Part shown: one piece after another, positions 1 to 64,000 of the stretch | Numbering within the stretch: the first letter of the stretch is position 1 | Layout: each line of letters starts with the position of its first letter | From: Entomortierella parvispora E1425 | Taxonomy: Eukaryota; Fungi; Mortierellomycota | Direction of reading: 5' to 3' | Length of the DNA stretch: 64,000 nucleotides | Assembly: GCA_020891255.1 (NCBI GenBank) | Contig: BQFW01000005.1 | Span: forward strand, 1,736,001-1,800,000 | Notes under the pieces: model-generated | The model's input: the letters and a program-made list of their open reading frames with translations, nothing else | Databases searched by the model: none | Told to the model about the DNA's origin: nothing | Program-made: the position numbers and the translations under genes

Positions 1-316
1 TGAGATCCCCCCTCCTCTTCCCCTTGTTTATCAGTTCGCAATACCGCGTTTTTTTTTTAATATCTTTAATTCGTTCAAAGAACTCCCATTGGAACACGGT
101 TGCTGTGGTTGCCATGGCTGACGGCCATCCTAAATACATTGTTCGCTTCTGGCCCTATTTGTCTTGCATCCTGCGTCCCGATCTCTCATGCGTCAATTCG
201 ATAGAGTTGTGTTTATGGACTGCACCTACAAGACCAACACGGTGGGACTTCCATTTCTTCATATTATCGGCTTTACAGCAACAGGGGTTACTAGCGAGCG
301 CGCCGTCGATCTCGGA

Positions 317-364
317 TGAAGATGTGGACAAAAAGTGGCCTGAAGATGTGGACAAAAAGTGGCC
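317..364. repeat. Perfect 24-bp tandem duplication (TGAAGATGTGGACAAAAAGTGGCC x2)
   Basis: Positions 317-340 and 341-364 are identical. Confidence 0.95.
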
Positions 365-389
365 ATCTCTCATCAGTTCTCTCATATCT

Positions 390-1124
390 GCACGCATTGG
401 ACCTCCTGTGATGAAGCCGTCAAAGCGTTGGAAAAAGGAGGCAGGCCAATGATCCTCTTATCAATTACCTCCGAACCATAACAGATTACCAGTAATTGCC
501 CCTGAACTGCATCGGCACATTGAGTTTTCGAATGTGTCTGATACCTCTCATTGATCATGGCTCTGCACTACCTGTCTTTCTCGGATGAGGTGCCTTCAGA
601 CCTCAAGGAGAGGGATGGTTTTGGTGACTTCACCTGGTCCTTTATTCGGGGTGCACTGCACAGTCATTGGATGGAATCCGATCGCGGCACTTTGAAGTCC
701 CAGTGGAAGGGATCAAGGCGAGAAAAACTTTCGGCGCGATCTAATGGTGGAGGTAGAGGACTTCGGAGCCACGGCTGATGGTGTCGCCATGTTTGAAGAT
801 CACAGATATACATGGCGGAAGCATCGCAGGTTTGTGACGCCAGGTCAGACAAGAAACCAAGGGACAAATTCAAGGTCGTCCGGTGCGCGGGACTCTTGGA
901 ACACTTGAATCCGGGCGATCGCCCAAGAGTATAAACCTCCTGGCTCCAGAGCACTTAAAGACGAGACCTTGTTCTTTGCGATGGACTTCATTGGTATATA
1001 CCGGCTGAATGAAGTTGGGAGGATGTTTGTGCTGCTAAGAAAGTCTCACTTCTCAAAAAGGATGGAGACACATATCAGGACCTGCTTGAAGTTTGATCTT
1101 CTCCTGAAAGAACAAATAAACTGA
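390..1124 (+). pseudogene. Decayed gene remnant of an unidentified fungal family, possibly a PD-(D/E)xK/Crinkler-type C-terminal domain
   Basis: Protein-like segments join across at least three frameshifts and an in-frame stop: DGFGDFTWSFIRGAL / EVPVEGIKARK / NFRRDLMVEVEDFGATADGVAMFEDH / IYMAEASQVCDARSDKKPRDKFKVVR / RDSWNT*IRAIAQEYKPP...FAMDFIGIYRLNEVGRMFV...LKEQIN*. The family assignment is inference. Confidence 0.5.
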
Positions 1125-2151
1125 GACGATATCATGATGATAACATACAACGCACTGAGCATATCACAGTCACCACGATCAGTCTTGAAAACTGCCGATC
1201 GGCCAGCACCCATGTAGCGAGACTAGAGAATGGAGAAAGAGAAGCCAGACCAGGGCGTCCAACGCGTCGACTGAATTGGTGGCGCACGCTAGCCGACTGG
1301 CGCGTGCGGACGGACCGACCGACCGACCGACAAACAAACAAACACAGCAACAATGTCCTGTTCACCGACAGAGTGCAGTTGGTGAAAACAGTGTTCACTG
1401 AGAAGAAAAAAAGAACTGCATGGGATCGTAGTCTACATGAGTTGTATTAACTGTAGATGGTGCAAGAAGGTTCGCTCGCTCACTCTCTTGCACCACGCAC
1501 GCGAACCATCCTTGTTTCTTTCTTTCCTTCTCCAGCAGCAGCAGCAGCAGACAAGCATGTCGTGCTAAGAATAGCAAGAGGACAACAAGATTCATCTCCT
1601 CTTCTACGAACACAACAGCACGCGTCCACTGCCCGCCCTTTGTTCGTTGCTGTCTTCAAGAGCCAGCGGTAGTTCAACCGCCGCCCAGTGCTCTCAAAGG
1701 AATTCGCCCTGCTGCTGTTTGTTCCTGGATAAGAATAATGATAATGAAAACAAGACCCTCTTCGCCCAGAGTGGGCTGCCGCCCTCTTACCCAGGCAGGC
1801 AGACGCTCGCTCGTGCTCCTGCTGTTCTGGGGAACAAGAGGACAAGAGGACCTCTCTGTTCGTTCGTGTCCAAAGGCAGCGATTGCAATCAGGGCTGCAG
1901 GGCGGGCGAGTCGGCGAGTTTTCTGGTTGGAATCTCGTTCTTCTCTACTCTCCCTCCGTTCCCCCTTTGGTCCTTTGTCATCCGTCCATCCATCCGCTCT
2001 TCTTCTCCTCCCTCTCCTCCTTCGCCTCGCCCTTCTTCCTTCTCGTCTTGCCCACACGACCCATTCCTTTTCTCATTCCTTTTCTCATTCCTCTCTTTTT
2101 CATTCATTCACTCATCTCTTTGCGGATCATCCTTATTCATAGCCATCCCTA

Positions 2152-3920
2152 ATGTCTCATTACAAAGGCGAGCCTCGCCAGGAACTCGTCAAGCACGCCT
2201 ACAACCCTCAAAGCTCAGCTTACGATTACGACCATGACGACGAAGACCTTCATTCCACAAACTCGTATCCTATGGCACAGCAAATGACCACCCAGCAACG
2301 TCGCCAAGAAGAACGTCGTCGACAAGCAGAGGCTGCCGCTGCTGCAGATGCAGCTGGTTATGGAACATCTGCAGCTACTGCCGCGGCAGCCGCGGCCGCT
2401 GCAGGGACGGGTTCATCTGCTTGGTTAGACAAACAGACAAAGAAGACAAGCCGATGGAAGACGATTGCCTGGGCTACATTTGGAGTCTTGTTGTTGGCTT
2501 TGGCGGGTATCTTGGCTTGGTACTTTGCTGTGTACAAGAAGGACCACACCAACTCTGAATCCAGCAACAGCGGCAGTGGTAAAGGCAACAATGGAGGAAC
2601 GGCAACCGGCCCCACTGGTAAGTGCCTTTCTTTTTTCTTTCGTAGGATGGCGGACACTCTTCTTCCCCACCCGCAAACAAAAGGATGTTGCCTTGATCCA
2701 CATCCATACCCACAAACACCCACAAATATACCTGGTTCCAGGACCGTCCCTATTTTGAGAAAGTCGGTCAGACCGGACAAACAAACAAAAAGCCAAAAAA
2801 TAGCTGGGCGCATCTCTTTACCGAGGCTCAACTGTGGTTAATTTCTTCTTTCTCCTTGTGCCTGACCTTCTTTTCACTCCCTTCTCCACCAATAGTCATT
2901 ACGCCCAACGGCACGGTCGTGCCAAACACAAACTACCCCCTGAGACGCGTCTTTTACGGCATGGCCTATGTGCCCGTCGGTGCTGTCATGCCCGGCTGCT
3001 TCAACACCCAGGCCTCGGTCGATCAGGAACTTCAGCTCTTGGTGCAGACTACCCGTCGTGTGCGACTCTATGGGACAGATTGTAATGTACTTCACCACAC
3101 CTTGGATGCCATCCAACGCCTCAAACTGGATCTGAAGGTCGTAGTCGGTATCTGGATCGACGCCGACGCAACGACTTTTACCCGTCAATCCCAAGAGTTT
3201 TATAACCAGGCCACCACCTATGGCCTTTCCAACATCCTGGGTGTCTCGGTCGGTAACGAGGTTTTGTTTGATGGCTACCAACCCTTGGAGGTCTTGCAGG
3301 CCCATATTGCCGAGGTCAAGGCCAAGGTGGTTGAGATGGGTCATCCTGAAATCCCAGTGTTCACCTCGGATCTTGAGTCAAAGAACAAGCCTCCATTGAC
3401 GACTAATGAGGACATGGCTGGTATAAACTTGCATCCCTTCTTCTCTGGTGTCCCTGTCGAAGGTGCCGCTTCTTGGTTCTGGAAATATTTGCAGACCTCG
3501 GTCGAGCCCGCGTTGGGAAAGAAAGCCGACGGCACGCAGCAACAGGTTTTGATTACGGAAGTGGGCTGGCCTACCTTTCCTGCCAATGGCAACACCAGTA
3601 AGTTGGAGAGGCTAACCGTTGCCATGCATACACTTGTCTTGGAAAAAGTCGATGAATATGAAATCATAACCACTTTTTTTTTTCTTAACGTTTCATCTAC
3701 AGATGCCTCCGTCCCCTCGATTCCCAACTTGCAGACCTTTATCGACACTTGGCTCTGTGATGCCAACAAGAAGCAGCTGCCTTATTACTATTTCGAGTTC
3801 TTTGATGCTCCCTGGAAGATCTGGCCCGGCTCTGCTGTCGAGGGTTTCTGGGGTCTGTTGACGATCGACAAAAAGCTCAAAGTCAAATTGCCAGACAGTC
3901 CCGACTGCCTTGCCTCCTAA
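2152..3920 (+). CDS. Membrane-anchored glycoside hydrolase family 17 endo-1,3-beta-glucanase (BtgC-like)
   Basis: Exons 2152-2617, 2896-3597 and 3703-3920 with GT-AG introns; the second intron is an in-frame 105 nt. One TM helix (IAWATFGVLLLALAGILAWYFAV), followed by GH17 motifs VRLYGTDC, VSVGNEVLF (acid/base Glu) and ITEVGWPT (nucleophile Glu). Confidence 0.9.
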
Positions 3921-4156
3921 AGAAATCAGCAACTCCAAAACAGCAACAACCAAAAATAATCTCATTGCATGCCAAACTCCATAGATATCCCGTACACTGC
4001 GTATCATCCAATCCGTCTACTTTCGCTAATAATAAGCAGCAGCACCATTCTTTTTTTTCTTTTGCTCTATTTTTTATTGACATGAGGGTGCAAAAGCAAC
4101 GGAGGGGAAAGGGGGTATTATCGACTGAGATCTGGTTCTCGAGTCATTCTTCTCCT

Positions 4157-6828
4157 CTAGACAGTCGTCGTCGTGTCGTGGTGGCTGTTATCAGCAGAAG
4201 AGTTCACAGCGCCGTTGCTGCTGGGGCGATGCTCCAATGGCTGAAAGATTTTCTGCTTTTGACGGATACCTCCTGCAGTCTTGTCGACCAGGTTGGTGGC
4301 CAGTTCCGGCAACAAACAAACATCTCGGACGGCAGCGCCTTGGCCCATGGGCGTCCAGACCCTCAACACCACCGCACCGTCATCCACGACCACATCGCGG
4401 CTCTTCATGCCCCCAAGAGCAGAAGACGAGGAGGAGACGACAGAAGGACGGAACTTGCCAGAGACCATGATCCAGCCAATGCCCGAAAAGACCAGGTCAC
4501 AGATACCATACTGCCCAGCCAGCTGCAACTCTGCATTCTTGCGCTTATGACGTGTCTGAGAATCCTCCTCTTCCAGTGTAGAATCGTCCTCCATCGAGTC
4601 CAGTAATGAGAAATGTCCTTTGGCCGTCATGGTTGAGGCGCCCGTTCCGGTCCCCAACCCCTCCAAAGGATTGTTGATGATCACAACATCCTTCTCAAAC
4701 GCAGGTCGTAGTCCCGGGAAGGCCGCCAAGCGCTCGGGCGTACCAAAGGGCGGTTGCAGAATAGTGAGTTCGCCGGCGCGAGACCGTTCCAGGAACCGAT
4801 CGGCAGCAACGGTCGATGTTTTGTGTAGAGGCAAAGTCGTAAAGCACGTCAGTTTAGGCGCAGGGTTGGATCCACGGGCACGAGGCGTTTTGATTTCGCC
4901 TTGAGTACTCTCTTCGCCGCTGTTTTCTGAAGTGGTCGTTGCAGTGGATGAACCTGAGGGTCTTCCAATTGAAATACAGTCGATGCGCACCAGTCCTCCT
5001 AGGAAGAAGGATTTGCCTAATGATTATGTGGAATAAAAAAAAGGGCCTTGATGAGAAACGCAAAACAATTAGAGCATCATTCTCACAATTGGAAAAAGCC
5101 GAGATCCTTACCTTCTTCCAGCATAAAACTCGCCGGTTTGAGCATCCTCTTGGGCAAGCTCACCTTGAGCTCCTCCAAGGTCAGCCAAGAGGTCAAGGGT
5201 CCTACGCCAGTGACCTTTCTTCCATCGGGACCAATCATGGTACCTGTGGTCCGAATACCAGGCGTGTCCATCAGCCACTTTGTCTGCACCTCTTTAGGCG
5301 TCGCACCCATGAACCGAGAGAGCACATTCAAGGGAACCTTGATCCTCTCTAGAGTCGTCCCCGGCACATTCGACACTGTGGTCTTGTAAAGGTCCAACTT
5401 TTCCGTGCTCCGACTCTTGTACAATTCCTCATACTGATCCAGGACCGCCCCATGATCCTTGACGCCCGTGAGCTTGCTCCAGTCATCGTCCTTGTTCTCT
5501 GTCGAGCCACTCGTCTTGCCCAAGAGCTTCTCCAGCTTCTTTTGTCGGTCGGTTTGTTCCGACTGGTTGCGATCCTTCGAATCTTGGCTCTGCTTGGGTT
5601 TCCACCGTCCTGATTCCTTCAGGAATGCATTCATCAACTGAGATTTACCGACATTTTCAGCACCCACCATTACCACGTTTCCCTTGCCAGACCGTGACCA
5701 AGAAGTGCCAATAGACTTTAACAATAACCGGATCTCGTCGCCGACAGGGTTCTTGGCACTGACCAGATGGATCGCGCGTACATTCGAGTCCAGTCCATGC
5801 CGTTGAAGGTATTCTTGCAAAGTCGCAATCACGCGGTGTTTCCGAGTGCCCAGGGGCATCACATCAAACTTGTTACCGACCAAGATGATGGGTGTGGTGG
5901 GGTAGACGCTTCCTTGGACCCGGGTCGTCGGCTTCTTTTTGGCTTTTAGAAGCTCGTCAATGATGGGCTGGGGCAAGGACAGTGGAAAGTCGATCAGATC
6001 CACTACCAACACCACAGTGGCACTCTTGGACTGGGCAAGCGTCTCGAGGTGTTTTGGGACAGGCGCTGGGGGAGAGGGGAAGAGGGATGAAGGAAGGACA
6101 GAGCTGTTGGCCAAAGGAGATGCATGATGTGAAAGGGAGTGACAGCGGTGACAAATCAGTCGTGGGGGAGTCTTTGGTTCGAGCGTTGGTTTCCGATCCA
6201 AGAGTTCGACTGGCTCCTCAACGCTCATGGCGCCCTGGCTCTCTGCAGTGGTGGTCGTCTTTGAGGTTATATCCTTGTCTGTGAGAATGGAGGCAGAAGG
6301 AGGTACGATTCCCATGAGTTCCTCCCGCAACTTTGGATCCAGAGACTTGAGGTGCTCTTCGTACTGAGCCTGGTTCATGGACGTGGCACTGGTACTCTTT
6401 TTAGATTGTTTAGAAGAAGACAAGGTGGAAGAGGCACCAAAGTCATCTGCGCGTGCCAGGAACCCGGGCTCTTGAGGTCGATCAACCTGGAAGGGTGACC
6501 CACAACCAGGACAAGGTAGACCGACGAGGGCCTTGAGGTTGCGAGAATCGGACTGTTGTGAGGTAGGCGAAGAAGAAGCTGGTGTGGATGAGGACAGGGT
6601 GTTATCGAGGCTCTTCCTGAGAAGAGTACAGGTGGAGAAACGGACAACGGAGGAAGGGGAAGGGAAGAGTGGTCTAGGAACGCGCGTAGGAATGTGAGCA
6701 GACCGCGTGGTCGTTGGAGCCGCTGTGGCGAGTGAGCGAGCGCAGCAATGGCTCCTGGGAAAAAACCCCCGCAGCACAGCCGCAGCTGGGCCAGAGACAA
6801 GTCGAGCCTTGTGTGAGGATGGCAGCAT
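4157..6828 (-). CDS. GEP3: Mitochondrial circularly permuted GTPase of the YqeH/NOA1/Gep3 family (mitoribosome small-subunit assembly)
   Basis: Exons 6828-5112 and 5016-4157. Arg/Ser-rich presequence-like N-terminus; Zn-binding CPGCG...CHRC; G4 NKFD precedes G1 GAENVGKS, G2 PGTT and G3 DTPG; the splice restores [13 protein letters not shown]. Confidence 0.9.
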
Positions 6829-6986
6829 AGCAAGGGAGAGGGTGCGGGAGAGGGTGAATGGAGCAATGGAGTTTTACATGCACAAGGCATGCATGCAAGC
6901 AACTACAAGTGGAAGACAGTCACGCTGTTTACTCTTTTTTTTTCTTTTGCGGCCGCAGCAAAGAGGAAAGAGAGAGAGGGAGAGAA

Positions 6987-6994
<8 letters not shown>

Positions 6995-7070
<76 letters not shown>
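6995..7070. repeat. (AC)38 microsatellite between divergent genes
   Basis: Pure AC run at 6995-7070, with imperfect flanks extending to about 6989-7082. Confidence 0.97.
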
Positions 7071-7082
<12 letters not shown>

Positions 7083-7272
7083 GCAACGCACGCGAGAGGA
7101 GAAAGAGGTTGCTTCCTTTGTTCATTCTTCATTCTTCCTTCTTCATTCCTTCGTCTCCTCTTTTTATTACGCCTCGACTATTGCTTCTACCTCTTCCTCC
7201 TCCTCTACTACCACCACTACTGACATTGATACCACCATCACTACAGCCACACCTACTACTAGAACACATCGA

Positions 7273-10200
7273 ATGCCATCCATCCCAGAGACAGAGCTCA
7301 TTCGCCTGCAGGCGAACCAGGCCCACGTCCGCAACATCTGCATCCTTGCCCACGTCGACCACGGCAAGACCACCCTCTCAGACTCGCTCCTTGCCTCCAA
7401 TGGCATCATTTCCTCAAAACTAGCCGGAAAGGTCCGGTACCTGGACTCTCGTGAAGACGAGCAGGAGCGCGGTATCACCATGGAATCCTCAGCCATCTCT
7501 CTTTACTTCAAGATCATGCGACGCGTCTCCAGCCTCGCCCCTTCCTCAGCCCCCGGCTCTCGCCCTGAATCACCCGCTCCTGCTGCTACTTCAACAGTTG
7601 AGGATCAGAGCAATGCCTCTCCAGAAGGATCACCCGCCACCACCCCCGGAGGCGCTGCTCGTGAGTTTTTTTTTTTCTCTTTTGGAACTTTGGTCTTCAA
7701 AATGTCCCGAGAAGGATACACAAAACTAACATTTTGCTCTCCAACATTGTTGACAAAATAGCAAGAGCCACCATCTCGGAAGAATATTTGATCAACCTCA
7801 TCGACTCGCCTGGACATGTCGACTTTTCCGGAGAGGTTTCGACAGCATCGCGTCTTTGCGACGGTGCGCTGGTTCTTGTGGACGCAGTCGAGGGTGTCTG
7901 CACACAGGTACACTATCCGAGAGCCCACTTCCTGTCCCTCCCCCCACATGACCTCTAAACCTCCATGTTTTGTTGTTTGCCGAGCATATGTTGACTGAAA
8001 CCCTCCATGGGCATCTGTTTCTTGTTTTCTTTTAGACTCACACGGTGCTGCGACAGGCATGGCGTGAATCTGTGCGACCCGTATTGGTCATCAACAAGAT
8101 TGACCGTCTGATCACAGAGCTTCAGTTCACATCTTTGGAGGCATACGTACATCTCAACAAGATTCTGGAGCAAGTCAACGCCATCATGGGTACCTTCTTT
8201 TCCGAGAATGTTCTTGAAGAGGATTACAGGAAAAAGGCCGAGGTAAAGAGAGGGGGGTTTTTTTTTATTTCTTCCTTCTAATGGCACTTTTCTATCCATA
8301 CTGATACAACTCACCCTTCGTCCCATTCGATCCAACAGAAAAAGAAGGAACAGGAGGGAAAGGCGACTGATTCAACAACAACAGGATTGGAAGATACCTT
8401 CTCGGACTGGCATGTCGAAACCCAGGACGATTCTCATATTTATTTTGATCCCGCCAGAGGCAACGTCATTTTTGCATCCGCCATCGACGGCTGGGCTTTC
8501 AGGGTCGATCAGTTTGCGGCACTCTATGCTCAAAAGTTGGGCATGAAGGAGACTGTTCTCCGAAAGTGTCTTTGGGGCGACTTTTATTTGGACCCAAAGA
8601 CAAAGCGCGTCATTGGCTATAAGGGTTTGAAGGGTCGCGCCTTGAAGCCTTTGGCCGTTCACCTTGTACTGGATAACATCTGGAAGGTTTATGATGTTGT
8701 TGTCATCCAGCCGTAAGCCCTCCTTGCTTTCTGTTGTATTTTTAGATCATTTTCAACATTTCATTAATAATTATTATTTACTGACGAAATAGGGATCGGG
8801 AAATGATGGAAAAGGTGGTCAAGTCATTAAACTTGAAGGTTCTTCAGAGAGATTTGAAAGCAAAGGATACTCGATCGGTCCTCACCACCATCTTTTCTCA
8901 GTGGCTCCCTCTTTCGACCTGTGTGCTTTTGGCAGTCGTGGACCAACTGCCATCGCCTCCCGCAGCTCAAAAGGTCAGGATGCCCAAGATGTTGCATCCC
9001 TTTGAGATCACGCCTCCAGAACCCACAGAGGAATGGGAAAAGGGTATGACCAACTGTGATGCTAACAGCGGTGTGGTTGCCTATGTGAGCAAGATGGTGT
9101 CAGTGCCCTTGGAGGTTCTACCCAAGAACAAGCGCAAGACTTTGACAGCGGAGGAAATGCGCCAGCGAGGAAGGATCCAGCGCGAACAAATGATTGCAAG
9201 TGCCAAGGCGGCCGAGATTGGAGAGGTCGGCGTTCATTTGGATGTCGATGAAGTCATTGCTAACAGAGTCAAGGCCGATGCAGAGGAAAAGGCTGCTGCG
9301 GAGGAACTGGAAGGCAAGGAGGCTCTCATTGGATTCGCTCGTATCTATTCAGGAACTGTTCGTGTGGGTCAGAAGCTCAAGGTTCTTGGACCCAAGTATG
9401 ACCCAGCGCAACCAACTCTTCACTGCAGCGAGGTGACCGTTGACAGTCTGTTTATGATCATGGGACGAGACTTGATTGGACTAGACCAGGTTCCTGCCGG
9501 CAATGTCTTTGGTATCGGTGGATTGGAAGGACATGTTCTCAAGTACGGAACCCTCTGGAGTGCCGAATGGGAGGGTGGACAAAATTTGGTAGGCAAGGGT
9601 TTGGAGGCAGCCCCTATTGTCAGAGTTGCCCTCGAGCCCGAGGATCCTTCACAGATGGCCCAATTGGTCCGAGGACTTCAACTTTTGAACCAGGCTGACC
9701 CCGCCGTCCAGATCTTGACTCAGGAAACTGGAGAACACGTTATTTTGACCTCAGGAGAGGTTCATTTGGAGCGTTGCATGGCCGATTTGAGAGAGAGATT
9801 TGCCCGCATCGAGATTTCAATGAGTGAGCCTATTGTGCCTTTTAGAGAGACGGCCGTCAATGCGCCTGCTCAGATTATAACCTCCTCGGCCATGGCTGTG
9901 AACGAGGCACTCGCTCGTGAACAAGGAGAAAAGTTGATCGGAAAGTCTGAAGCTCCCGCACCTCGAGGATCAATCACCGCCACGACACCCAACCGACATG
10001 TCCGTTTCGTTGTCAGGACCGTTCCCATCCCAGAAGATTTGAAAAAGTTTTTGACCGATAACGCGGAATTGATCCAGTCTTATGTGGAGAGCACCACCAG
10101 CGGCGGAAAGGGCGCTCAGCAAATGGATGTCAAGGGTCAGGAGGCTGAAGCCAAGGTCCAGAGAAAGTTGCTCGAGGAACTCAAGCCTCTGTTTGCGCAG

Positions 10201-11102
10201 GCTGGAGATGAGTGGGTGGGCAAGGAGAAGGACATTCTTGCGTTTGGACCCCGTCGTGTTGGACCCAATCTCTTGATCAACAACCTCGGCATGGAGTTTA
10301 CGCGACACAGCCGAAACAACAGCTCGGAAGAAGGCAGCAATTTGATCACGGTCCAGGATCTGGCAGAGTCTGTTCAGACTGGATTCCAAATTGCGACCAA
10401 CACTGGCCCCTTGTGTGGTGAACCCATGCTGGGCATGGCCTTCTTCGTCCAGGAGATTGAGCTCTTGGAGACGGAAGGAGGTGATCAGGAGCAGGGGGGA
10501 CGATCCAAGATGGCAGTGACGAGTGGACAGGTGATCACGTCGATGCGCGATGCCTGCCGTTTGGGATTCTTGGAGTGGAGTCCTCGTCTCATGTTGGCCA
10601 TGTATTCTTGTGATATCCAATGTTCAGGTAAGGGTCCAATGGATCTCGCTTTTGTAATCATTTTTTTGTATGTATGATTGGACCGTACAAGGGGCTGACT
10701 TTTCATTGTCGTTTATGTTTAGCGGATGTGTTGGGCAAGGTGTACGGAGTCATTGCACGTCGCAAGGGCAAGATTTTGCACGAGGAAATGAAGGAAGGTA
10801 CTCCCTTCTTCTCGATCCAGGCGCTTTTGCCTGTGGTCGAGTCTTTTGGATTCTCGGACGACATTCGCAAAAAGACTTCGGGCGCTGCCTCACCTCAGTT
10901 GATCTTTTCGCACTTTGAGGTGCTGGAGATGGATCCATTCTGGGTGCCCAATACAGTAGAAGAGTTGGAGGACCTGGGCGAGAAGGCTGACAGGGATAAT
11001 GTGGCCAAGAAGTACATGGAAGTGGTCAGGAAACGCAAGGGTTTGTTTGTGGAACAAAAGATTGTAGAGCACGCCGAGAAGCAGCGTACATTGAAGAGGT
11101 AG
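7273..11102 (+). CDS. EFL1: Elongation factor-like GTPase 1 (EFL1/Ria1; 60S maturation, Tif6 release)
   Basis: Six exons: 7273-7660, 7762-7907, 8036-8242, 8339-8712, 8793-10627, 10723-11102. Motifs [37 protein letters not shown] and INKIDR. The C-terminus [16 protein letters not shown]...DPFW...N.AKKYM..VRKRKGL is typical of EFL1 rather than eEF2. Confidence 0.95.
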
Positions 11103-12154
11103 AAACCGAACCGTGCAAGGGAAGGAAAACAGGGTTACTGCAAGCAGCCGTAGAAACACAACTTTTATTTAAAAAAAAAAAAGAGAAATTACACTAGCAA
11201 GTTGAAACCCGAAATGAATACGCGTTTTTCGCGTGTCAGAGACTCTGGACAAGCAGAACAAGATTGGGCGTTCTCAGTGAGCTCCCACCCACAACCTGTT
11301 GCTCTCCTGTCTTGTGTTCACGGTAATCGAGAGGAGTTGATTTGTGCATTATTTTTTTCAATTTGCGCCTGTGAACAGAAAGGAAAAGTGCACAAATTGA
11401 GCCCACCCATGAAAACAGAGAAGAGAGCCCTTTTTTGCTTTTACTTTTCTCACCATTGTGGTGTTGATGTCTTTTGTCTGTTGTTTGTTGTTTTTTTCGC
11501 TTCCCGTTGAAAAGAGAGAGGGGTTTTTTGTTTTTGCGCCTTTCCTCACCATGCTCCAGCTCTTGCTCCGCTCCACCCATGTGCGCCCTTGACTGGGTCC
11601 CCCCGGCTCCAGAGCAGAAACTGTCAAGACGAACAGAAAAGAACCTCTTTGATCGGACAGGCAGTGGTGTCTGTCTCGTCATTCTATTCATTTAGGAATG
11701 GATGTGCTCAACTCCTCTCTGTTTACCGAGAAATCCAAAATCACATCTCATCGCCACATGTGGAGAATAATTCAAAAAACAAGGGAGTCGCTGTTCCTCC
11801 TTTTTTTTTTTTTCTTTCATCAGCTTGCAAAGAAAAACGTCAGCAGAGGATTGAGAATCGGGACATCTGGCAAACCTCAAAAAAAACAACCAGCAGGGCT
11901 GTCATTTCAGGTGTTGTGGCTGTTAGGCCCGTTTTCCTGTCCGCAAAGAAAAGACTTTTGAAAGTGCTCATGCTCTTGACTGGCCCGAGTCTCCTTTTTT
12001 TTTTCCTGTTGCCCTGTGACAATCCAATCAACATCTTCTGGAAGGGGGGATGTTCTTTCTTGTTGCTACACTTTTTTATTATATTAGGGTGTTTTATGGT
12101 GGTGGTGGACGTTAAAAAAGTTATGATTATTCCTGGCTTTGTCTTTCATCTTGT

Positions 12155-12700
12155 TTAAAGCATGAAAGCGAAAGCGGCAACAATGACCAAAGCAGCGGTA
12201 GAACCAGCCTTCAAGGCGCCAGCGCCGTTGGTAGACTTGGGGGTCGATGCTGTGCCAGTGGCCGAGGCGGTGCCGTTAGCGGTGGAGGTAGCAGCGGCAG
12301 TGGTGGTAGCGGCAGCGGTGGTGGGGCTGACACCGTTGATCGTGAAATGAGCCGAGTAAGACTGAACACCGCCGTTGGTGACCAAGATGGAGTAGGTGTT
12401 GTTGGTGGGGATATTGGCGGGGATCTGGACCTTGGTGGAACCAGGCTCGTTGCAGTCCAAGGTGCCGATGGGGCTCAAACCAGGCACGGCGACCTGGTAA
12501 GCACCCTGCTGCTGCTGCAAGACAATAGGGAAGGTGGTGTTGGTGAGGTCACCACAGTCGTTGGTCCAGGAGACGGTCTCGGTCGAACCAGCGGTCCAGA
12601 CAGTGTTCGCGATGGGCTCGCCATAGGAGAGCAACTCCTGGGCGGTGGCGACGGAGGCGACGGCGGCAACGGCGGCAAGGGAGAAAAGAGTAGACTTCAT
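12155..12700 (-). CDS. Secreted, probably GPI-anchored Ser/Thr-rich cell-wall protein (Kre9/Knh1-like Ig-fold N-terminal domain)
   Basis: Signal peptide MKSTLFSLAAVAAVASVATA; W-x-x-G...V-x-W pattern and YSAHFTI; T/A-rich stalk; small-residue omega region (NGA) and hydrophobic tail ALVIVAAFAFML. Intronless, 181 aa. Confidence 0.85.
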   Translation of the reverse strand: MKSTLFSLAAVAAVASVATAQELLSYGEPIANTVWTAGSTETVSWTNDCGDLTNTTFPIVLQQQQGAYQVAVPGLSPIGTLDCNEPGSTKVQIPANIPTNNTYSILVTNGGVQSYSAHFTINGVSPTTAAATTTAAATSTANGTASATGTASTPKSTNGAGALKAGSTAALVIVAAFAFML

Positions 12701-13229
12701 GGTGATGTGAATGAGAAAAGGTGAGGGGGGAAGGGGATCAGATGAGGAATGAGATGAGGAGGAAGAAGAGAAAGAAAAGAAGAGAGAAAAAAGAAGGAAA
12801 GAAAAGGCACAAACTCAACGAGAGACGGACCTTGCGAGAAAGTCAGACCCGCGCCCCGCCTGCAAGTGAACGAGTGCAAGTACGTACTGCTGTAGTGGTA
12901 CTCTTGTTACTGCCTGGCTGCCTGGCTGTCCGCCTGTCTACCTACAGCTACAGCTGCAGCAGCTGGCTGCTACCCTTCACTCGTCCACACCACCACCACC
13001 ACTGCCACCACCTGCCAACCGTCTGCAGCAGACAGGCACAGACTTCCAACGGCCATGAACAAGGTTTGGAGGTGTGATTGGACCACAGGGGCAAAATTCA
13101 AATTGAAATAACTTTTTGTTGGAATGCACCGAGAGGGGTCAAGGCCATCGCAGTCAGCTGGCACTCTCTGTAGTAACTTTGCTTGCCTGCTTGCTTCAGC
13201 AATTGTTCTGCTCATCTTCGCGTGCTGAT

Positions 13230-13230
<1 letters not shown>

Positions 13231-13272
<42 letters not shown>
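13231..13272. repeat. (CT)21 microsatellite
   Basis: Pure CT run of 42 bp. Confidence 0.95.
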
Positions 13273-13277
<5 letters not shown>

Positions 13278-13692
13278 GTCCTCTTCCTCTCGTCGTTCGA
13301 TCATGCATCCATCCGATCGATTTCCGTCTCAGATCCTTCAAGCTTGAAGACCTGGGATTCAGGCACCGCTTCTTTTTATTTTTTTATTATTTTTTTTTTG
13401 CCGCCACTTTCCTTTCATCCTTGGTCCCCAGTTTTGCAGCTTAGTCCCTTAGTCACCAACCAATACATAATTTCAGCAAATTGAATACCTCAGTCATCCT
13501 CCAAGTCATCCTCCACTGGAAAAAAAAAAAAAAAAAAAAAAAAAGACAAAGCTTGCCACTACAACAGAGTTCCCTATGGCAGTGTGCATCATCTTGATCG
13601 TCGGCACACCCGAGGCTAAAAAAGAGGAGCAGCGCCTTCTTGACAACTGGAGCAAAACAGATCACCGTCCGCTATGCACCGCTGGTAAAATA

Positions 13693-13778
13693 TGGGCACA
13701 GTGGGATTCGAACCCACGAGTTCGAAAGAACATTGTGTCTTAAGCACAACGCGTTAGACCAGACTCCGCCATATGCCC
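13693..13778 (-). tRNA. tRNA-Leu (anticodon TAA), intronless
   Basis: The reverse complement, GGGCATATGGCGGAGTCTGGTCTAACGCG-TTGTG-CTTAAGA-CACAA-TGTTCTTTCGAACTC-GTGGGTTCGAATCCCAC-TGTGCCCA, folds as a cloverleaf. It has a 7-bp acceptor stem, a long variable arm, a GTTCGAA T-loop and a downstream TTTT. Confidence 0.95.
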
Positions 13779-13849
13779 ATTCCCTCATCCTGATTGGATG
13801 AAAAATTGATAACTGAATTTTTTTGTCGATCCCCTTTGAATCCTCTTCT

Positions 13850-15166
13850 TGAGCTAAGCCACTCGCTAAGCCACCCCACGCGTTGTGCGGTATCTACCAA
13901 AAAAAAAAAAAAAAAAAAAAAAAAAAAGCGGACGGTCAACAACTGGAGTCAGATTTGCGGCAGTTTCTTAAACAGCAGACAACTATCCGTCGACATCAAC
14001 AGTGGACAGCGCAGAAACGTGTCAAGCGATCTATTAGTGACTTGACCGACGTGGAGTGGCGATCTGCTCTTTCGATCATCCACGACAAACGGCCAGTCCA
14101 TACTTTCTTCAGCAGCCGCGGGGACACGTCTCGACGCACACAGCACATCAAAAAACTCCATGGGATGCTTCCGACACTCACAGTCATGCAGGCGCGACAC
14201 CCAGATATGTACGCAGACGCACTCTGTTGCCTGTGTCGTGCAGCCCCAGAGGACAACGACCATGTGTGGACTTGTCCAAACTCATACAATCAACAACAAC
14301 TGATTTGGGCGGATGCGGTGGCTTCAATACCAAAGTGGGGCAGGGCCGCTATCAGGAAAGCCAATGAGGACGCTGACACCAGACATCGCAAGCAACAAGC
14401 CCGCACACCCAACGTTGCAGCCCCGAAACGACTCCAATGGTACCAACCATCGGACACGCTCTTGTGGGCATCACTTTACTCTGCTTTTCATGACTTGTCA
14501 GCCTTCCGACCCCCTGAGCAGGGACAGCTCAAAGCTCCGCTGGCATCGGCTTGTTCTGTCGTCACTGCTTACCAAGGACTGCTCCATTCGGCTCTGATCG
14601 AGGCCTGGAGGCCAATTATGAAAGGCCCACGCTCTGTCGTGGTCGCAGTTGCTCATCAGTTTATTCGTCGTCTGGACAGGGATGCCCTAGCTCGGCTCTG
14701 GAAGACGCGCTGCGAAGTGACTATTGCATGGGAGAAGACACAAGGTATCCGCCCCAAGATGAAGAAGCAAGCCCAGACTGGGCAACCGTGGAACAATGCC
14801 TCTGGTACGATCTTACCACCAGACACTTGCCAATGCGGAAAGCCTAACACCGACCACCATCAAGGCCTCTGCCCTGGTGCCCAAGACAATCCCACGCTGG
14901 CCGACCAGCGCTTACTGGCTTGTGTGCGTGGCCAGGTTCACTTATCGACATTAGAAAAGATGGGGAAGATCCATTTTTTGTAACATTTTACTCTTCTTTA
15001 TTACACGGTGACGAGCCGTGGCATTTGTTGCGCGGGGATCCGGGGTCTTTTGTTCGTCTGGACCACGCGGCTTTGCTCAGGTTGTAGATAGTTTGGTCTA
15101 GCACTTCACTTCTTTGGCTCGACATAGCAAATAAAATGTTGCAAAAAAAAAAAAAAAAAAAAAAAA
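13850..15166 (+). mobile_element. 5'-truncated non-LTR (LINE-like) retrotransposon: ORF2 C-terminus, 3'UTR and poly(A)
   Basis: ORF to TAA at 14983 contains HIKKLHGMLPTL...CCLC...EDNDHVWTC, the Cys/His knuckle typical downstream of RT/RNase H in LINE ORF2. A 3'UTR of about 160 nt follows, with AATAAA at 15130 and A24 at 15143-15166. The 5' boundary is uncertain (between 13779 and about 13850) and no TSD was found. Confidence 0.8.
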
Positions 15167-15737
15167 GAAGGGACCACTTTTGGACGATGCTGATGGATTT
15201 CCTCCGAGGAGCAAGTAACATCAAGGCACAAAACCTATTGGACGACGATATGGAAAGAGAGCAAGTGGCCGACCACGGATCATTCGCATGGCGACAATGG
15301 ACGGTCATCGATGCCTGCCACGGGTGGCGCTACTATTTCTGTAGGACAAGATCAAGACGTTGCTCCGCACGACCCAGGAGATCGAGAGTATCATGGCGGA
15401 CAGGTTTATCAAAGGTATCGAGGACTACGGCCGAACAAGGATTTATAATCCACGTTGCGAAAAGACGACTTTGGACTAGGAGAAGTCTATCGGGGTTACT
15501 GGTGTGAGCAAACGTACCAGGCCTGGAGAACCGGGCACCCGTGCTGGCGGGCACGAAGGTAGCAACAATAACTCCGGTAACTTTAACCGGGACAGGTTTG
15601 ACGTGACAAGGATGAAGAGACTCCACAAGACCGCGGACAAAGATGTCTTAGAAGAATACCAAGGAAAGCGTGTGCTGAACGTCATGGAAAGAACAGAGGG
15701 AGTGAAGTACTTCTTGGAAAAGGATCTCGGAGACTGA
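15167..15737 (+). mobile_element. Older, degenerate LINE ORF2 C-terminal fragment from a related but divergent family
   Basis: The repaired frame ADRFIKGIEDYGRTRIYNPRCEKTTLD*EKSIGV...ADKDVLEEYQGKRVLNVMERTEGVKYFL aligns by eye with AHQFIRRLDRDALARLWKTRCEVTIAWEKTQGI...ADQRLLACVRGQVHLSTLEKMGKIHFL of the upstream element. It carries in-frame stops and a frameshift. Confidence 0.7.
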
Positions 15738-16656
15738 TGACGAACGAGCATGATAGGCCACTTTGAGGACTGGGCCTGGCCTTGCTCCTGCAAGCCAGTA
15801 GCTCCCGCTGGGAGGTCGCGGACCACGAAACCAGGGTGTATAGGCCGTCATGGACGGGTTGTGCAAAGTCAATTTCTCTTGGAGTGGAGCAGGCACGCCA
15901 GCGTATGTGTACCTACAATTAACAGGAGGGACCCTTTGACAGAAGAAAAATAGCCCAAAACAGTACTCAGTCCGGCTTTGTTCAATATTGTGGGTGTTTA
16001 TACGCCCTTGATCATGTAGATGCGTTTGAAGGAATGGGATGTTTGGGAGCAAGTTTCTGCTATACGCTGTAGCCCGGGGCTGTGAGAGTGCCTGCTACCA
16101 ACCAGGCACAGCACTGCACCCGCGGTCTTTTCTTGCGTGTATTGCATGGATCCCTGCCCGACCTGTCTGTCTGCCCCTGCTGTTTGTCCGACGCTATCAA
16201 CAGTGGTGCAACTGGTCAACACCCATGCACCAGTGCACCCACACAAGATGTATATGTTCTAGATTCACCATGGTAACTCATTCAGCTAAGGATAAAAAAA
16301 AAACCACACCGCGCAGGAACGCTTCCGTGCCCCAGGAATTCTTTTTTTATTTTCTTCAAGCATTACGACCCTGACCCTAAGGATTGTTTTCCTCATGCAC
16401 AACGCTTACGATCACCCACGATGTTGCATGTTCCCGTGCCTTTCTTTCTTACACGGCTCTCATGATTCTATCCCTTCCCTCAAAGTCTCTCATTTTCCTA
16501 GGATTTGTTATTTTTCTCATGCACGGTTTTTCGCACGCGTCCTCACACTCATGTCATTGCATTGTCCAATGCAACAATACCCTTGAAAGTCTTTTGTCGC
16601 CATCCATTCACTTTTTGGCGTTATCTTTGACCTTGGATCCTTATCCAGTTGCAGGG

Positions 16657-16663
16657 TATAAAA
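16657..16663 (+). promoter_or_regulatory. Candidate TATA box of the lectin gene
   Basis: TATAAAA 115 bp upstream of ATG 16772, followed by a pyrimidine-rich leader. Confidence 0.55.
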
Positions 16664-16771
16664 AGCCTCGTTTTATTGCCCTCCATTCCAACTCTCATCT
16701 TCAATTTCCTCCCCACCACAACCTCCAACCACCCACTCATATTCCCTTCCTTTTTCCTTCCCCCCAAAACA

Positions 16772-17179
16772 ATGGCTCCGTCAGTTACCATCCCCCAAAC
16801 CGCGATCCGCATCAAGAATCAAGCAACCGGTCGTCTTTTATACGACAATGTGGACAGAGGCCTGGTCTCTTGGCAAGAGTCGACGAACGCAGATGGTTAT
16901 TGGTTCATCACACCCGTCGCCGATAACGTTTACAAGATCAAAAATCAATTGACGGGCAACAACATTTATTACAGTACCAGCCAGAAGAAGCCCCTCACCT
17001 GGCAGGACACGGCCAACCAAGATGGCAGGTGGGAAATTGTTCCAGTGACCGACACCACCTTCAAGATTCGAAACGTCCTCACGTCCTCGATCTTTTTGTT
17101 TGACAATCCTGATAAGGGTGTGATTGGTTACCATGACAACGACGCGACGGATGGAAAGTGGACCATTCTGGCAAAGTAA
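16772..17179 (+). CDS. Single-domain ricin-B-like (beta-trefoil) lectin, 135 aa, no signal peptide
   Basis: Three repeats of about 42 aa: IRIKNQATG...DGYWFITP / YKIKNQLTG...DGRWEIVP / FKIRNVLTS...DGKWTI, each ending in the QxW-equivalent DGxW. Good start context (AAACAATGG), intronless. Confidence 0.8.
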   Translation: MAPSVTIPQTAIRIKNQATGRLLYDNVDRGLVSWQESTNADGYWFITPVADNVYKIKNQLTGNNIYYSTSQKKPLTWQDTANQDGRWEIVPVTDTTFKIRNVLTSSIFLFDNPDKGVIGYHDNDATDGKWTILAK

Positions 17180-17430
17180 AGAGTAACACGCTGGGTCGAG
17201 AATCCCACTTTTTTTTTTGTTTGCTTCTTCTTTTCAAATACTTTGACCACCGTGTCCCCCCAGTTGGACCATGTATTGGAAATAAAAGGTGCATCCAGAT
17301 GTGGACACAGTGGATGTGACGTTCACAAATGACGTTTCTGATAAACACAGCGTGGCAACTTTTCGCTTTATCTTCTACCATATGGATTCTTGTACTCTGA
17401 ATGGGTTATTTTTGATGTTTTGGTATACCA

Positions 17431-17955
17431 TTACTCCAGTACGAGCAACTCGCCAACGCGTCTCATGAACTCCTGCAATGCCACGCGGACATCAGTTCGT
17501 TCCACACCCACCAATCGAATCACCGGACTGAAATAGTCGGACAACTCCTTTCGCAGCCCTTGGTATTTTCTCTTGTCAGACTCCACTGAACCCGCCGATG
17601 CTGCCGTGGTATGTTGGTGATGACGTCCTGCTGCAGAAGAAGAACCGTTCAAACCCGTTGGAGACGATCGCTTGGACAAGATCGAAGAGTTGGAGGAACT
17701 GTTGGATGAGGGAGAAACACTTCCATCCTGCGAAGGGATCGCCGCTGCATTGGGCCACCAGACTGGCGTCCTCTGCAACTCTCTCAGGACCATGATCGTC
17801 AACTGGGACTGGTTCAAAATCACGTCCTTGGGGTACTTGCAAGGTTCGCTCAGCATTCCCAAGTAGCGCGCCACACTCAACTTTGATTCTTGGACCAGAG
17901 GCTCTAAAACTGCCTGAATCTCGTCCTCGGCATCATAGCCTCTGTGAACAAACAT
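17431..17955 (-). CDS. Hypothetical protein; C-terminus resembles the Sec7/BIG/Mon2 C-terminal helical segment; the 5' exon is uncertain
   Basis: 174-codon ORF with protein-like composition. CTAAC...TTTGTTCACAG around 17942-17966 looks like an intron 3' end, so the listed ATG may be intronic and the true start further upstream. Confidence 0.55.
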   Translation of the reverse strand: MFVHRGYDAEDEIQAVLEPLVQESKLSVARYLGMLSEPCKYPKDVILNQSQLTIMVLRELQRTPVWWPNAAAIPSQDGSVSPSSNSSSNSSILSKRSSPTGLNGSSSAAGRHHQHTTAASAGSVESDKRKYQGLRKELSDYFSPVIRLVGVERTDVRVALQEFMRRVGELLVLE

Positions 17956-18665
17956 GGGACGTTAGACATTGAGAATTTTAGATTGAAGGCAGTCCATGTA
18001 TTTTACATTGCAGTGCGCACACACAGCGCCCTGTCAGGCACTCGGGAGTGGCTTGCGAGCAGCTATAGATTTTGGATGGACACAAGAGCAACCGGCAAAC
18101 GGACTAGGAGCTCACGCAACAACAAACCCCGTCGGCAAACGTCAGCTCAAGGTCTTCTGTGGACCTGAGATCAAGGCATGCTTGGGAAAAGCTCAAGGCG
18201 CGTCCAGTTTTCGTCAGCCAAAGGGGGCTGTCCATCTCCTAGACCGTGTATGTCGAAGCAAGAATGTCGATTGACACGACGCGTCGCGGATAGAAGCCGA
18301 TGTTGTATCAGCAAACAAAAAAAAAGAAAAAGAAAAAAAAGTCGCCTTGAATCTCGCATGGATCTGACACGTGGACCCCTTAATAACAACTACGCATCTC
18401 CGCGGTGCTTGGCTGACAGCACATATGACGACGGCTGATTGACACACAGACACACAGACACTCTCATTCATCACTTGCATTGATCAACACCTTGTGCGCT
18501 TTCGCTCTCGCTCCTTCACCCGTCTCTGCACCGACACGACCAGGCACGACCTAGGGAACAGGAAACAGCTACAGTAACCGCTACACCAGCGACAGCGCAG
18601 GAAACCACAGCAATCAATCCCTCCTCCACCTCCTCCACCTCCTCCACCTGCCATTCCCCTGAACA

Positions 18666-21600
18666 ATGTCCTACGCCGGATTCTTCTTTGGAAACGTCGA
18701 CAAGACTGGAAAGGTCGAGGACCTGTCCGAGGTAAGGCATCGCAGCACCTCCTCAAAGGACTATGCACTGTTCATTTCCCAGAAATGAACGCGCAATGCT
18801 AGCTCTTGTTTGAATGACATTACTAATGACAAGATCTTGTTCTCATTATTCTCTTTTGTTAGGAATTTCGAGAGGCCTTGGAGAGTCTTGAAAACAGTGA
18901 ACAACTGACCAATCTGTTTTCAGCAAAGAAGTTGGGCGTGGATGAAAATGAAGCCAAAGCACAAGCAGATGGAGCAGGCAATGAAGACGAGGACGAGGAG
19001 GAAGATCCGGATGGCGAGGTCAACTTTGGCACCATCAAATCAACATTTGCTCATGACAAGGATGCCGTCGACTTTTCAGAGATCAACGATCTGGCAGTGG
19101 ACAATACAGAACAAGAGATGTTCAGCAACCGGTATCTGAAGAAGGGACTCAGCGCCGTCCGGTCGACTGCTACAACTGCTATGAAGAGCTCGAGTGGCAC
19201 AGGCGCAAAGTCAAGGCTGGATTCTATGGATGAAGACTATGACGATGAGGAAGCTGACGAAGAAAAGAAGGCTATACCTGCAGAACCCCTCTCGCTCCTT
19301 GAGCGTCAGCAAATGTACCTCATGCAGGAGCAACAGCAGCAGGGAACAGGATCAAAGACCGCATTATCAGTCCCCTTGCCGAGCACCACACAGGGACAGC
19401 CATCTGTGCCATCAGGACCGGAGGAGGTCAAAAAGCTTTACCCTGCCTTTGAGCCAAACAAGGTCCTAAAGTTCTCTGAGCTCTTCAACACAAAGCGTCC
19501 AAAGAGAATCCCGCATTCGCGAGCCAAGCCAGGTAGGCATCGTCTCTTTGCAAGGCAAACTCATGTGGGTGGCTTTTTAATTTGAAATGATGCTAACGAT
19601 CAAGAATTTTCATGAATCCGTCTCCTAGCAACATTCCCTACTCGTTCAAAATTCGCTCGTGAAGCCGATCAGGAAAAGTTGTTTGCAAAGCCCGAGGATC
19701 CTGCCGATCTCAGAGATCACTACTTGGACTATGACCACGAGGTATTTTTAATGAGCATAGGCATATAAGCTGATATCATTCAATATGGCTGTACTAAAGC
19801 AACGATTTCTTATTTTTGTACCTAAAGGAGATCTTGGACAAGGAGTGGATCAACAGTCTTCAGTGGAAAACACCCAAGGACAATGAGTTATATTCTGTAC
19901 AGCTGGAGACTTGGGAAGAGAAGATTATCTGGGATGCTGATGATGCAGTGGTGCCTTCAGAAGACACCAACATGGAAATCAGTTCGACCGCTGTTGTGAA
20001 AAAGACGCCAACTATACCCACAGACTCATTCGCGTCGCGCAATTATGACCTCGAGAACGGCGATTGGGAAGAGTCCATCATGTGGGACGACCACAAGCCA
20101 TTCAAGCCGTTCACCCATATCAGTCTTGACATGAACGACGCCAATGTGCTGTTCGATCTTACAACCGAAGGCATGGGCGAAGGCTTTAGAGGTACATTAT
20201 CGACAACCCTTGTTTTTGTTTCTCAAAGGAGCTTCTATATTATTTCAGGGAAGGGACAGTCGATACTAATGCGCTGCCATATCATTAGGCAAACGTGGAC
20301 GTAAAGCGCAAATATTGCCGTACCGTGTGATTACCAACAAGGATTTGCAGTCAGAGGCAGAAACACATCGGAAACTGGAAATTGATCGCTTCAACCTGTC
20401 GAATGATCGCTTCTACGAGACGCACAAGGAGGGACGCTTCCATAGGGTCCGACAGACTTTTGGTCAGCTTGTTGTGCAGCACGCTCTTCCTGCTGTCAAG
20501 TTGATGAAGCCATGGTACAAGAACAAGTTGACAAAGTCCGAGCTCCGCTCTTTCCACCGTCCTTTGCTTCAAGTTACGCCAGATGTCGACATCACCTTCT
20601 CACGAGTCAAGGGCAGCAAAAAGAAGAAGCAAAAGAGAAAAGAACTCGGCGAGGTCATGCGAAGCTCCAAGGATCTCACCCTTCGGGACCACACCAACTT
20701 TGTGTTGCTGGAATATTCAGAGGAGCATCCATCCATTGTACAAAATGTCGGCATGGGCAGTTTCCTTGTCAACTATTACCGCAAGGAATCAATCGAAGAT
20801 ACGCACATGCCACAAAGCGAAATTGGAGAGCCATTCGTTTTGGATGTTACCGATGCATCGCCCTTCCTGGGCTTTGGAAATGTGGAGCCTGGTCAAACAA
20901 TTATGGCCTTGTACAACAACCTAATCCGTGCCCCAGTGTTTGAGCAACCTCCAAGGACAACCGACTTTTTGATTATCAAGAATACATACAAAGGAGAGAC
21001 CAAGTACTATGTTCGACACATTCCTCACCTTTACGTGGTCGGTCAAACCTATCCTGTCCAGGACGTTCCTGGTCCACACTCTCGAAAGATCACGACGATG
21101 GTCAAGAACCGACTCCAAATCTCAGCCTTCCGCTTTATCCGCAAGGATCCTTTCAGTCGGCTGCGGTTCGTCAAGCTGGTTAAAGCTTACCCAGAGTACT
21201 CTGAAATCCAGATTCGTCAACGTCTCAAGGAGTTTGCAGAGTTCCAGCGCAAGGGAAACAACACTGGATTCTGGAAACTCAAAGGAAACACCCCACTGCC
21301 AACCGAGGAGGAGATCCGAAAGCTTGTTACTCCCGAGATGGTGTGTCTGTACGAGAGTATGCTGGTCGGTCAGCGGCATCTTTTGGATGCTGGTTACGGA
21401 AAAGCTGCGGACGGTGAAGAGGACAATGCGAACGAGGATAGCGAAACGAACATGGATATCGAAGAACAATTGGCGCCATGGATCACGACTCGAAACTTTA
21501 TCAACGCTACCCAGGGCAAGGCCATGTTGAAGCTCTGGGGTGCAGGAGACCCCACGGGTCGTGGCGAAGGATTCAGTTTTGTCCGTATCAGTATGAAGGA

Positions 21601-23577
21601 TATTTTCCTGAGACAAGGAGAGTCCTTGGAGGAGCGTCTGGCTCAAATCGAACTCTTGCCCAAGAGCACTCATCGTTACAATGTTGCCGAGCAGCAGCAG
21701 GTTTACAGGGAAGAGATCACTCGTATCTGGAACACGCAGCTTGCGGCACTCAGCAAGACTGAAGAGATCGAGGCCAATGACGAGGTGAATGGCGATAGCG
21801 AGGATGATGACGATGATGCTTACAGTCGTCAGCGTCGGGAGTTGTCTGCAGTGGACCGGAATCGTGTATCGCCTTCTCCATCTCTCTTTGGCCGGTACCG
21901 CGACAGCGGCGATCGCGATCGCGATCGTGATCGAGACCACGATGACGACGACAATGTATCTGTAGCCGGCAGTATGAGTTCGCGTACCAGTGCCAATTTT
22001 GGTTCGTCCCGTAACAAGTACTTGATCATCAAGCGCAAGATTCGTCAGCCGGATGGAGAGTTGGTTTGGAAGTCAGAGACAATTCGGGACCCCGCCGTTA
22101 TGAACACTTATATCCGACATCGTCAACTTATTGAGGAGAGCTCGATCCGGACAGAGGCCCTGGAGCCCACTGAGGATGAGGCAAAGAACGAGCGCATGAG
22201 GAGACGTATCATGGAGGAGATTGCGCGATTGAACAGAAATCAAGAGCGCAGAATGGCTCGAGCTGCAGCCAAAGCAGGATCTGCGCAGCCAGAGCTGCCT
22301 CTACACACGGCAGCCGGAGCACTCAAGAAGAAAGTGGTGGTAAGTCCTATGCTATTTGCAAAAAAAAAAAAAAAAATCACGATCCACAGGAGCTCTACTA
22401 ACATTGCCATATACACTCTACCTTTTAGCGTCAATGCAGCAACTGTGGTGCGCTGGGACATATGAGAACAAACAAAAAGTGTCCAAAGTATGTGGATCCC
22501 TCGGGAGCGTTGCCAAATCCCGGGTACGTAATCCAGGGAGGGTCTGGAGGAGGAGCGGCTGGTGCAGGTGGAAGCATGATGTCGCCGCCTCACTCTGCTA
22601 TTAGGTCCGGATCTATCCCTCCAATGACAGGAACGGCGGCAGGTACTCCAGGACGAGGTCCAAATGGCTCTGATTACTTCCGACAGGGCTCTCCTCAATC
22701 GTCCAATACTGGCGGAAACAAAATCTCGATCCCCAAGGCTATTATTGATCGAGTTGTAGATCAAGAAAAAGAGCGCGAGCGAGAGGACAAGGATGCGCTG
22801 GTGGTCAGGTTGCCCACCAAGATGTTGCAGTCGGTGCCCAAGAGGAAGCGCAGTGAGTCGGCCAGTCACCACGTGGACCAGGACGACTATGAAGACTACT
22901 TTCCCCCAGTGAAGTCTTATGGTCGTCGTAAAAAGCCCGATGTGGAGTTGGCCAACATTATCGAGGCTGTCCTGTCAACAATCCTGTCGATGCAGGAAGC
23001 GACTGCATTCTTGGCCCCTGTCTCTTCCAAGATTGCTCCTGGATACGATATTGTAATCAAGCAGCCTCGCGACCTTTCTGGAATGCGAGATGCCAACAAA
23101 AACTATTACGCCTACAGGACGGTTGACAGTTTCCTGACGGACATGAGAATTATGGTGAACAATTCCTGGATTTACAACGGAGAGCACTCCCCATGGACTC
23201 AGGCTGCACAGGTACTTTTGAGCAAAGCAGAGGAAATTCTGGCTCCGCAGGCCGAAACGATCCGACAACTAGAGCAGGAGATTCTGGAAGCAGATGTAAA
23301 GGCAAACATTTTCCCTGGTGGAGTCACCCCTGGCGGAAACAACGAAGCAGCGGCAGCCGCTGCAGCCCTGCCAAGTCTTCACCCTGGCGGTTATGGAGTT
23401 TACACCAGCATGACGTTCCCTGGAATCGGCAAGCCCTTCACTGGATTTGGTGCCACTCCAGTTCCTGGCAAGCCATTGCAAGATGGATCAGCACCCATGC
23501 CTTCCTTTCAAGGCTCTGGAGCTGAAGCAAGCCCTGGAGGTTCAGAAGGAGTTCATGTGAAGATGGAGTGGGAGTAG
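18666..23577 (+). CDS. TAF1: TFIID subunit 1 (TAF1) with central DUF3591 domain, Zn knuckle and one bromodomain
   Basis: Exons 18666-18731, 18863-19532, 19629-19741, 19828-20191, 20289-22339 and 22429-23577. Motifs FNLSNDRFY, LLEYSEEHP, GQTYP.QDVPGPHSRK, APWITTRNFINATQGKAML, DPTGRGEGFSF and CSNCGALGHMRTNKKCP; bromodomain F..PV....APGY..VIK.P.DL...N...YNG. Confidence 0.95.
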
Positions 23578-24829
23578 AGACGAGGTTGTAGAGATAATAA
23601 AAAGACCCTTTTTTTATGTACACTTGACAACATCCCAGCAGTTTGATTGCGGTCAAAGCAAACAGTGTCAGATCATGGGCCACCTATGAATACTCCAAGA
23701 GATGAAGATGGATCGGCTTGCTCTCTGCGAGGCTGTTGCATTTTTGGTCTTTCCTAATACACAGTGGGCGCAAAGGTAATTTCCAGAGGGTCATATCCAC
23801 CCAATAGAGCGGAGTCGAGAGCCGACATGGACAACACCGCCCTTATTTTGTCTGAAAATTGAAAAATGGACTCTTGTTCTAGCCACAGGGACACCCCTGT
23901 GGCCTGTCTTTATTTTTTTTTTGCTCTCGCAACTTGCTCCCAATGAGATGTAACTTGGGTTACACACAAAGAGGTTTCTTTACCCAGGGTCAACGAATGG
24001 CCAGTGTTTTTCTGTCGAGCCATGGTGGGCGCCTCTGGCTGTAGTCAGCCCTACGCAGTGATGGGTCGGTACAGGTATCCATAAAAAAAAAAGAACCTTA
24101 GAGTCCTGTTTGCGCGTGCGCACGCTCCTTGGTTCTCGATCTGCCAGATCTAGACAAAGGGAGAAAGAATGTGCGCGATGGGAATTTGTTCCGCAACAAA
24201 TGACTCCTTGGCATCCGTTGGGTACATATCTTTCTCTCCCGAGGGCCGAGGGGGGAAGGACAAAAAAAAGTTCCCAATAATCAAATTTCACTGTGGGGGC
24301 GACTTAAATGTCTAAAAAAAGGCATTCAACATCCTGTGGACAAATCGAAATGAGGTGCAGCCTCAATTGAACTTTGGCAGTGCTGCTCTCAAAAAGAAAA
24401 AAGAAAAAAAAAAGAGAGATGAACATTCATTATTCTTATTCAGGAACAGCGGCAAGGGATAAGACAACGGTAACAGGGGGTTCGTCAAGAGTGTGAGGGA
24501 AAGACGACGGCGTTTTGTAATTTTGAACCAATGCTTTTGCAGAGTTGCTGGGCGAGAGCAACGCGAAAATATACCCACCCACCTTCACGGTGGTACCCTG
24601 TCAGACAATGAGAGAAAGAGACGGAAAGATTGGTCGATGAGGGCAACACTATTTTTGTACGTCTTTCATTTTCCCCTTATCGACACGCGTCCACAACGCA
24701 GGCACTTTTTTTTTCGACGGCCGTTCGTGCTCCCGCATCATGCTCATTCCTCATTGAACAATCGCGGCCGGGGGCGCGCGTCGTTTTCCTCGGCAGGGCT
24801 CCAGGGTTCGTTCCTCTTTTCCATTTTCA

Positions 24830-24836
24830 TATAAAA
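24830..24836 (+). promoter_or_regulatory. Candidate TATA box of the His/Lys-rich repeat gene
   Basis: TATAAAA 176 bp upstream of ATG 25006, followed by a CT-rich leader. Confidence 0.5.
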
Positions 24837-25005
24837 AGGACCCCTACGCCCCATCCTTGAATGTTTCTTTACTCTTCTTGTCCCTTCACATCGCAATACC
24901 CATTTCTGTTTCCTACTGTCGCCCCTTCCGAGTTCTCATCTCACTCACTCAATACCCCCATAACCACTGTATCCTTATCCCTGAAAACAAACACAACCGT
25001 CCATA

Positions 25006-25767
25006 ATGAAATTCCTCTCCTCTTCCGTTGTTCTCTCGCTCTTGGTCAGCATGACCCTCCTCCAGTCGACCTTGGCTAACCCCGTCGCCACCACTGGTGA
25101 GGTTGTCCCTGCCTTCATGGCCGCTGCCCCTGCCAAGGCCCCAGCTCACCCCCACCCCAAGACTGCCCCTCACCACAAGGGTGGCGAGGCCCCCCACCAC
25201 AAGGGAGGCAAGGCTCCCCACCACAAGGGTGGCAAGGCTCCTCACCACAAGGGTGGCAAGCCTGAGCACCCTGGCAAGCCTCACCCCAAGCGCGACTTGG
25301 AGGAGATTGACGTTGAGGCTGCTGCTGCACCTGCCCCCGCCAAGCCCCAGCCCCACCACAACCCCGCTCCTGCCCCCCACAAGCCCGGCAAGCCCGCTCC
25401 CCACAAGCCCGGCAAGCCCGCTCCCCACAAGCCCGGCAAGCCTGCTCCCCACAAGCCTGGCAAGCCTGCTCCTCACCACAAGCCTGGCAAGCCTGCTCCT
25501 CACAAGCCTGGCAAGCCTGCCCCCCACAAGCCCGGCAAGCCTGTTCCTCACAAGCCCGGCCCCAAGCGCTCCTTGCCTGAGGAGTTTGAGGCTGCTGCTG
25601 CCAAGGAGCCCCACCACAAGGGTGGCAAGGCTCCCCACCACAAGGGCGGCAAGGCCCCCCACCACAAGGGTGGCAAGGCCCCCCACCACAAGGGTGGCAA
25701 GGCCCCTCACCACAAGGGTGGCAAGCCCGCTCCTCACCACAAGCCCAGCAAGCCTGAGCACCAGTAA
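25006..25767 (+). CDS. Secreted His/Lys/Pro-rich tandem-repeat precursor with two KR (Kex2-type) sites (KEP-like), 253 aa
   Basis: Hydrophobic signal peptide; repeat blocks (PHHKGG)x4, (HKPG)x8 and (PHHKGG)x5, separated by PKR-DLEEIDVEAAAA and PKR-SLPEEFEAAAA. Strong C/G-ending codon bias, intronless. Confidence 0.9.
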   Translation: MKFLSSSVVLSLLVSMTLLQSTLANPVATTGEVVPAFMAAAPAKAPAHPHPKTAPHHKGGEAPHHKGGKAPHHKGGKAPHHKGGKPEHPGKPHPKRDLEEIDVEAAAAPAPAKPQPHHNPAPAPHKPGKPAPHKPGKPAPHKPGKPAPHKPGKPAPHHKPGKPAPHKPGKPAPHKPGKPVPHKPGPKRSLPEEFEAAAAKEPHHKGGKAPHHKGGKAPHHKGGKAPHHKGGKAPHHKGGKPAPHHKPSKPEHQ

Positions 25768-26855
25768 GCTAGATGTGCAAGCGAACGTGCGCAGAAAGAG
25801 ATAAGGAGCAGCGGGACCGACCAATGCTGGGCATTGGTAGGCAAGGAACTAAGCGTCCAACTGCGGCCAACTTGGCAGGCAAGTAAACCGGCCAACCCGT
25901 TAGCAACAAAGACAAAGACGCGACACACACACGTTCATTGCATGCAGCCACAACAGCAACAAATAAAAAAGAATAGAACAAAAACAAAAGGAAATATGAA
26001 CATGCAACTAGCGTGATTTCAAAGGACACCAAATCACACTGGATCCAGCTGGGCTGGGGATGTCCTCTTCAGGGCCGTTTGGACCCTTTTCGTCCTTTTC
26101 TTTTCTTTTCTTTTCTTCTTCTTCTCTCTCTTGTCCATCCACACATGCATGCATACATGCAGCGGTGCATCCTCCCGTCTGTCTCTCCCTCTGTTCTCTC
26201 TCCTGCACCTGCATCTCTCTGTCTCTCTTTCTCCTCTTTTCATGCAACAACAACAACAACAACAACAGCAACCGACTGACATTCCAGCCCTGACCAACTG
26301 ACTGACCTTAATTGAACTATGCTTCATTCCACCTCCCGCTCATTGCAGCAGCAGCAGCGGTTATGGTCCGTCCTGCTTCTCGTGATTGCGCTGGCTGCTC
26401 CCATGCTGCTGTCCTCCTCGGCACACGCGGTCGACATGGCCGGTATGTCCACATGATTTCACATGGATGATTGAGCACACACACAAACACCCACGCACCC
26501 ACCCCACCAGCCAACCACGGGACCCGTCCCGTCCTGAAGGCTCTCTTATAACCATCCGGTCTCCTGGCCTGTAAAGTCCCTTTTTTGTTTCTCTTCCTTT
26601 GACCTTCTTCTTGTTCTTCTTCTTCTTCTTCATTCACTCCATCCTTCTACTTCAGCACTCGACTCGGACCCTCGGGAGACACCCGCCCTAAACGACCTCG
26701 ACAGAGAGAGCGATCCTTCAACAGGACCCTTTCATGCCCTTGCTGCCGAGACTCATTCTTCTCCCTCTCGATTCTCAACCAATCGACCCCACGACGCTTT
26801 AGCGGTAGACCCCACCGTTCAACAACGCTCACTCGTATACCAGGATCCAGCATCC

Positions 26856-28872
26856 ATGCCCATATCCCCGCCACCTTCCAGGGCCGCCTCGCGTGAGGGT
26901 GGCCAAGAGATGTTTAAGAAGGGCAAAAAGTCGTCGCCCTACCACGACAGAGTCACTTCCACAAAGACCACAGCAGCGGAGGGGTCCTTTCGTTCTCCAG
27001 AGCCGATCGTCTACCAATACACACTGTACTACCCCGGAAATATGCCGCTGGTCATCACGGCTGGACACGGCGGTGCTGTCAATCCAGGCAAAGTCGTGAG
27101 CCGAAGGATGACCCATCACTTTAGGCCCGTCTCTGATTTAAGTCAACTGGATCGACCTTTGACCGTAGAGTCCTTCTCGCGACCGGTGCAAGACTGGGAG
27201 AAATTGCTGCCGGAAGAGACCATGCCTTGGATGCCTCCACGCGACCAGACTAAGGGTGGCAACTTCAAACGGGACTTGAACACGCACGCCATGGCTCTGA
27301 ATCTGGCGAGTGCCGTCTCTTGCCTGGCCAATGGACCGCCTTCCAAGCACGCCACCACTTTGTTTGCCCGAGGCCAGGATGACGACACCCATTCGACTGT
27401 GGACACGAATCCTGCCGACATTCCCCCGCATTGTCAAGAGCAGGGCTCTTGGGGCGACGACGTTTCGGAGTATCCATTCCCGGCGTGGACCACCGCTGCT
27501 GGACTCGCCACCACGGCGACTCCTGCCCCGTCGGCTGGCTCTACCACCAACAACTCTCCTTTGCTGACGGCAAGGTCACAGAAACGTGCGCGTCGCACTC
27601 CTCAGAAACAGTATTATCCGCACGTTATTGTTTTTCGCGTGCATCGGACCCATGTGGATGTGAATCGAAACATCACAGGCGAAAACGCGATTGCCGAGGG
27701 GTCTGTCACCGCAGAAGCTGCCTGGCGTGAATACCATGATCTGATTGACCATGTCCAGTCCATGGTGATAGGCCATCAGCGTGCGCTCCATGTGGACGCT
27801 TTGACCGACGATAATGCGCAGGATCCAGTGGATGATACCCCAGTGGATGTCAGGGATCTCCAGAATCGCCTCGAGCAAAAAGACACGGAGGACTTTGCAC
27901 CTCCTCCCTCCGCTCGTGGACTCTTGCTGGATATTCATGGTAGGGTTCCTGATGCCTGGCTCTTGTCCTAGTTTTCTGTTAGGTAGTCCATCGTATTCAC
28001 CTCTTTTTGTTTTGTTTGAAATAGGGCATGCTCATTCAACCAACTTGATTGAGATTGGTTATCTTTTGGACGGATCCGTTCTAGGCATGAGCGACACCAG
28101 ACTGGATGCCAATGCCAGGAATCTGACCGAGGAAACTAGCATCAGGTCCTTGATCACATATCTTCAGGAGCAGGAAGAGAACGGAACAAGGCGATCTACA
28201 TCTGACTCTAAGAGCCCGTTGTCCACCTCGTCTTCCTCGTCCTTCCCTTCCTCGCCCGAATCGCCCCCACCATCGTCCATGTCCAACGCAGCATCCGGAT
28301 CGGTTCCATTTTCAAAGTGGATCCGAGGAACTCAGGAGTCAATGGGCGGAATGCTTCAAGTTCAAGGATTGAGCAGTGTTCCTAGTCCTCAGAACCCTTC
28401 TCCCTGCAACGAATGCATCTATTTCTTTGGAGGCTATACCATTCAACAACATGGAACTCGGGATCGCGAAGACGCGCTGGATGCGATCCAGCTCGAGTTG
28501 CCAAAGACTGTGCGACTGGTTGAAAAGGAGGAAGGTCGTGAGATGGGCATGCGTATTGGTCGCGCCGTCTTTGAATACATGCGTCGGTACTACGACTTTT
28601 CCCCCGCGGCATTGGCCTCGTCGTCCAAAGGAGGCTTTGCTGGGCCTTTGGATATCTATCAGGATATGACGCCTGAGCAGGTACGAAAGGAGCAGGCTTT
28701 TCTCCACCACAACTACCCACAGCAGCACATCCATCGACACACTTCACCCGCCACGATACCCCCTGCAGTGGCTCAAGAAGACCAGGATGACAACAGTGGT
28801 GACAGTGAGAATGAGCAAAAGGCGAGATCTAGAAGACCAATGCTCTATCGACAGTCGTCTAGTCGTCTTTAA
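26856..28872 (+). CDS. N-formylglutamate amidohydrolase-like (Zn-exopeptidase fold) protein
   Basis: Exons 26856-27939 and 28025-28872. Motifs YYPGNMPLVITAGHGG, RDLNT, HRTHVDVNR, LLDIHGHAH (restored by splicing), EIGYLL, YFFGGYTIQQHG and DAIQLELP, interrupted by low-complexity insertions. Confidence 0.7.
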
Positions 28873-29342
28873 ACGAATTAAAAAAAAAAAGATGTCGTCA
28901 TTTCCCCATTCTTTCTCCAGTGAAAATAGCGCGCCCAGTTTTGATTTTCGTTTTGTTCCTTGTGCAACTGTCTCTTTCCTTGGTACAGCATTGCATCTTG
29001 CTTGTCTATCCTCAGAACGATCGCACACTGGCCATTTCTTTCTTATTCTAGTAAGCAGCAGGGCCAGAGAAATCACATTGAGAACTTGGGTTTTTTTATA
29101 TATGTTGGTTGACAAGTGAAGAAAGAGAAAGGACACAAGATTGTGTAGTACTGTGCTGTAAATGCTGAATGCAAAAGATGAATATGAGATGGTGAGATGG
29201 TATAGGAAGAAGAATATTTTGGGGTGAGGGGAAGGGGGTGTCCCCCTGGTAAGGAAGGAAGGGGGGAGGGGGATCAAAATGGCTCTAGGAAAAAAAAACA
29301 AAAAAGAAACCATGACCTTCCCCATCCCAAGTCCAGCTACTG

Positions 29343-32300
29343 TTACCTCTGCTTGTGCTCGATGGCAGAGTCAGTTTGCTGCAACTGCAGAGTGTAGGTG
29401 CGCATGCGATCCATCTCGGCCTCACCGTTGGCCTCCAATCCCAAGGGCTTCATCAACTTGACCTTGACGAGCTTGTAAACCTCGGCAAAAGCGATAAAGA
29501 TAACAAGGGACAAGGCCACGAGACCCCATTCGTAGGTCATGGCAGAGTGCTTGAAGACGCTGCGGTTCAGACCAGGGATGTAAACCACGGGGAAGACCAG
29601 GAGAGCACCGACGACAATGCTCATCCAGAGCATCCTGTTGTGCTTGAGCGTCCTCAGGTTGGTAGGGGACCAGCCACTCTCTCTGAGCGACCGGCAGTTG
29701 ATGGCATGGGCCAAAATCAACATGGTCATGCAAGCGTAGGCAGTAGCACGAGCACGGAAGACACCCTCGCAATCCTCGGACCACTCGACATTGCAGAGCT
29801 CGCCCAAGTTACCGTTTTGGAATCCAAAGATCACCGTGACAAACGAGGCAAAGGACAAGGCACCCATGGCCAAACCGTACACAAAAGTATCCATGATGAC
29901 CTCGAACGAGAACAGACCCTGCTTGGCGGATCTAGGGGGCTCACGCATGTTGGACTCGTGAGGAGGCTCGAGACCAAGACCCATGGCAGGAGGCGAGGAA
30001 GTAATCATGTTCAGGAACAAAATCTCGACGGCACTCATAGGGAAGACGGCATTTTGAGACTTGTCCTTGAAGGCCAAACCGACGACCAAGACCACAATCT
30101 CGGCCACGTTGGCGGACATGAGATGCTGGACAAACTTTTGAATGTTGGCAAACATACGACGACCCTCGGCAATGGCCTGGACAATCGTAGCAAAGTTGTC
30201 GTCGGTCAAGACGATATCCGAAGCCTGTTTAGCGACATCGGATCCTGACTGACCCATGGCAATACCGACGTTGGCGGCCTTGAGGGACGGAGAATCGTTG
30301 ACACCATCACCCGTCATAGTCGCAAAGAGGTTGCGACGATGGAGGGCGGCAATCATCTTGACCTTTGTGTTGGGGGAGCAGCGGGCCACCACACGAGGGA
30401 GTTCCTCGAGTCTGTCGATCTCATCGTCGTCCATACCATCAAACTGGGCAGCGGTCATGACCAAAGGGTTGTTCTTGATGGAAATATCTTCAGGGATAAT
30501 GGCGCACTCCTTGGCGATCGCAGCGGCAGTCGAAGGGTGATCGCCAGTCAACATGTGAACACGGATACCGGCCTCATAACATTGAAGCACAGCAGGACGG
30601 GACTCGGCACGTGGGGGGTCATAGATACCAACCAGACCAAGGAAGACCATCTCGGTCTCAACCTCATCTCGCACCAATCCATGAACAAGATCAACATCGG
30701 GAACCACAGTGAACTTGCGATAAGCAAGGGTCAAAACACGAAGACCCTTTTCGGCAAGCGAATCCATTTTGCCAAAGACCTTGGTCTCGAATTCAGCACG
30801 GTCGCCGCCCTTCTCGCTTTTTAAACTGTGCTCGACATCACCATCTCTCCAGGCAGAGCAGCATCCGAGGACACGCTCAGTGGCACCCTTCATGAAGATG
30901 TAGTGAGAGGCAGGGGCAGTGGTGGTAGCAGGTGCCTCATAGAGGACTGACATGCGCTTGACAGAGGAATCAAAGGGGAACTCAGAGACCAGACGGTAAC
31001 CTTGCTCGATCAGATCAGGCTTGGCCAAACCGGCCTTGTGGACCAAGACCTGAAGAGCAATCTCGGTGGGGTCGCCCAAGGCGGTCCACTCTCCGTGGGT
31101 CTCAGGATGAAGAGTTCGACGGAGTTCAGCCATGTTGCAGAGCGAGGCGGCCTGAAGTGTACGCAAGAAATGGTTGGATCCGGATCCATTGGGGACCAGG
31201 GTTTCCTCAGATGCGTTGTCTTCATTGTCCAGCTCTCCCTGGCGGTAGATCTCCCCCTCGGGGACGAATCCTGTTCCAGTGATGCGGTAGTAGCCATCGC
31301 CGGGGAACCACATACGGACAGCTACCATCTTTGACTGAGTCAACGTTCCAGTCTATATGACACCAGAGTAATGAATGATTCAAATGGGTGGCGGGGGGGT
31401 TTTTTTTGTCAGGTTTGCATGCTGAAAAAAATAAGGATGTCGATCGTTTCATTTTCTGAATCCGATATTTTACCTTGTCCGAACAAATGTTTGTTACGGC
31501 GCCCAAACTCTCCAGGGAAGACAAGCGACGGACAATGGCCTTGAATTCGGCCATACGACTCACACCAAAGGCCATGGTCAGGGTGACCACGGCGACCAAA
31601 CCCTCGGGGATGATGGCAATAGAGACGGAGATGGCATAGATGGCGACCTCGTTCGAGTAATGGAAAGAGTGGACAGCAAACACGACAATGACCAACAGAA
31701 TGGCGGCCAGGAACACGAACCAAGCCAACTTGTTCAAGCGCTTCTGCAGTGGCGTCTGTTCGTTCGTGTCCACGCTCAAAAGTGAGGTTGCAATCTTGCC
31801 AATCTGGGTTTTCATGGCGGTGTTGGTCACGATACCCTTGGCGCGACCCTTGACGACGGTAGTAGAGGCAAAGACCATGTTGAGACGGTCACCCAAGGCC
31901 TCATCCTCCTTCTCAATCCTGGCCAAAGTCTTTTGGACGGGCAAGGACTCTCCGGTCAACAGGGCCTCGTCGGTCTCGAGGTTGAAGATCTCAAAGAGTC
32001 GGCAATCGGCGCCGATCACATCGCCATCCTCAAAGATCATGATATCACCAGGCACGGCCTGGTTGTTGGGAATCGTCACACGGGTTTCGTCGCGGATGAC
32101 CTGGGCTGTGGGCGAGGACATGTTGCGGAGGGCCTCCATGGTCTGCTCGGCATTAAACTCTTGCCAGAACCCGATGGCGGCGTTCATGATGATAATAAAG
32201 AGAATCACACTCCCCTCGGCAAAATCTTTGGTGGCGTAAGCAAGAACCTGGGGTCATCAAAGGAGGAAGGGTTGTGGGTTGTGGTCAGATCGGAGTCTGC

Positions 32301-32609
32301 TTGCAGGAATAGTAAAGACAGGAAGGAGACAGGTAAAAAAAAAATAGGGATATCATAGAAACTCACAGTGGCGACCAAGAGGACACAGACAAGGACGTTG
32401 GCGATCTGGCGCCAGAGGACCTTGTACCACTTCACGCCGCCGTTGCCCTCGAGCTCGTTGTAGCCATAGGTCTGGAGTCTGTTGGCGGCTTCAGCAGAGG
32501 AGAGACCTTCGAGGATGGAGGAGGAGAAGTGCTGCTCGGTCTGTTCGACAGTGAAGGTGTGGAAGGGCGTCTCTGGATCGAGGTCGACAGCGGTGGCTTT
32601 CTTACCCAT
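29343..32609 (-). CDS. ENA1: P-type IID Na+/K+ efflux ATPase (ENA family)
   Basis: Exons 32609-32367, 32247-31474 and 31352-29343. Motifs LTGES, IPEGL, phosphorylation motif CSDK|TGTLT (split by intron 2), ASLCNMA, MKGATE, DPPRAES, MLTGDH and MTGDGVNDSPSLK; about 10 TM helices. Confidence 0.93.
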
Positions 32610-32742
32610 CACCTTTGTTGGTCTGGAGAAGTGCTGAAGTGTTTGTGAGGGGAGTGTGTTGTGGGGAGAGAGTCTGCGGAGAGAGGAGGCTCTTTTCAAA
32701 GGGAAGGAGGAAAGAAAGAGAGGATGGAAGAGAAGAACGGGC

Positions 32743-32743
<1 letters not shown>

Positions 32744-32779
<36 letters not shown>
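32744..32779. repeat. (AG)18 microsatellite, read as (CT)18 in the ENA1 5' region
   Basis: Pure AG run 135-170 bp upstream of the ENA1 start codon. Confidence 0.93.
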
Positions 32780-32785
<6 letters not shown>

Positions 32786-33353
32786 GGGGAGAGGAGGGTA
32801 GAAAGGCTAAGAAAGAGAAAAGAAGGCGAGGGAGGGCGACGGCGAGGGGTCTTTATACTCTGTGTTCTGTCCAAGAGGACGAGGACGGCACAGGGTGCGT
32901 TCTGTCTTGTCCGTCGCTGTCGCTGTCTCTCCGTGTGTGCGTGTGAATGAATGGATGGATGAATACACGCTCCTTGTCACGGCTCAGCTCCGAACCTTAT
33001 CTTTTTTGACTATTTCGTTTTCTTTTTTTTTTTTTTGCTCTGCCCTGCTCTGCTCTGCTCGCGACCTTCTAGTCTTCCTTCATCATCCATCATCCATCAT
33101 CATCGGCGTTTGTTAGCAATGTCTCACTCCTACGATGCACAGTTCCCTTCCTCTGCACCGTCGGTAACAAAGGGAATGGCAATGCTCGCCCACGCTCGTC
33201 GCCGCCGCGTTGTCATTAGCTATGGTACCATTCTCTCGTGCTCCGCCTTCCTCTCCCTGCCAGTTGCAGGGTCTCAATCCATCGATTCTTGGTTTTACTG
33301 TTTTTTTAATTTTTTTTTATTTTCTTCTTTGTTTGAACCAATTCAATACATAC

Positions 33354-33385
<32 letters not shown>

Positions 33386-36282
33386 GCCTTTTCGGCCCTG
33401 CTGCCTTTCAAGTTTCAAGGCATGTTTCCCTTTCGGCCTCTTTCGCGTCCTTTTGGTTTCTGTTGTCTCGGGGCCTTGACGTAGGGTGAGTGCGCAACGG
33501 GCGGACGATAAAGAGTAAAAAGAAGACAGACGAAACCTCGAAAATGAAACGTACATCCAGGGTTAAGGTCCAAGGAGGAACAAGAGGAAGGAAAAAAAAA
33601 AAAAAGAAAAAAAAGGAGTGCCCCTCTGTCCAACTGACACTTTTCTCTGTTCCCATCAAGAAAAATGCCTCATTTCTGGCTCGTTTTGGCATGTTGCGAC
33701 CGACCCAACCGTTGTTTGCGATGCTTTGATGCAGGTTTTGCACCACATGGCAATTAAGAAGCGGCAGCAGAGCTGTGTTCGTCATGGCCTGGTCCGCTGC
33801 CGCTCAGAGACAGAGGGAAAAAAAGAAGAAAAAAAAACAACAGCACAGGGCTCGATCACATATTGGGCCGCAGGGTCTATGTCTTACAAGTGTTGTCACC
33901 CCGGATTTCATTCTTGACCCTCACTGCTGCTACAACAAGCAGTCGGGGCAGAAGAGAGATGATGGGGTATAACCTGTCTATGCTCAGAGTCACAGGTGGA
34001 AAATAAACACTCTCACTGGCAGTCAATACGATGGCTAGTGGGGGATGGCGGTGCACAATGGTTTTCTTTTTTTCGTTGTCGATGCACGATGTATCGTATC
34101 GCACTTGTCAGCTCCGCAGTAAATGACTCTGAGATACGATGAGGGCACGGATTCTGTTGGGCAGTGTGTATGCTCCGGGTGAAAGGGGAGGCGGGTTGGA
34201 TGTCCAGAGCATGGGGACCGACTGTGGCCATTTTTTTTTTGTAACGTTCCAGACAACCAACAGTGTTGTTATCACATTCACTCTTGTTCAAATGGCTCTG
34301 CGTAAGGTTGTGTGTATGTGTGTGTATGTGTGTAATCGATTTCAATGACCAGTTCTCGTTCTGTTTTTTGAAAGTGCGAAATAGACCACAGAGGAGGGAG
34401 GCCAAAGTACATGGGTGCAGAAAATGGGGACGGCACAGGTCGTGTGGATGAACGTGAATGGTGCAGCCGTGGGCAGGGCCAAGGGCCAAGGTTGTGTTTG
34501 TGTGTGAATCTAGTGCGGAAGTGGTGAACGGCAGACGAGCTGAAAAGGGGGCAGTTAGGCAGGGTGGAAGGGGGATGGCGGGATTTTTTTTCTCCCTTTC
34601 AAAAAAGAAAAAGAGAAGGAAAGAAACGAAAATGAGCACATCATGATCAATCCGAGAATTGAATCGCCAGAAGGGTTGAACAATAAGCCAACAAGTCGGT
34701 AACGAATCAGATCCAGTGGTGCGCAGACACAAGGTTTACACGTACGCCCTCTCCGCCCTCTTGATTTTTTGCGTACGTGTAAACACCTGTTTGAGAGCCA
34801 GCGCCCGTCGTCGCTTGAAAAGTCAACGCTCTGGAGCGCATGGCCCAGCAACAACTAGGGATTGGTCAAGGGTCGGGTCCTCCGTAATGAGTTCAATCTT
34901 CAAGCCCTCCCTCTTGCGTGGGCGAGCGACGATCCACCCGATTCTTCATTCTGGACTTTCCATTCTCGCTGAACTCTCCGAGGATTCGCACAATACCGAG
35001 CGTTCAACAGTCTGCACGTGGAATTCCACTGCATGAGGTATTCTTTTTTCGATGGTGCTGTTGGTTATAGCGTGCCATCTCTTACCGAATTCAACAAAGG
35101 AAATGGGCAACTGGGAGAGGGAAGCATCAGGTCTTGCTTTTGGTGGGACCACGTGCTTCAAGATTCAGAGGTAGTTGCATCCACTGGCCCCCATATTGCT
35201 TGTTGATTGGATTTTTCATTTCCCAACAAAGTGGCCATGTTGCTGGAGACTTTATTGCTATGTGGATGGCTGTTTAGTAAAGCAAAAATTGAGTCGCGCT
35301 CGTTATTGAAAACGATAAACAGTTTCGCCCTTGACTTGTAACTTGCATGGTCTGTGGTTTCATCGACAGACCGGGATAATATTTTTTCGCTTACATTCAG
35401 TGGCATTGATGGTGGAGCTCGCTCCATGGGGCAAGGTGTATTCTGCTTGAGGTCCTATCCATGGGACGACGGCAAGGCCTGATGGGGCGATCCCATTATG
35501 AATCTCGTCATGTATTGGAACCACCAATACAGCAACATCTACATGCATTATGGTGGTCGGGTCAAGATGTTACAGGGTGAATGATGGCATTGAAAAGTGA
35601 AAAGGGCGTAGACAAGATTATCCGCGACCACTGCAATGAGTTGTAAATAATATGTCGGGTGGCGTCGTGGTTCCTCGCCATTTCATCGGCGTCAGCTTGG
35701 CTGTTAGCCTCGGCCATTCTCCAGCATCTCATAGCTTTGGAAGCATCCTCCCTTGGAGTGCCTGTTCTGTTCTGGAACATTTGCGGGTCTTTATCAGCGT
35801 CGCGTACTCCTCCCTTTTACTCTACATGTGGGTCATACAAGAGCTTAGATAAATGTCCAGCCCTGTCAGAATAAAGAAACGAACACCTCTACACACCCAA
35901 TGTTTACCCTATCAACACGTTTAGGCACAAAGCTGTCCCGTCTGACGTTTCAATCGGCAGTGGGAATTGATAGTCCTTGCTCTGTAGTCTTTGATGCAAC
36001 TCGAGGGCTCTTGGCTGGTCCACAGAGACTCCTGGGCGCATCTCCTCTTTCAGTGGCTACTGTAATTGCAGCGGGCGTGAGGGTCGTTCTTGTCAATGAA
36101 CGAGGCTCACATTCACATCGATTTGGTGGCAAATCAGGTGACCCATGGATTTTTTGTTTTTGAACTCAGGGCCTGAAAATTGAAAACTTGAATGTTTCTA
36201 GTTTTGTTTTATTAGGATGCAAGGGAAAAATGACAAACAAAAATGCAAGAGACAGGATCTAACAGAAGGTACTATTTCTGTT

Positions 36283-38006
36283 TTAAGCGGCCATGGAGGC
36301 GTTCTTGGCCTCGGCGGCAGTGGCATTCTTCTTCTCGGCAGCAACCTGGGCCTGAATTTTGTCCAACATCAACTTGACCATATTCTCCATGCCGAATTCC
36401 TCCTTCCAGCCAAAATCCTTTCTTGCCATCGAGTCATCCAAAGTAGCAGGCCAGGAATCGGCAATTGCCTGACGGAAATCAGGGCGAGCCTCATCAGGGT
36501 ATGAGATCGTGAAGTGAGGCAAGTACTTTTGAATCTCCTTGGTCAACTCCTCGGGGGTGAAAGAGACTGCGGCCAAGTTGTAGACACTCTGGGGCAAGGG
36601 AGTGGGGTAGGTCAAGTGCTCAACAGTGCCCTTAATGCAGTCAGACAGGTACATCATGGGCAGACGGGTATCCTTGGACAAAAAGCAATCGTAATGGCCA
36701 TGACGGACGGCATGGTGGAAAATGTCGACAGCGTAATCGGTCGTGCCGCCGCCAGGAGGGGTATCAGCGCTCAAGATGCCGGGGTAGCGAGCAGAGCGGA
36801 AGTCCACGCCGAATTTTTCGCGGTAGTACTCGCCCATTAGCTCGTTGTGGAGTTTGGTGATGCCATAGATGGTGTTGGGACGCATGATGGTCAGGTCTGG
36901 GGTATTGTCTTTGGGGGTTGAAGGACCAAATGCTCCAATGGTCGAAGGGGAGTAAATTCGGAGACGGTGCACCTTGGCCAGCTCGAGCATGTTCTGGAAT
37001 CCAGCCATGTTCACACTCAAGGCCATGGCCATGTTCTTTTCAGCAACGGCCGAGAGCAAAGCTGAGTAATGAACAATCCAGTCTAGGCAATAAGAGGGTC
37101 AACAAGATGATGGGGTGAGTAAATAAACAAAAAAAAAAAGAAAGTTGACAGTGCGCCATTGAAGTGTGGAGATTGAAAAGAGAGGGAAAACCAAACAGCG
37201 TCAGACGAATGGAGAACAGAGGATGGACCGTGGAAAAATTGGAGCAAAAAATTCCCAGGATGACCGTTGCTCTCGTCTGTTTTGGTCCACGTTGTTCATC
37301 CGTTCCTTTCGTTGCTTGCTGTCCCAGTCGCTGTTGCCGATCCTCAAGCACAGGAAAGGGAAAAAAAATCTGTATCTTACCAATGCGCCAGTCGACGACA
37401 ATACGCTCAAGAGCGCTGTAGTTCATGACATCTGCGTAGACAAATGGACCGTTGGCCATGAACTCCTCAGGTGCCTTGCGAATATCCGAGGCAACAACAT
37501 TCTCAGCACCGTACATCGAGCTAAGTGAAGATCAAGCAAAATAAAAAAAAGCTGGTAAGAGACCAATCCATTCCTTCCTTGGTTTCAGAGCATGTCCGGA
37601 TCGCTCTGTTCCGTGCATCAGTGCAGCCTTCATACCGAAGCTCCTTGACAAGACCAGAACCGAGCTGACCCAAAGAACCTAATCAAAAAGCGACAAGGAG
37701 GGTTGTTAGGTTGTTAGATGAGATAACAAGATGAGTCCGAGTGAGTAGACTGAAAGACAAGCCAGGCCTCTTCTTACCAGTGACAAGAACTCGGGGATGA
37801 CGAGTCTTGGTGGATCCATTGTTATTGTAGTGCTGGGGAGGAGGAGGAGGGGACGAAGCCGAGGCAGAGATGGAGAAAAGCCTTGAAGTTGAAGCAGCAG
37901 CGGCAGCGTTCCTGAAACGGGCCTGGAATGGTGTTGTTGTAGAGGCGAGGGGCTGGCGAAGCATCTTGGCTGAGGCCAGGAGGGATGTTGTTGTGCTCCT
38001 AAGCAT
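36283..38006 (-). CDS. TDH: Mitochondrial L-threonine 3-dehydrogenase (extended SDR)
   Basis: Presequence MLRSTTTSLLASAKMLRQ...; Rossmann motif VLVTG|SLGQLG split by an intron; YGAENVVASDI, PSTIGAFGP, catalytic YGITK, and GGGTTDYA. Three introns lie between about 37080 and 37780. Confidence 0.92.
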
Positions 38007-41000
38007 TATGAATAAATGTGTATATGCGCAGAAGGGGATATGGGGTGGAGGTGAAGGCCAGATGCAAGGAGGGAAAGAGGGGACGAGAAGGAGCAAGAAG
38101 AAGAGGAGCTCGCTCTTTTTAAAGGATTTTTTCCACGGTTCTCTTTCGGAAAGCAACCGGTGTAAAGTGAATTTTGGTAAAAATAACGTAGCGATTACAG
38201 AGGGTCATAACCCAGACGCAGCGGACATTCATCTCCCGGTGACCCACGCCCCAGTTTCTGCAGTTTTTAGTAATTCAGGATTCGTCCATGGCGGACTCTA
38301 ATATTCTCCGACAGAACCTGCAGAAGGGATGGGCGAACTAAACGTCTCAGAGTCATGACGGTACGTATCCTTTCCTCCGTACCAGGGCCTTCTTTTCTTC
38401 TGTCTGTTTATTGTTTTTGTCGGATGGCTGTTTATCAGGCGATTTGCCGGATACTTCACTTCCGCTCTGCAGAAAAAAAAAGGTACACAGCTCAGGATGA
38501 CTCTTTTTTTGCCTGGGATGGGTTTGTGCAATTGATTGCACTAGATAAGGGCTACACCTTCAGTCAAAACGGCAAACTCTTCGTCCCAAGTGTAATCAAC
38601 GATGACGAGCCCAGCTTAGAAATCGATGGAACGGGTCTAGATGCAAGCTATCCTATTCTCCGATCGCCATGCACATCAACACAGGAGATTCAAGGCCTAC
38701 TCTGTAATAAAATATTTTTATTGGTATTCTTCATCACTGCTGACGATGATGCCTCAAGGTGGGATTTTGAGAGGATGATGCCGGTTGGTACAATCAAACT
38801 TGCAATTGCTATTGCGGCCGTTACCGACGGTGCTGACTGCAACCCTCTTGAGAGGATTGAGAGATACCGAGCTATCCTTCTTCTGTGAAGTGCTGCTTGG
38901 TGTGCGGAGGCCTGGAATCTTCTGCCGGTATTTTCTGTAGATATGGCTCTCTGGGCCAGTGCTGATATGGTGCAAAGGAGAGTGTGGAGTTGAGAGTGGC
39001 GAGTGTTATAAGAACTCGACGGTGCGCTTTCAAACGCCATCGACCGGCTGTAGGACTAATAGGCCATTGACTTCGCTACAGTGCAGACAAGCGTCGCACT
39101 CTTTGGTAACAACATTTTCCTTGACCTGCCCCGCGTCGATAGCTGCTTTGGAGATGTGCACAGAGACAAGTTTCCTGAGGTGGTTGTAGAGGTGGAGTGT
39201 TGATCTCCCCCCCCCCCCATGGGGGGATCTTCGCTCACTGCAGTCTCAAACTCAGTCCACTGGATACCAAATTTGTCTTGGTCAAAGTGACCCGACAGGT
39301 TTGAGGGATCCGAACAGAGGACTTCTTTTTCGAGACAGAAGGAGCCTCACGTAGTAGAAACATGTGGAGTTATGGAAATGGGGCAGACCTTGTCGACATG
39401 AACATTGAGAGCGAGCGTCGTTGGATGGGATGAGCAATCGTGTTGCTGGTCAAGAGGTAATGGACTCATGGACAAATTGTGTGGAGAGTCTAGAGCACAA
39501 TTGGTGCATTTAATTGCGTCGTCACCGTAGATGCTTCCACGTTGATATATTCACGGTCCGACAAGAAACGACCCATGGACAAAGAGCCATGGATGCCTGA
39601 CTCTTCGCGCGGGTGACAATTCTGTTCTGGACTATTTTCGACCTGAGGGTGTCGGGGGAGATGTGTGGGTAAACAAGTTCGAAAGGACTCTGTGCTCCTT
39701 TTTTTCTTTTTCTTTACAAGAAATTGGGAAACAGTCTGCCAATCTTGATTTCAAGGTCGTTGTCGAGCGAAAACCCGGTTGATCCCATGTTCAGAGTCCC
39801 CCATGCCTTCAGAGGAGACTATCATATCTTTCAAACTAAAGGTTTCCAGGCTGGAAGTCCTGGCAATTTAAAGATGACGACGACCTTGGTCACGCAAAGA
39901 TCCGCTCTTTAGGAGGGCTTTGAGGAAGAACTTTTTTTTATCAATTTACTCACGCTCTCAAGCACAAGACTACAACTTTGCTAGCATCTTTGTTGTGTTC
40001 CACCTTTCGTCCCCTTTTCTCCCCACCCCCTTTTTTCTTTTTTCCTTCTTGGAGAGTTTCTTACGATTATTTGTTATCGTGCTAGACCCCTTTTTTGTTT
40101 GTTATCCGTGTTCGCGATTTGGCGTGCTTTCCAGACCCACCACATGTAGAATGTTGTTCTCCTCTCGACCCCTTTTGTCCTTCCCTTCTTCTGACTGGGT
40201 TGAGCACCTTCTCGTTCGGGGAAGATATTGCTTACAGAATTCATTGAGTTTCTTGGAATAACTTTTCGAACTAGTCGTCGTGTGCATATTTTTCGTGGGC
40301 AAGACTAAGAACTTTGGCATTTAGCTGTTGTCAATGGTGGATCGAAAAGAGTTTTTTTTTTTTTTTTTTTTTTTTGGAGCACACCGGCGTGAAGGGATTC
40401 CAACACTCACTAAAATCCTCCGTTCTTCCAGAAAGAAAAATGAGTCCATCAGTACCTGTTGATATCTCTCGCCAGAGACTATGCGAAGTTGCACGCTATG
40501 TTTGTATCGTTTCCACTTTTTCTATTTTTTGCGATCCGCACCCCTTTGCATAGCTGTGGAGAACATATAGGGGTGTTCCAGGTCATGCATTTGAACCGAC
40601 GGATAAATATCTCCTGTGGGCAACAGGCCCTTCTTCTGGTTCGAAGCAGAAAAGGGACTCTTGCTCCGAATGTTATCCATTCCTCCATTTATAGCCGAGG
40701 CAAGGAAAGTAAGGGAGTGTGTTTCCTAGCAGCGAAAAGATAAAAAAAAAAAGAGATTCCCACGCTCGCGGAAGTGCTTTGCCAAGGAAAGAAAAGAGAC
40801 AGAAAAAAAAGATGCGGTCGGCGCGTTAGTCAGTCCATCATACAAAGAATCCACCCTCCAATTGACAGCAGATACAGACTCGGGTTCGAATGATAGGCAT
40901 TCCGCCATGAAAAAACAGGGGCGTGGAAAAAGGGATGGGAAAGCTCTGCGCGAAAAGACGATGGATATTTCAATTGTATTTGTTTCTTTGCCGGATCATG

Positions 41001-41269
41001 GCTACTTCCGCGACACCGTGTCGCTCCTATTCAGATTCGGGACAACTTGTGGAATGAACGCTTTTCACCCTTGATCTCAACCCCTGGAATCCAAGCTAGT
41101 GGATCAACCATTGCTCAATAAAAAGAAATCCTCTTGATGGAACATCTTCCAACCTGGCATCATATCTCGCCATCTTCAGCACCCTTCCCTCTTTTTTTTT
41201 TTTTTTTTTTTTTTTTGCCGTACCGTCATTGTCGTTTTTCTTCACTGAAAGATCTCTGGAGGAACCAAC

Positions 41270-44200
41270 ATGAGGCTCCTCGCACCGCGTCTGACCGCCT
41301 ATGTGGCCATTGCTGGTATCCTTTGCCTTTCGTCAACCCTCGCCATCGATGTTGCGATTGAAAATGATATTGCCATGCCCAATGCGGACGTCAACGCCGC
41401 CATCCCCGATGAGGATTTTAGCGGCTTGAACCATGGAAAAAAGGATACCAAACCCTGCAGTAAGTTTCCGATGTGAAGACAGCCTAATCCCCTACATCTC
41501 AACGTCCACCCCAATCCTCACCTCGATCCGCCTTTGTTTGCAAACCCAAAGACTTTACTTTTCTAATGTGCCCTTTTCATCTCGGATGGTTCATCTTTCT
41601 TTGTCTAAAGAGAGGGAATTGAATCTTGTCTGCGACGACAAGGTTATCGACAAACTTATCTGCAAAATCAAAACGGCGCCAGCGGCCATGGCCTATGGCC
41701 TTTCTGACGTGGAGGGATCGCAAACTCCACTTGAAACCCCCGAAGACGCTACTCTTGAAGCGCTCAACAACGGTGGGGGCAATATTACCAAGGTCTACAT
41801 CTTTATGGACAAGCCATGCTCGAAGGAACTTCCGCCCCTTTGTGCTGCCGCTCTTGAGGCGGCGGCCGAGGAAGCGGCCGAGGCAGCGGAAGATGCAGAT
41901 GAAGCTAATAAGTCCGAAGAACCGCAGGCCCCTAACGCTCCTGCCGAAGTTGATCCTCAAGGCCTGGCCGACGAAGATGCGGATGCCGAAGCTGATATTG
42001 ATCTGTGGAAGAAGCACCATCAGAAGCATGGCAAGCATCACCGACACAGACACTCTAAGCATCCCCACAAAGGCCACCATCACCATGTCAAGCACCACAA
42101 ACATGATCGTCATGGCCACAGCAAGAAGAAGCACCCTTGGGAAGACCTTTGTGTTGCCGTTGGTGAATTTTGCGGTGATAACCTTTACGGGTGCGATTTC
42201 GATTTCAAGACACTCTACGCGTGCACAGCCGTTGGCGAAAAGCCCACGATTCTCCTGGCCAATGCAGTGAACTGTGGTGGAACGGACGACGGCGGTAAAT
42301 GCAACTGCAAGTCTACGGCCCCTGTTTGCGGCTCTTCTCTTGATCCCTCGTGCAAGGCTGATCCAAATGCCATCTATCACTGTCCCAATGGTATTGGTAC
42401 AAAGTACGAGGTATTGAAGATCTGCAGTCCTGGCACACAATGCAAGACAGATAAGGATGGAAACGCCATTTGTGGTTCCGACACCTGCCACTGCATGGGA
42501 ACTCAACAACGCTGCTCCAGTCATTTCCCTGAGAAGTGTGGTCTCCAAAAGAACTCCATCTATCAATGCAGTAGCTCTGGAGAGCCCGAGTTTGTTTCTT
42601 CCTGTGGCGATGACAAGATTTGTATCACCCATGAGGATGGAGCTATTTGCAGTAGCAAAGACTGCGACTGTACCGTGGATGGTACCGTGTGCGGCGAAAG
42701 ATTCCCCCCAGCGTGCAACATTCTATGTACCGGCCTCTATAAATGCAAGACGGGTCAGGCCCCAGTCTTGATCAAAAACTGCTATCCCAACCGTTGCACA
42801 TCCTCCATTGGAAGCCTTGAGGCCTCTGCTGTCTTTGAGGCTGCTGATGTCATGGACAGTTGCTCAGATCCTTGCAAATGCACCTCCAAGGGCAAGGTAA
42901 TGTAACTGGCTGCTGCGAAGACGTCTTTTTTTTTTTTTTTTTACCATTTGATCAAAGCAATCAACTGACTCGTTTTCCTGGTTTCTCTTCATATCGCCAC
43001 CGTAGTTCTGCGGCTCTACTTTCCCAATTTCTTGTGGTTTCGACACAATGGCTCTCTATAGCTGCGATGGAAGCGGTTCTACGCCAATCAAGGGTGAAAT
43101 ATGCAAAAAAGCATGCCTTGTACATGCTGGGGACAACTCCTGTGCCACCCCATGCCAGTGCCCGATCACCGACAGCGGAAAACCAGCATGCGGTGGAGCC
43201 CTCGATCCTTTGTGCAAGTTCGATCCTACAGCCATTTATTTCTGCCCCGGCGGTGCTGGATCCGATCCCCAGATCCTCAGGAAGTGTCTCCCTGGAACCC
43301 AATGCAACACTGACAACAGCGGTAATGCCAACTGTGGTTATGGGTCTTGCACCTGTCATGGTGATGTCGTGTCCTGCTCCAGACAATACCCAGCCGATTG
43401 CAATCTCGCCCCCAACAGTGTCTACAAATGCGGTTTCAACGGCAAGCCTGAACATGTCAAGACGTGCGATCCTGCTGAGGAGTGTGTTTCTACTGCCGAT
43501 GGAGCGTTCTGTGGCAATAAGGACTGCAAGTGTCCAGAAGATGGTACTGTCTGTGGTGACATCTTCCCAATTTCGTGCGGAATTGTCGCGCCAGCACTTT
43601 ATTATTGCAAGAAGGGAGAAGACCCCGTATTCGAAAAGACTTGTGAGCCTGGAACCTGTTCTTCCACCACGGGAGGCAATCCTCCCAACTCGGGAGGCAT
43701 GCCTGGCCAGTCAGTCTTTACTTCCGCAGACATTGACGACCACTGTGTTGATGACTGCAAGTGTGTAACCAGAGGAGAGGTATGTTATCCACCGCCTCCA
43801 TTCAACTTATCAGTAGATCATTGATCGGGGGCCCGGTTTTTCTAAAAAGAATGCACTTTTCTTCTACTGTCCTTTCTTTTTAGGTCTGTGGATCCACCTT
43901 CTCTCCCAGCTGCAAACATGAACCTGAGAGAATATACAAGTGCAGTGGCCCTGGTGCTGAACCCACACCTGATGAGCTCTGCAAAGATAAATGCATTGTC
44001 CAAGCCGGGGGTGCCATTTGCTCAGGCGATCCCAGCAACTGCAAGTGCCCGATCACCGACAGCGGAAAGCCAGCTTGCGGTGGAACCCTCGATCCTTTGT
44101 GCAAGTTCGATCCTACAGCCATTTATTTCTGCCCCGGCGGTGCTGGATCCGATCCCCAGATCCTCAGGAAGTGTCTCCCTGGAACCCAATGCAACACTGA

Positions 44201-47200
44201 CAACAGCGGTAATGCCAACTGTGGTTATGGGTCTTGCACCTGCCATGGTAATGTCGTGTCCTGCTCCGGACAATACCCAGCCGATTGCAATCTTGCCCCC
44301 AACAGTGTCTACAAATGCGGTTTCAACGGCAAGCCTGAGCTCGTCAAGACTTGCGATCCTGCTGAGGAGTGTGTTTCTACTGCCGATGGAGCGTTCTGTG
44401 GCAATAAGGACTGCAAGTGTCCAGATGATGGTACTGTCTGTGGTGACATCTTCCCAATTTCGTGCGGAATTGTCGCGCCAGCACTTTATACTTGCAAGAA
44501 GGGAGAAGACCCCGTGTTCCAAAAGACTTGTGAGCCTGGAACCTGTTCTTCCACCACGGGAGGCAATCCTCCCAACTCGGGAGGCAATCCTTCCAACTCA
44601 GTCTTTACTTCTGCAGCAATTAACGACTACTGTATTGATGACTGCAAGTGTGTAGCAAAGGGAGAGGTATGTTACCACCGCCTCCATTCAACTTACCAGT
44701 AGATCATTGATCGAGAGCCTGGGTTTTTCTAAAAAATCGCACGTTTCTTCTATTGTCCTTTCTTTTTAGGTCTGTGGATCCACTTTCTCTCCCAAGTGCA
44801 AGTTTGATCCTAAGACAATCTACCATTGCGACGGTCCTGGATCTGACCCCAAACCAGGCGAGACTTGCAAAGGTTCATGCATTGTCCAAGCCGGAGGTGC
44901 CATTTGCTCAGGCGACCCCAGCAGCTGCAAGTGCCCTCTCACCGACAGCGGAAAGCCAGCATGCGGTGGAACCCTCGATCCTTTGTGCAAGCTCGATCCT
45001 ACAGCCATTTATTTCTGCCCCTTCGGTGCCGGATCTGATCCCCAGATCCTCAGGAAGTGTCTCCCTGGAACTCAATGCAACACTGACAACGATGGAAACG
45101 CCGACTGTGGTTACGGGTCTTGCACCTGCCATGGTAATGTCGTGTCCTGCTCCGGACAATACCCAGCCGACTGCAATCTCACCCCCAACAGTGTCTACAA
45201 ATGCGGTTTCAACGGCAAGCCTGAGCTTGTCAAGACTTGCGATCCTGCTGAAGAGTGTGTTTCTACTGCTGATGGAGCGTTCTGTGGCAATAAGGACTGC
45301 AAGTGTCCAGATGATGGTACTGTCTGTGGTGACATCTTCCCAATTTCGTGCGGAATTGTCGCGCCAGCACTTTATACTTGCAAGAAGGGAGAAGACCCCG
45401 TATTCGAAAAGACTTGTGAGCCTGGAACCTGTTCTTCCACCACGGGAGGCAATCCTCCCAACTCGGGAGGCAATCCTTCCAACTCAGTCTTTACTTCTGC
45501 AGCAATTAACGACTACTGTATTGATGACTGCAAGTGTGTAGCAAAGGGAGAGGTATGTTACCACCGCCTCCATTCAACTTACCAGTAGATCATTGATCGA
45601 GAGCCTGGGTTTTTCTAAAAAATCGCACGTTTCTTCTACTGTCCTTTCTCTTTAGGTCTGTGGATCCACTTTCTCTCCCATCTGCAAGTTTGATCCTAAG
45701 ACAATCTACCATTGCGACGGTCCTGGATCTGACCCCACACCAGGCGAGGCTTGCAAAGGTTCATGCATTGTCCAAGCCGGAGGTGCCATTTGCTCAGGCG
45801 ACCCCAGCAGCTGCAAGTGCCCTCTCACCGACAGCGGAAAGCCAGCATGCGGTGGAACCCTCGATCCTTTGTGCAAGCTCGATCCTACAGCCATTTATTT
45901 CTGCCCCTTCGGTGCCGGATCTGATCCCCAGATCCTCAGGAAGTGTCTCCCTGGAACTCAATGCAACACTGACAACGATGGAAACGCCGACTGTGGTTAC
46001 GGGTCTTGCACCTGCCATGGTAATGTCGTGTCCTGCTCCGGACAATACCCAGCCGACTGCAATCTCACCCCCAACAGTGTCTACAAATGCGGTTTCAACG
46101 GCAAGCCTGAGCTTGTCAAGACTTGCGATCCTGCTGAAGAGTGTGTTTCTACTGCTGATGGAGCGTTCTGTGGCAATAAGGACTGCAAGTGTCCAGATGA
46201 TGGTACTGTCTGTGGTGACATCTTCCCAATTTCGTGCGGAATTGTCGCGCCAGCACTTTATACTTGCAAGAAGGGAGAAGACCCCGTGTTCCAAAAGACT
46301 TGTGAGCCTGGAACCTGTTCTTCCACCACGGGAGGCATGTCTGGCCAGTCAGTCTTTACTTCTGAAGCACTTAACGACCATTGTATTGATGACTGCAAGT
46401 GTGTAACCAAAGGAGAGGTATGTTATCCACCGCCTCCATTCAACTTATAGTAGATCATTGATCGGGGGCCTGGGTTTTTCTAAAAGCAAACGCCCTTTTC
46501 TTCTACTGTCCTTTCTCTTTAGGTCTGTGGATCCACTTTCTCTCCCATCTGCAAGTTTGATCCTAAGACAATCTACCACTGCGACGGTCCTGGATCTGAC
46601 CCCACACCAGGCGAGGCTTGCAAAGGTTCATGCATTGTCCAAGCCGGAGGTGCCATTTGCTCAGGCGATCCCAGCAGCTGCAAGTGCCCGCTCACCGACA
46701 GCGGAAAGCCAACATGCGGCGGAATTCTCGATCCTGCGTGCAAGCTCGATCCTACAGCCATTTATTTCTGCCCCGGCGGTGCCGGATCCGATCCTCAGAT
46801 CCTCAGGAAGTGTCTCCCTGGAACCCAATGCAACACTGACAACGACGGAAACGCCGACTGTGGTTATGGGTCTTGCACCTGCTCTGGTGATGTTGTGGCC
46901 TGCTCCGGACAATACCCAGCCGATTGCAATCTCGTCCCCAACAGTGTCTACAACTGCGGTCCCAACGGCAAGCCTGGGCTTGTCAAGACTTGCGATCCTA
47001 CTGAGGAGTGTGTTTCTACTGCCGACGGAGCGTTCTGTGGCAATAAGGACTGCAAGTGTCCCGATGATGGCACTGTCTGTGGTGACATCTTCCCAATTTC
47101 GTGCGGAATTGTTGGGCCAGCACTTTATACTTGCAAGAAGGGAGAAGACCCCATCTTCCAAAAGACTTGTGAGCCTGGAACCTGTTCCAACACGGGAGGC

Positions 47201-50200
47201 GCTTCCTCCACCTCAGTCTTCACTTCTGAAGCAATTAACGACCAGTGTATTGATGACTGCAAGTGTGTAGCAAAGGGAGAGGTATGTTATCCACCGCCTT
47301 CAGTAATCTTATTAGTAGATCGCTGATCGGGGGCCTGTGTTTTTCTAAAAAAGACGCACTTTTCTTCTACTGTCCTTCCTTTTTAGGTCTGTGGATCCAC
47401 CTTCTCTCCCCAGTGCAAGTTTGCTCCCGAGACAATCTACCACTGCGACGGTCCTGGATCTGACCCCACACCAGGCGAGCCTTGCAAAGGTAAATGCATT
47501 GTCCAAGCCGGAGGTGCCACTTGCTCAGGCGATCCCAACGGCGATTGCGAATGCACGAAGGTTGGCGACACCTGTGGTTCAGCTTTTGACCCATCTTGTG
47601 GCAAGGACAAGAACACCCTGTATACTTGCTCGGCTGTTGGTGCTGCGCCAGAATTGAAGCAGGCTTGCAATGGCGTGTGTCTCGTTGAGGCTGGCGTCGC
47701 TGCCTGTCACTGCGTGTGCACCGACGATGGACCAGTGTGTGGATCGGCCTTTGCTCCCAGCTGTGGTCTGGCAGACAACACGTTGTATGGCTGCACCACT
47801 GGAGGCGTGCCTGTTATTATCAAGAACTGTGATCCTGGCACTTGCTCCGCCAATGTTGCTGGTGCTAGTAACGGTGGTAATTCTGTTTCTTTTCGGGACG
47901 ACGATGGCATCTTCAAGGCCTTTGCGAACTCCGATTTCTGTATTGATCAGTGCTCGTGCACGCAGGAGAACGCCTTGGTAAGTGATCGCAAAGTTTTCTC
48001 CCTCCAGAGTGAATGCCTCGTTCCTTTAATTTTGAAGCTCTTTGGCCAACTTTTGCTCAATGTTCTTCTGTTCATTCATCAATCCTTAGGTCTGCTCGGA
48101 TACATTCCCAGCCGTCTGCCCCTACAAGAAAGGAATTCTTATGAGCTGCACCACCCTCAACGCAATCCCAACCATCGCACAGAACTGCACCAACGGCTGC
48201 CTTGTGGAGCCTGGAAATGACAAGTGCGAAGACCCCCCTAACCCCCCTAATCTGTGTGCTTGTCGAAAGACTGGTGATTCCTGCAGTAGCAGCTTCCCCG
48301 CCAACTGCCCTTTGGAAGCCAACACCCTATACAAATGTTCTAGCGTGGGTGCCCTTCCCGTCAAGGACGCGACCTGCACGAGCTCTGAGATCTGCACTGT
48401 CGTTGCTGGTGGTATCGATTTCTGCGGAAACTCGAATTGCACATGTGTTGGTACCGGCCCTGTCTGTGGCAGCGCCTTCCCACCCAGCTGCAACAAGGTT
48501 GCTACTTCTGTCTACACTTGCCCTGCTGGGTCTGAAACCCCTTGCCAGGCAGGATGCGCCGATGGAGTGTGCCCACAACCTGGATGTGTGTGTAGCGGGG
48601 ACGGAACTTTCTGTGGCTCTACGTTTTCGCCTTCCTGCAACCTTCCGCCCAATACGCTCTACACGTGTACCGCTAGTCAGTCTCCTGTCTTGGTTGCCGA
48701 TTGTGGTGATGAAGCTTGTGTTGGTTCAGTTCCTGCAGGTGGTTCACATTGTCAAGACCCGTGCTTGTGCAAGGGTACTCACAAAGTACGTACTTTGATG
48801 AATGGATGTTAAGACGTTTGATTCTGAGATTAACCGAGAACGGATTTTTTTTCTATGACCGTTTAGGTCTGTGGTTCCACGTTCCCCCCAAGCTGCGGTT
48901 GGTCGGCTACTTCGTTGTACACTTGTACCACAGTAGGCGCCCAACCCTCCGACGGAACGAACTGCACCGCTGGCTGTGAGCTCTCTAGCCCCGACAACCA
49001 GTGTGCTGTTGATCCTCCCCCTCCTACCTGCAGTGCCACGAATGCAATCACCGCTGTCCAGGCGGTTGTTGCGTCGTTGACAAGCACCATTACCGCGACC
49101 AAGGCAGACAATGTGTCTGTTGTGGACCTGCCAGTGTTATTGCAGTTCTTCACAACCCTCGAATCCAACTTGAGCAGTGCAGCCTCCTCAGAAAGCGCGC
49201 TCACTCAACTTGCTGGCTCTGCGTACAACTCTGCCAATTCCGTATTTTCGCTTCTGGCTGGTGCACTGAATGAGACTCTGTTCCAGAATGCCACCATCAA
49301 TATGTTGGCCCCAGTGAACTCGACTCTACAAACCGGGCTGCTGAGCGCGCTGCAAGCGCTCGTCACTTGCACAGGAAGCACCACCAAAGATTGTACTGCA
49401 TTGGACCAACTCTTCAACGCCTTTACCGATGCTGCCCTGACATACGTCTCTCAATTCACCACCCCCGTGGCCGATCAAAGGGCGAGCAATACAACTGCAG
49501 GAACTGCAACGTTTAGCGCCCAGCTTACCACCGCGGCGAATGACATCACAAACGCCATTGCCACTGTCAACCAGACAGCTCTTGATGCCTCTGGATTACT
49601 CCTCAACCTGATCATTGGTCTGGCCAGTAACACACAGTACGGATCTGCCTCACAGGTGATGATCTTTGCCTACGACGCTGCTGGTTACGCAGCGGCATGT
49701 GCAGGTAAGATCATGAACAAACCAACAAGCAACAACTCCAGAAAAAATAATGATTGCATCCATTCATTTCTTGCATGTCTCTTTATACTTTAATTAACCG
49801 TCTCGCCTACTTTTTGGTTTTTCTTTTAGGTCTCAACGTCACGAATTGGCAAGATGTCTGCAATTCATTTTCACAGCGTACCCAGGGATTCCTTGCCGAT
49901 CTCGTCGGTGTGGTTCAAAACCTCTTGGGTCAGATTCCAATCGTGGGTCCTTACATTGTCGATCCTGTCCTGACTCAGCTAAGACAATTGCTCGTGGATG
50001 CGCAGACGGGTATCGCTACAGCGATTGGTGGTATTTTGTCGGCTGTACAGATGATTCTGTCTATCCTCAACATCGTTGGCAGCAATGACAGCACAGACCA
50101 AATCCGAGATTTCATCTTGGGCATGGTCGGCATCGCCACCCCCCCTTCCCAGTGCCCTCAGCCAAGTGGATGCGAAGGCGTCATCATGGCCGTCAAGATG

Positions 50201-50494
50201 CTTATCACCGCTATCTATGCCATTCTGAGCGCAATCCCTATGGTCGGACCTGCGGTAGTCGCTGTTCTCCAGCCGATTACGAATGCGTTCTTGACAGGAC
50301 TGAACTCGGCCACAGGGTCGGTTATCAGTTTAGCCGCAAGTACGTTGATCACAGCTATCTCGGGCATCAGCAATACTGTGGCGGCTATTCCTTTTATTGG
50401 TCCTGCTCTTACGACGGTTACGAACGCGATGGACGTTCTTGTCAACGGTGCCAAGGCCATCCTTAATTGCTACATCAATAACCCCGGCCTCTAG
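41270..50494 (+). CDS. Giant secreted Cys-rich repeat protein (about 2,700 aa) with a His-rich N-terminal segment and an amphipathic helical C-terminal domain
   Basis: Eleven phase-compatible GT-AG exons: 41270-41459, 41611-42896, 43006-43779, 43884-44666, 44770-45552, 45656-46417, 46523-47281, 47387-47977, 48090-48785, 48867-49704, 49830-50494 (sum 8127 nt). Signal peptide MRLLAPRLTAYVAIAGILCLSSTLA. Confidence 0.85.
43006..47500 (+). repeat. Tandem array of about five exon+intron units of 865-890 bp
   Basis: Near-identical introns of 103-105 nt (GTATGTTA...TTTAG) recur at 43780, 44667, 45553, 46418 and 47282, each between the same GE|VCGS codons. Confidence 0.95.
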
Positions 50495-50801
50495 TTTTTT
50501 TGTTTCTTTCTTTTTGAAAGTTACGGCATTGAACAATCAACATCGGGAACGACGACGGGCTTGTAAATAGTAGAGCCAAAAAGCAGCATTGAGTAGTATT
50601 GTGCCCTTGAAGGGGAAGGGAGGTTGTTTTTGACAAAAAAATCTTCAAGAACCACTATACCCATTGGCACGAACAAAGTTGTACAAAGTGAATAAAAAAA
50701 AAGTCTTTTTGATCCCCATTGGCAAGGTCAACACACTTTACGAACTCTGATTTTTTTTTAATAACAATTCGAAGTTCAAAATCTTTGACTTGGCTTCTTC
50801 A

Positions 50802-53800
50802 TCACTGCTGACGATGATAATGCGACTGTGAACCTCCATACGGATGCTGCTGCTGTTGTTGTGGTTGATGACCAGGGGCCATCGAGGGGGATATGGTAGA
50901 GGACGAAGTAGGAGAGGGAGTCGTTGGGCCCGCGGCTAAAGAGCCTTGTGGATTGTTGGGGTTTGCATTAGCATTCCTGGCCATCATCAGCAAGGTCGAT
51001 GTCGAAATAAAGCCCGAGGGCGAGTTTGCGATCGAGGGAGACAGCAGTGGTGGCGCTAGAGGCGGCGCAGAATACGATGCGCTCTTTGGTGTAGTGACAA
51101 TGACGGGGCCGCTATTCGATCCATGACCTGCATGAGGTGAGCCACTGTTGCTGCTGTTGTTGCGAGATCCAGCCATGGGGGATGCAAAGGGCTTGGTTGA
51201 TCCCGGATGAGACACTGGTTGCACAGGGCGCCCCTGCGATGACAATGGCATCGTTGGAGAAGCTGTACGAGGAGTATTCATTGACTGCGATTTTGGTGGG
51301 CCATGATGCTGGTTGTAGGATGGTGGCTGTTGAGCTCCCGTTCCGTCTGAATGAGAAGATCGAGGTGTTACAGGAGCTGAAGTCAAGGTTGTAGAAGGTG
51401 AAGACTGATTGCCGCCGCTCGAGAGTCGAACATGTTGACTTGTATAAGGGCTGTTTGGAGAGCCAAACTGCTGTTGCTGCTGTTGCTGCTGTTGCTGAGG
51501 CGAGGGAGGCTCTTGTCTGCGCGCCAGCGGCCCTGGTCCATGATCGCGCGATGAAACGTGTTGTGGTTGAGACTTTTGAGAGGACGATGCCAGCTGAATC
51601 TGCATGCGAGCTTTCTGTACTGCAGCAGCTATTTCCGCGGATGTTGTTTGTAGTCTGGGCTGAAAATGTCCAGGCTGTGTCTTGGGCGCTCCTTGAGAAG
51701 ATTGAGAGATACCGACCTGTCCTCCACCTGCAGAGTGCTGTCTTTGATGTGCGGGTGCTTGTGACGGAAGATGCATCCCGGACTTTTGATTTTGGTGTTC
51801 GCCTCCTCCACTAATGTGAGAAGACTCGTGCAAGCCGGGCTGCCGAGGTGACTGGTGAGAGGAAGAGGGTGGTGGTGGCATCATCGAGTGCTGTTGGTGC
51901 CCACTTTGGTTGGGTCCGCTCCCGTAGCTTTGGTTGCTTGTTTCTCCATTATGAATCCCCAAGCCTGCTCCTCCACTGCTACTGTTATTACTGCTACTGT
52001 ACGGGTAATGTACCCCAGCCTTTGGTTGTCCAGGCTGACTCGGGTAGCCCGGGTGTGGCTTTTGAGCGGGGGATTGTTGATGTTGCGCATGTTGAGAACG
52101 AGACGAAGGGTGTTGGGATGCCGTATTGAAGGACTGATTGCGTTGATGCGATGGCTGCTGAGGAGAGCGATATCCCTTGCCTGGCGAGTTCTCCTTTGGA
52201 CTACCGTGAGGATGTTGCTATAGGAAGGAATTACAGCGTTAATGACATTACCTCAAGGACAGGATCTGCTTCAACATTGTTGCAAAACGAACCTGCTTGG
52301 ACCAAGGTCCCTCGGCACGATGTGGACTAGAATGTCGATGCTGCTGTGATCGTGGTGGATGGGCAGGAAGGTGTCCAGTAACGGGATGCAAGGATTGCAT
52401 GGAGCTGCTCGGTGAGGCTCTAGATGAAGTCTTTTCCGACTGGTTCAATCTCCCAGTGAATGCAGCGTGCGCCTGGTGAGGACCATCCATCGACTCCCTT
52501 TCAGATGAACGTTCAGCCGGCTGCGAGGGCGACAAGGTCCGCTTTGAATCCTGCTCTTCAACCTTCAGAGGCTGTCCACCACGGCCTGTCGCTTGAGTAC
52601 TTGGCGTACTAGGGGTGCTAGGGGTACTCGGCGACGTCTTTGGCTCTAGTGCCCTGTCTCGGGCCCCACCACCTCGGGCTACAGAGGGCGACTCAGATCC
52701 TGCCGCAGAGGCACCACGACCACCAGCGTTATTTTGATTGGCGAGACTGGCAGGGTGTGTGCCTGCTGTCATCATGATCTTGTTCTTAACGCTCTTGGCT
52801 CGCACACGGTTGTAGCACTGATACCAAGTACGGGTCTCGACCATCTTTGCAATCTGCTGCCATGAATTTCCAAAGGTATGGTAGGCCTCCACCAGCTTTT
52901 CATCTTCAGCAGCCGTCCAAGGCAATCGATTGATCTGAGGGTCCAGATCCGTCTGCCACTTTTGCATACACTGCTTGGCATTGCGACCAGGAACCTTCAT
53001 GGCGATCGCATGCCAGTTTTCGCTTGACAAATCGCGGACGGCTTCCAAAAGAATCTCTTCCTCGGCACTCGTCCAAGTGCCCTTCTTGAGAACGTCCTCT
53101 GTCTTGGGCTCTTCATTTTCGCGGCCAGGAGGAGGGCCTGCACTGATACTCCGTGGGCCTGAATTAGCGCCCCGTGAACCCTGAGAACCTCCGGTCATGG
53201 GTGGTGAGAAGTGGTAATGCCTGACTTTCTTGACGCCCGGGCCGGTTCCACGAGTATTTGCATCACCTGGCTTTTGAGCTGAGCTCTGTTGAGCAGAGTC
53301 TTGTCCATTGGCATCTGAGGGTCGAGTGGAACGAATAAATGAGTTAGATCCAAATGCCATCGTGGATGAACTGGAATTACTGCGACCACCTATTTCACCA
53401 GAGTGCTTGGTTCTGGCCCAGACGATGGGAAGTTTTCTATTACTATCTGCAGCACCGCCGTTACTCTTACCAGAATGCACCAAAGTAATCTTGAGAGGAC
53501 GACCTCGATTGGGACTGGGAACTCCTGTGGCTGCCTGACTTGAAGGGGTCGTATTACCCTCCTCAGCGTCTGCGGTATTGGACTGCTCAGACTTGAGCTG
53601 TGAGAGATCGTTGGCACGTTCCTGTCGCATCCTCTTTTTAGCAAGTCTGCGTTCAATGCGTGCTTTAGCCCGCTCAGATTCGTGTTCGTGGTCCCTGTCT
53701 CTCTTATCGCGGCGAGCCATGGAGTCATCCGCATCTCCATCAACATCTTCCGCATAGCCAGGCTCTCGTTGTGTACGATGATCCCGATCGGTCTTTGGTC

Positions 53801-54842
53801 TCTTGGAAAGGTGCCTGTCTCTGTCTCTGTCCCTTCCATGTTCCTCTGGACCGCTATCTCTGTCCCGAGAATCTCGACGTTTGTTCGACTTTGCACTATT
53901 TCGGTGACTGCGGCTCAAATGCTCAGGCGTTGATCCAGATGAGGGCTCTTCCAATTTGTCTGGGGTTGCGTAGGGATTATAGACATAGGGCGGGGGGTAG
54001 GGGTAGGCAAAGTCACCATAGCACTCACGGTGTACCTCTTCCTGCTCCTTAAAGTAGCGACTGGTATTGTTTTGCAGAGAAGGGAAAAGGCTGTGACGTG
54101 CAGGCAAGATCTTGATTCTGGGATCGGAGTCATAGGCCTCATCCTCATCGCTCATGTCGATATTCAGATCCAGATCCACAGCAAACCAAGTGTTGTCCTG
54201 GTAGAATGTGAACGCCTTCTTGTTCATATCCAATGCTGAACGGCGCACCTCCAGATCGAGAGCCAGATGGTCGGTAGCACAAGAGAAGGCATAAAGTAGC
54301 TGAGCTGTTTTGAGGGGTGACCGCGAGACTAGCGACTTCATCTGCTCATAAATGCTGAGAAGGTCGTCGTCCAACATAATGTCGTCGAGCTGGGGTCGGA
54401 AAAGCACTGACGGGTAGTTGTTTGCATGCATGTCCTCATCCTCCAGGAGTTCTCGAGCCTCCTCAACGACTGTGGCCGAGTCGGTTTGTACTTGGTCTTT
54501 GACCTCATCCTTTGACGATGCTGATGTTGAGGATGTGAGTCCCGCACCTTTTCGCTCCTGTTGCGCTCCTTCGCTATCGGATGGCTTTCCAGGGATCGAA
54601 GCAGCCGCCTTGGCTGTGGTTGATTTTGAAGTCAAGGTTTGAGTTTTGTGTGCAGGGGTGTGACTCGGGATGGTGTCGGAGGCAGAGGGCCCACTGGAGG
54701 GTTTAGAGGCCTTCATGGGATTGTCGCTTTCCACAGCGGTCATTGAGATAGGCCAAATAGGACTAGAGTATACAGAGAAGGAGAGCGCATACGGGTCAGG
54801 TCCTGCTGCTGTTCGACTGCAGCTGCATTGCATCATATGCAT
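50802..54842 (-). CDS. R2R3 Myb-like DNA-binding protein with long disordered flanks; start codon uncertain
   Basis: Tandem Myb repeats KKGTWTSAEEEILL...W..IA..VPGRNAKQCMQKW and RLPWTAAEDEKL...GNSWQQIA..VETRT..QCYNR. One intron (52292-52218) joins the two long ORFs. In-frame ATGs occur near 54842, 54744 and 54717. Confidence 0.85.
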
Positions 54843-55615
54843 GGCAGAGAAGGCCCATGTCGCAGCATTTGTTGCAGTTGTTACCAAGATGGATGATGAG
54901 GCAGCTCTAGGGCCAGTCTCCGTCAATCAAAGGGAAAGAGAGAGAGGTCAAGTGATCAAGAGATTAACTCGCGCAGACAGATGGGCGTCGAGAAGAGATG
55001 AGATTACAAAATCGAGAGGGATGATGAGAAATAAAAATGTCGACTAGAAGACGCGACCGCTCTTCCGCAGAGGCTACACGGCCTAGGCTGTCCGTCCGGA
55101 AACGATTTCCATGCCATCGTAACGACGCTCTGTATTCCATGCATGTGCAGGTGTTAACACTCTAGTCGTCCCGTGACTCGTGAGTGGTTTGTGACCTGTC
55201 CTCCACACCACGTGACCAACAGCAGTCCGAACCTGAACCTCCCAAAAGGTGAAAAAGTGATTCTTCGGAAACCAAGAAAGCTGGCCTCCAGGGACAATTT
55301 GTCATATCGCCCATACACCCATACATATCTTTCTGCATTCTTCCATTCCCGGCGCTCCTTCTCTTCATTCGCCCATTTGCTGCTCCTTCATTGTCCTCGG
55401 CATCAGGATTCTCTTTTCATCCATCCCCAAGTCATCACCAGGTACATTTTAGATCCCTTCCGCCTTGATCTACTGCGCTGATCAGTCAACTCCTCTTTCG
55501 ATACTAACTGCACTCTTTTTCCTCCTCGTCCTCCAACTACAAAAAAATACCATACCCCATCTACCGGCAACTCCCTAGACTCTCACACACAACCTCCCTC
55601 TAATATTACCCCACA

Positions 55616-56029
55616 ATGTCATACACTCGTCAAGAAGAAGAAGGCAAGGACGTGATCATCTTCATGGAGCCTTCCGCCGCCACCACCCCCGATAAACCCA
55701 CCTCTTCCTCTTCAGAATCCAAGGACCAGTCCGCTGCCTTCAACCCCGAGACTGGCGAGATCAACTGGGATTGCCCTTGCCTCGGAGGTATGGCCCAGCC
55801 CCCCTGCGGCGATGCATTCAAGGAGGCCTTCTCTTGCTTTGTCTACTCGACTGCTGAGCCCAAGGGTGTTGACTGTGTTGAAAAGTTCAAGGCCATGCAG
55901 GACTGCTTCCGCGCCAACCCAGAAGCCTACGCTGATCAACTCGATGACGACGATGATGATGACGAGGAGGAGGCTGAAGGCAGTGATGAGAAGAAGGATG
56001 TCAAGGAGGACGACGTCAAGAACGTCTAA
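55616..56029 (+). CDS. MIA40: Mitochondrial intermembrane-space import oxidoreductase Mia40/CHCHD4, short soluble form
   Basis: [13 protein letters not shown] (CPC active site) plus a twin CX9C ([22 protein letters not shown]) and an acidic tail; 137 aa. Confidence 0.95.
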
Positions 56030-56240
56030 AATCACCAGTGGATTCATATTTCCCTCTAATTCCTTCATCTCGTACCTGAAGCCAATTGCATTTCAATCAT
56101 CATTTTTCACAATAAAAAACATAGAATCACAAGCAAGAGTGAATACAGATGGATATAGCATAGAGGATGATGCAACAGAATGATGCAAAAGAATGATGTT
56201 TTTTTTATAAGGTCTATGTACTTTGTAAGATTCCAGGACC

Positions 56241-58407
56241 CTAGCTGCCCTGAATGCTCTGAACGAGCAGATAAAAGTTCAAACCAAGGAGGACAATGCT
56301 GATCACCACCGAGATACCGACCAACCACCATGTGTTCGCAAAGTTGTGAAGCAGCACTTTTGGTTCCCGAGCACCAGAGTTGGCATTGGTTGACTCGACG
56401 CGATGTTCCTCGTCCACAGGTTGAGTATCCACCGGCAAAGGGTTGTTCTCAAGGATTGTGGTATCGGGTAAGGTGGGACTGGCAGGGGCTTCACTTTTCT
56501 TGGATCCGTCTGAAAGAAAGCCGTACTTCAGCTGACCAGGCTCGTCCGAGTTGTCTTGAACCGGGATAGTCATGCATCGGCTCATGCTCGTGAAGATGAC
56601 CAATGGAATGACGGCAAATGGCAATTGGATACTGAGCGCGACTTGACTGGCCAACAAGAGATCTGCCAGTCCATTCTGGCCCTTGATGATAACAATAACG
56701 AGTGCGGGGATGATCGCCAGACAACGCGTCAGCAAACGACGAACCCAAGGCTTCAAGTAGGACTCGCCCAAGAAACCCTCCATGATGATTTGACCAGCCA
56801 AGGTAGCTGTTAATGTTGAAGACTGTCCTGCCATGAGCAAAGCAATCGCAAAGACATATCCGGCTGCCTTTCCGAGGTACTGGGACAAGAGGTGGAACGC
56901 GTCAAAGAAATCTGCGAGTCCAGAGGTGTCCTGGTCGGGGTACTTGTACTTGAAGGTCGCTGCAGAGACAATCAAAATTGCAGAGTTCACATACAAGGCA
57001 AAGGTCAGGGCCACAGTCGAGTCCCAGAATGTGTACTTGAGAGTGCGACGGATGGTCGAGTGTTTGATCGAAATGGCACCCTTGTCTTCATCTGCGAGCT
57101 CCATCTGTTCACGTTGCTCCATGGTCATCAGATCTGAGCTAGAGGACATGGAAGCTTGACTGCTTGCCAACTTGTTGAGTTCGCGACTGGTTCTCAGCTT
57201 GACAATGCTCGAGTGTAGATAGAGGTTGTGAGGCATGACAGTTGCACCAATGATGCCAATGGCCAAATAAAGGGCCTCCTTGTTGGTCAAAATCTCAATG
57301 TTTGGCAAGAACCCCTTGAAGACATCTTTGGCAACGGGCTGAGAGTAGACAATCTCAGCCGTGAAGCAGATACCGACAGAGGACACTAGCAGGATCACAA
57401 GTGCTTCAAAGAGTCGACGCGACTTTACGGACTGATCGTCCCGGAAGGCAAACAAGATGATAAGCACATCCAAGGCCGTGATCACCACACCCCAGGGCAG
57501 TGGGATCTTGAAGAGCAAGTTGAGTGCAATAGCACTTCCAATGACCTCAGCCAAATCACAGGCGATAATGGCCAACTCAGCAAGGACGTACAGACCCCAG
57601 TTGACGTATTTCGGGCAGAACTTACGGCAGGCTTGGGCGAGGTCTACACACAGGGTTAAGGAAAGGGGACGATGTAAGTGCCTTTGGTTCAATGTGTCAC
57701 CACCCGGGAGAATACTTCAATGGCAATTGACACTTACCGAGGCCTGAAACAACTCCCAGTTTGACAGCGAGACCCTGTAGGACGACGGCCATGAGATTGG
57801 AGAGTAAGATGATGAAGAGGAGCATGTAGCCAAAGCTGGAGCCACCAGCCAAGTCAGTAGCCCAGTTGCCTGGATCCATGTAACCGACGCTAACAACTGA
57901 GAGAACAGGCGAGAGATCAGCATGGGTGATAGAGAGTCCTTTGATGGAGGACCATCGACCGGGCGGCAACAACACGAGGGGGCCCTTTTTTTGCCACGAT
58001 AACAAAGGTAAAACGGAACAAAGCAGTAGCGCTCACAAGGTTTTGGAGGAAGGTACGAAGTATGAACTTTGGTGCTGCCTCCCGTTCGGGTGTCCACGGG
58101 CATTGTTGACGCACGTATGACAATAAATACATGGTGCGAAGTCCACATGTTCAGAGAGCGATGGGACAGCGCGGGGTAGCAGATGGGGGCTCATGCGCGT
58201 AAACTTACTGTAGCCTGGTCCTACGAATGCCATGAAGCGCTTGGTTCTTGCCATCAGAGTCTGGAACTTGGTTGGCCGTGGCTGCTGCAAGTGGTCGTGT
58301 GCGTGTACTTGTTGCGTCTGGGCCAGAGGACGGGGATCATCAAGAGTCGCCGTGGGGCTATTGGAAGAAGTCCTCCCGGCGGCGGTATTGTTGTTCAAGC
58401 CGAACAT
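56241..58407 (-). CDS. SMF1: NRAMP/SMF divalent metal transporter
   Basis: Exons 58407-58209, 57896-57738 and 57643-56241. Motifs VGYMDPGNW (DPGN), [25 protein letters not shown] and [20 protein letters not shown]. Assignment among SMF paralogues is not resolvable. Confidence 0.93.
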
Positions 58408-61133
58408 GGTTGAGAGGAGGGAGTGAAGAGTGAAGAGTGCAAAGTGAAGAGTGCAAAGTGAAGAGGAGAAAGGATTCGAACTACGAAGAAGAAATCCAAA
58501 AGACCCCAAAGAGAGGACAGGAGAAGAGGGAAGAGGGGTCGGTTTTGTCGGCGGTGGAAGTCGAGGACCGAGAGGGAGAGAGAGAAGAGACGCGAGGGAT
58601 GGATGAATGAGGATGGAAGAGAGAAGAGCGGATGGATGCAAGGGACCTAGAAGAAGGACTATATAGAAGAGCAAGAAGCAACAATATAAAAAGAATAAAC
58701 GAAACCGGTGGATTATTGTGTACCCGCAAGGTCGGGGCGGGGATGAAGTCAGTGAGTCTGTCTGTCTGTCTGGAAGCAAAGGTGCAAGTCAACGAGCGGG
58801 GTTGGCAGCGGCACATGGATGTAGACTCACTCATAAATGCACCTCCCTCATCGTCATCGCCATCCCCACGAGGTGCATCTTTTACCCAGTCTTTCCGCTC
58901 TTGCTCCTTTTGTGCAGTGTCCCCGCCCTCAGGCATGCCTCGACTGGCCTGGACCCAAGTTGCACAACCTTGAGCAGGTAGAGGATTGGATGGCCCGTTT
59001 TCTGTGTGTATGATTGTCCCAAGGTCTCGTTCCACTGCACGGCTCTCCCAGGGTGCGATCGGAGGGGAAGGGTGCAGGCGCAAATCCGCAATTGGCGGTG
59101 AACGGGAAGAGATCATAAGGAAACAATAACGGGCGTGGCCCATTGGTCGCCTTTTTCTCAGTGACCTGCGCCAACCCTCCTTTCTGCGTGTCGCGCACAC
59201 GAGTCGCAAAAGTATCGCCATTGGCCGTGTTCTCCGCCTGCATGCCTGCTTGCTTGTCAGTCTGGAAGAAAAGCGCAGAAAAAAAAAGAGAGAGACGCCA
59301 GCCCTCCTTGGGTGCCTGCATCCCTCCAAGGAGCAGACCCCTATCCCGAAATGAGCATTCCTCAAAAGAGGGCCATTGCGCATCTCTTTCGGATATTACC
59401 GTGTCTGTCTTGAGAGACCAGTGCTCCCAATGACAACCCCAGAGGAATCTCGATGGATGCTGTACTTGTCGAAGGTGCCAACAAAAGCGTCATGACACCC
59501 TCTGACGTGCTGAGAGTGCTCATCATAGACTACCAGCACTGCAAAGGGGGAAGACAGTTTGCGTCTTGACTTGTTTCCCCTCAGTAAACTTTCTGTTATA
59601 TAATACCCTCACATAACCACCAGAGAGCAGTCCAGGTCATGTTGAAACTTGAACGGTGAACGCGAGGCGTTTCTACGTCATCTGAACGTCAAGCACATGG
59701 TCAGGCTTTATATCCAAACTCATTTAGAGGCCAAATGCATCCAGCAGGGTGAAAATATTTCTAATAGTCGGTTAGTGCTTCATGATGATATGTGGAGGAG
59801 GAGGAGGTCCTCGAACACGTGTTTGTTATACGCTGGCTTGTTTTCCGCCGTCGGTCAGTCTACAGGATTCAGCCATGTGCAGATCAAACTGCGCGCCACA
59901 TTTTCTTCGCAGCTCATTACCGCCAGCTGCAGGGACGCGGGATGGGGGAGAGGAGAGAAAATGGTAGCAAGGAAACGGTCAGATGAGTCGCCAACTATGT
60001 ATTTACCCTGAACAGAATAAGATTGTAGATTGCGTCCAAGGAGGATCTCAACCGCGAAACTGATGCATATAGGCGGATCGGCACGCTTTTGAACACTCTT
60101 GTCACATTCACCCCGTTCAAACCCCAGCAAAGCTCTACCTGTTAGATTTACATGGGTGTACGAGAACAGAGTTGGTCACCAATAATCCCCTTTTAAAAAA
60201 ACAGAGATCTAAGTACGAAAACCTTTTGGGGATATGCTTGGCAGCTTGTTCCTCATCCCTTCTATTGAGACATTCTGCAGCTGGTGAACCTCTCTTGGCC
60301 AGATCTTCTCGAGGCAACTGCCGGTATCTCGGAGGCATTGTCATCTTTAGCTCGGGAATGAGCTTTTCCTTCCATTCGTTCTGTAGCTGCTTTTCAAGGG
60401 ATTCATCAAACCCTCTTAGACCTCGACCTGATACGATGTAGTCCTCAGTAGAAAGTTAGTCTTCATTGAGAGCGGCAGCGGAGCAATCGTATCTTTGATC
60501 GCTGCCGGAAGCGAGTTTTTCATGCTTCGCTACAGCGGAACATAACAACATAACACTTGGTTATTCTCGTACCATTCAACGACTCTTACAGGCAAGCACA
60601 TGTGGAATCAAGGCAACATTCTGAAAGAGTGCCTCCGACATACATTTCCCAATCATTATGTCACTTTACCTGTGTCACGTTCTCGCATCAAACGACATGA
60701 AGTTCACTGACCCGTCATCTGGGAATGGTGGGAATGGTCACGAGGACAGTGCTTGGCGGCACTTGGGCTGGGGATGAGATGTGTGGACCGCGTCTGGGAC
60801 GACAGCAATTGCGGCATTGCAGCGCTGGACTTTTGAGGTCACGCAGCAACGCGTTTTCGATGCCGGCCTATCTTATTGCCAAACATAAGGGTTCAGCCGA
60901 TCCTCTGGGGCTTGCAGCTTTTGATGCAACAATTGGAAGACCAAGTCCAGCTGTGAAATCACCGGAATTAACAATCGATAAATTCAGCCACGGGCGATAT
61001 GTCAATACTGGGGTTCATAATCCTCGTTCAGTTTAGTATTACATATTGTGATCAACTATTTTAAATAACAACATAACGTCTTCACTTTTTTTTCTCATCC
61101 TTTTTTTTTCTTTTGATATCATGTCGAGATTGG

Positions 61134-62880
61134 TCACACTGGTCGGGAATGATTGGGGACTGGGGGTGACGCGGGATCGGTATGGGGCGACCCATATGAG
61201 CTGTTGGTGGGGTTGGTGAACGTGTACTCGGGCAAGGCGGTACCAGTAACACTTCCCGAGATACCGCCGCCGCCATAACTGCTACCATAGCTGCCGCTGC
61301 CTCCTGCAGGACTCGACCCATAGCCATATCCAGTGGCATATCCCTGTGAAGCAGCGGCAGAGCTGGTCGCATTATCCACGGAAGGTTCAGGGGCAGAAGG
61401 TCGCACTTCTGGATTTCGCATCAAGGGTGAGGGGTTCTTGACAGGTGGGACGAACGGCCTTGGTTCCCAAACATTGGGAACAGGGGGGAGCGGAGCATCC
61501 AAAGAGTCTGAGACTTTTGCTTCCATGGGCTTTACGGTTGTCACAACACTGGGTCGTGGATGTGATGAAAAGTTGAATTGCTGCAGGAGTTCCGCTTGCA
61601 CAGACTGAACAGGAGGCTGAGTCGAAGCCGTCGCATAGGGGTTGCTTCCTGGCGGTGCAAATGCAGGCTGAGATTGAGGTTGGACGTAAGGATATCCTCC
61701 AGGCTGTTGATACGCAAGCTGCGAGGGCTGTGGCTGGTAGTAGGAATGGGGCTGAGGTTGTGGCTGTGGCTGGGGTTGCGAGTAGGCGGGATGTCCTGCA
61801 GGAACAATGGGTGCAATTGCCTGTGCCTGTGCCAGCGCCGGTCTAAAGTGCTGCTGGTGTTGCTCATAGGTCACTGCTGCTTGGTTTGCAGTCGGGGGTT
61901 TAGGCCCAGAGCTAGTCATTGCAGGTTTGGGTCCCGCGGCAGCAGTGGTGGCAGCCTGTACCGCATCTGCCTTGTTCCTGCGCTTTCGGAGCACAAAGAA
62001 GATCACAAGCCCAATAACGATAAGGGCTACAATAATTCCAATGATCAGTCCGGTGCTGGAAGATGAGGATGAAGACGAGCCACTTCCTGATGGTGCGTAT
62101 GAGGGTGTTGGGGCAGGACGACTTGAAGGGGATGGATTGACGCCAAATGAGCCAGCGACAGACACTACTTTTGATGTATTCTGATAAGTTGGTACGGTAC
62201 TTCCCAATGAGATACTGGCAACACCTCCCAACTTGTCGGCGTAAAAGATAAATGGGGCTTGGCCGTTGATGTTGGCAACTGGGACAATAGAGACGGGAGA
62301 GGAGATAGCACCATAAACCTCGGTGTATGTAGTGTACGCGCCGGCTCCGCTCGGATCAAAGACGATAATCTTGGTGTAGCCAGTGCTTGGCTACAGACAA
62401 AGAGCATCTACGGTGGTTAGAGTCTTTTTTTTCGGTGATTGAGAGCCACACAAAGACCTCCAGAAAGAACATGAAGAGACACTTACAGAACAAGCGATAA
62501 CAATTTTGCTGCCCATCGAATACATCTGGACACGAAGAAGAGTGGAGCTGGCACAGTTTGTGCCGACGATTGTGGCATCATAAGCCTTGGGAGTAGTGTT
62601 AGGCATGGTGAGCGTGGCACTTGGGAGGGGTAAAGCGGTCAAAAAATTCGAAGATCCATAGTATCCCAAGGAATAAATGCTCCCGTTGGCATAGCTCAAG
62701 GCCATAGGTCTGCCATAAGTGGCTGCGGCCTAATTGAACAGAGAGAGGGGGGAACCGAGTGAGCAGATGCAATGGTCCATTCAAAATCGAGGGGTGGGAT
62801 AGGCCAAAAACTCCTTACCCAACCCCATGGAGCACTCTGGGTTATCGGTAAGGGGATGCGGGCAGCCTGGTTTAAGGTTG
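61134..62880 (-). CDS. Single-pass membrane protein with a beta-rich extracellular region and Pro/Gln-rich cytoplasmic tail; 5' end not found
   Basis: Exons 62880-62819, 62729-62487 and 62390-61134 splice in frame. Ser-rich linker, TM GLIIGIIVALIVIGLVIFFVL and basic stop-transfer RKRRNK. The first visible exon starts at an acceptor, with no identifiable upstream exon or signal peptide. Confidence 0.7.
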
Positions 62881-63268
62881 CTACATAAAAACTAGTGGCT
62901 GTAACCGGCTAATTTTTCTTAGGCGGTCAATTGGTTCGCACTAACAGTTCTTCGCCAGCTAAACTTGACCGACGAACTTCTTGGTTAAGCAAATGGTTGT
63001 TTTGACGTTAATTTCGCCGAAGTTTTAGTCAGCGGGAGACATGGTCAAAGAAATCTTAGCCCGCGGTTAAATGGGCCATTAAGGGTGAAATGGAGAGTTT
63101 TTGTCTGTTCTTTCAGTTGCGTTGCACTGATTGAAGGTATTGCACTGTTGTGAAGCACAGAGGCGTCTGGCCTTTAGCAATGGTGTCCGACATTTAAAAG
63201 AGAAAACTTTTTGTTTTTTTCTTCGTCAAAATCGCGTGTGATCGTCTGATGGACGAGGCAGTGGAGAT

Positions 63269-63451
63269 TTTTTTTTTTTTTTTTTTTGCAACATTTTATT
63301 TGCTATGTCGAGCCAAAGAAGTGAAGTGCGAGACCAAACTATCTACAACCTGAGCAAAGCCGCGTGGTCCAGACGACAAATGACCCCGGATCCCCGCGCA
63401 ACAAATGCCACGGCTCGTCACCGTGTAATAAAGAAGAGTAAAATGTGTAAA
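63269..63451 (-). mobile_element. Short retroposed copy of the LINE 3'UTR and poly(A), flanked by a 16-bp target-site duplication
   Basis: ACGAGGCAGTGGAGAT at 63253-63268 and 63452-63467 flanks a T20 tract plus about 160 nt. That segment matches the reverse complement of 14983-15142 with 2 substitutions and 1 indel. Confidence 0.95.
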
Positions 63452-64000
63452 ACGAGGCAGTGGAGATATATCACGTGCCCATTGTATATTGGTGGCGTTC
63501 GGTGATATTACAAAAAGTCGCGAGAGAGTGTTTACGGGATATCGGGTCCGCACGGACAACGGGGACGCGCACTTTTACGAAGGGAGAGGGTTTTGGTTCT
63601 AGTTCGGGAATGACCTTTATTTTTTGTTTTTTTTCTTGATCTGGCTTGCCATCCTGTCACTGTAAGATCCTCTCAGGCACTGCTTTCTTTTTATGATGAT
63701 CGACATCGAGATGAAACGGCTGACCATGCTGTGTTGTCAGCTCTCACAATCTTCGTCGTGCTTGAGCCAATACTAACAACCGATCGCGTAAATCCAGAAG
63801 TGGAGAGGTAGAGTCCTTGTGCTTTCTTACGTGCCGTACCCTTGCCTCTTCTACCTCCTATCGATTAGACGCGTACAATTGTAATAGGCCAAGGTGGGGA
63901 TTGATTAGGAAGTAGGACAGGCATAAAAAGAGTTATGAATGAGGTTTAATGAGTTGGAGAGATAGGGTATATGTAGGTATCTATGTGGCTATGGTGGCTA

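Follow-up and report, generated by a model that had tools for sequence, protein, structure and literature searches.

The window, a 64,000-nucleotide stretch of contig BQFW01000005.1 (GCA_020891255.1), holds a real gene for a secreted, intrinsically disordered polycation that is confined to a narrow lineage of the Mortierellaceae; its secretion is predicted. Accessions BQFW01000001-19 belong to Entomortierella parvispora E1425, a soil fungus of this family (PMC8759367). The protein is read here as a precursor from which a Kex2-type protease would release three polycationic polypeptides that bind anionic surfaces, and this proposal, taken as a whole, is given a probability of roughly 45%. By predicted design it would be a homologue-poor member of an established class, the Kex2-site repeat precursors, which are known in Mucoromycota (PMC6339444).

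The coding sequence is located at 25006-25767 on the forward strand. It is a single-exon ORF of 253 codons plus TAA, uninterrupted from the ATG to the stop codon. The translation is identical to the 253-aa protein of the preliminary description and is matched letter for letter in the assembly, where a gene of the same length is annotated. The gene is supported by this translation, the NCBI gene call, third-position variation, and codon bias. A TATA-like box (TATAAA, 24830-24835, +), a putative promoter element identified by its motif, lies approximately 170 bp upstream of the ATG. An AATAAA sequence (25962-25967, +), approximately 195 bp past the stop codon, is a possible polyadenylation signal, also by motif.

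The reading frame can be judged from the repeats, which are of two types, PHHKGGKA (A) and PHKPGKPA (B). Among the canonical repeat units, all variable nucleotides but one fall at third codon positions of the ORF frame. Pairwise codon differences between the A units are 29 synonymous and 6 non-synonymous, all six arising from one K>E change, while the B units show 20 synonymous and 0 non-synonymous differences. The frame at 25006-25767 (+) is therefore under coding constraint. Long ORFs in other frames overlap the gene at 24949-25824 (-) and 25097-25804 (+). They are open because the repeats contain no stop codons, so ORF length alone is no proof of a gene. As genes, both are contradicted by the third-position pattern. 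Codon choice is strongly skewed, with CAC used for 36 of 36 His, GAG for 11 of 11 Glu, and AAG for 41 of 42 Lys. Codons ending in A make up 2% of the ORF compared with 7-23% in five neighboring ORFs, and the bias extends to the non-repeat parts. Such a bias would fit a gene with strong expression.

A second isolate, labeled as the same species, is approximately 96-97% identical. Its contig pieces that lie wholly within the ORF have 0 or 3 gap letters, and 12 listed indels, mostly of 1-2 bases, fall immediately past the stop codon. Between the isolates, the pattern of indels that preserve the frame ends at the stop codon. In a more divergent isolate (approximately 90% identical) the start of the ORF is present and adjoins the same upstream gene, and loose contig ends encode variants of the His/Lys/Pro/Gly repeats.

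These observations bear on whether the locus has any function. It could be a decaying pro-domain remnant, with the Cys-rich cargo lost and slippage repeats filled in, or an annotated ORF that is never expressed. The repeat blocks appear in no homologue found in the protein-library searches, the low-complexity repeats keep other frames open too, and two metatranscriptomes, in which 4-5% of the sampled words occur, gave no match on the stretch. An RNA-seq library of E1425 exists (DRA013164; PMC8759367). Set against this reading are the third-position-only variation among repeat copies, the indels that preserve the frame as far as the stop codon, the extreme codon bias outside the repeats, the conservation of the TATA-box region and the leader, and the position of the locus beside the same upstream gene in the more divergent isolate. 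A locus without function is considered very unlikely.

Upstream of the gene, ORFs with DUF3591 and a bromodomain (20315-23577) belong to one TAF1-like gene, 1470 aa by the NCBI call, which is an ordinary housekeeping gene. Pfam returned nothing for the downstream gene. The interval between the repeat-protein gene and this neighbor contains tracts of low complexity (26086-26278 and 26474-26639), among them a CAA/CAG run. These tracts are skipped or replaced in the second isolate (193 bases become 214), and the intergenic region is therefore length-polymorphic. A run with the same species label is only approximately 85-90% identical across 22900-25200 and has large replaced intergenic segments, which suggests cryptic diversity or mislabeling under the species name. 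No paralogues were found within the window by tblastn.

Five amino acids (54 Pro, 42 Lys, 36 Ala, 36 His, and 28 Gly) make up 77% of the protein, and Cys, Trp, and Tyr are absent from its 253 residues. His accounts for 14% of residues and forms 12 His-His pairs. The whole protein contains two Arg (R96 and R188), each within a PKR sequence, and has no KK or RR. The signal peptide (residues 1-24; 25006-25077, +) is predicted by rule. It has an MK start, a hydrophobic core at residues 3-20 with a maximum Kyte-Doolittle value of 2.49 at residues 8-18, and a predicted cut after A24 in the context T-L-A/N, where the slash marks the cut, in keeping with the -3/-1 rule. Beyond the signal peptide, the Kyte-Doolittle threshold of 1.6 is exceeded by a single 11-residue segment, which falls at residue 33, within the FMAAA part. 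Judged by rule, the protein thus has the signal peptide, and no further membrane segment, as called for in the KEP screen of Le Marquer et al. (PMC6339444). Disorder is predicted by the ESM Atlas model (pLDDT 0.37, pTM 0.11), and Pfam and PDB sequence searches of the 253-aa protein returned no match.

Three modules follow the signal peptide on a common plan, each with an acidic/Ala-rich head, 8-residue repeats, and a Pro-Lys tail; all of the features below are on the forward strand. The module 1 head (residues 25-42; 25078-25131) is pro-region-like, contains EVVP.FMAAAP, has a net charge of -1, and is conserved in a Gryganskiella relative. Block 1 (residues 43-94; 25132-25287) has four PHHKGGKA-type units and a KP-rich tail, and is followed by dibasic site 1 (K95-R96; 25288-25293; PHPKR/DLEEID), a motif at which cleavage is predicted. 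The module 2 head (residues 97-109; 25294-25332) is acidic/Ala-rich by composition with a net charge of -5. Block 2 (residues 110-186; 25333-25563) has eight PHKPGKPA-type units and leads to dibasic site 2 (K187-R188; 25564-25569; PGPKR/SLPEEF), likewise a motif with putative cleavage. The module 3 head (residues 189-202; 25570-25611), also acidic/Ala-rich by composition and by module alignment, has a net charge of -3. Block 3 (residues 203-253; 25612-25764) has five PHHKGGKA-type units with a hybrid tail and a hydrophilic C-terminus. The blocks were delimited by repeat analysis, and the repeat counts, the three spacers, the PKR sequences at R96 and R188, and the absence of Cys are as the preliminary description gave them.

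Three arrays of 24-bp units were detected by Tandem Repeats Finder, with 3.8, 7.9, and 5.8 copies and 90-92% identity. In alignment, the modules (two A-type and one B-type) show 52-70% identity to module 1. The module 2 and module 3 heads are 61% identical over 23 aa, and the two module junctions are recognizably duplicated (both by tblastn).

The KR sites are placed exactly at the module borders and contain the sole Arg of a chain that has 42 Lys. Among composition-preserving shuffles, 3% have a Lys before each of the two Arg. A single duplication event probably accounts for both sites, which are hence not independent. In module 2, 16 of the 17 Lys precede Pro and the exception is the Lys of KR, which is therefore the only unprotected basic bond there. 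The core of the sites is canonical, with Lys at P2 and Arg at P1, and agrees with the Kex2 motif from the literature (PMC8528282). Kex2 accepts an acidic P1', and P4 is His or Gly at the two sites, not the preferred aliphatic residue. Cutting in silico at KR gives three fragments of 72, 92, and 65 residues. After Kex1 trimming, the predicted products would be 70, 90, and 65 residues in length (7.1, 9.2, and 6.9 kDa).

Kex2-processed fungal secreted proteins have been sorted into two classes, peptide-releasing repeat precursors and pro-domain (K2PP) proteins (PMC8528282). The KEP-like design proposed in the preliminary description holds for the signal peptide and for the KR sites at module borders, but not for the formal screen. 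The screen of Le Marquer et al. 2019 requires at least four fragments after cuts at every KR/RR (or KK), with at least three fragments containing one common repeated motif (PMC6339444), and the protein yields three fragments. In the Umemura 2020 variant, separated sequences may not exceed 100 aa and repeats must span at least 8 aa (PMC7329392); the 72-, 92-, and 65-aa fragments fall within it. Of the K2PP features, a disordered pro-domain (residues 25-96) ending in PKR within the first half of the protein is present. A folded mature domain is absent, and residues 97-253 are low-complexity repeats.

If the protein were secreted but left uncleaved, it would be a 229-residue polycation of approximately 24 kDa in which a polyproline-type rod joins two flexible, sticky ends. 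It would bind acidic polymers of the fungus's own wall or matrix, or soil surfaces, non-covalently as an adhesive or wall coat. The Pro-rich 8-residue repeats and the A-B-A layout do resemble extended structural repeat proteins, and the nearest language-model neighbors include ‘early nodulin 75’-like clusters (score 0.77, lead level). P4 is suboptimal at the two KR sites, and the P3 Pro and proline-rich context might limit protease access. The usual covalent wall-anchoring features, however, are all absent. The C-terminus is hydrophilic (mean Kyte-Doolittle -2.3) and lacks a GPI-anchor signal, no N-x-S/T sequon (hence no N-glycosylation site) or Gln-rich PIR motif is present, Ser and Thr number only 8 and 5 in the entire protein, and Cys and Tyr, which could serve in cross-linking, are missing. 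The protein does not have the makeup of a covalently anchored wall protein of the GPI-CWP or PIR kind. The exact placement of KR at the module borders, with no other Arg among the 42 Lys, and the conservation of one junction within a pro-domain in another genus also count against an uncleaved product. This outcome is regarded as somewhat unlikely.

Charge was computed for the modules with their spacers. Net values are +7.0, +10.9, and +7.7 at pH 7.4 and +18.6 to +21.8 at pH 5. The mature chain goes from approximately +31 at pH 7.4 to approximately +65 at pH 5, a rise due to the 36 His. The basic repeats had been described as neutralized by anionic spacers until processing, and this does not agree with the computed values. 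The spacers are only -1, -5, and -3, and the modules remain at +7 to +11 at pH 7.4. A role for the spacers as removable separators was also rejected. Each spacer sits after a KR and therefore stays, following the cut, on the N-terminus of the next product. Neither KR is followed by a Ste13-type X-Ala/X-Pro run, so stepwise spacer removal is not predicted.

An exhaustive phmmer search of 1.84 billion proteins gave 95 matches at E<=1e-3, with one true relative among those inspected. This relative is KAG0048919.1 from Gryganskiella cystojenkinii (phmmer E 3.2e-4). By tblastn, its locus is 60.6% identical to the window over 71 aa (E 6.7e-18). The locus (L001:437-1000; JAAAIG010000337.1) contains an uninterrupted ORF that encodes 187 aa and includes the complete signal peptide as well as an 8-Cys domain and two KR sites. 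The GenBank model KAG0048919.1 (136 aa) is missing most of the signal peptide and its end differs from the DNA; the model is probably mis-spliced.

Similarity between the window protein and the Gryganskiella ORF is limited to three collinear parts, namely signal peptide, pro-region, and PKR/DLEE junction. In alignment, 16 of the 24 signal peptide residues are invariant. PKR/DLEE is identical in the Gryganskiella ORF, and ten residues further on is an LDKR followed by the Cys-rich domain. In place of block 1, the Gryganskiella ORF has a single HHGG, where the window protein has a 30-residue repeat insertion. A TATAAA.AGG.CCCC element can be aligned upstream of both genes. No synteny beyond the leader was detected between the two loci by tblastx.

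The Cys-rich domain of the Gryganskiella protein has no Pfam match, and its single-sequence AlphaFold2 model (pLDDT 49) is unusable. Its Atlas feature neighbors are Ascomycota clusters with Hce2 or Kp4 (0.86-0.87; lead level).

The word-indexed search returned nothing at E<=0.01 for the whole 253-aa protein, three candidates for the leader (residues 1-54), none of which scored, and only itself for the Gryganskiella ORF. The other phmmer matches that were inspected are spurious period-8 low complexity, and include RRPGDPAT-type ORFs, beetle APHHSGEK repeats, and an octopus protein. Period-8 repeat proteins of this kind flood HMMER results with E values down to 1e-14, and are register matches, not homology. 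The RRPGDPAT-type ORFs resemble translated repeat DNA. A single metagenome match to the degenerate EVVP.FMAAAP pattern lies on the antisense strand of a bacterial gene and was rejected as chance. With no full-length homologue in two very large protein libraries, the earlier characterization of the family as undescribed is fair.

The window gene has a peptide-precursor layout and the Gryganskiella gene a K2PP layout, with one leader common to both. The Gryganskiella layout points to a Kex2-type leader and supports the predicted cleavage at R96. In the relative, LDKR alone may be used, and the conservation of PKR/DLEE could serve another purpose.

The gene is proposed to have arisen from a Kex2-type pro-domain module that expanded and was triplicated, through growth of repeats within the pro-domain and duplication of the module as a whole. 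Kexin in the late Golgi would cut after R96 and R188, and Kex1 would remove K-R. Three polypeptides of approximately 70, 90, and 65 residues would be secreted, each with its acidic head. Outside the cell, they would bind electrostatically to anionic surfaces, either microbial envelopes or acidic wall/matrix polymers. This binding would be stronger at acidic pH, as the charge on His rises, and Zn or Cu at the 12 His-His pairs could tune it. The Pro-rich middle block, with every Lys before Pro, may form a protease-resistant extended rod, and the Gly-rich outer blocks would be flexible. One point against this scheme is that classical His-rich antimicrobial peptides are far shorter than these pieces, which also lack any amphipathic or aromatic content.

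The His content also permits a reading in which metal handling is primary. The protein, cleaved or intact, would be a secreted His-rich buffer or scavenger of Zn, Cu, or Ni, with a purpose like that of fungal zincophores. The 36 His (14%) and 12 His-His pairs agree with this, and Zn and Cu are bound in vitro by His-His within an identical heptapeptide. That heptapeptide, HHKGGKA, occurs in the human semenogelin peptide SgI-29, whose His-His coordinates Zn(II) and Cu(II) (PMC10466376). The identity with SgI-29 is one of chance and is useful only as chemical precedent. Semenogelin peptides are only weakly active (MIC50 256 ug/mL), which counts against the surface-binding scheme, and the antibacterial activity of SgI-29 is aided by metal (PMC10466376). 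Against metal handling as the primary role, the protein has no similarity to a Pra1/Zps1-type zincophore and no Pfam or PDB match, and the 42 Lys are left unexplained. Most His of the middle block stand singly, at 8-residue intervals along a rigid Pro-rich chain, which would be a poor geometry for chelation. A primary metal role is judged unlikely. Binding of the released pieces to anionic surfaces, tuned by pH and metal, is favored, and the uncleaved polycation and the metal buffer are its main rivals.

Cationic His-rich host-defense polypeptides of animals offer a chemical parallel. Histatins, the GHHPH repeats of histidine-rich glycoprotein, kininogen domain 5, and semenogelin fragments are alike in His/Lys content, disorder, and His-His pairs. 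They are not homologous to the fungal pieces, which are of much greater length, rich in Pro, and devoid of aromatics. Metal binding and antimicrobial action by the fungal pieces are proposed by chemical analogy.

Among fungal systems, the KEPs (alpha-factor precursors, Ustilago Rep1, Candida Ece1, and arbuscular mycorrhizal SP7; PMC6339444, PMC7329392, PMC5293756) also have a signal peptide and KR-delimited repeated modules. They share with the window protein an acidic residue just after the site, the absence of a folded domain, and several pieces predicted per transcript. KEPs of Mucoromycota tend to have larger pieces (PMC6339444). The window protein differs in having two KR sites and three pieces, below the minimum of the screen. 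Its pieces run to 65-90 residues and consist of nested 8-residue repeats with two chemistries in A-B-A order. It also lacks a Ste13 signature after KR and has no sequence relationship to any listed KEP.

The K2PP effectors (SnTox3, ToxA, and SIX1/4/6; PMC8528282) are connected to the window protein through its leader, which is homologous to that of the Gryganskiella protein of K2PP layout. Unlike these effectors, the window protein has no folded mature domain and has two more pro-domain-like modules after the first KR.

Insect apidaecin-type precursors resemble it in having a signal peptide, multiple Pro-rich cationic units, processing sites, and acidic spacers, with a language-model feature similarity of 0.66 (lead level). 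Apidaecin spacers are removed by dipeptidyl aminopeptidase, the products have approximately 18 residues, and there is no sequence relationship to the window protein.

A bolder proposal is that a Kex2 pro-domain has itself turned into the product. On this view, amplification and triplication of the His-containing leader from an effector-type, Cys-rich gene would have produced a precursor without cargo. It would release polycations switchable by pH and zinc, a fungal counterpart of histatin and histidine-rich-glycoprotein defense in animals, perhaps controlling bacteria around or within the hyphae. The fungus naturally houses Burkholderia-related endobacteria. This extended proposal is decidedly improbable.

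Should the protein prove uncleaved or unexpressed, it would be another low-complexity secreted protein particular to one lineage, with little interest beyond it. The new features are the nested repeats, the long His/Lys products, the failure in the formal KEP screen, and the leader in common with a K2PP-type gene. Secreted Kex2-site repeat precursors are found fungi-wide, and almost none in early-diverging lineages has a known function. The leader in common with a Cys-rich effector-like protein suggests that the pro-domains of ordinary secreted proteins can give rise to peptide precursors. The predicted products would be the first fungal polypeptides to use the zinc- and pH-dependent His/Lys defense chemistry of animals. 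E. parvispora E1425 hosts a culturable Burkholderiaceae-related endobacterium (PMC8759367), and its presence makes an antibacterial or bacterium-taming role of these polypeptides directly testable.
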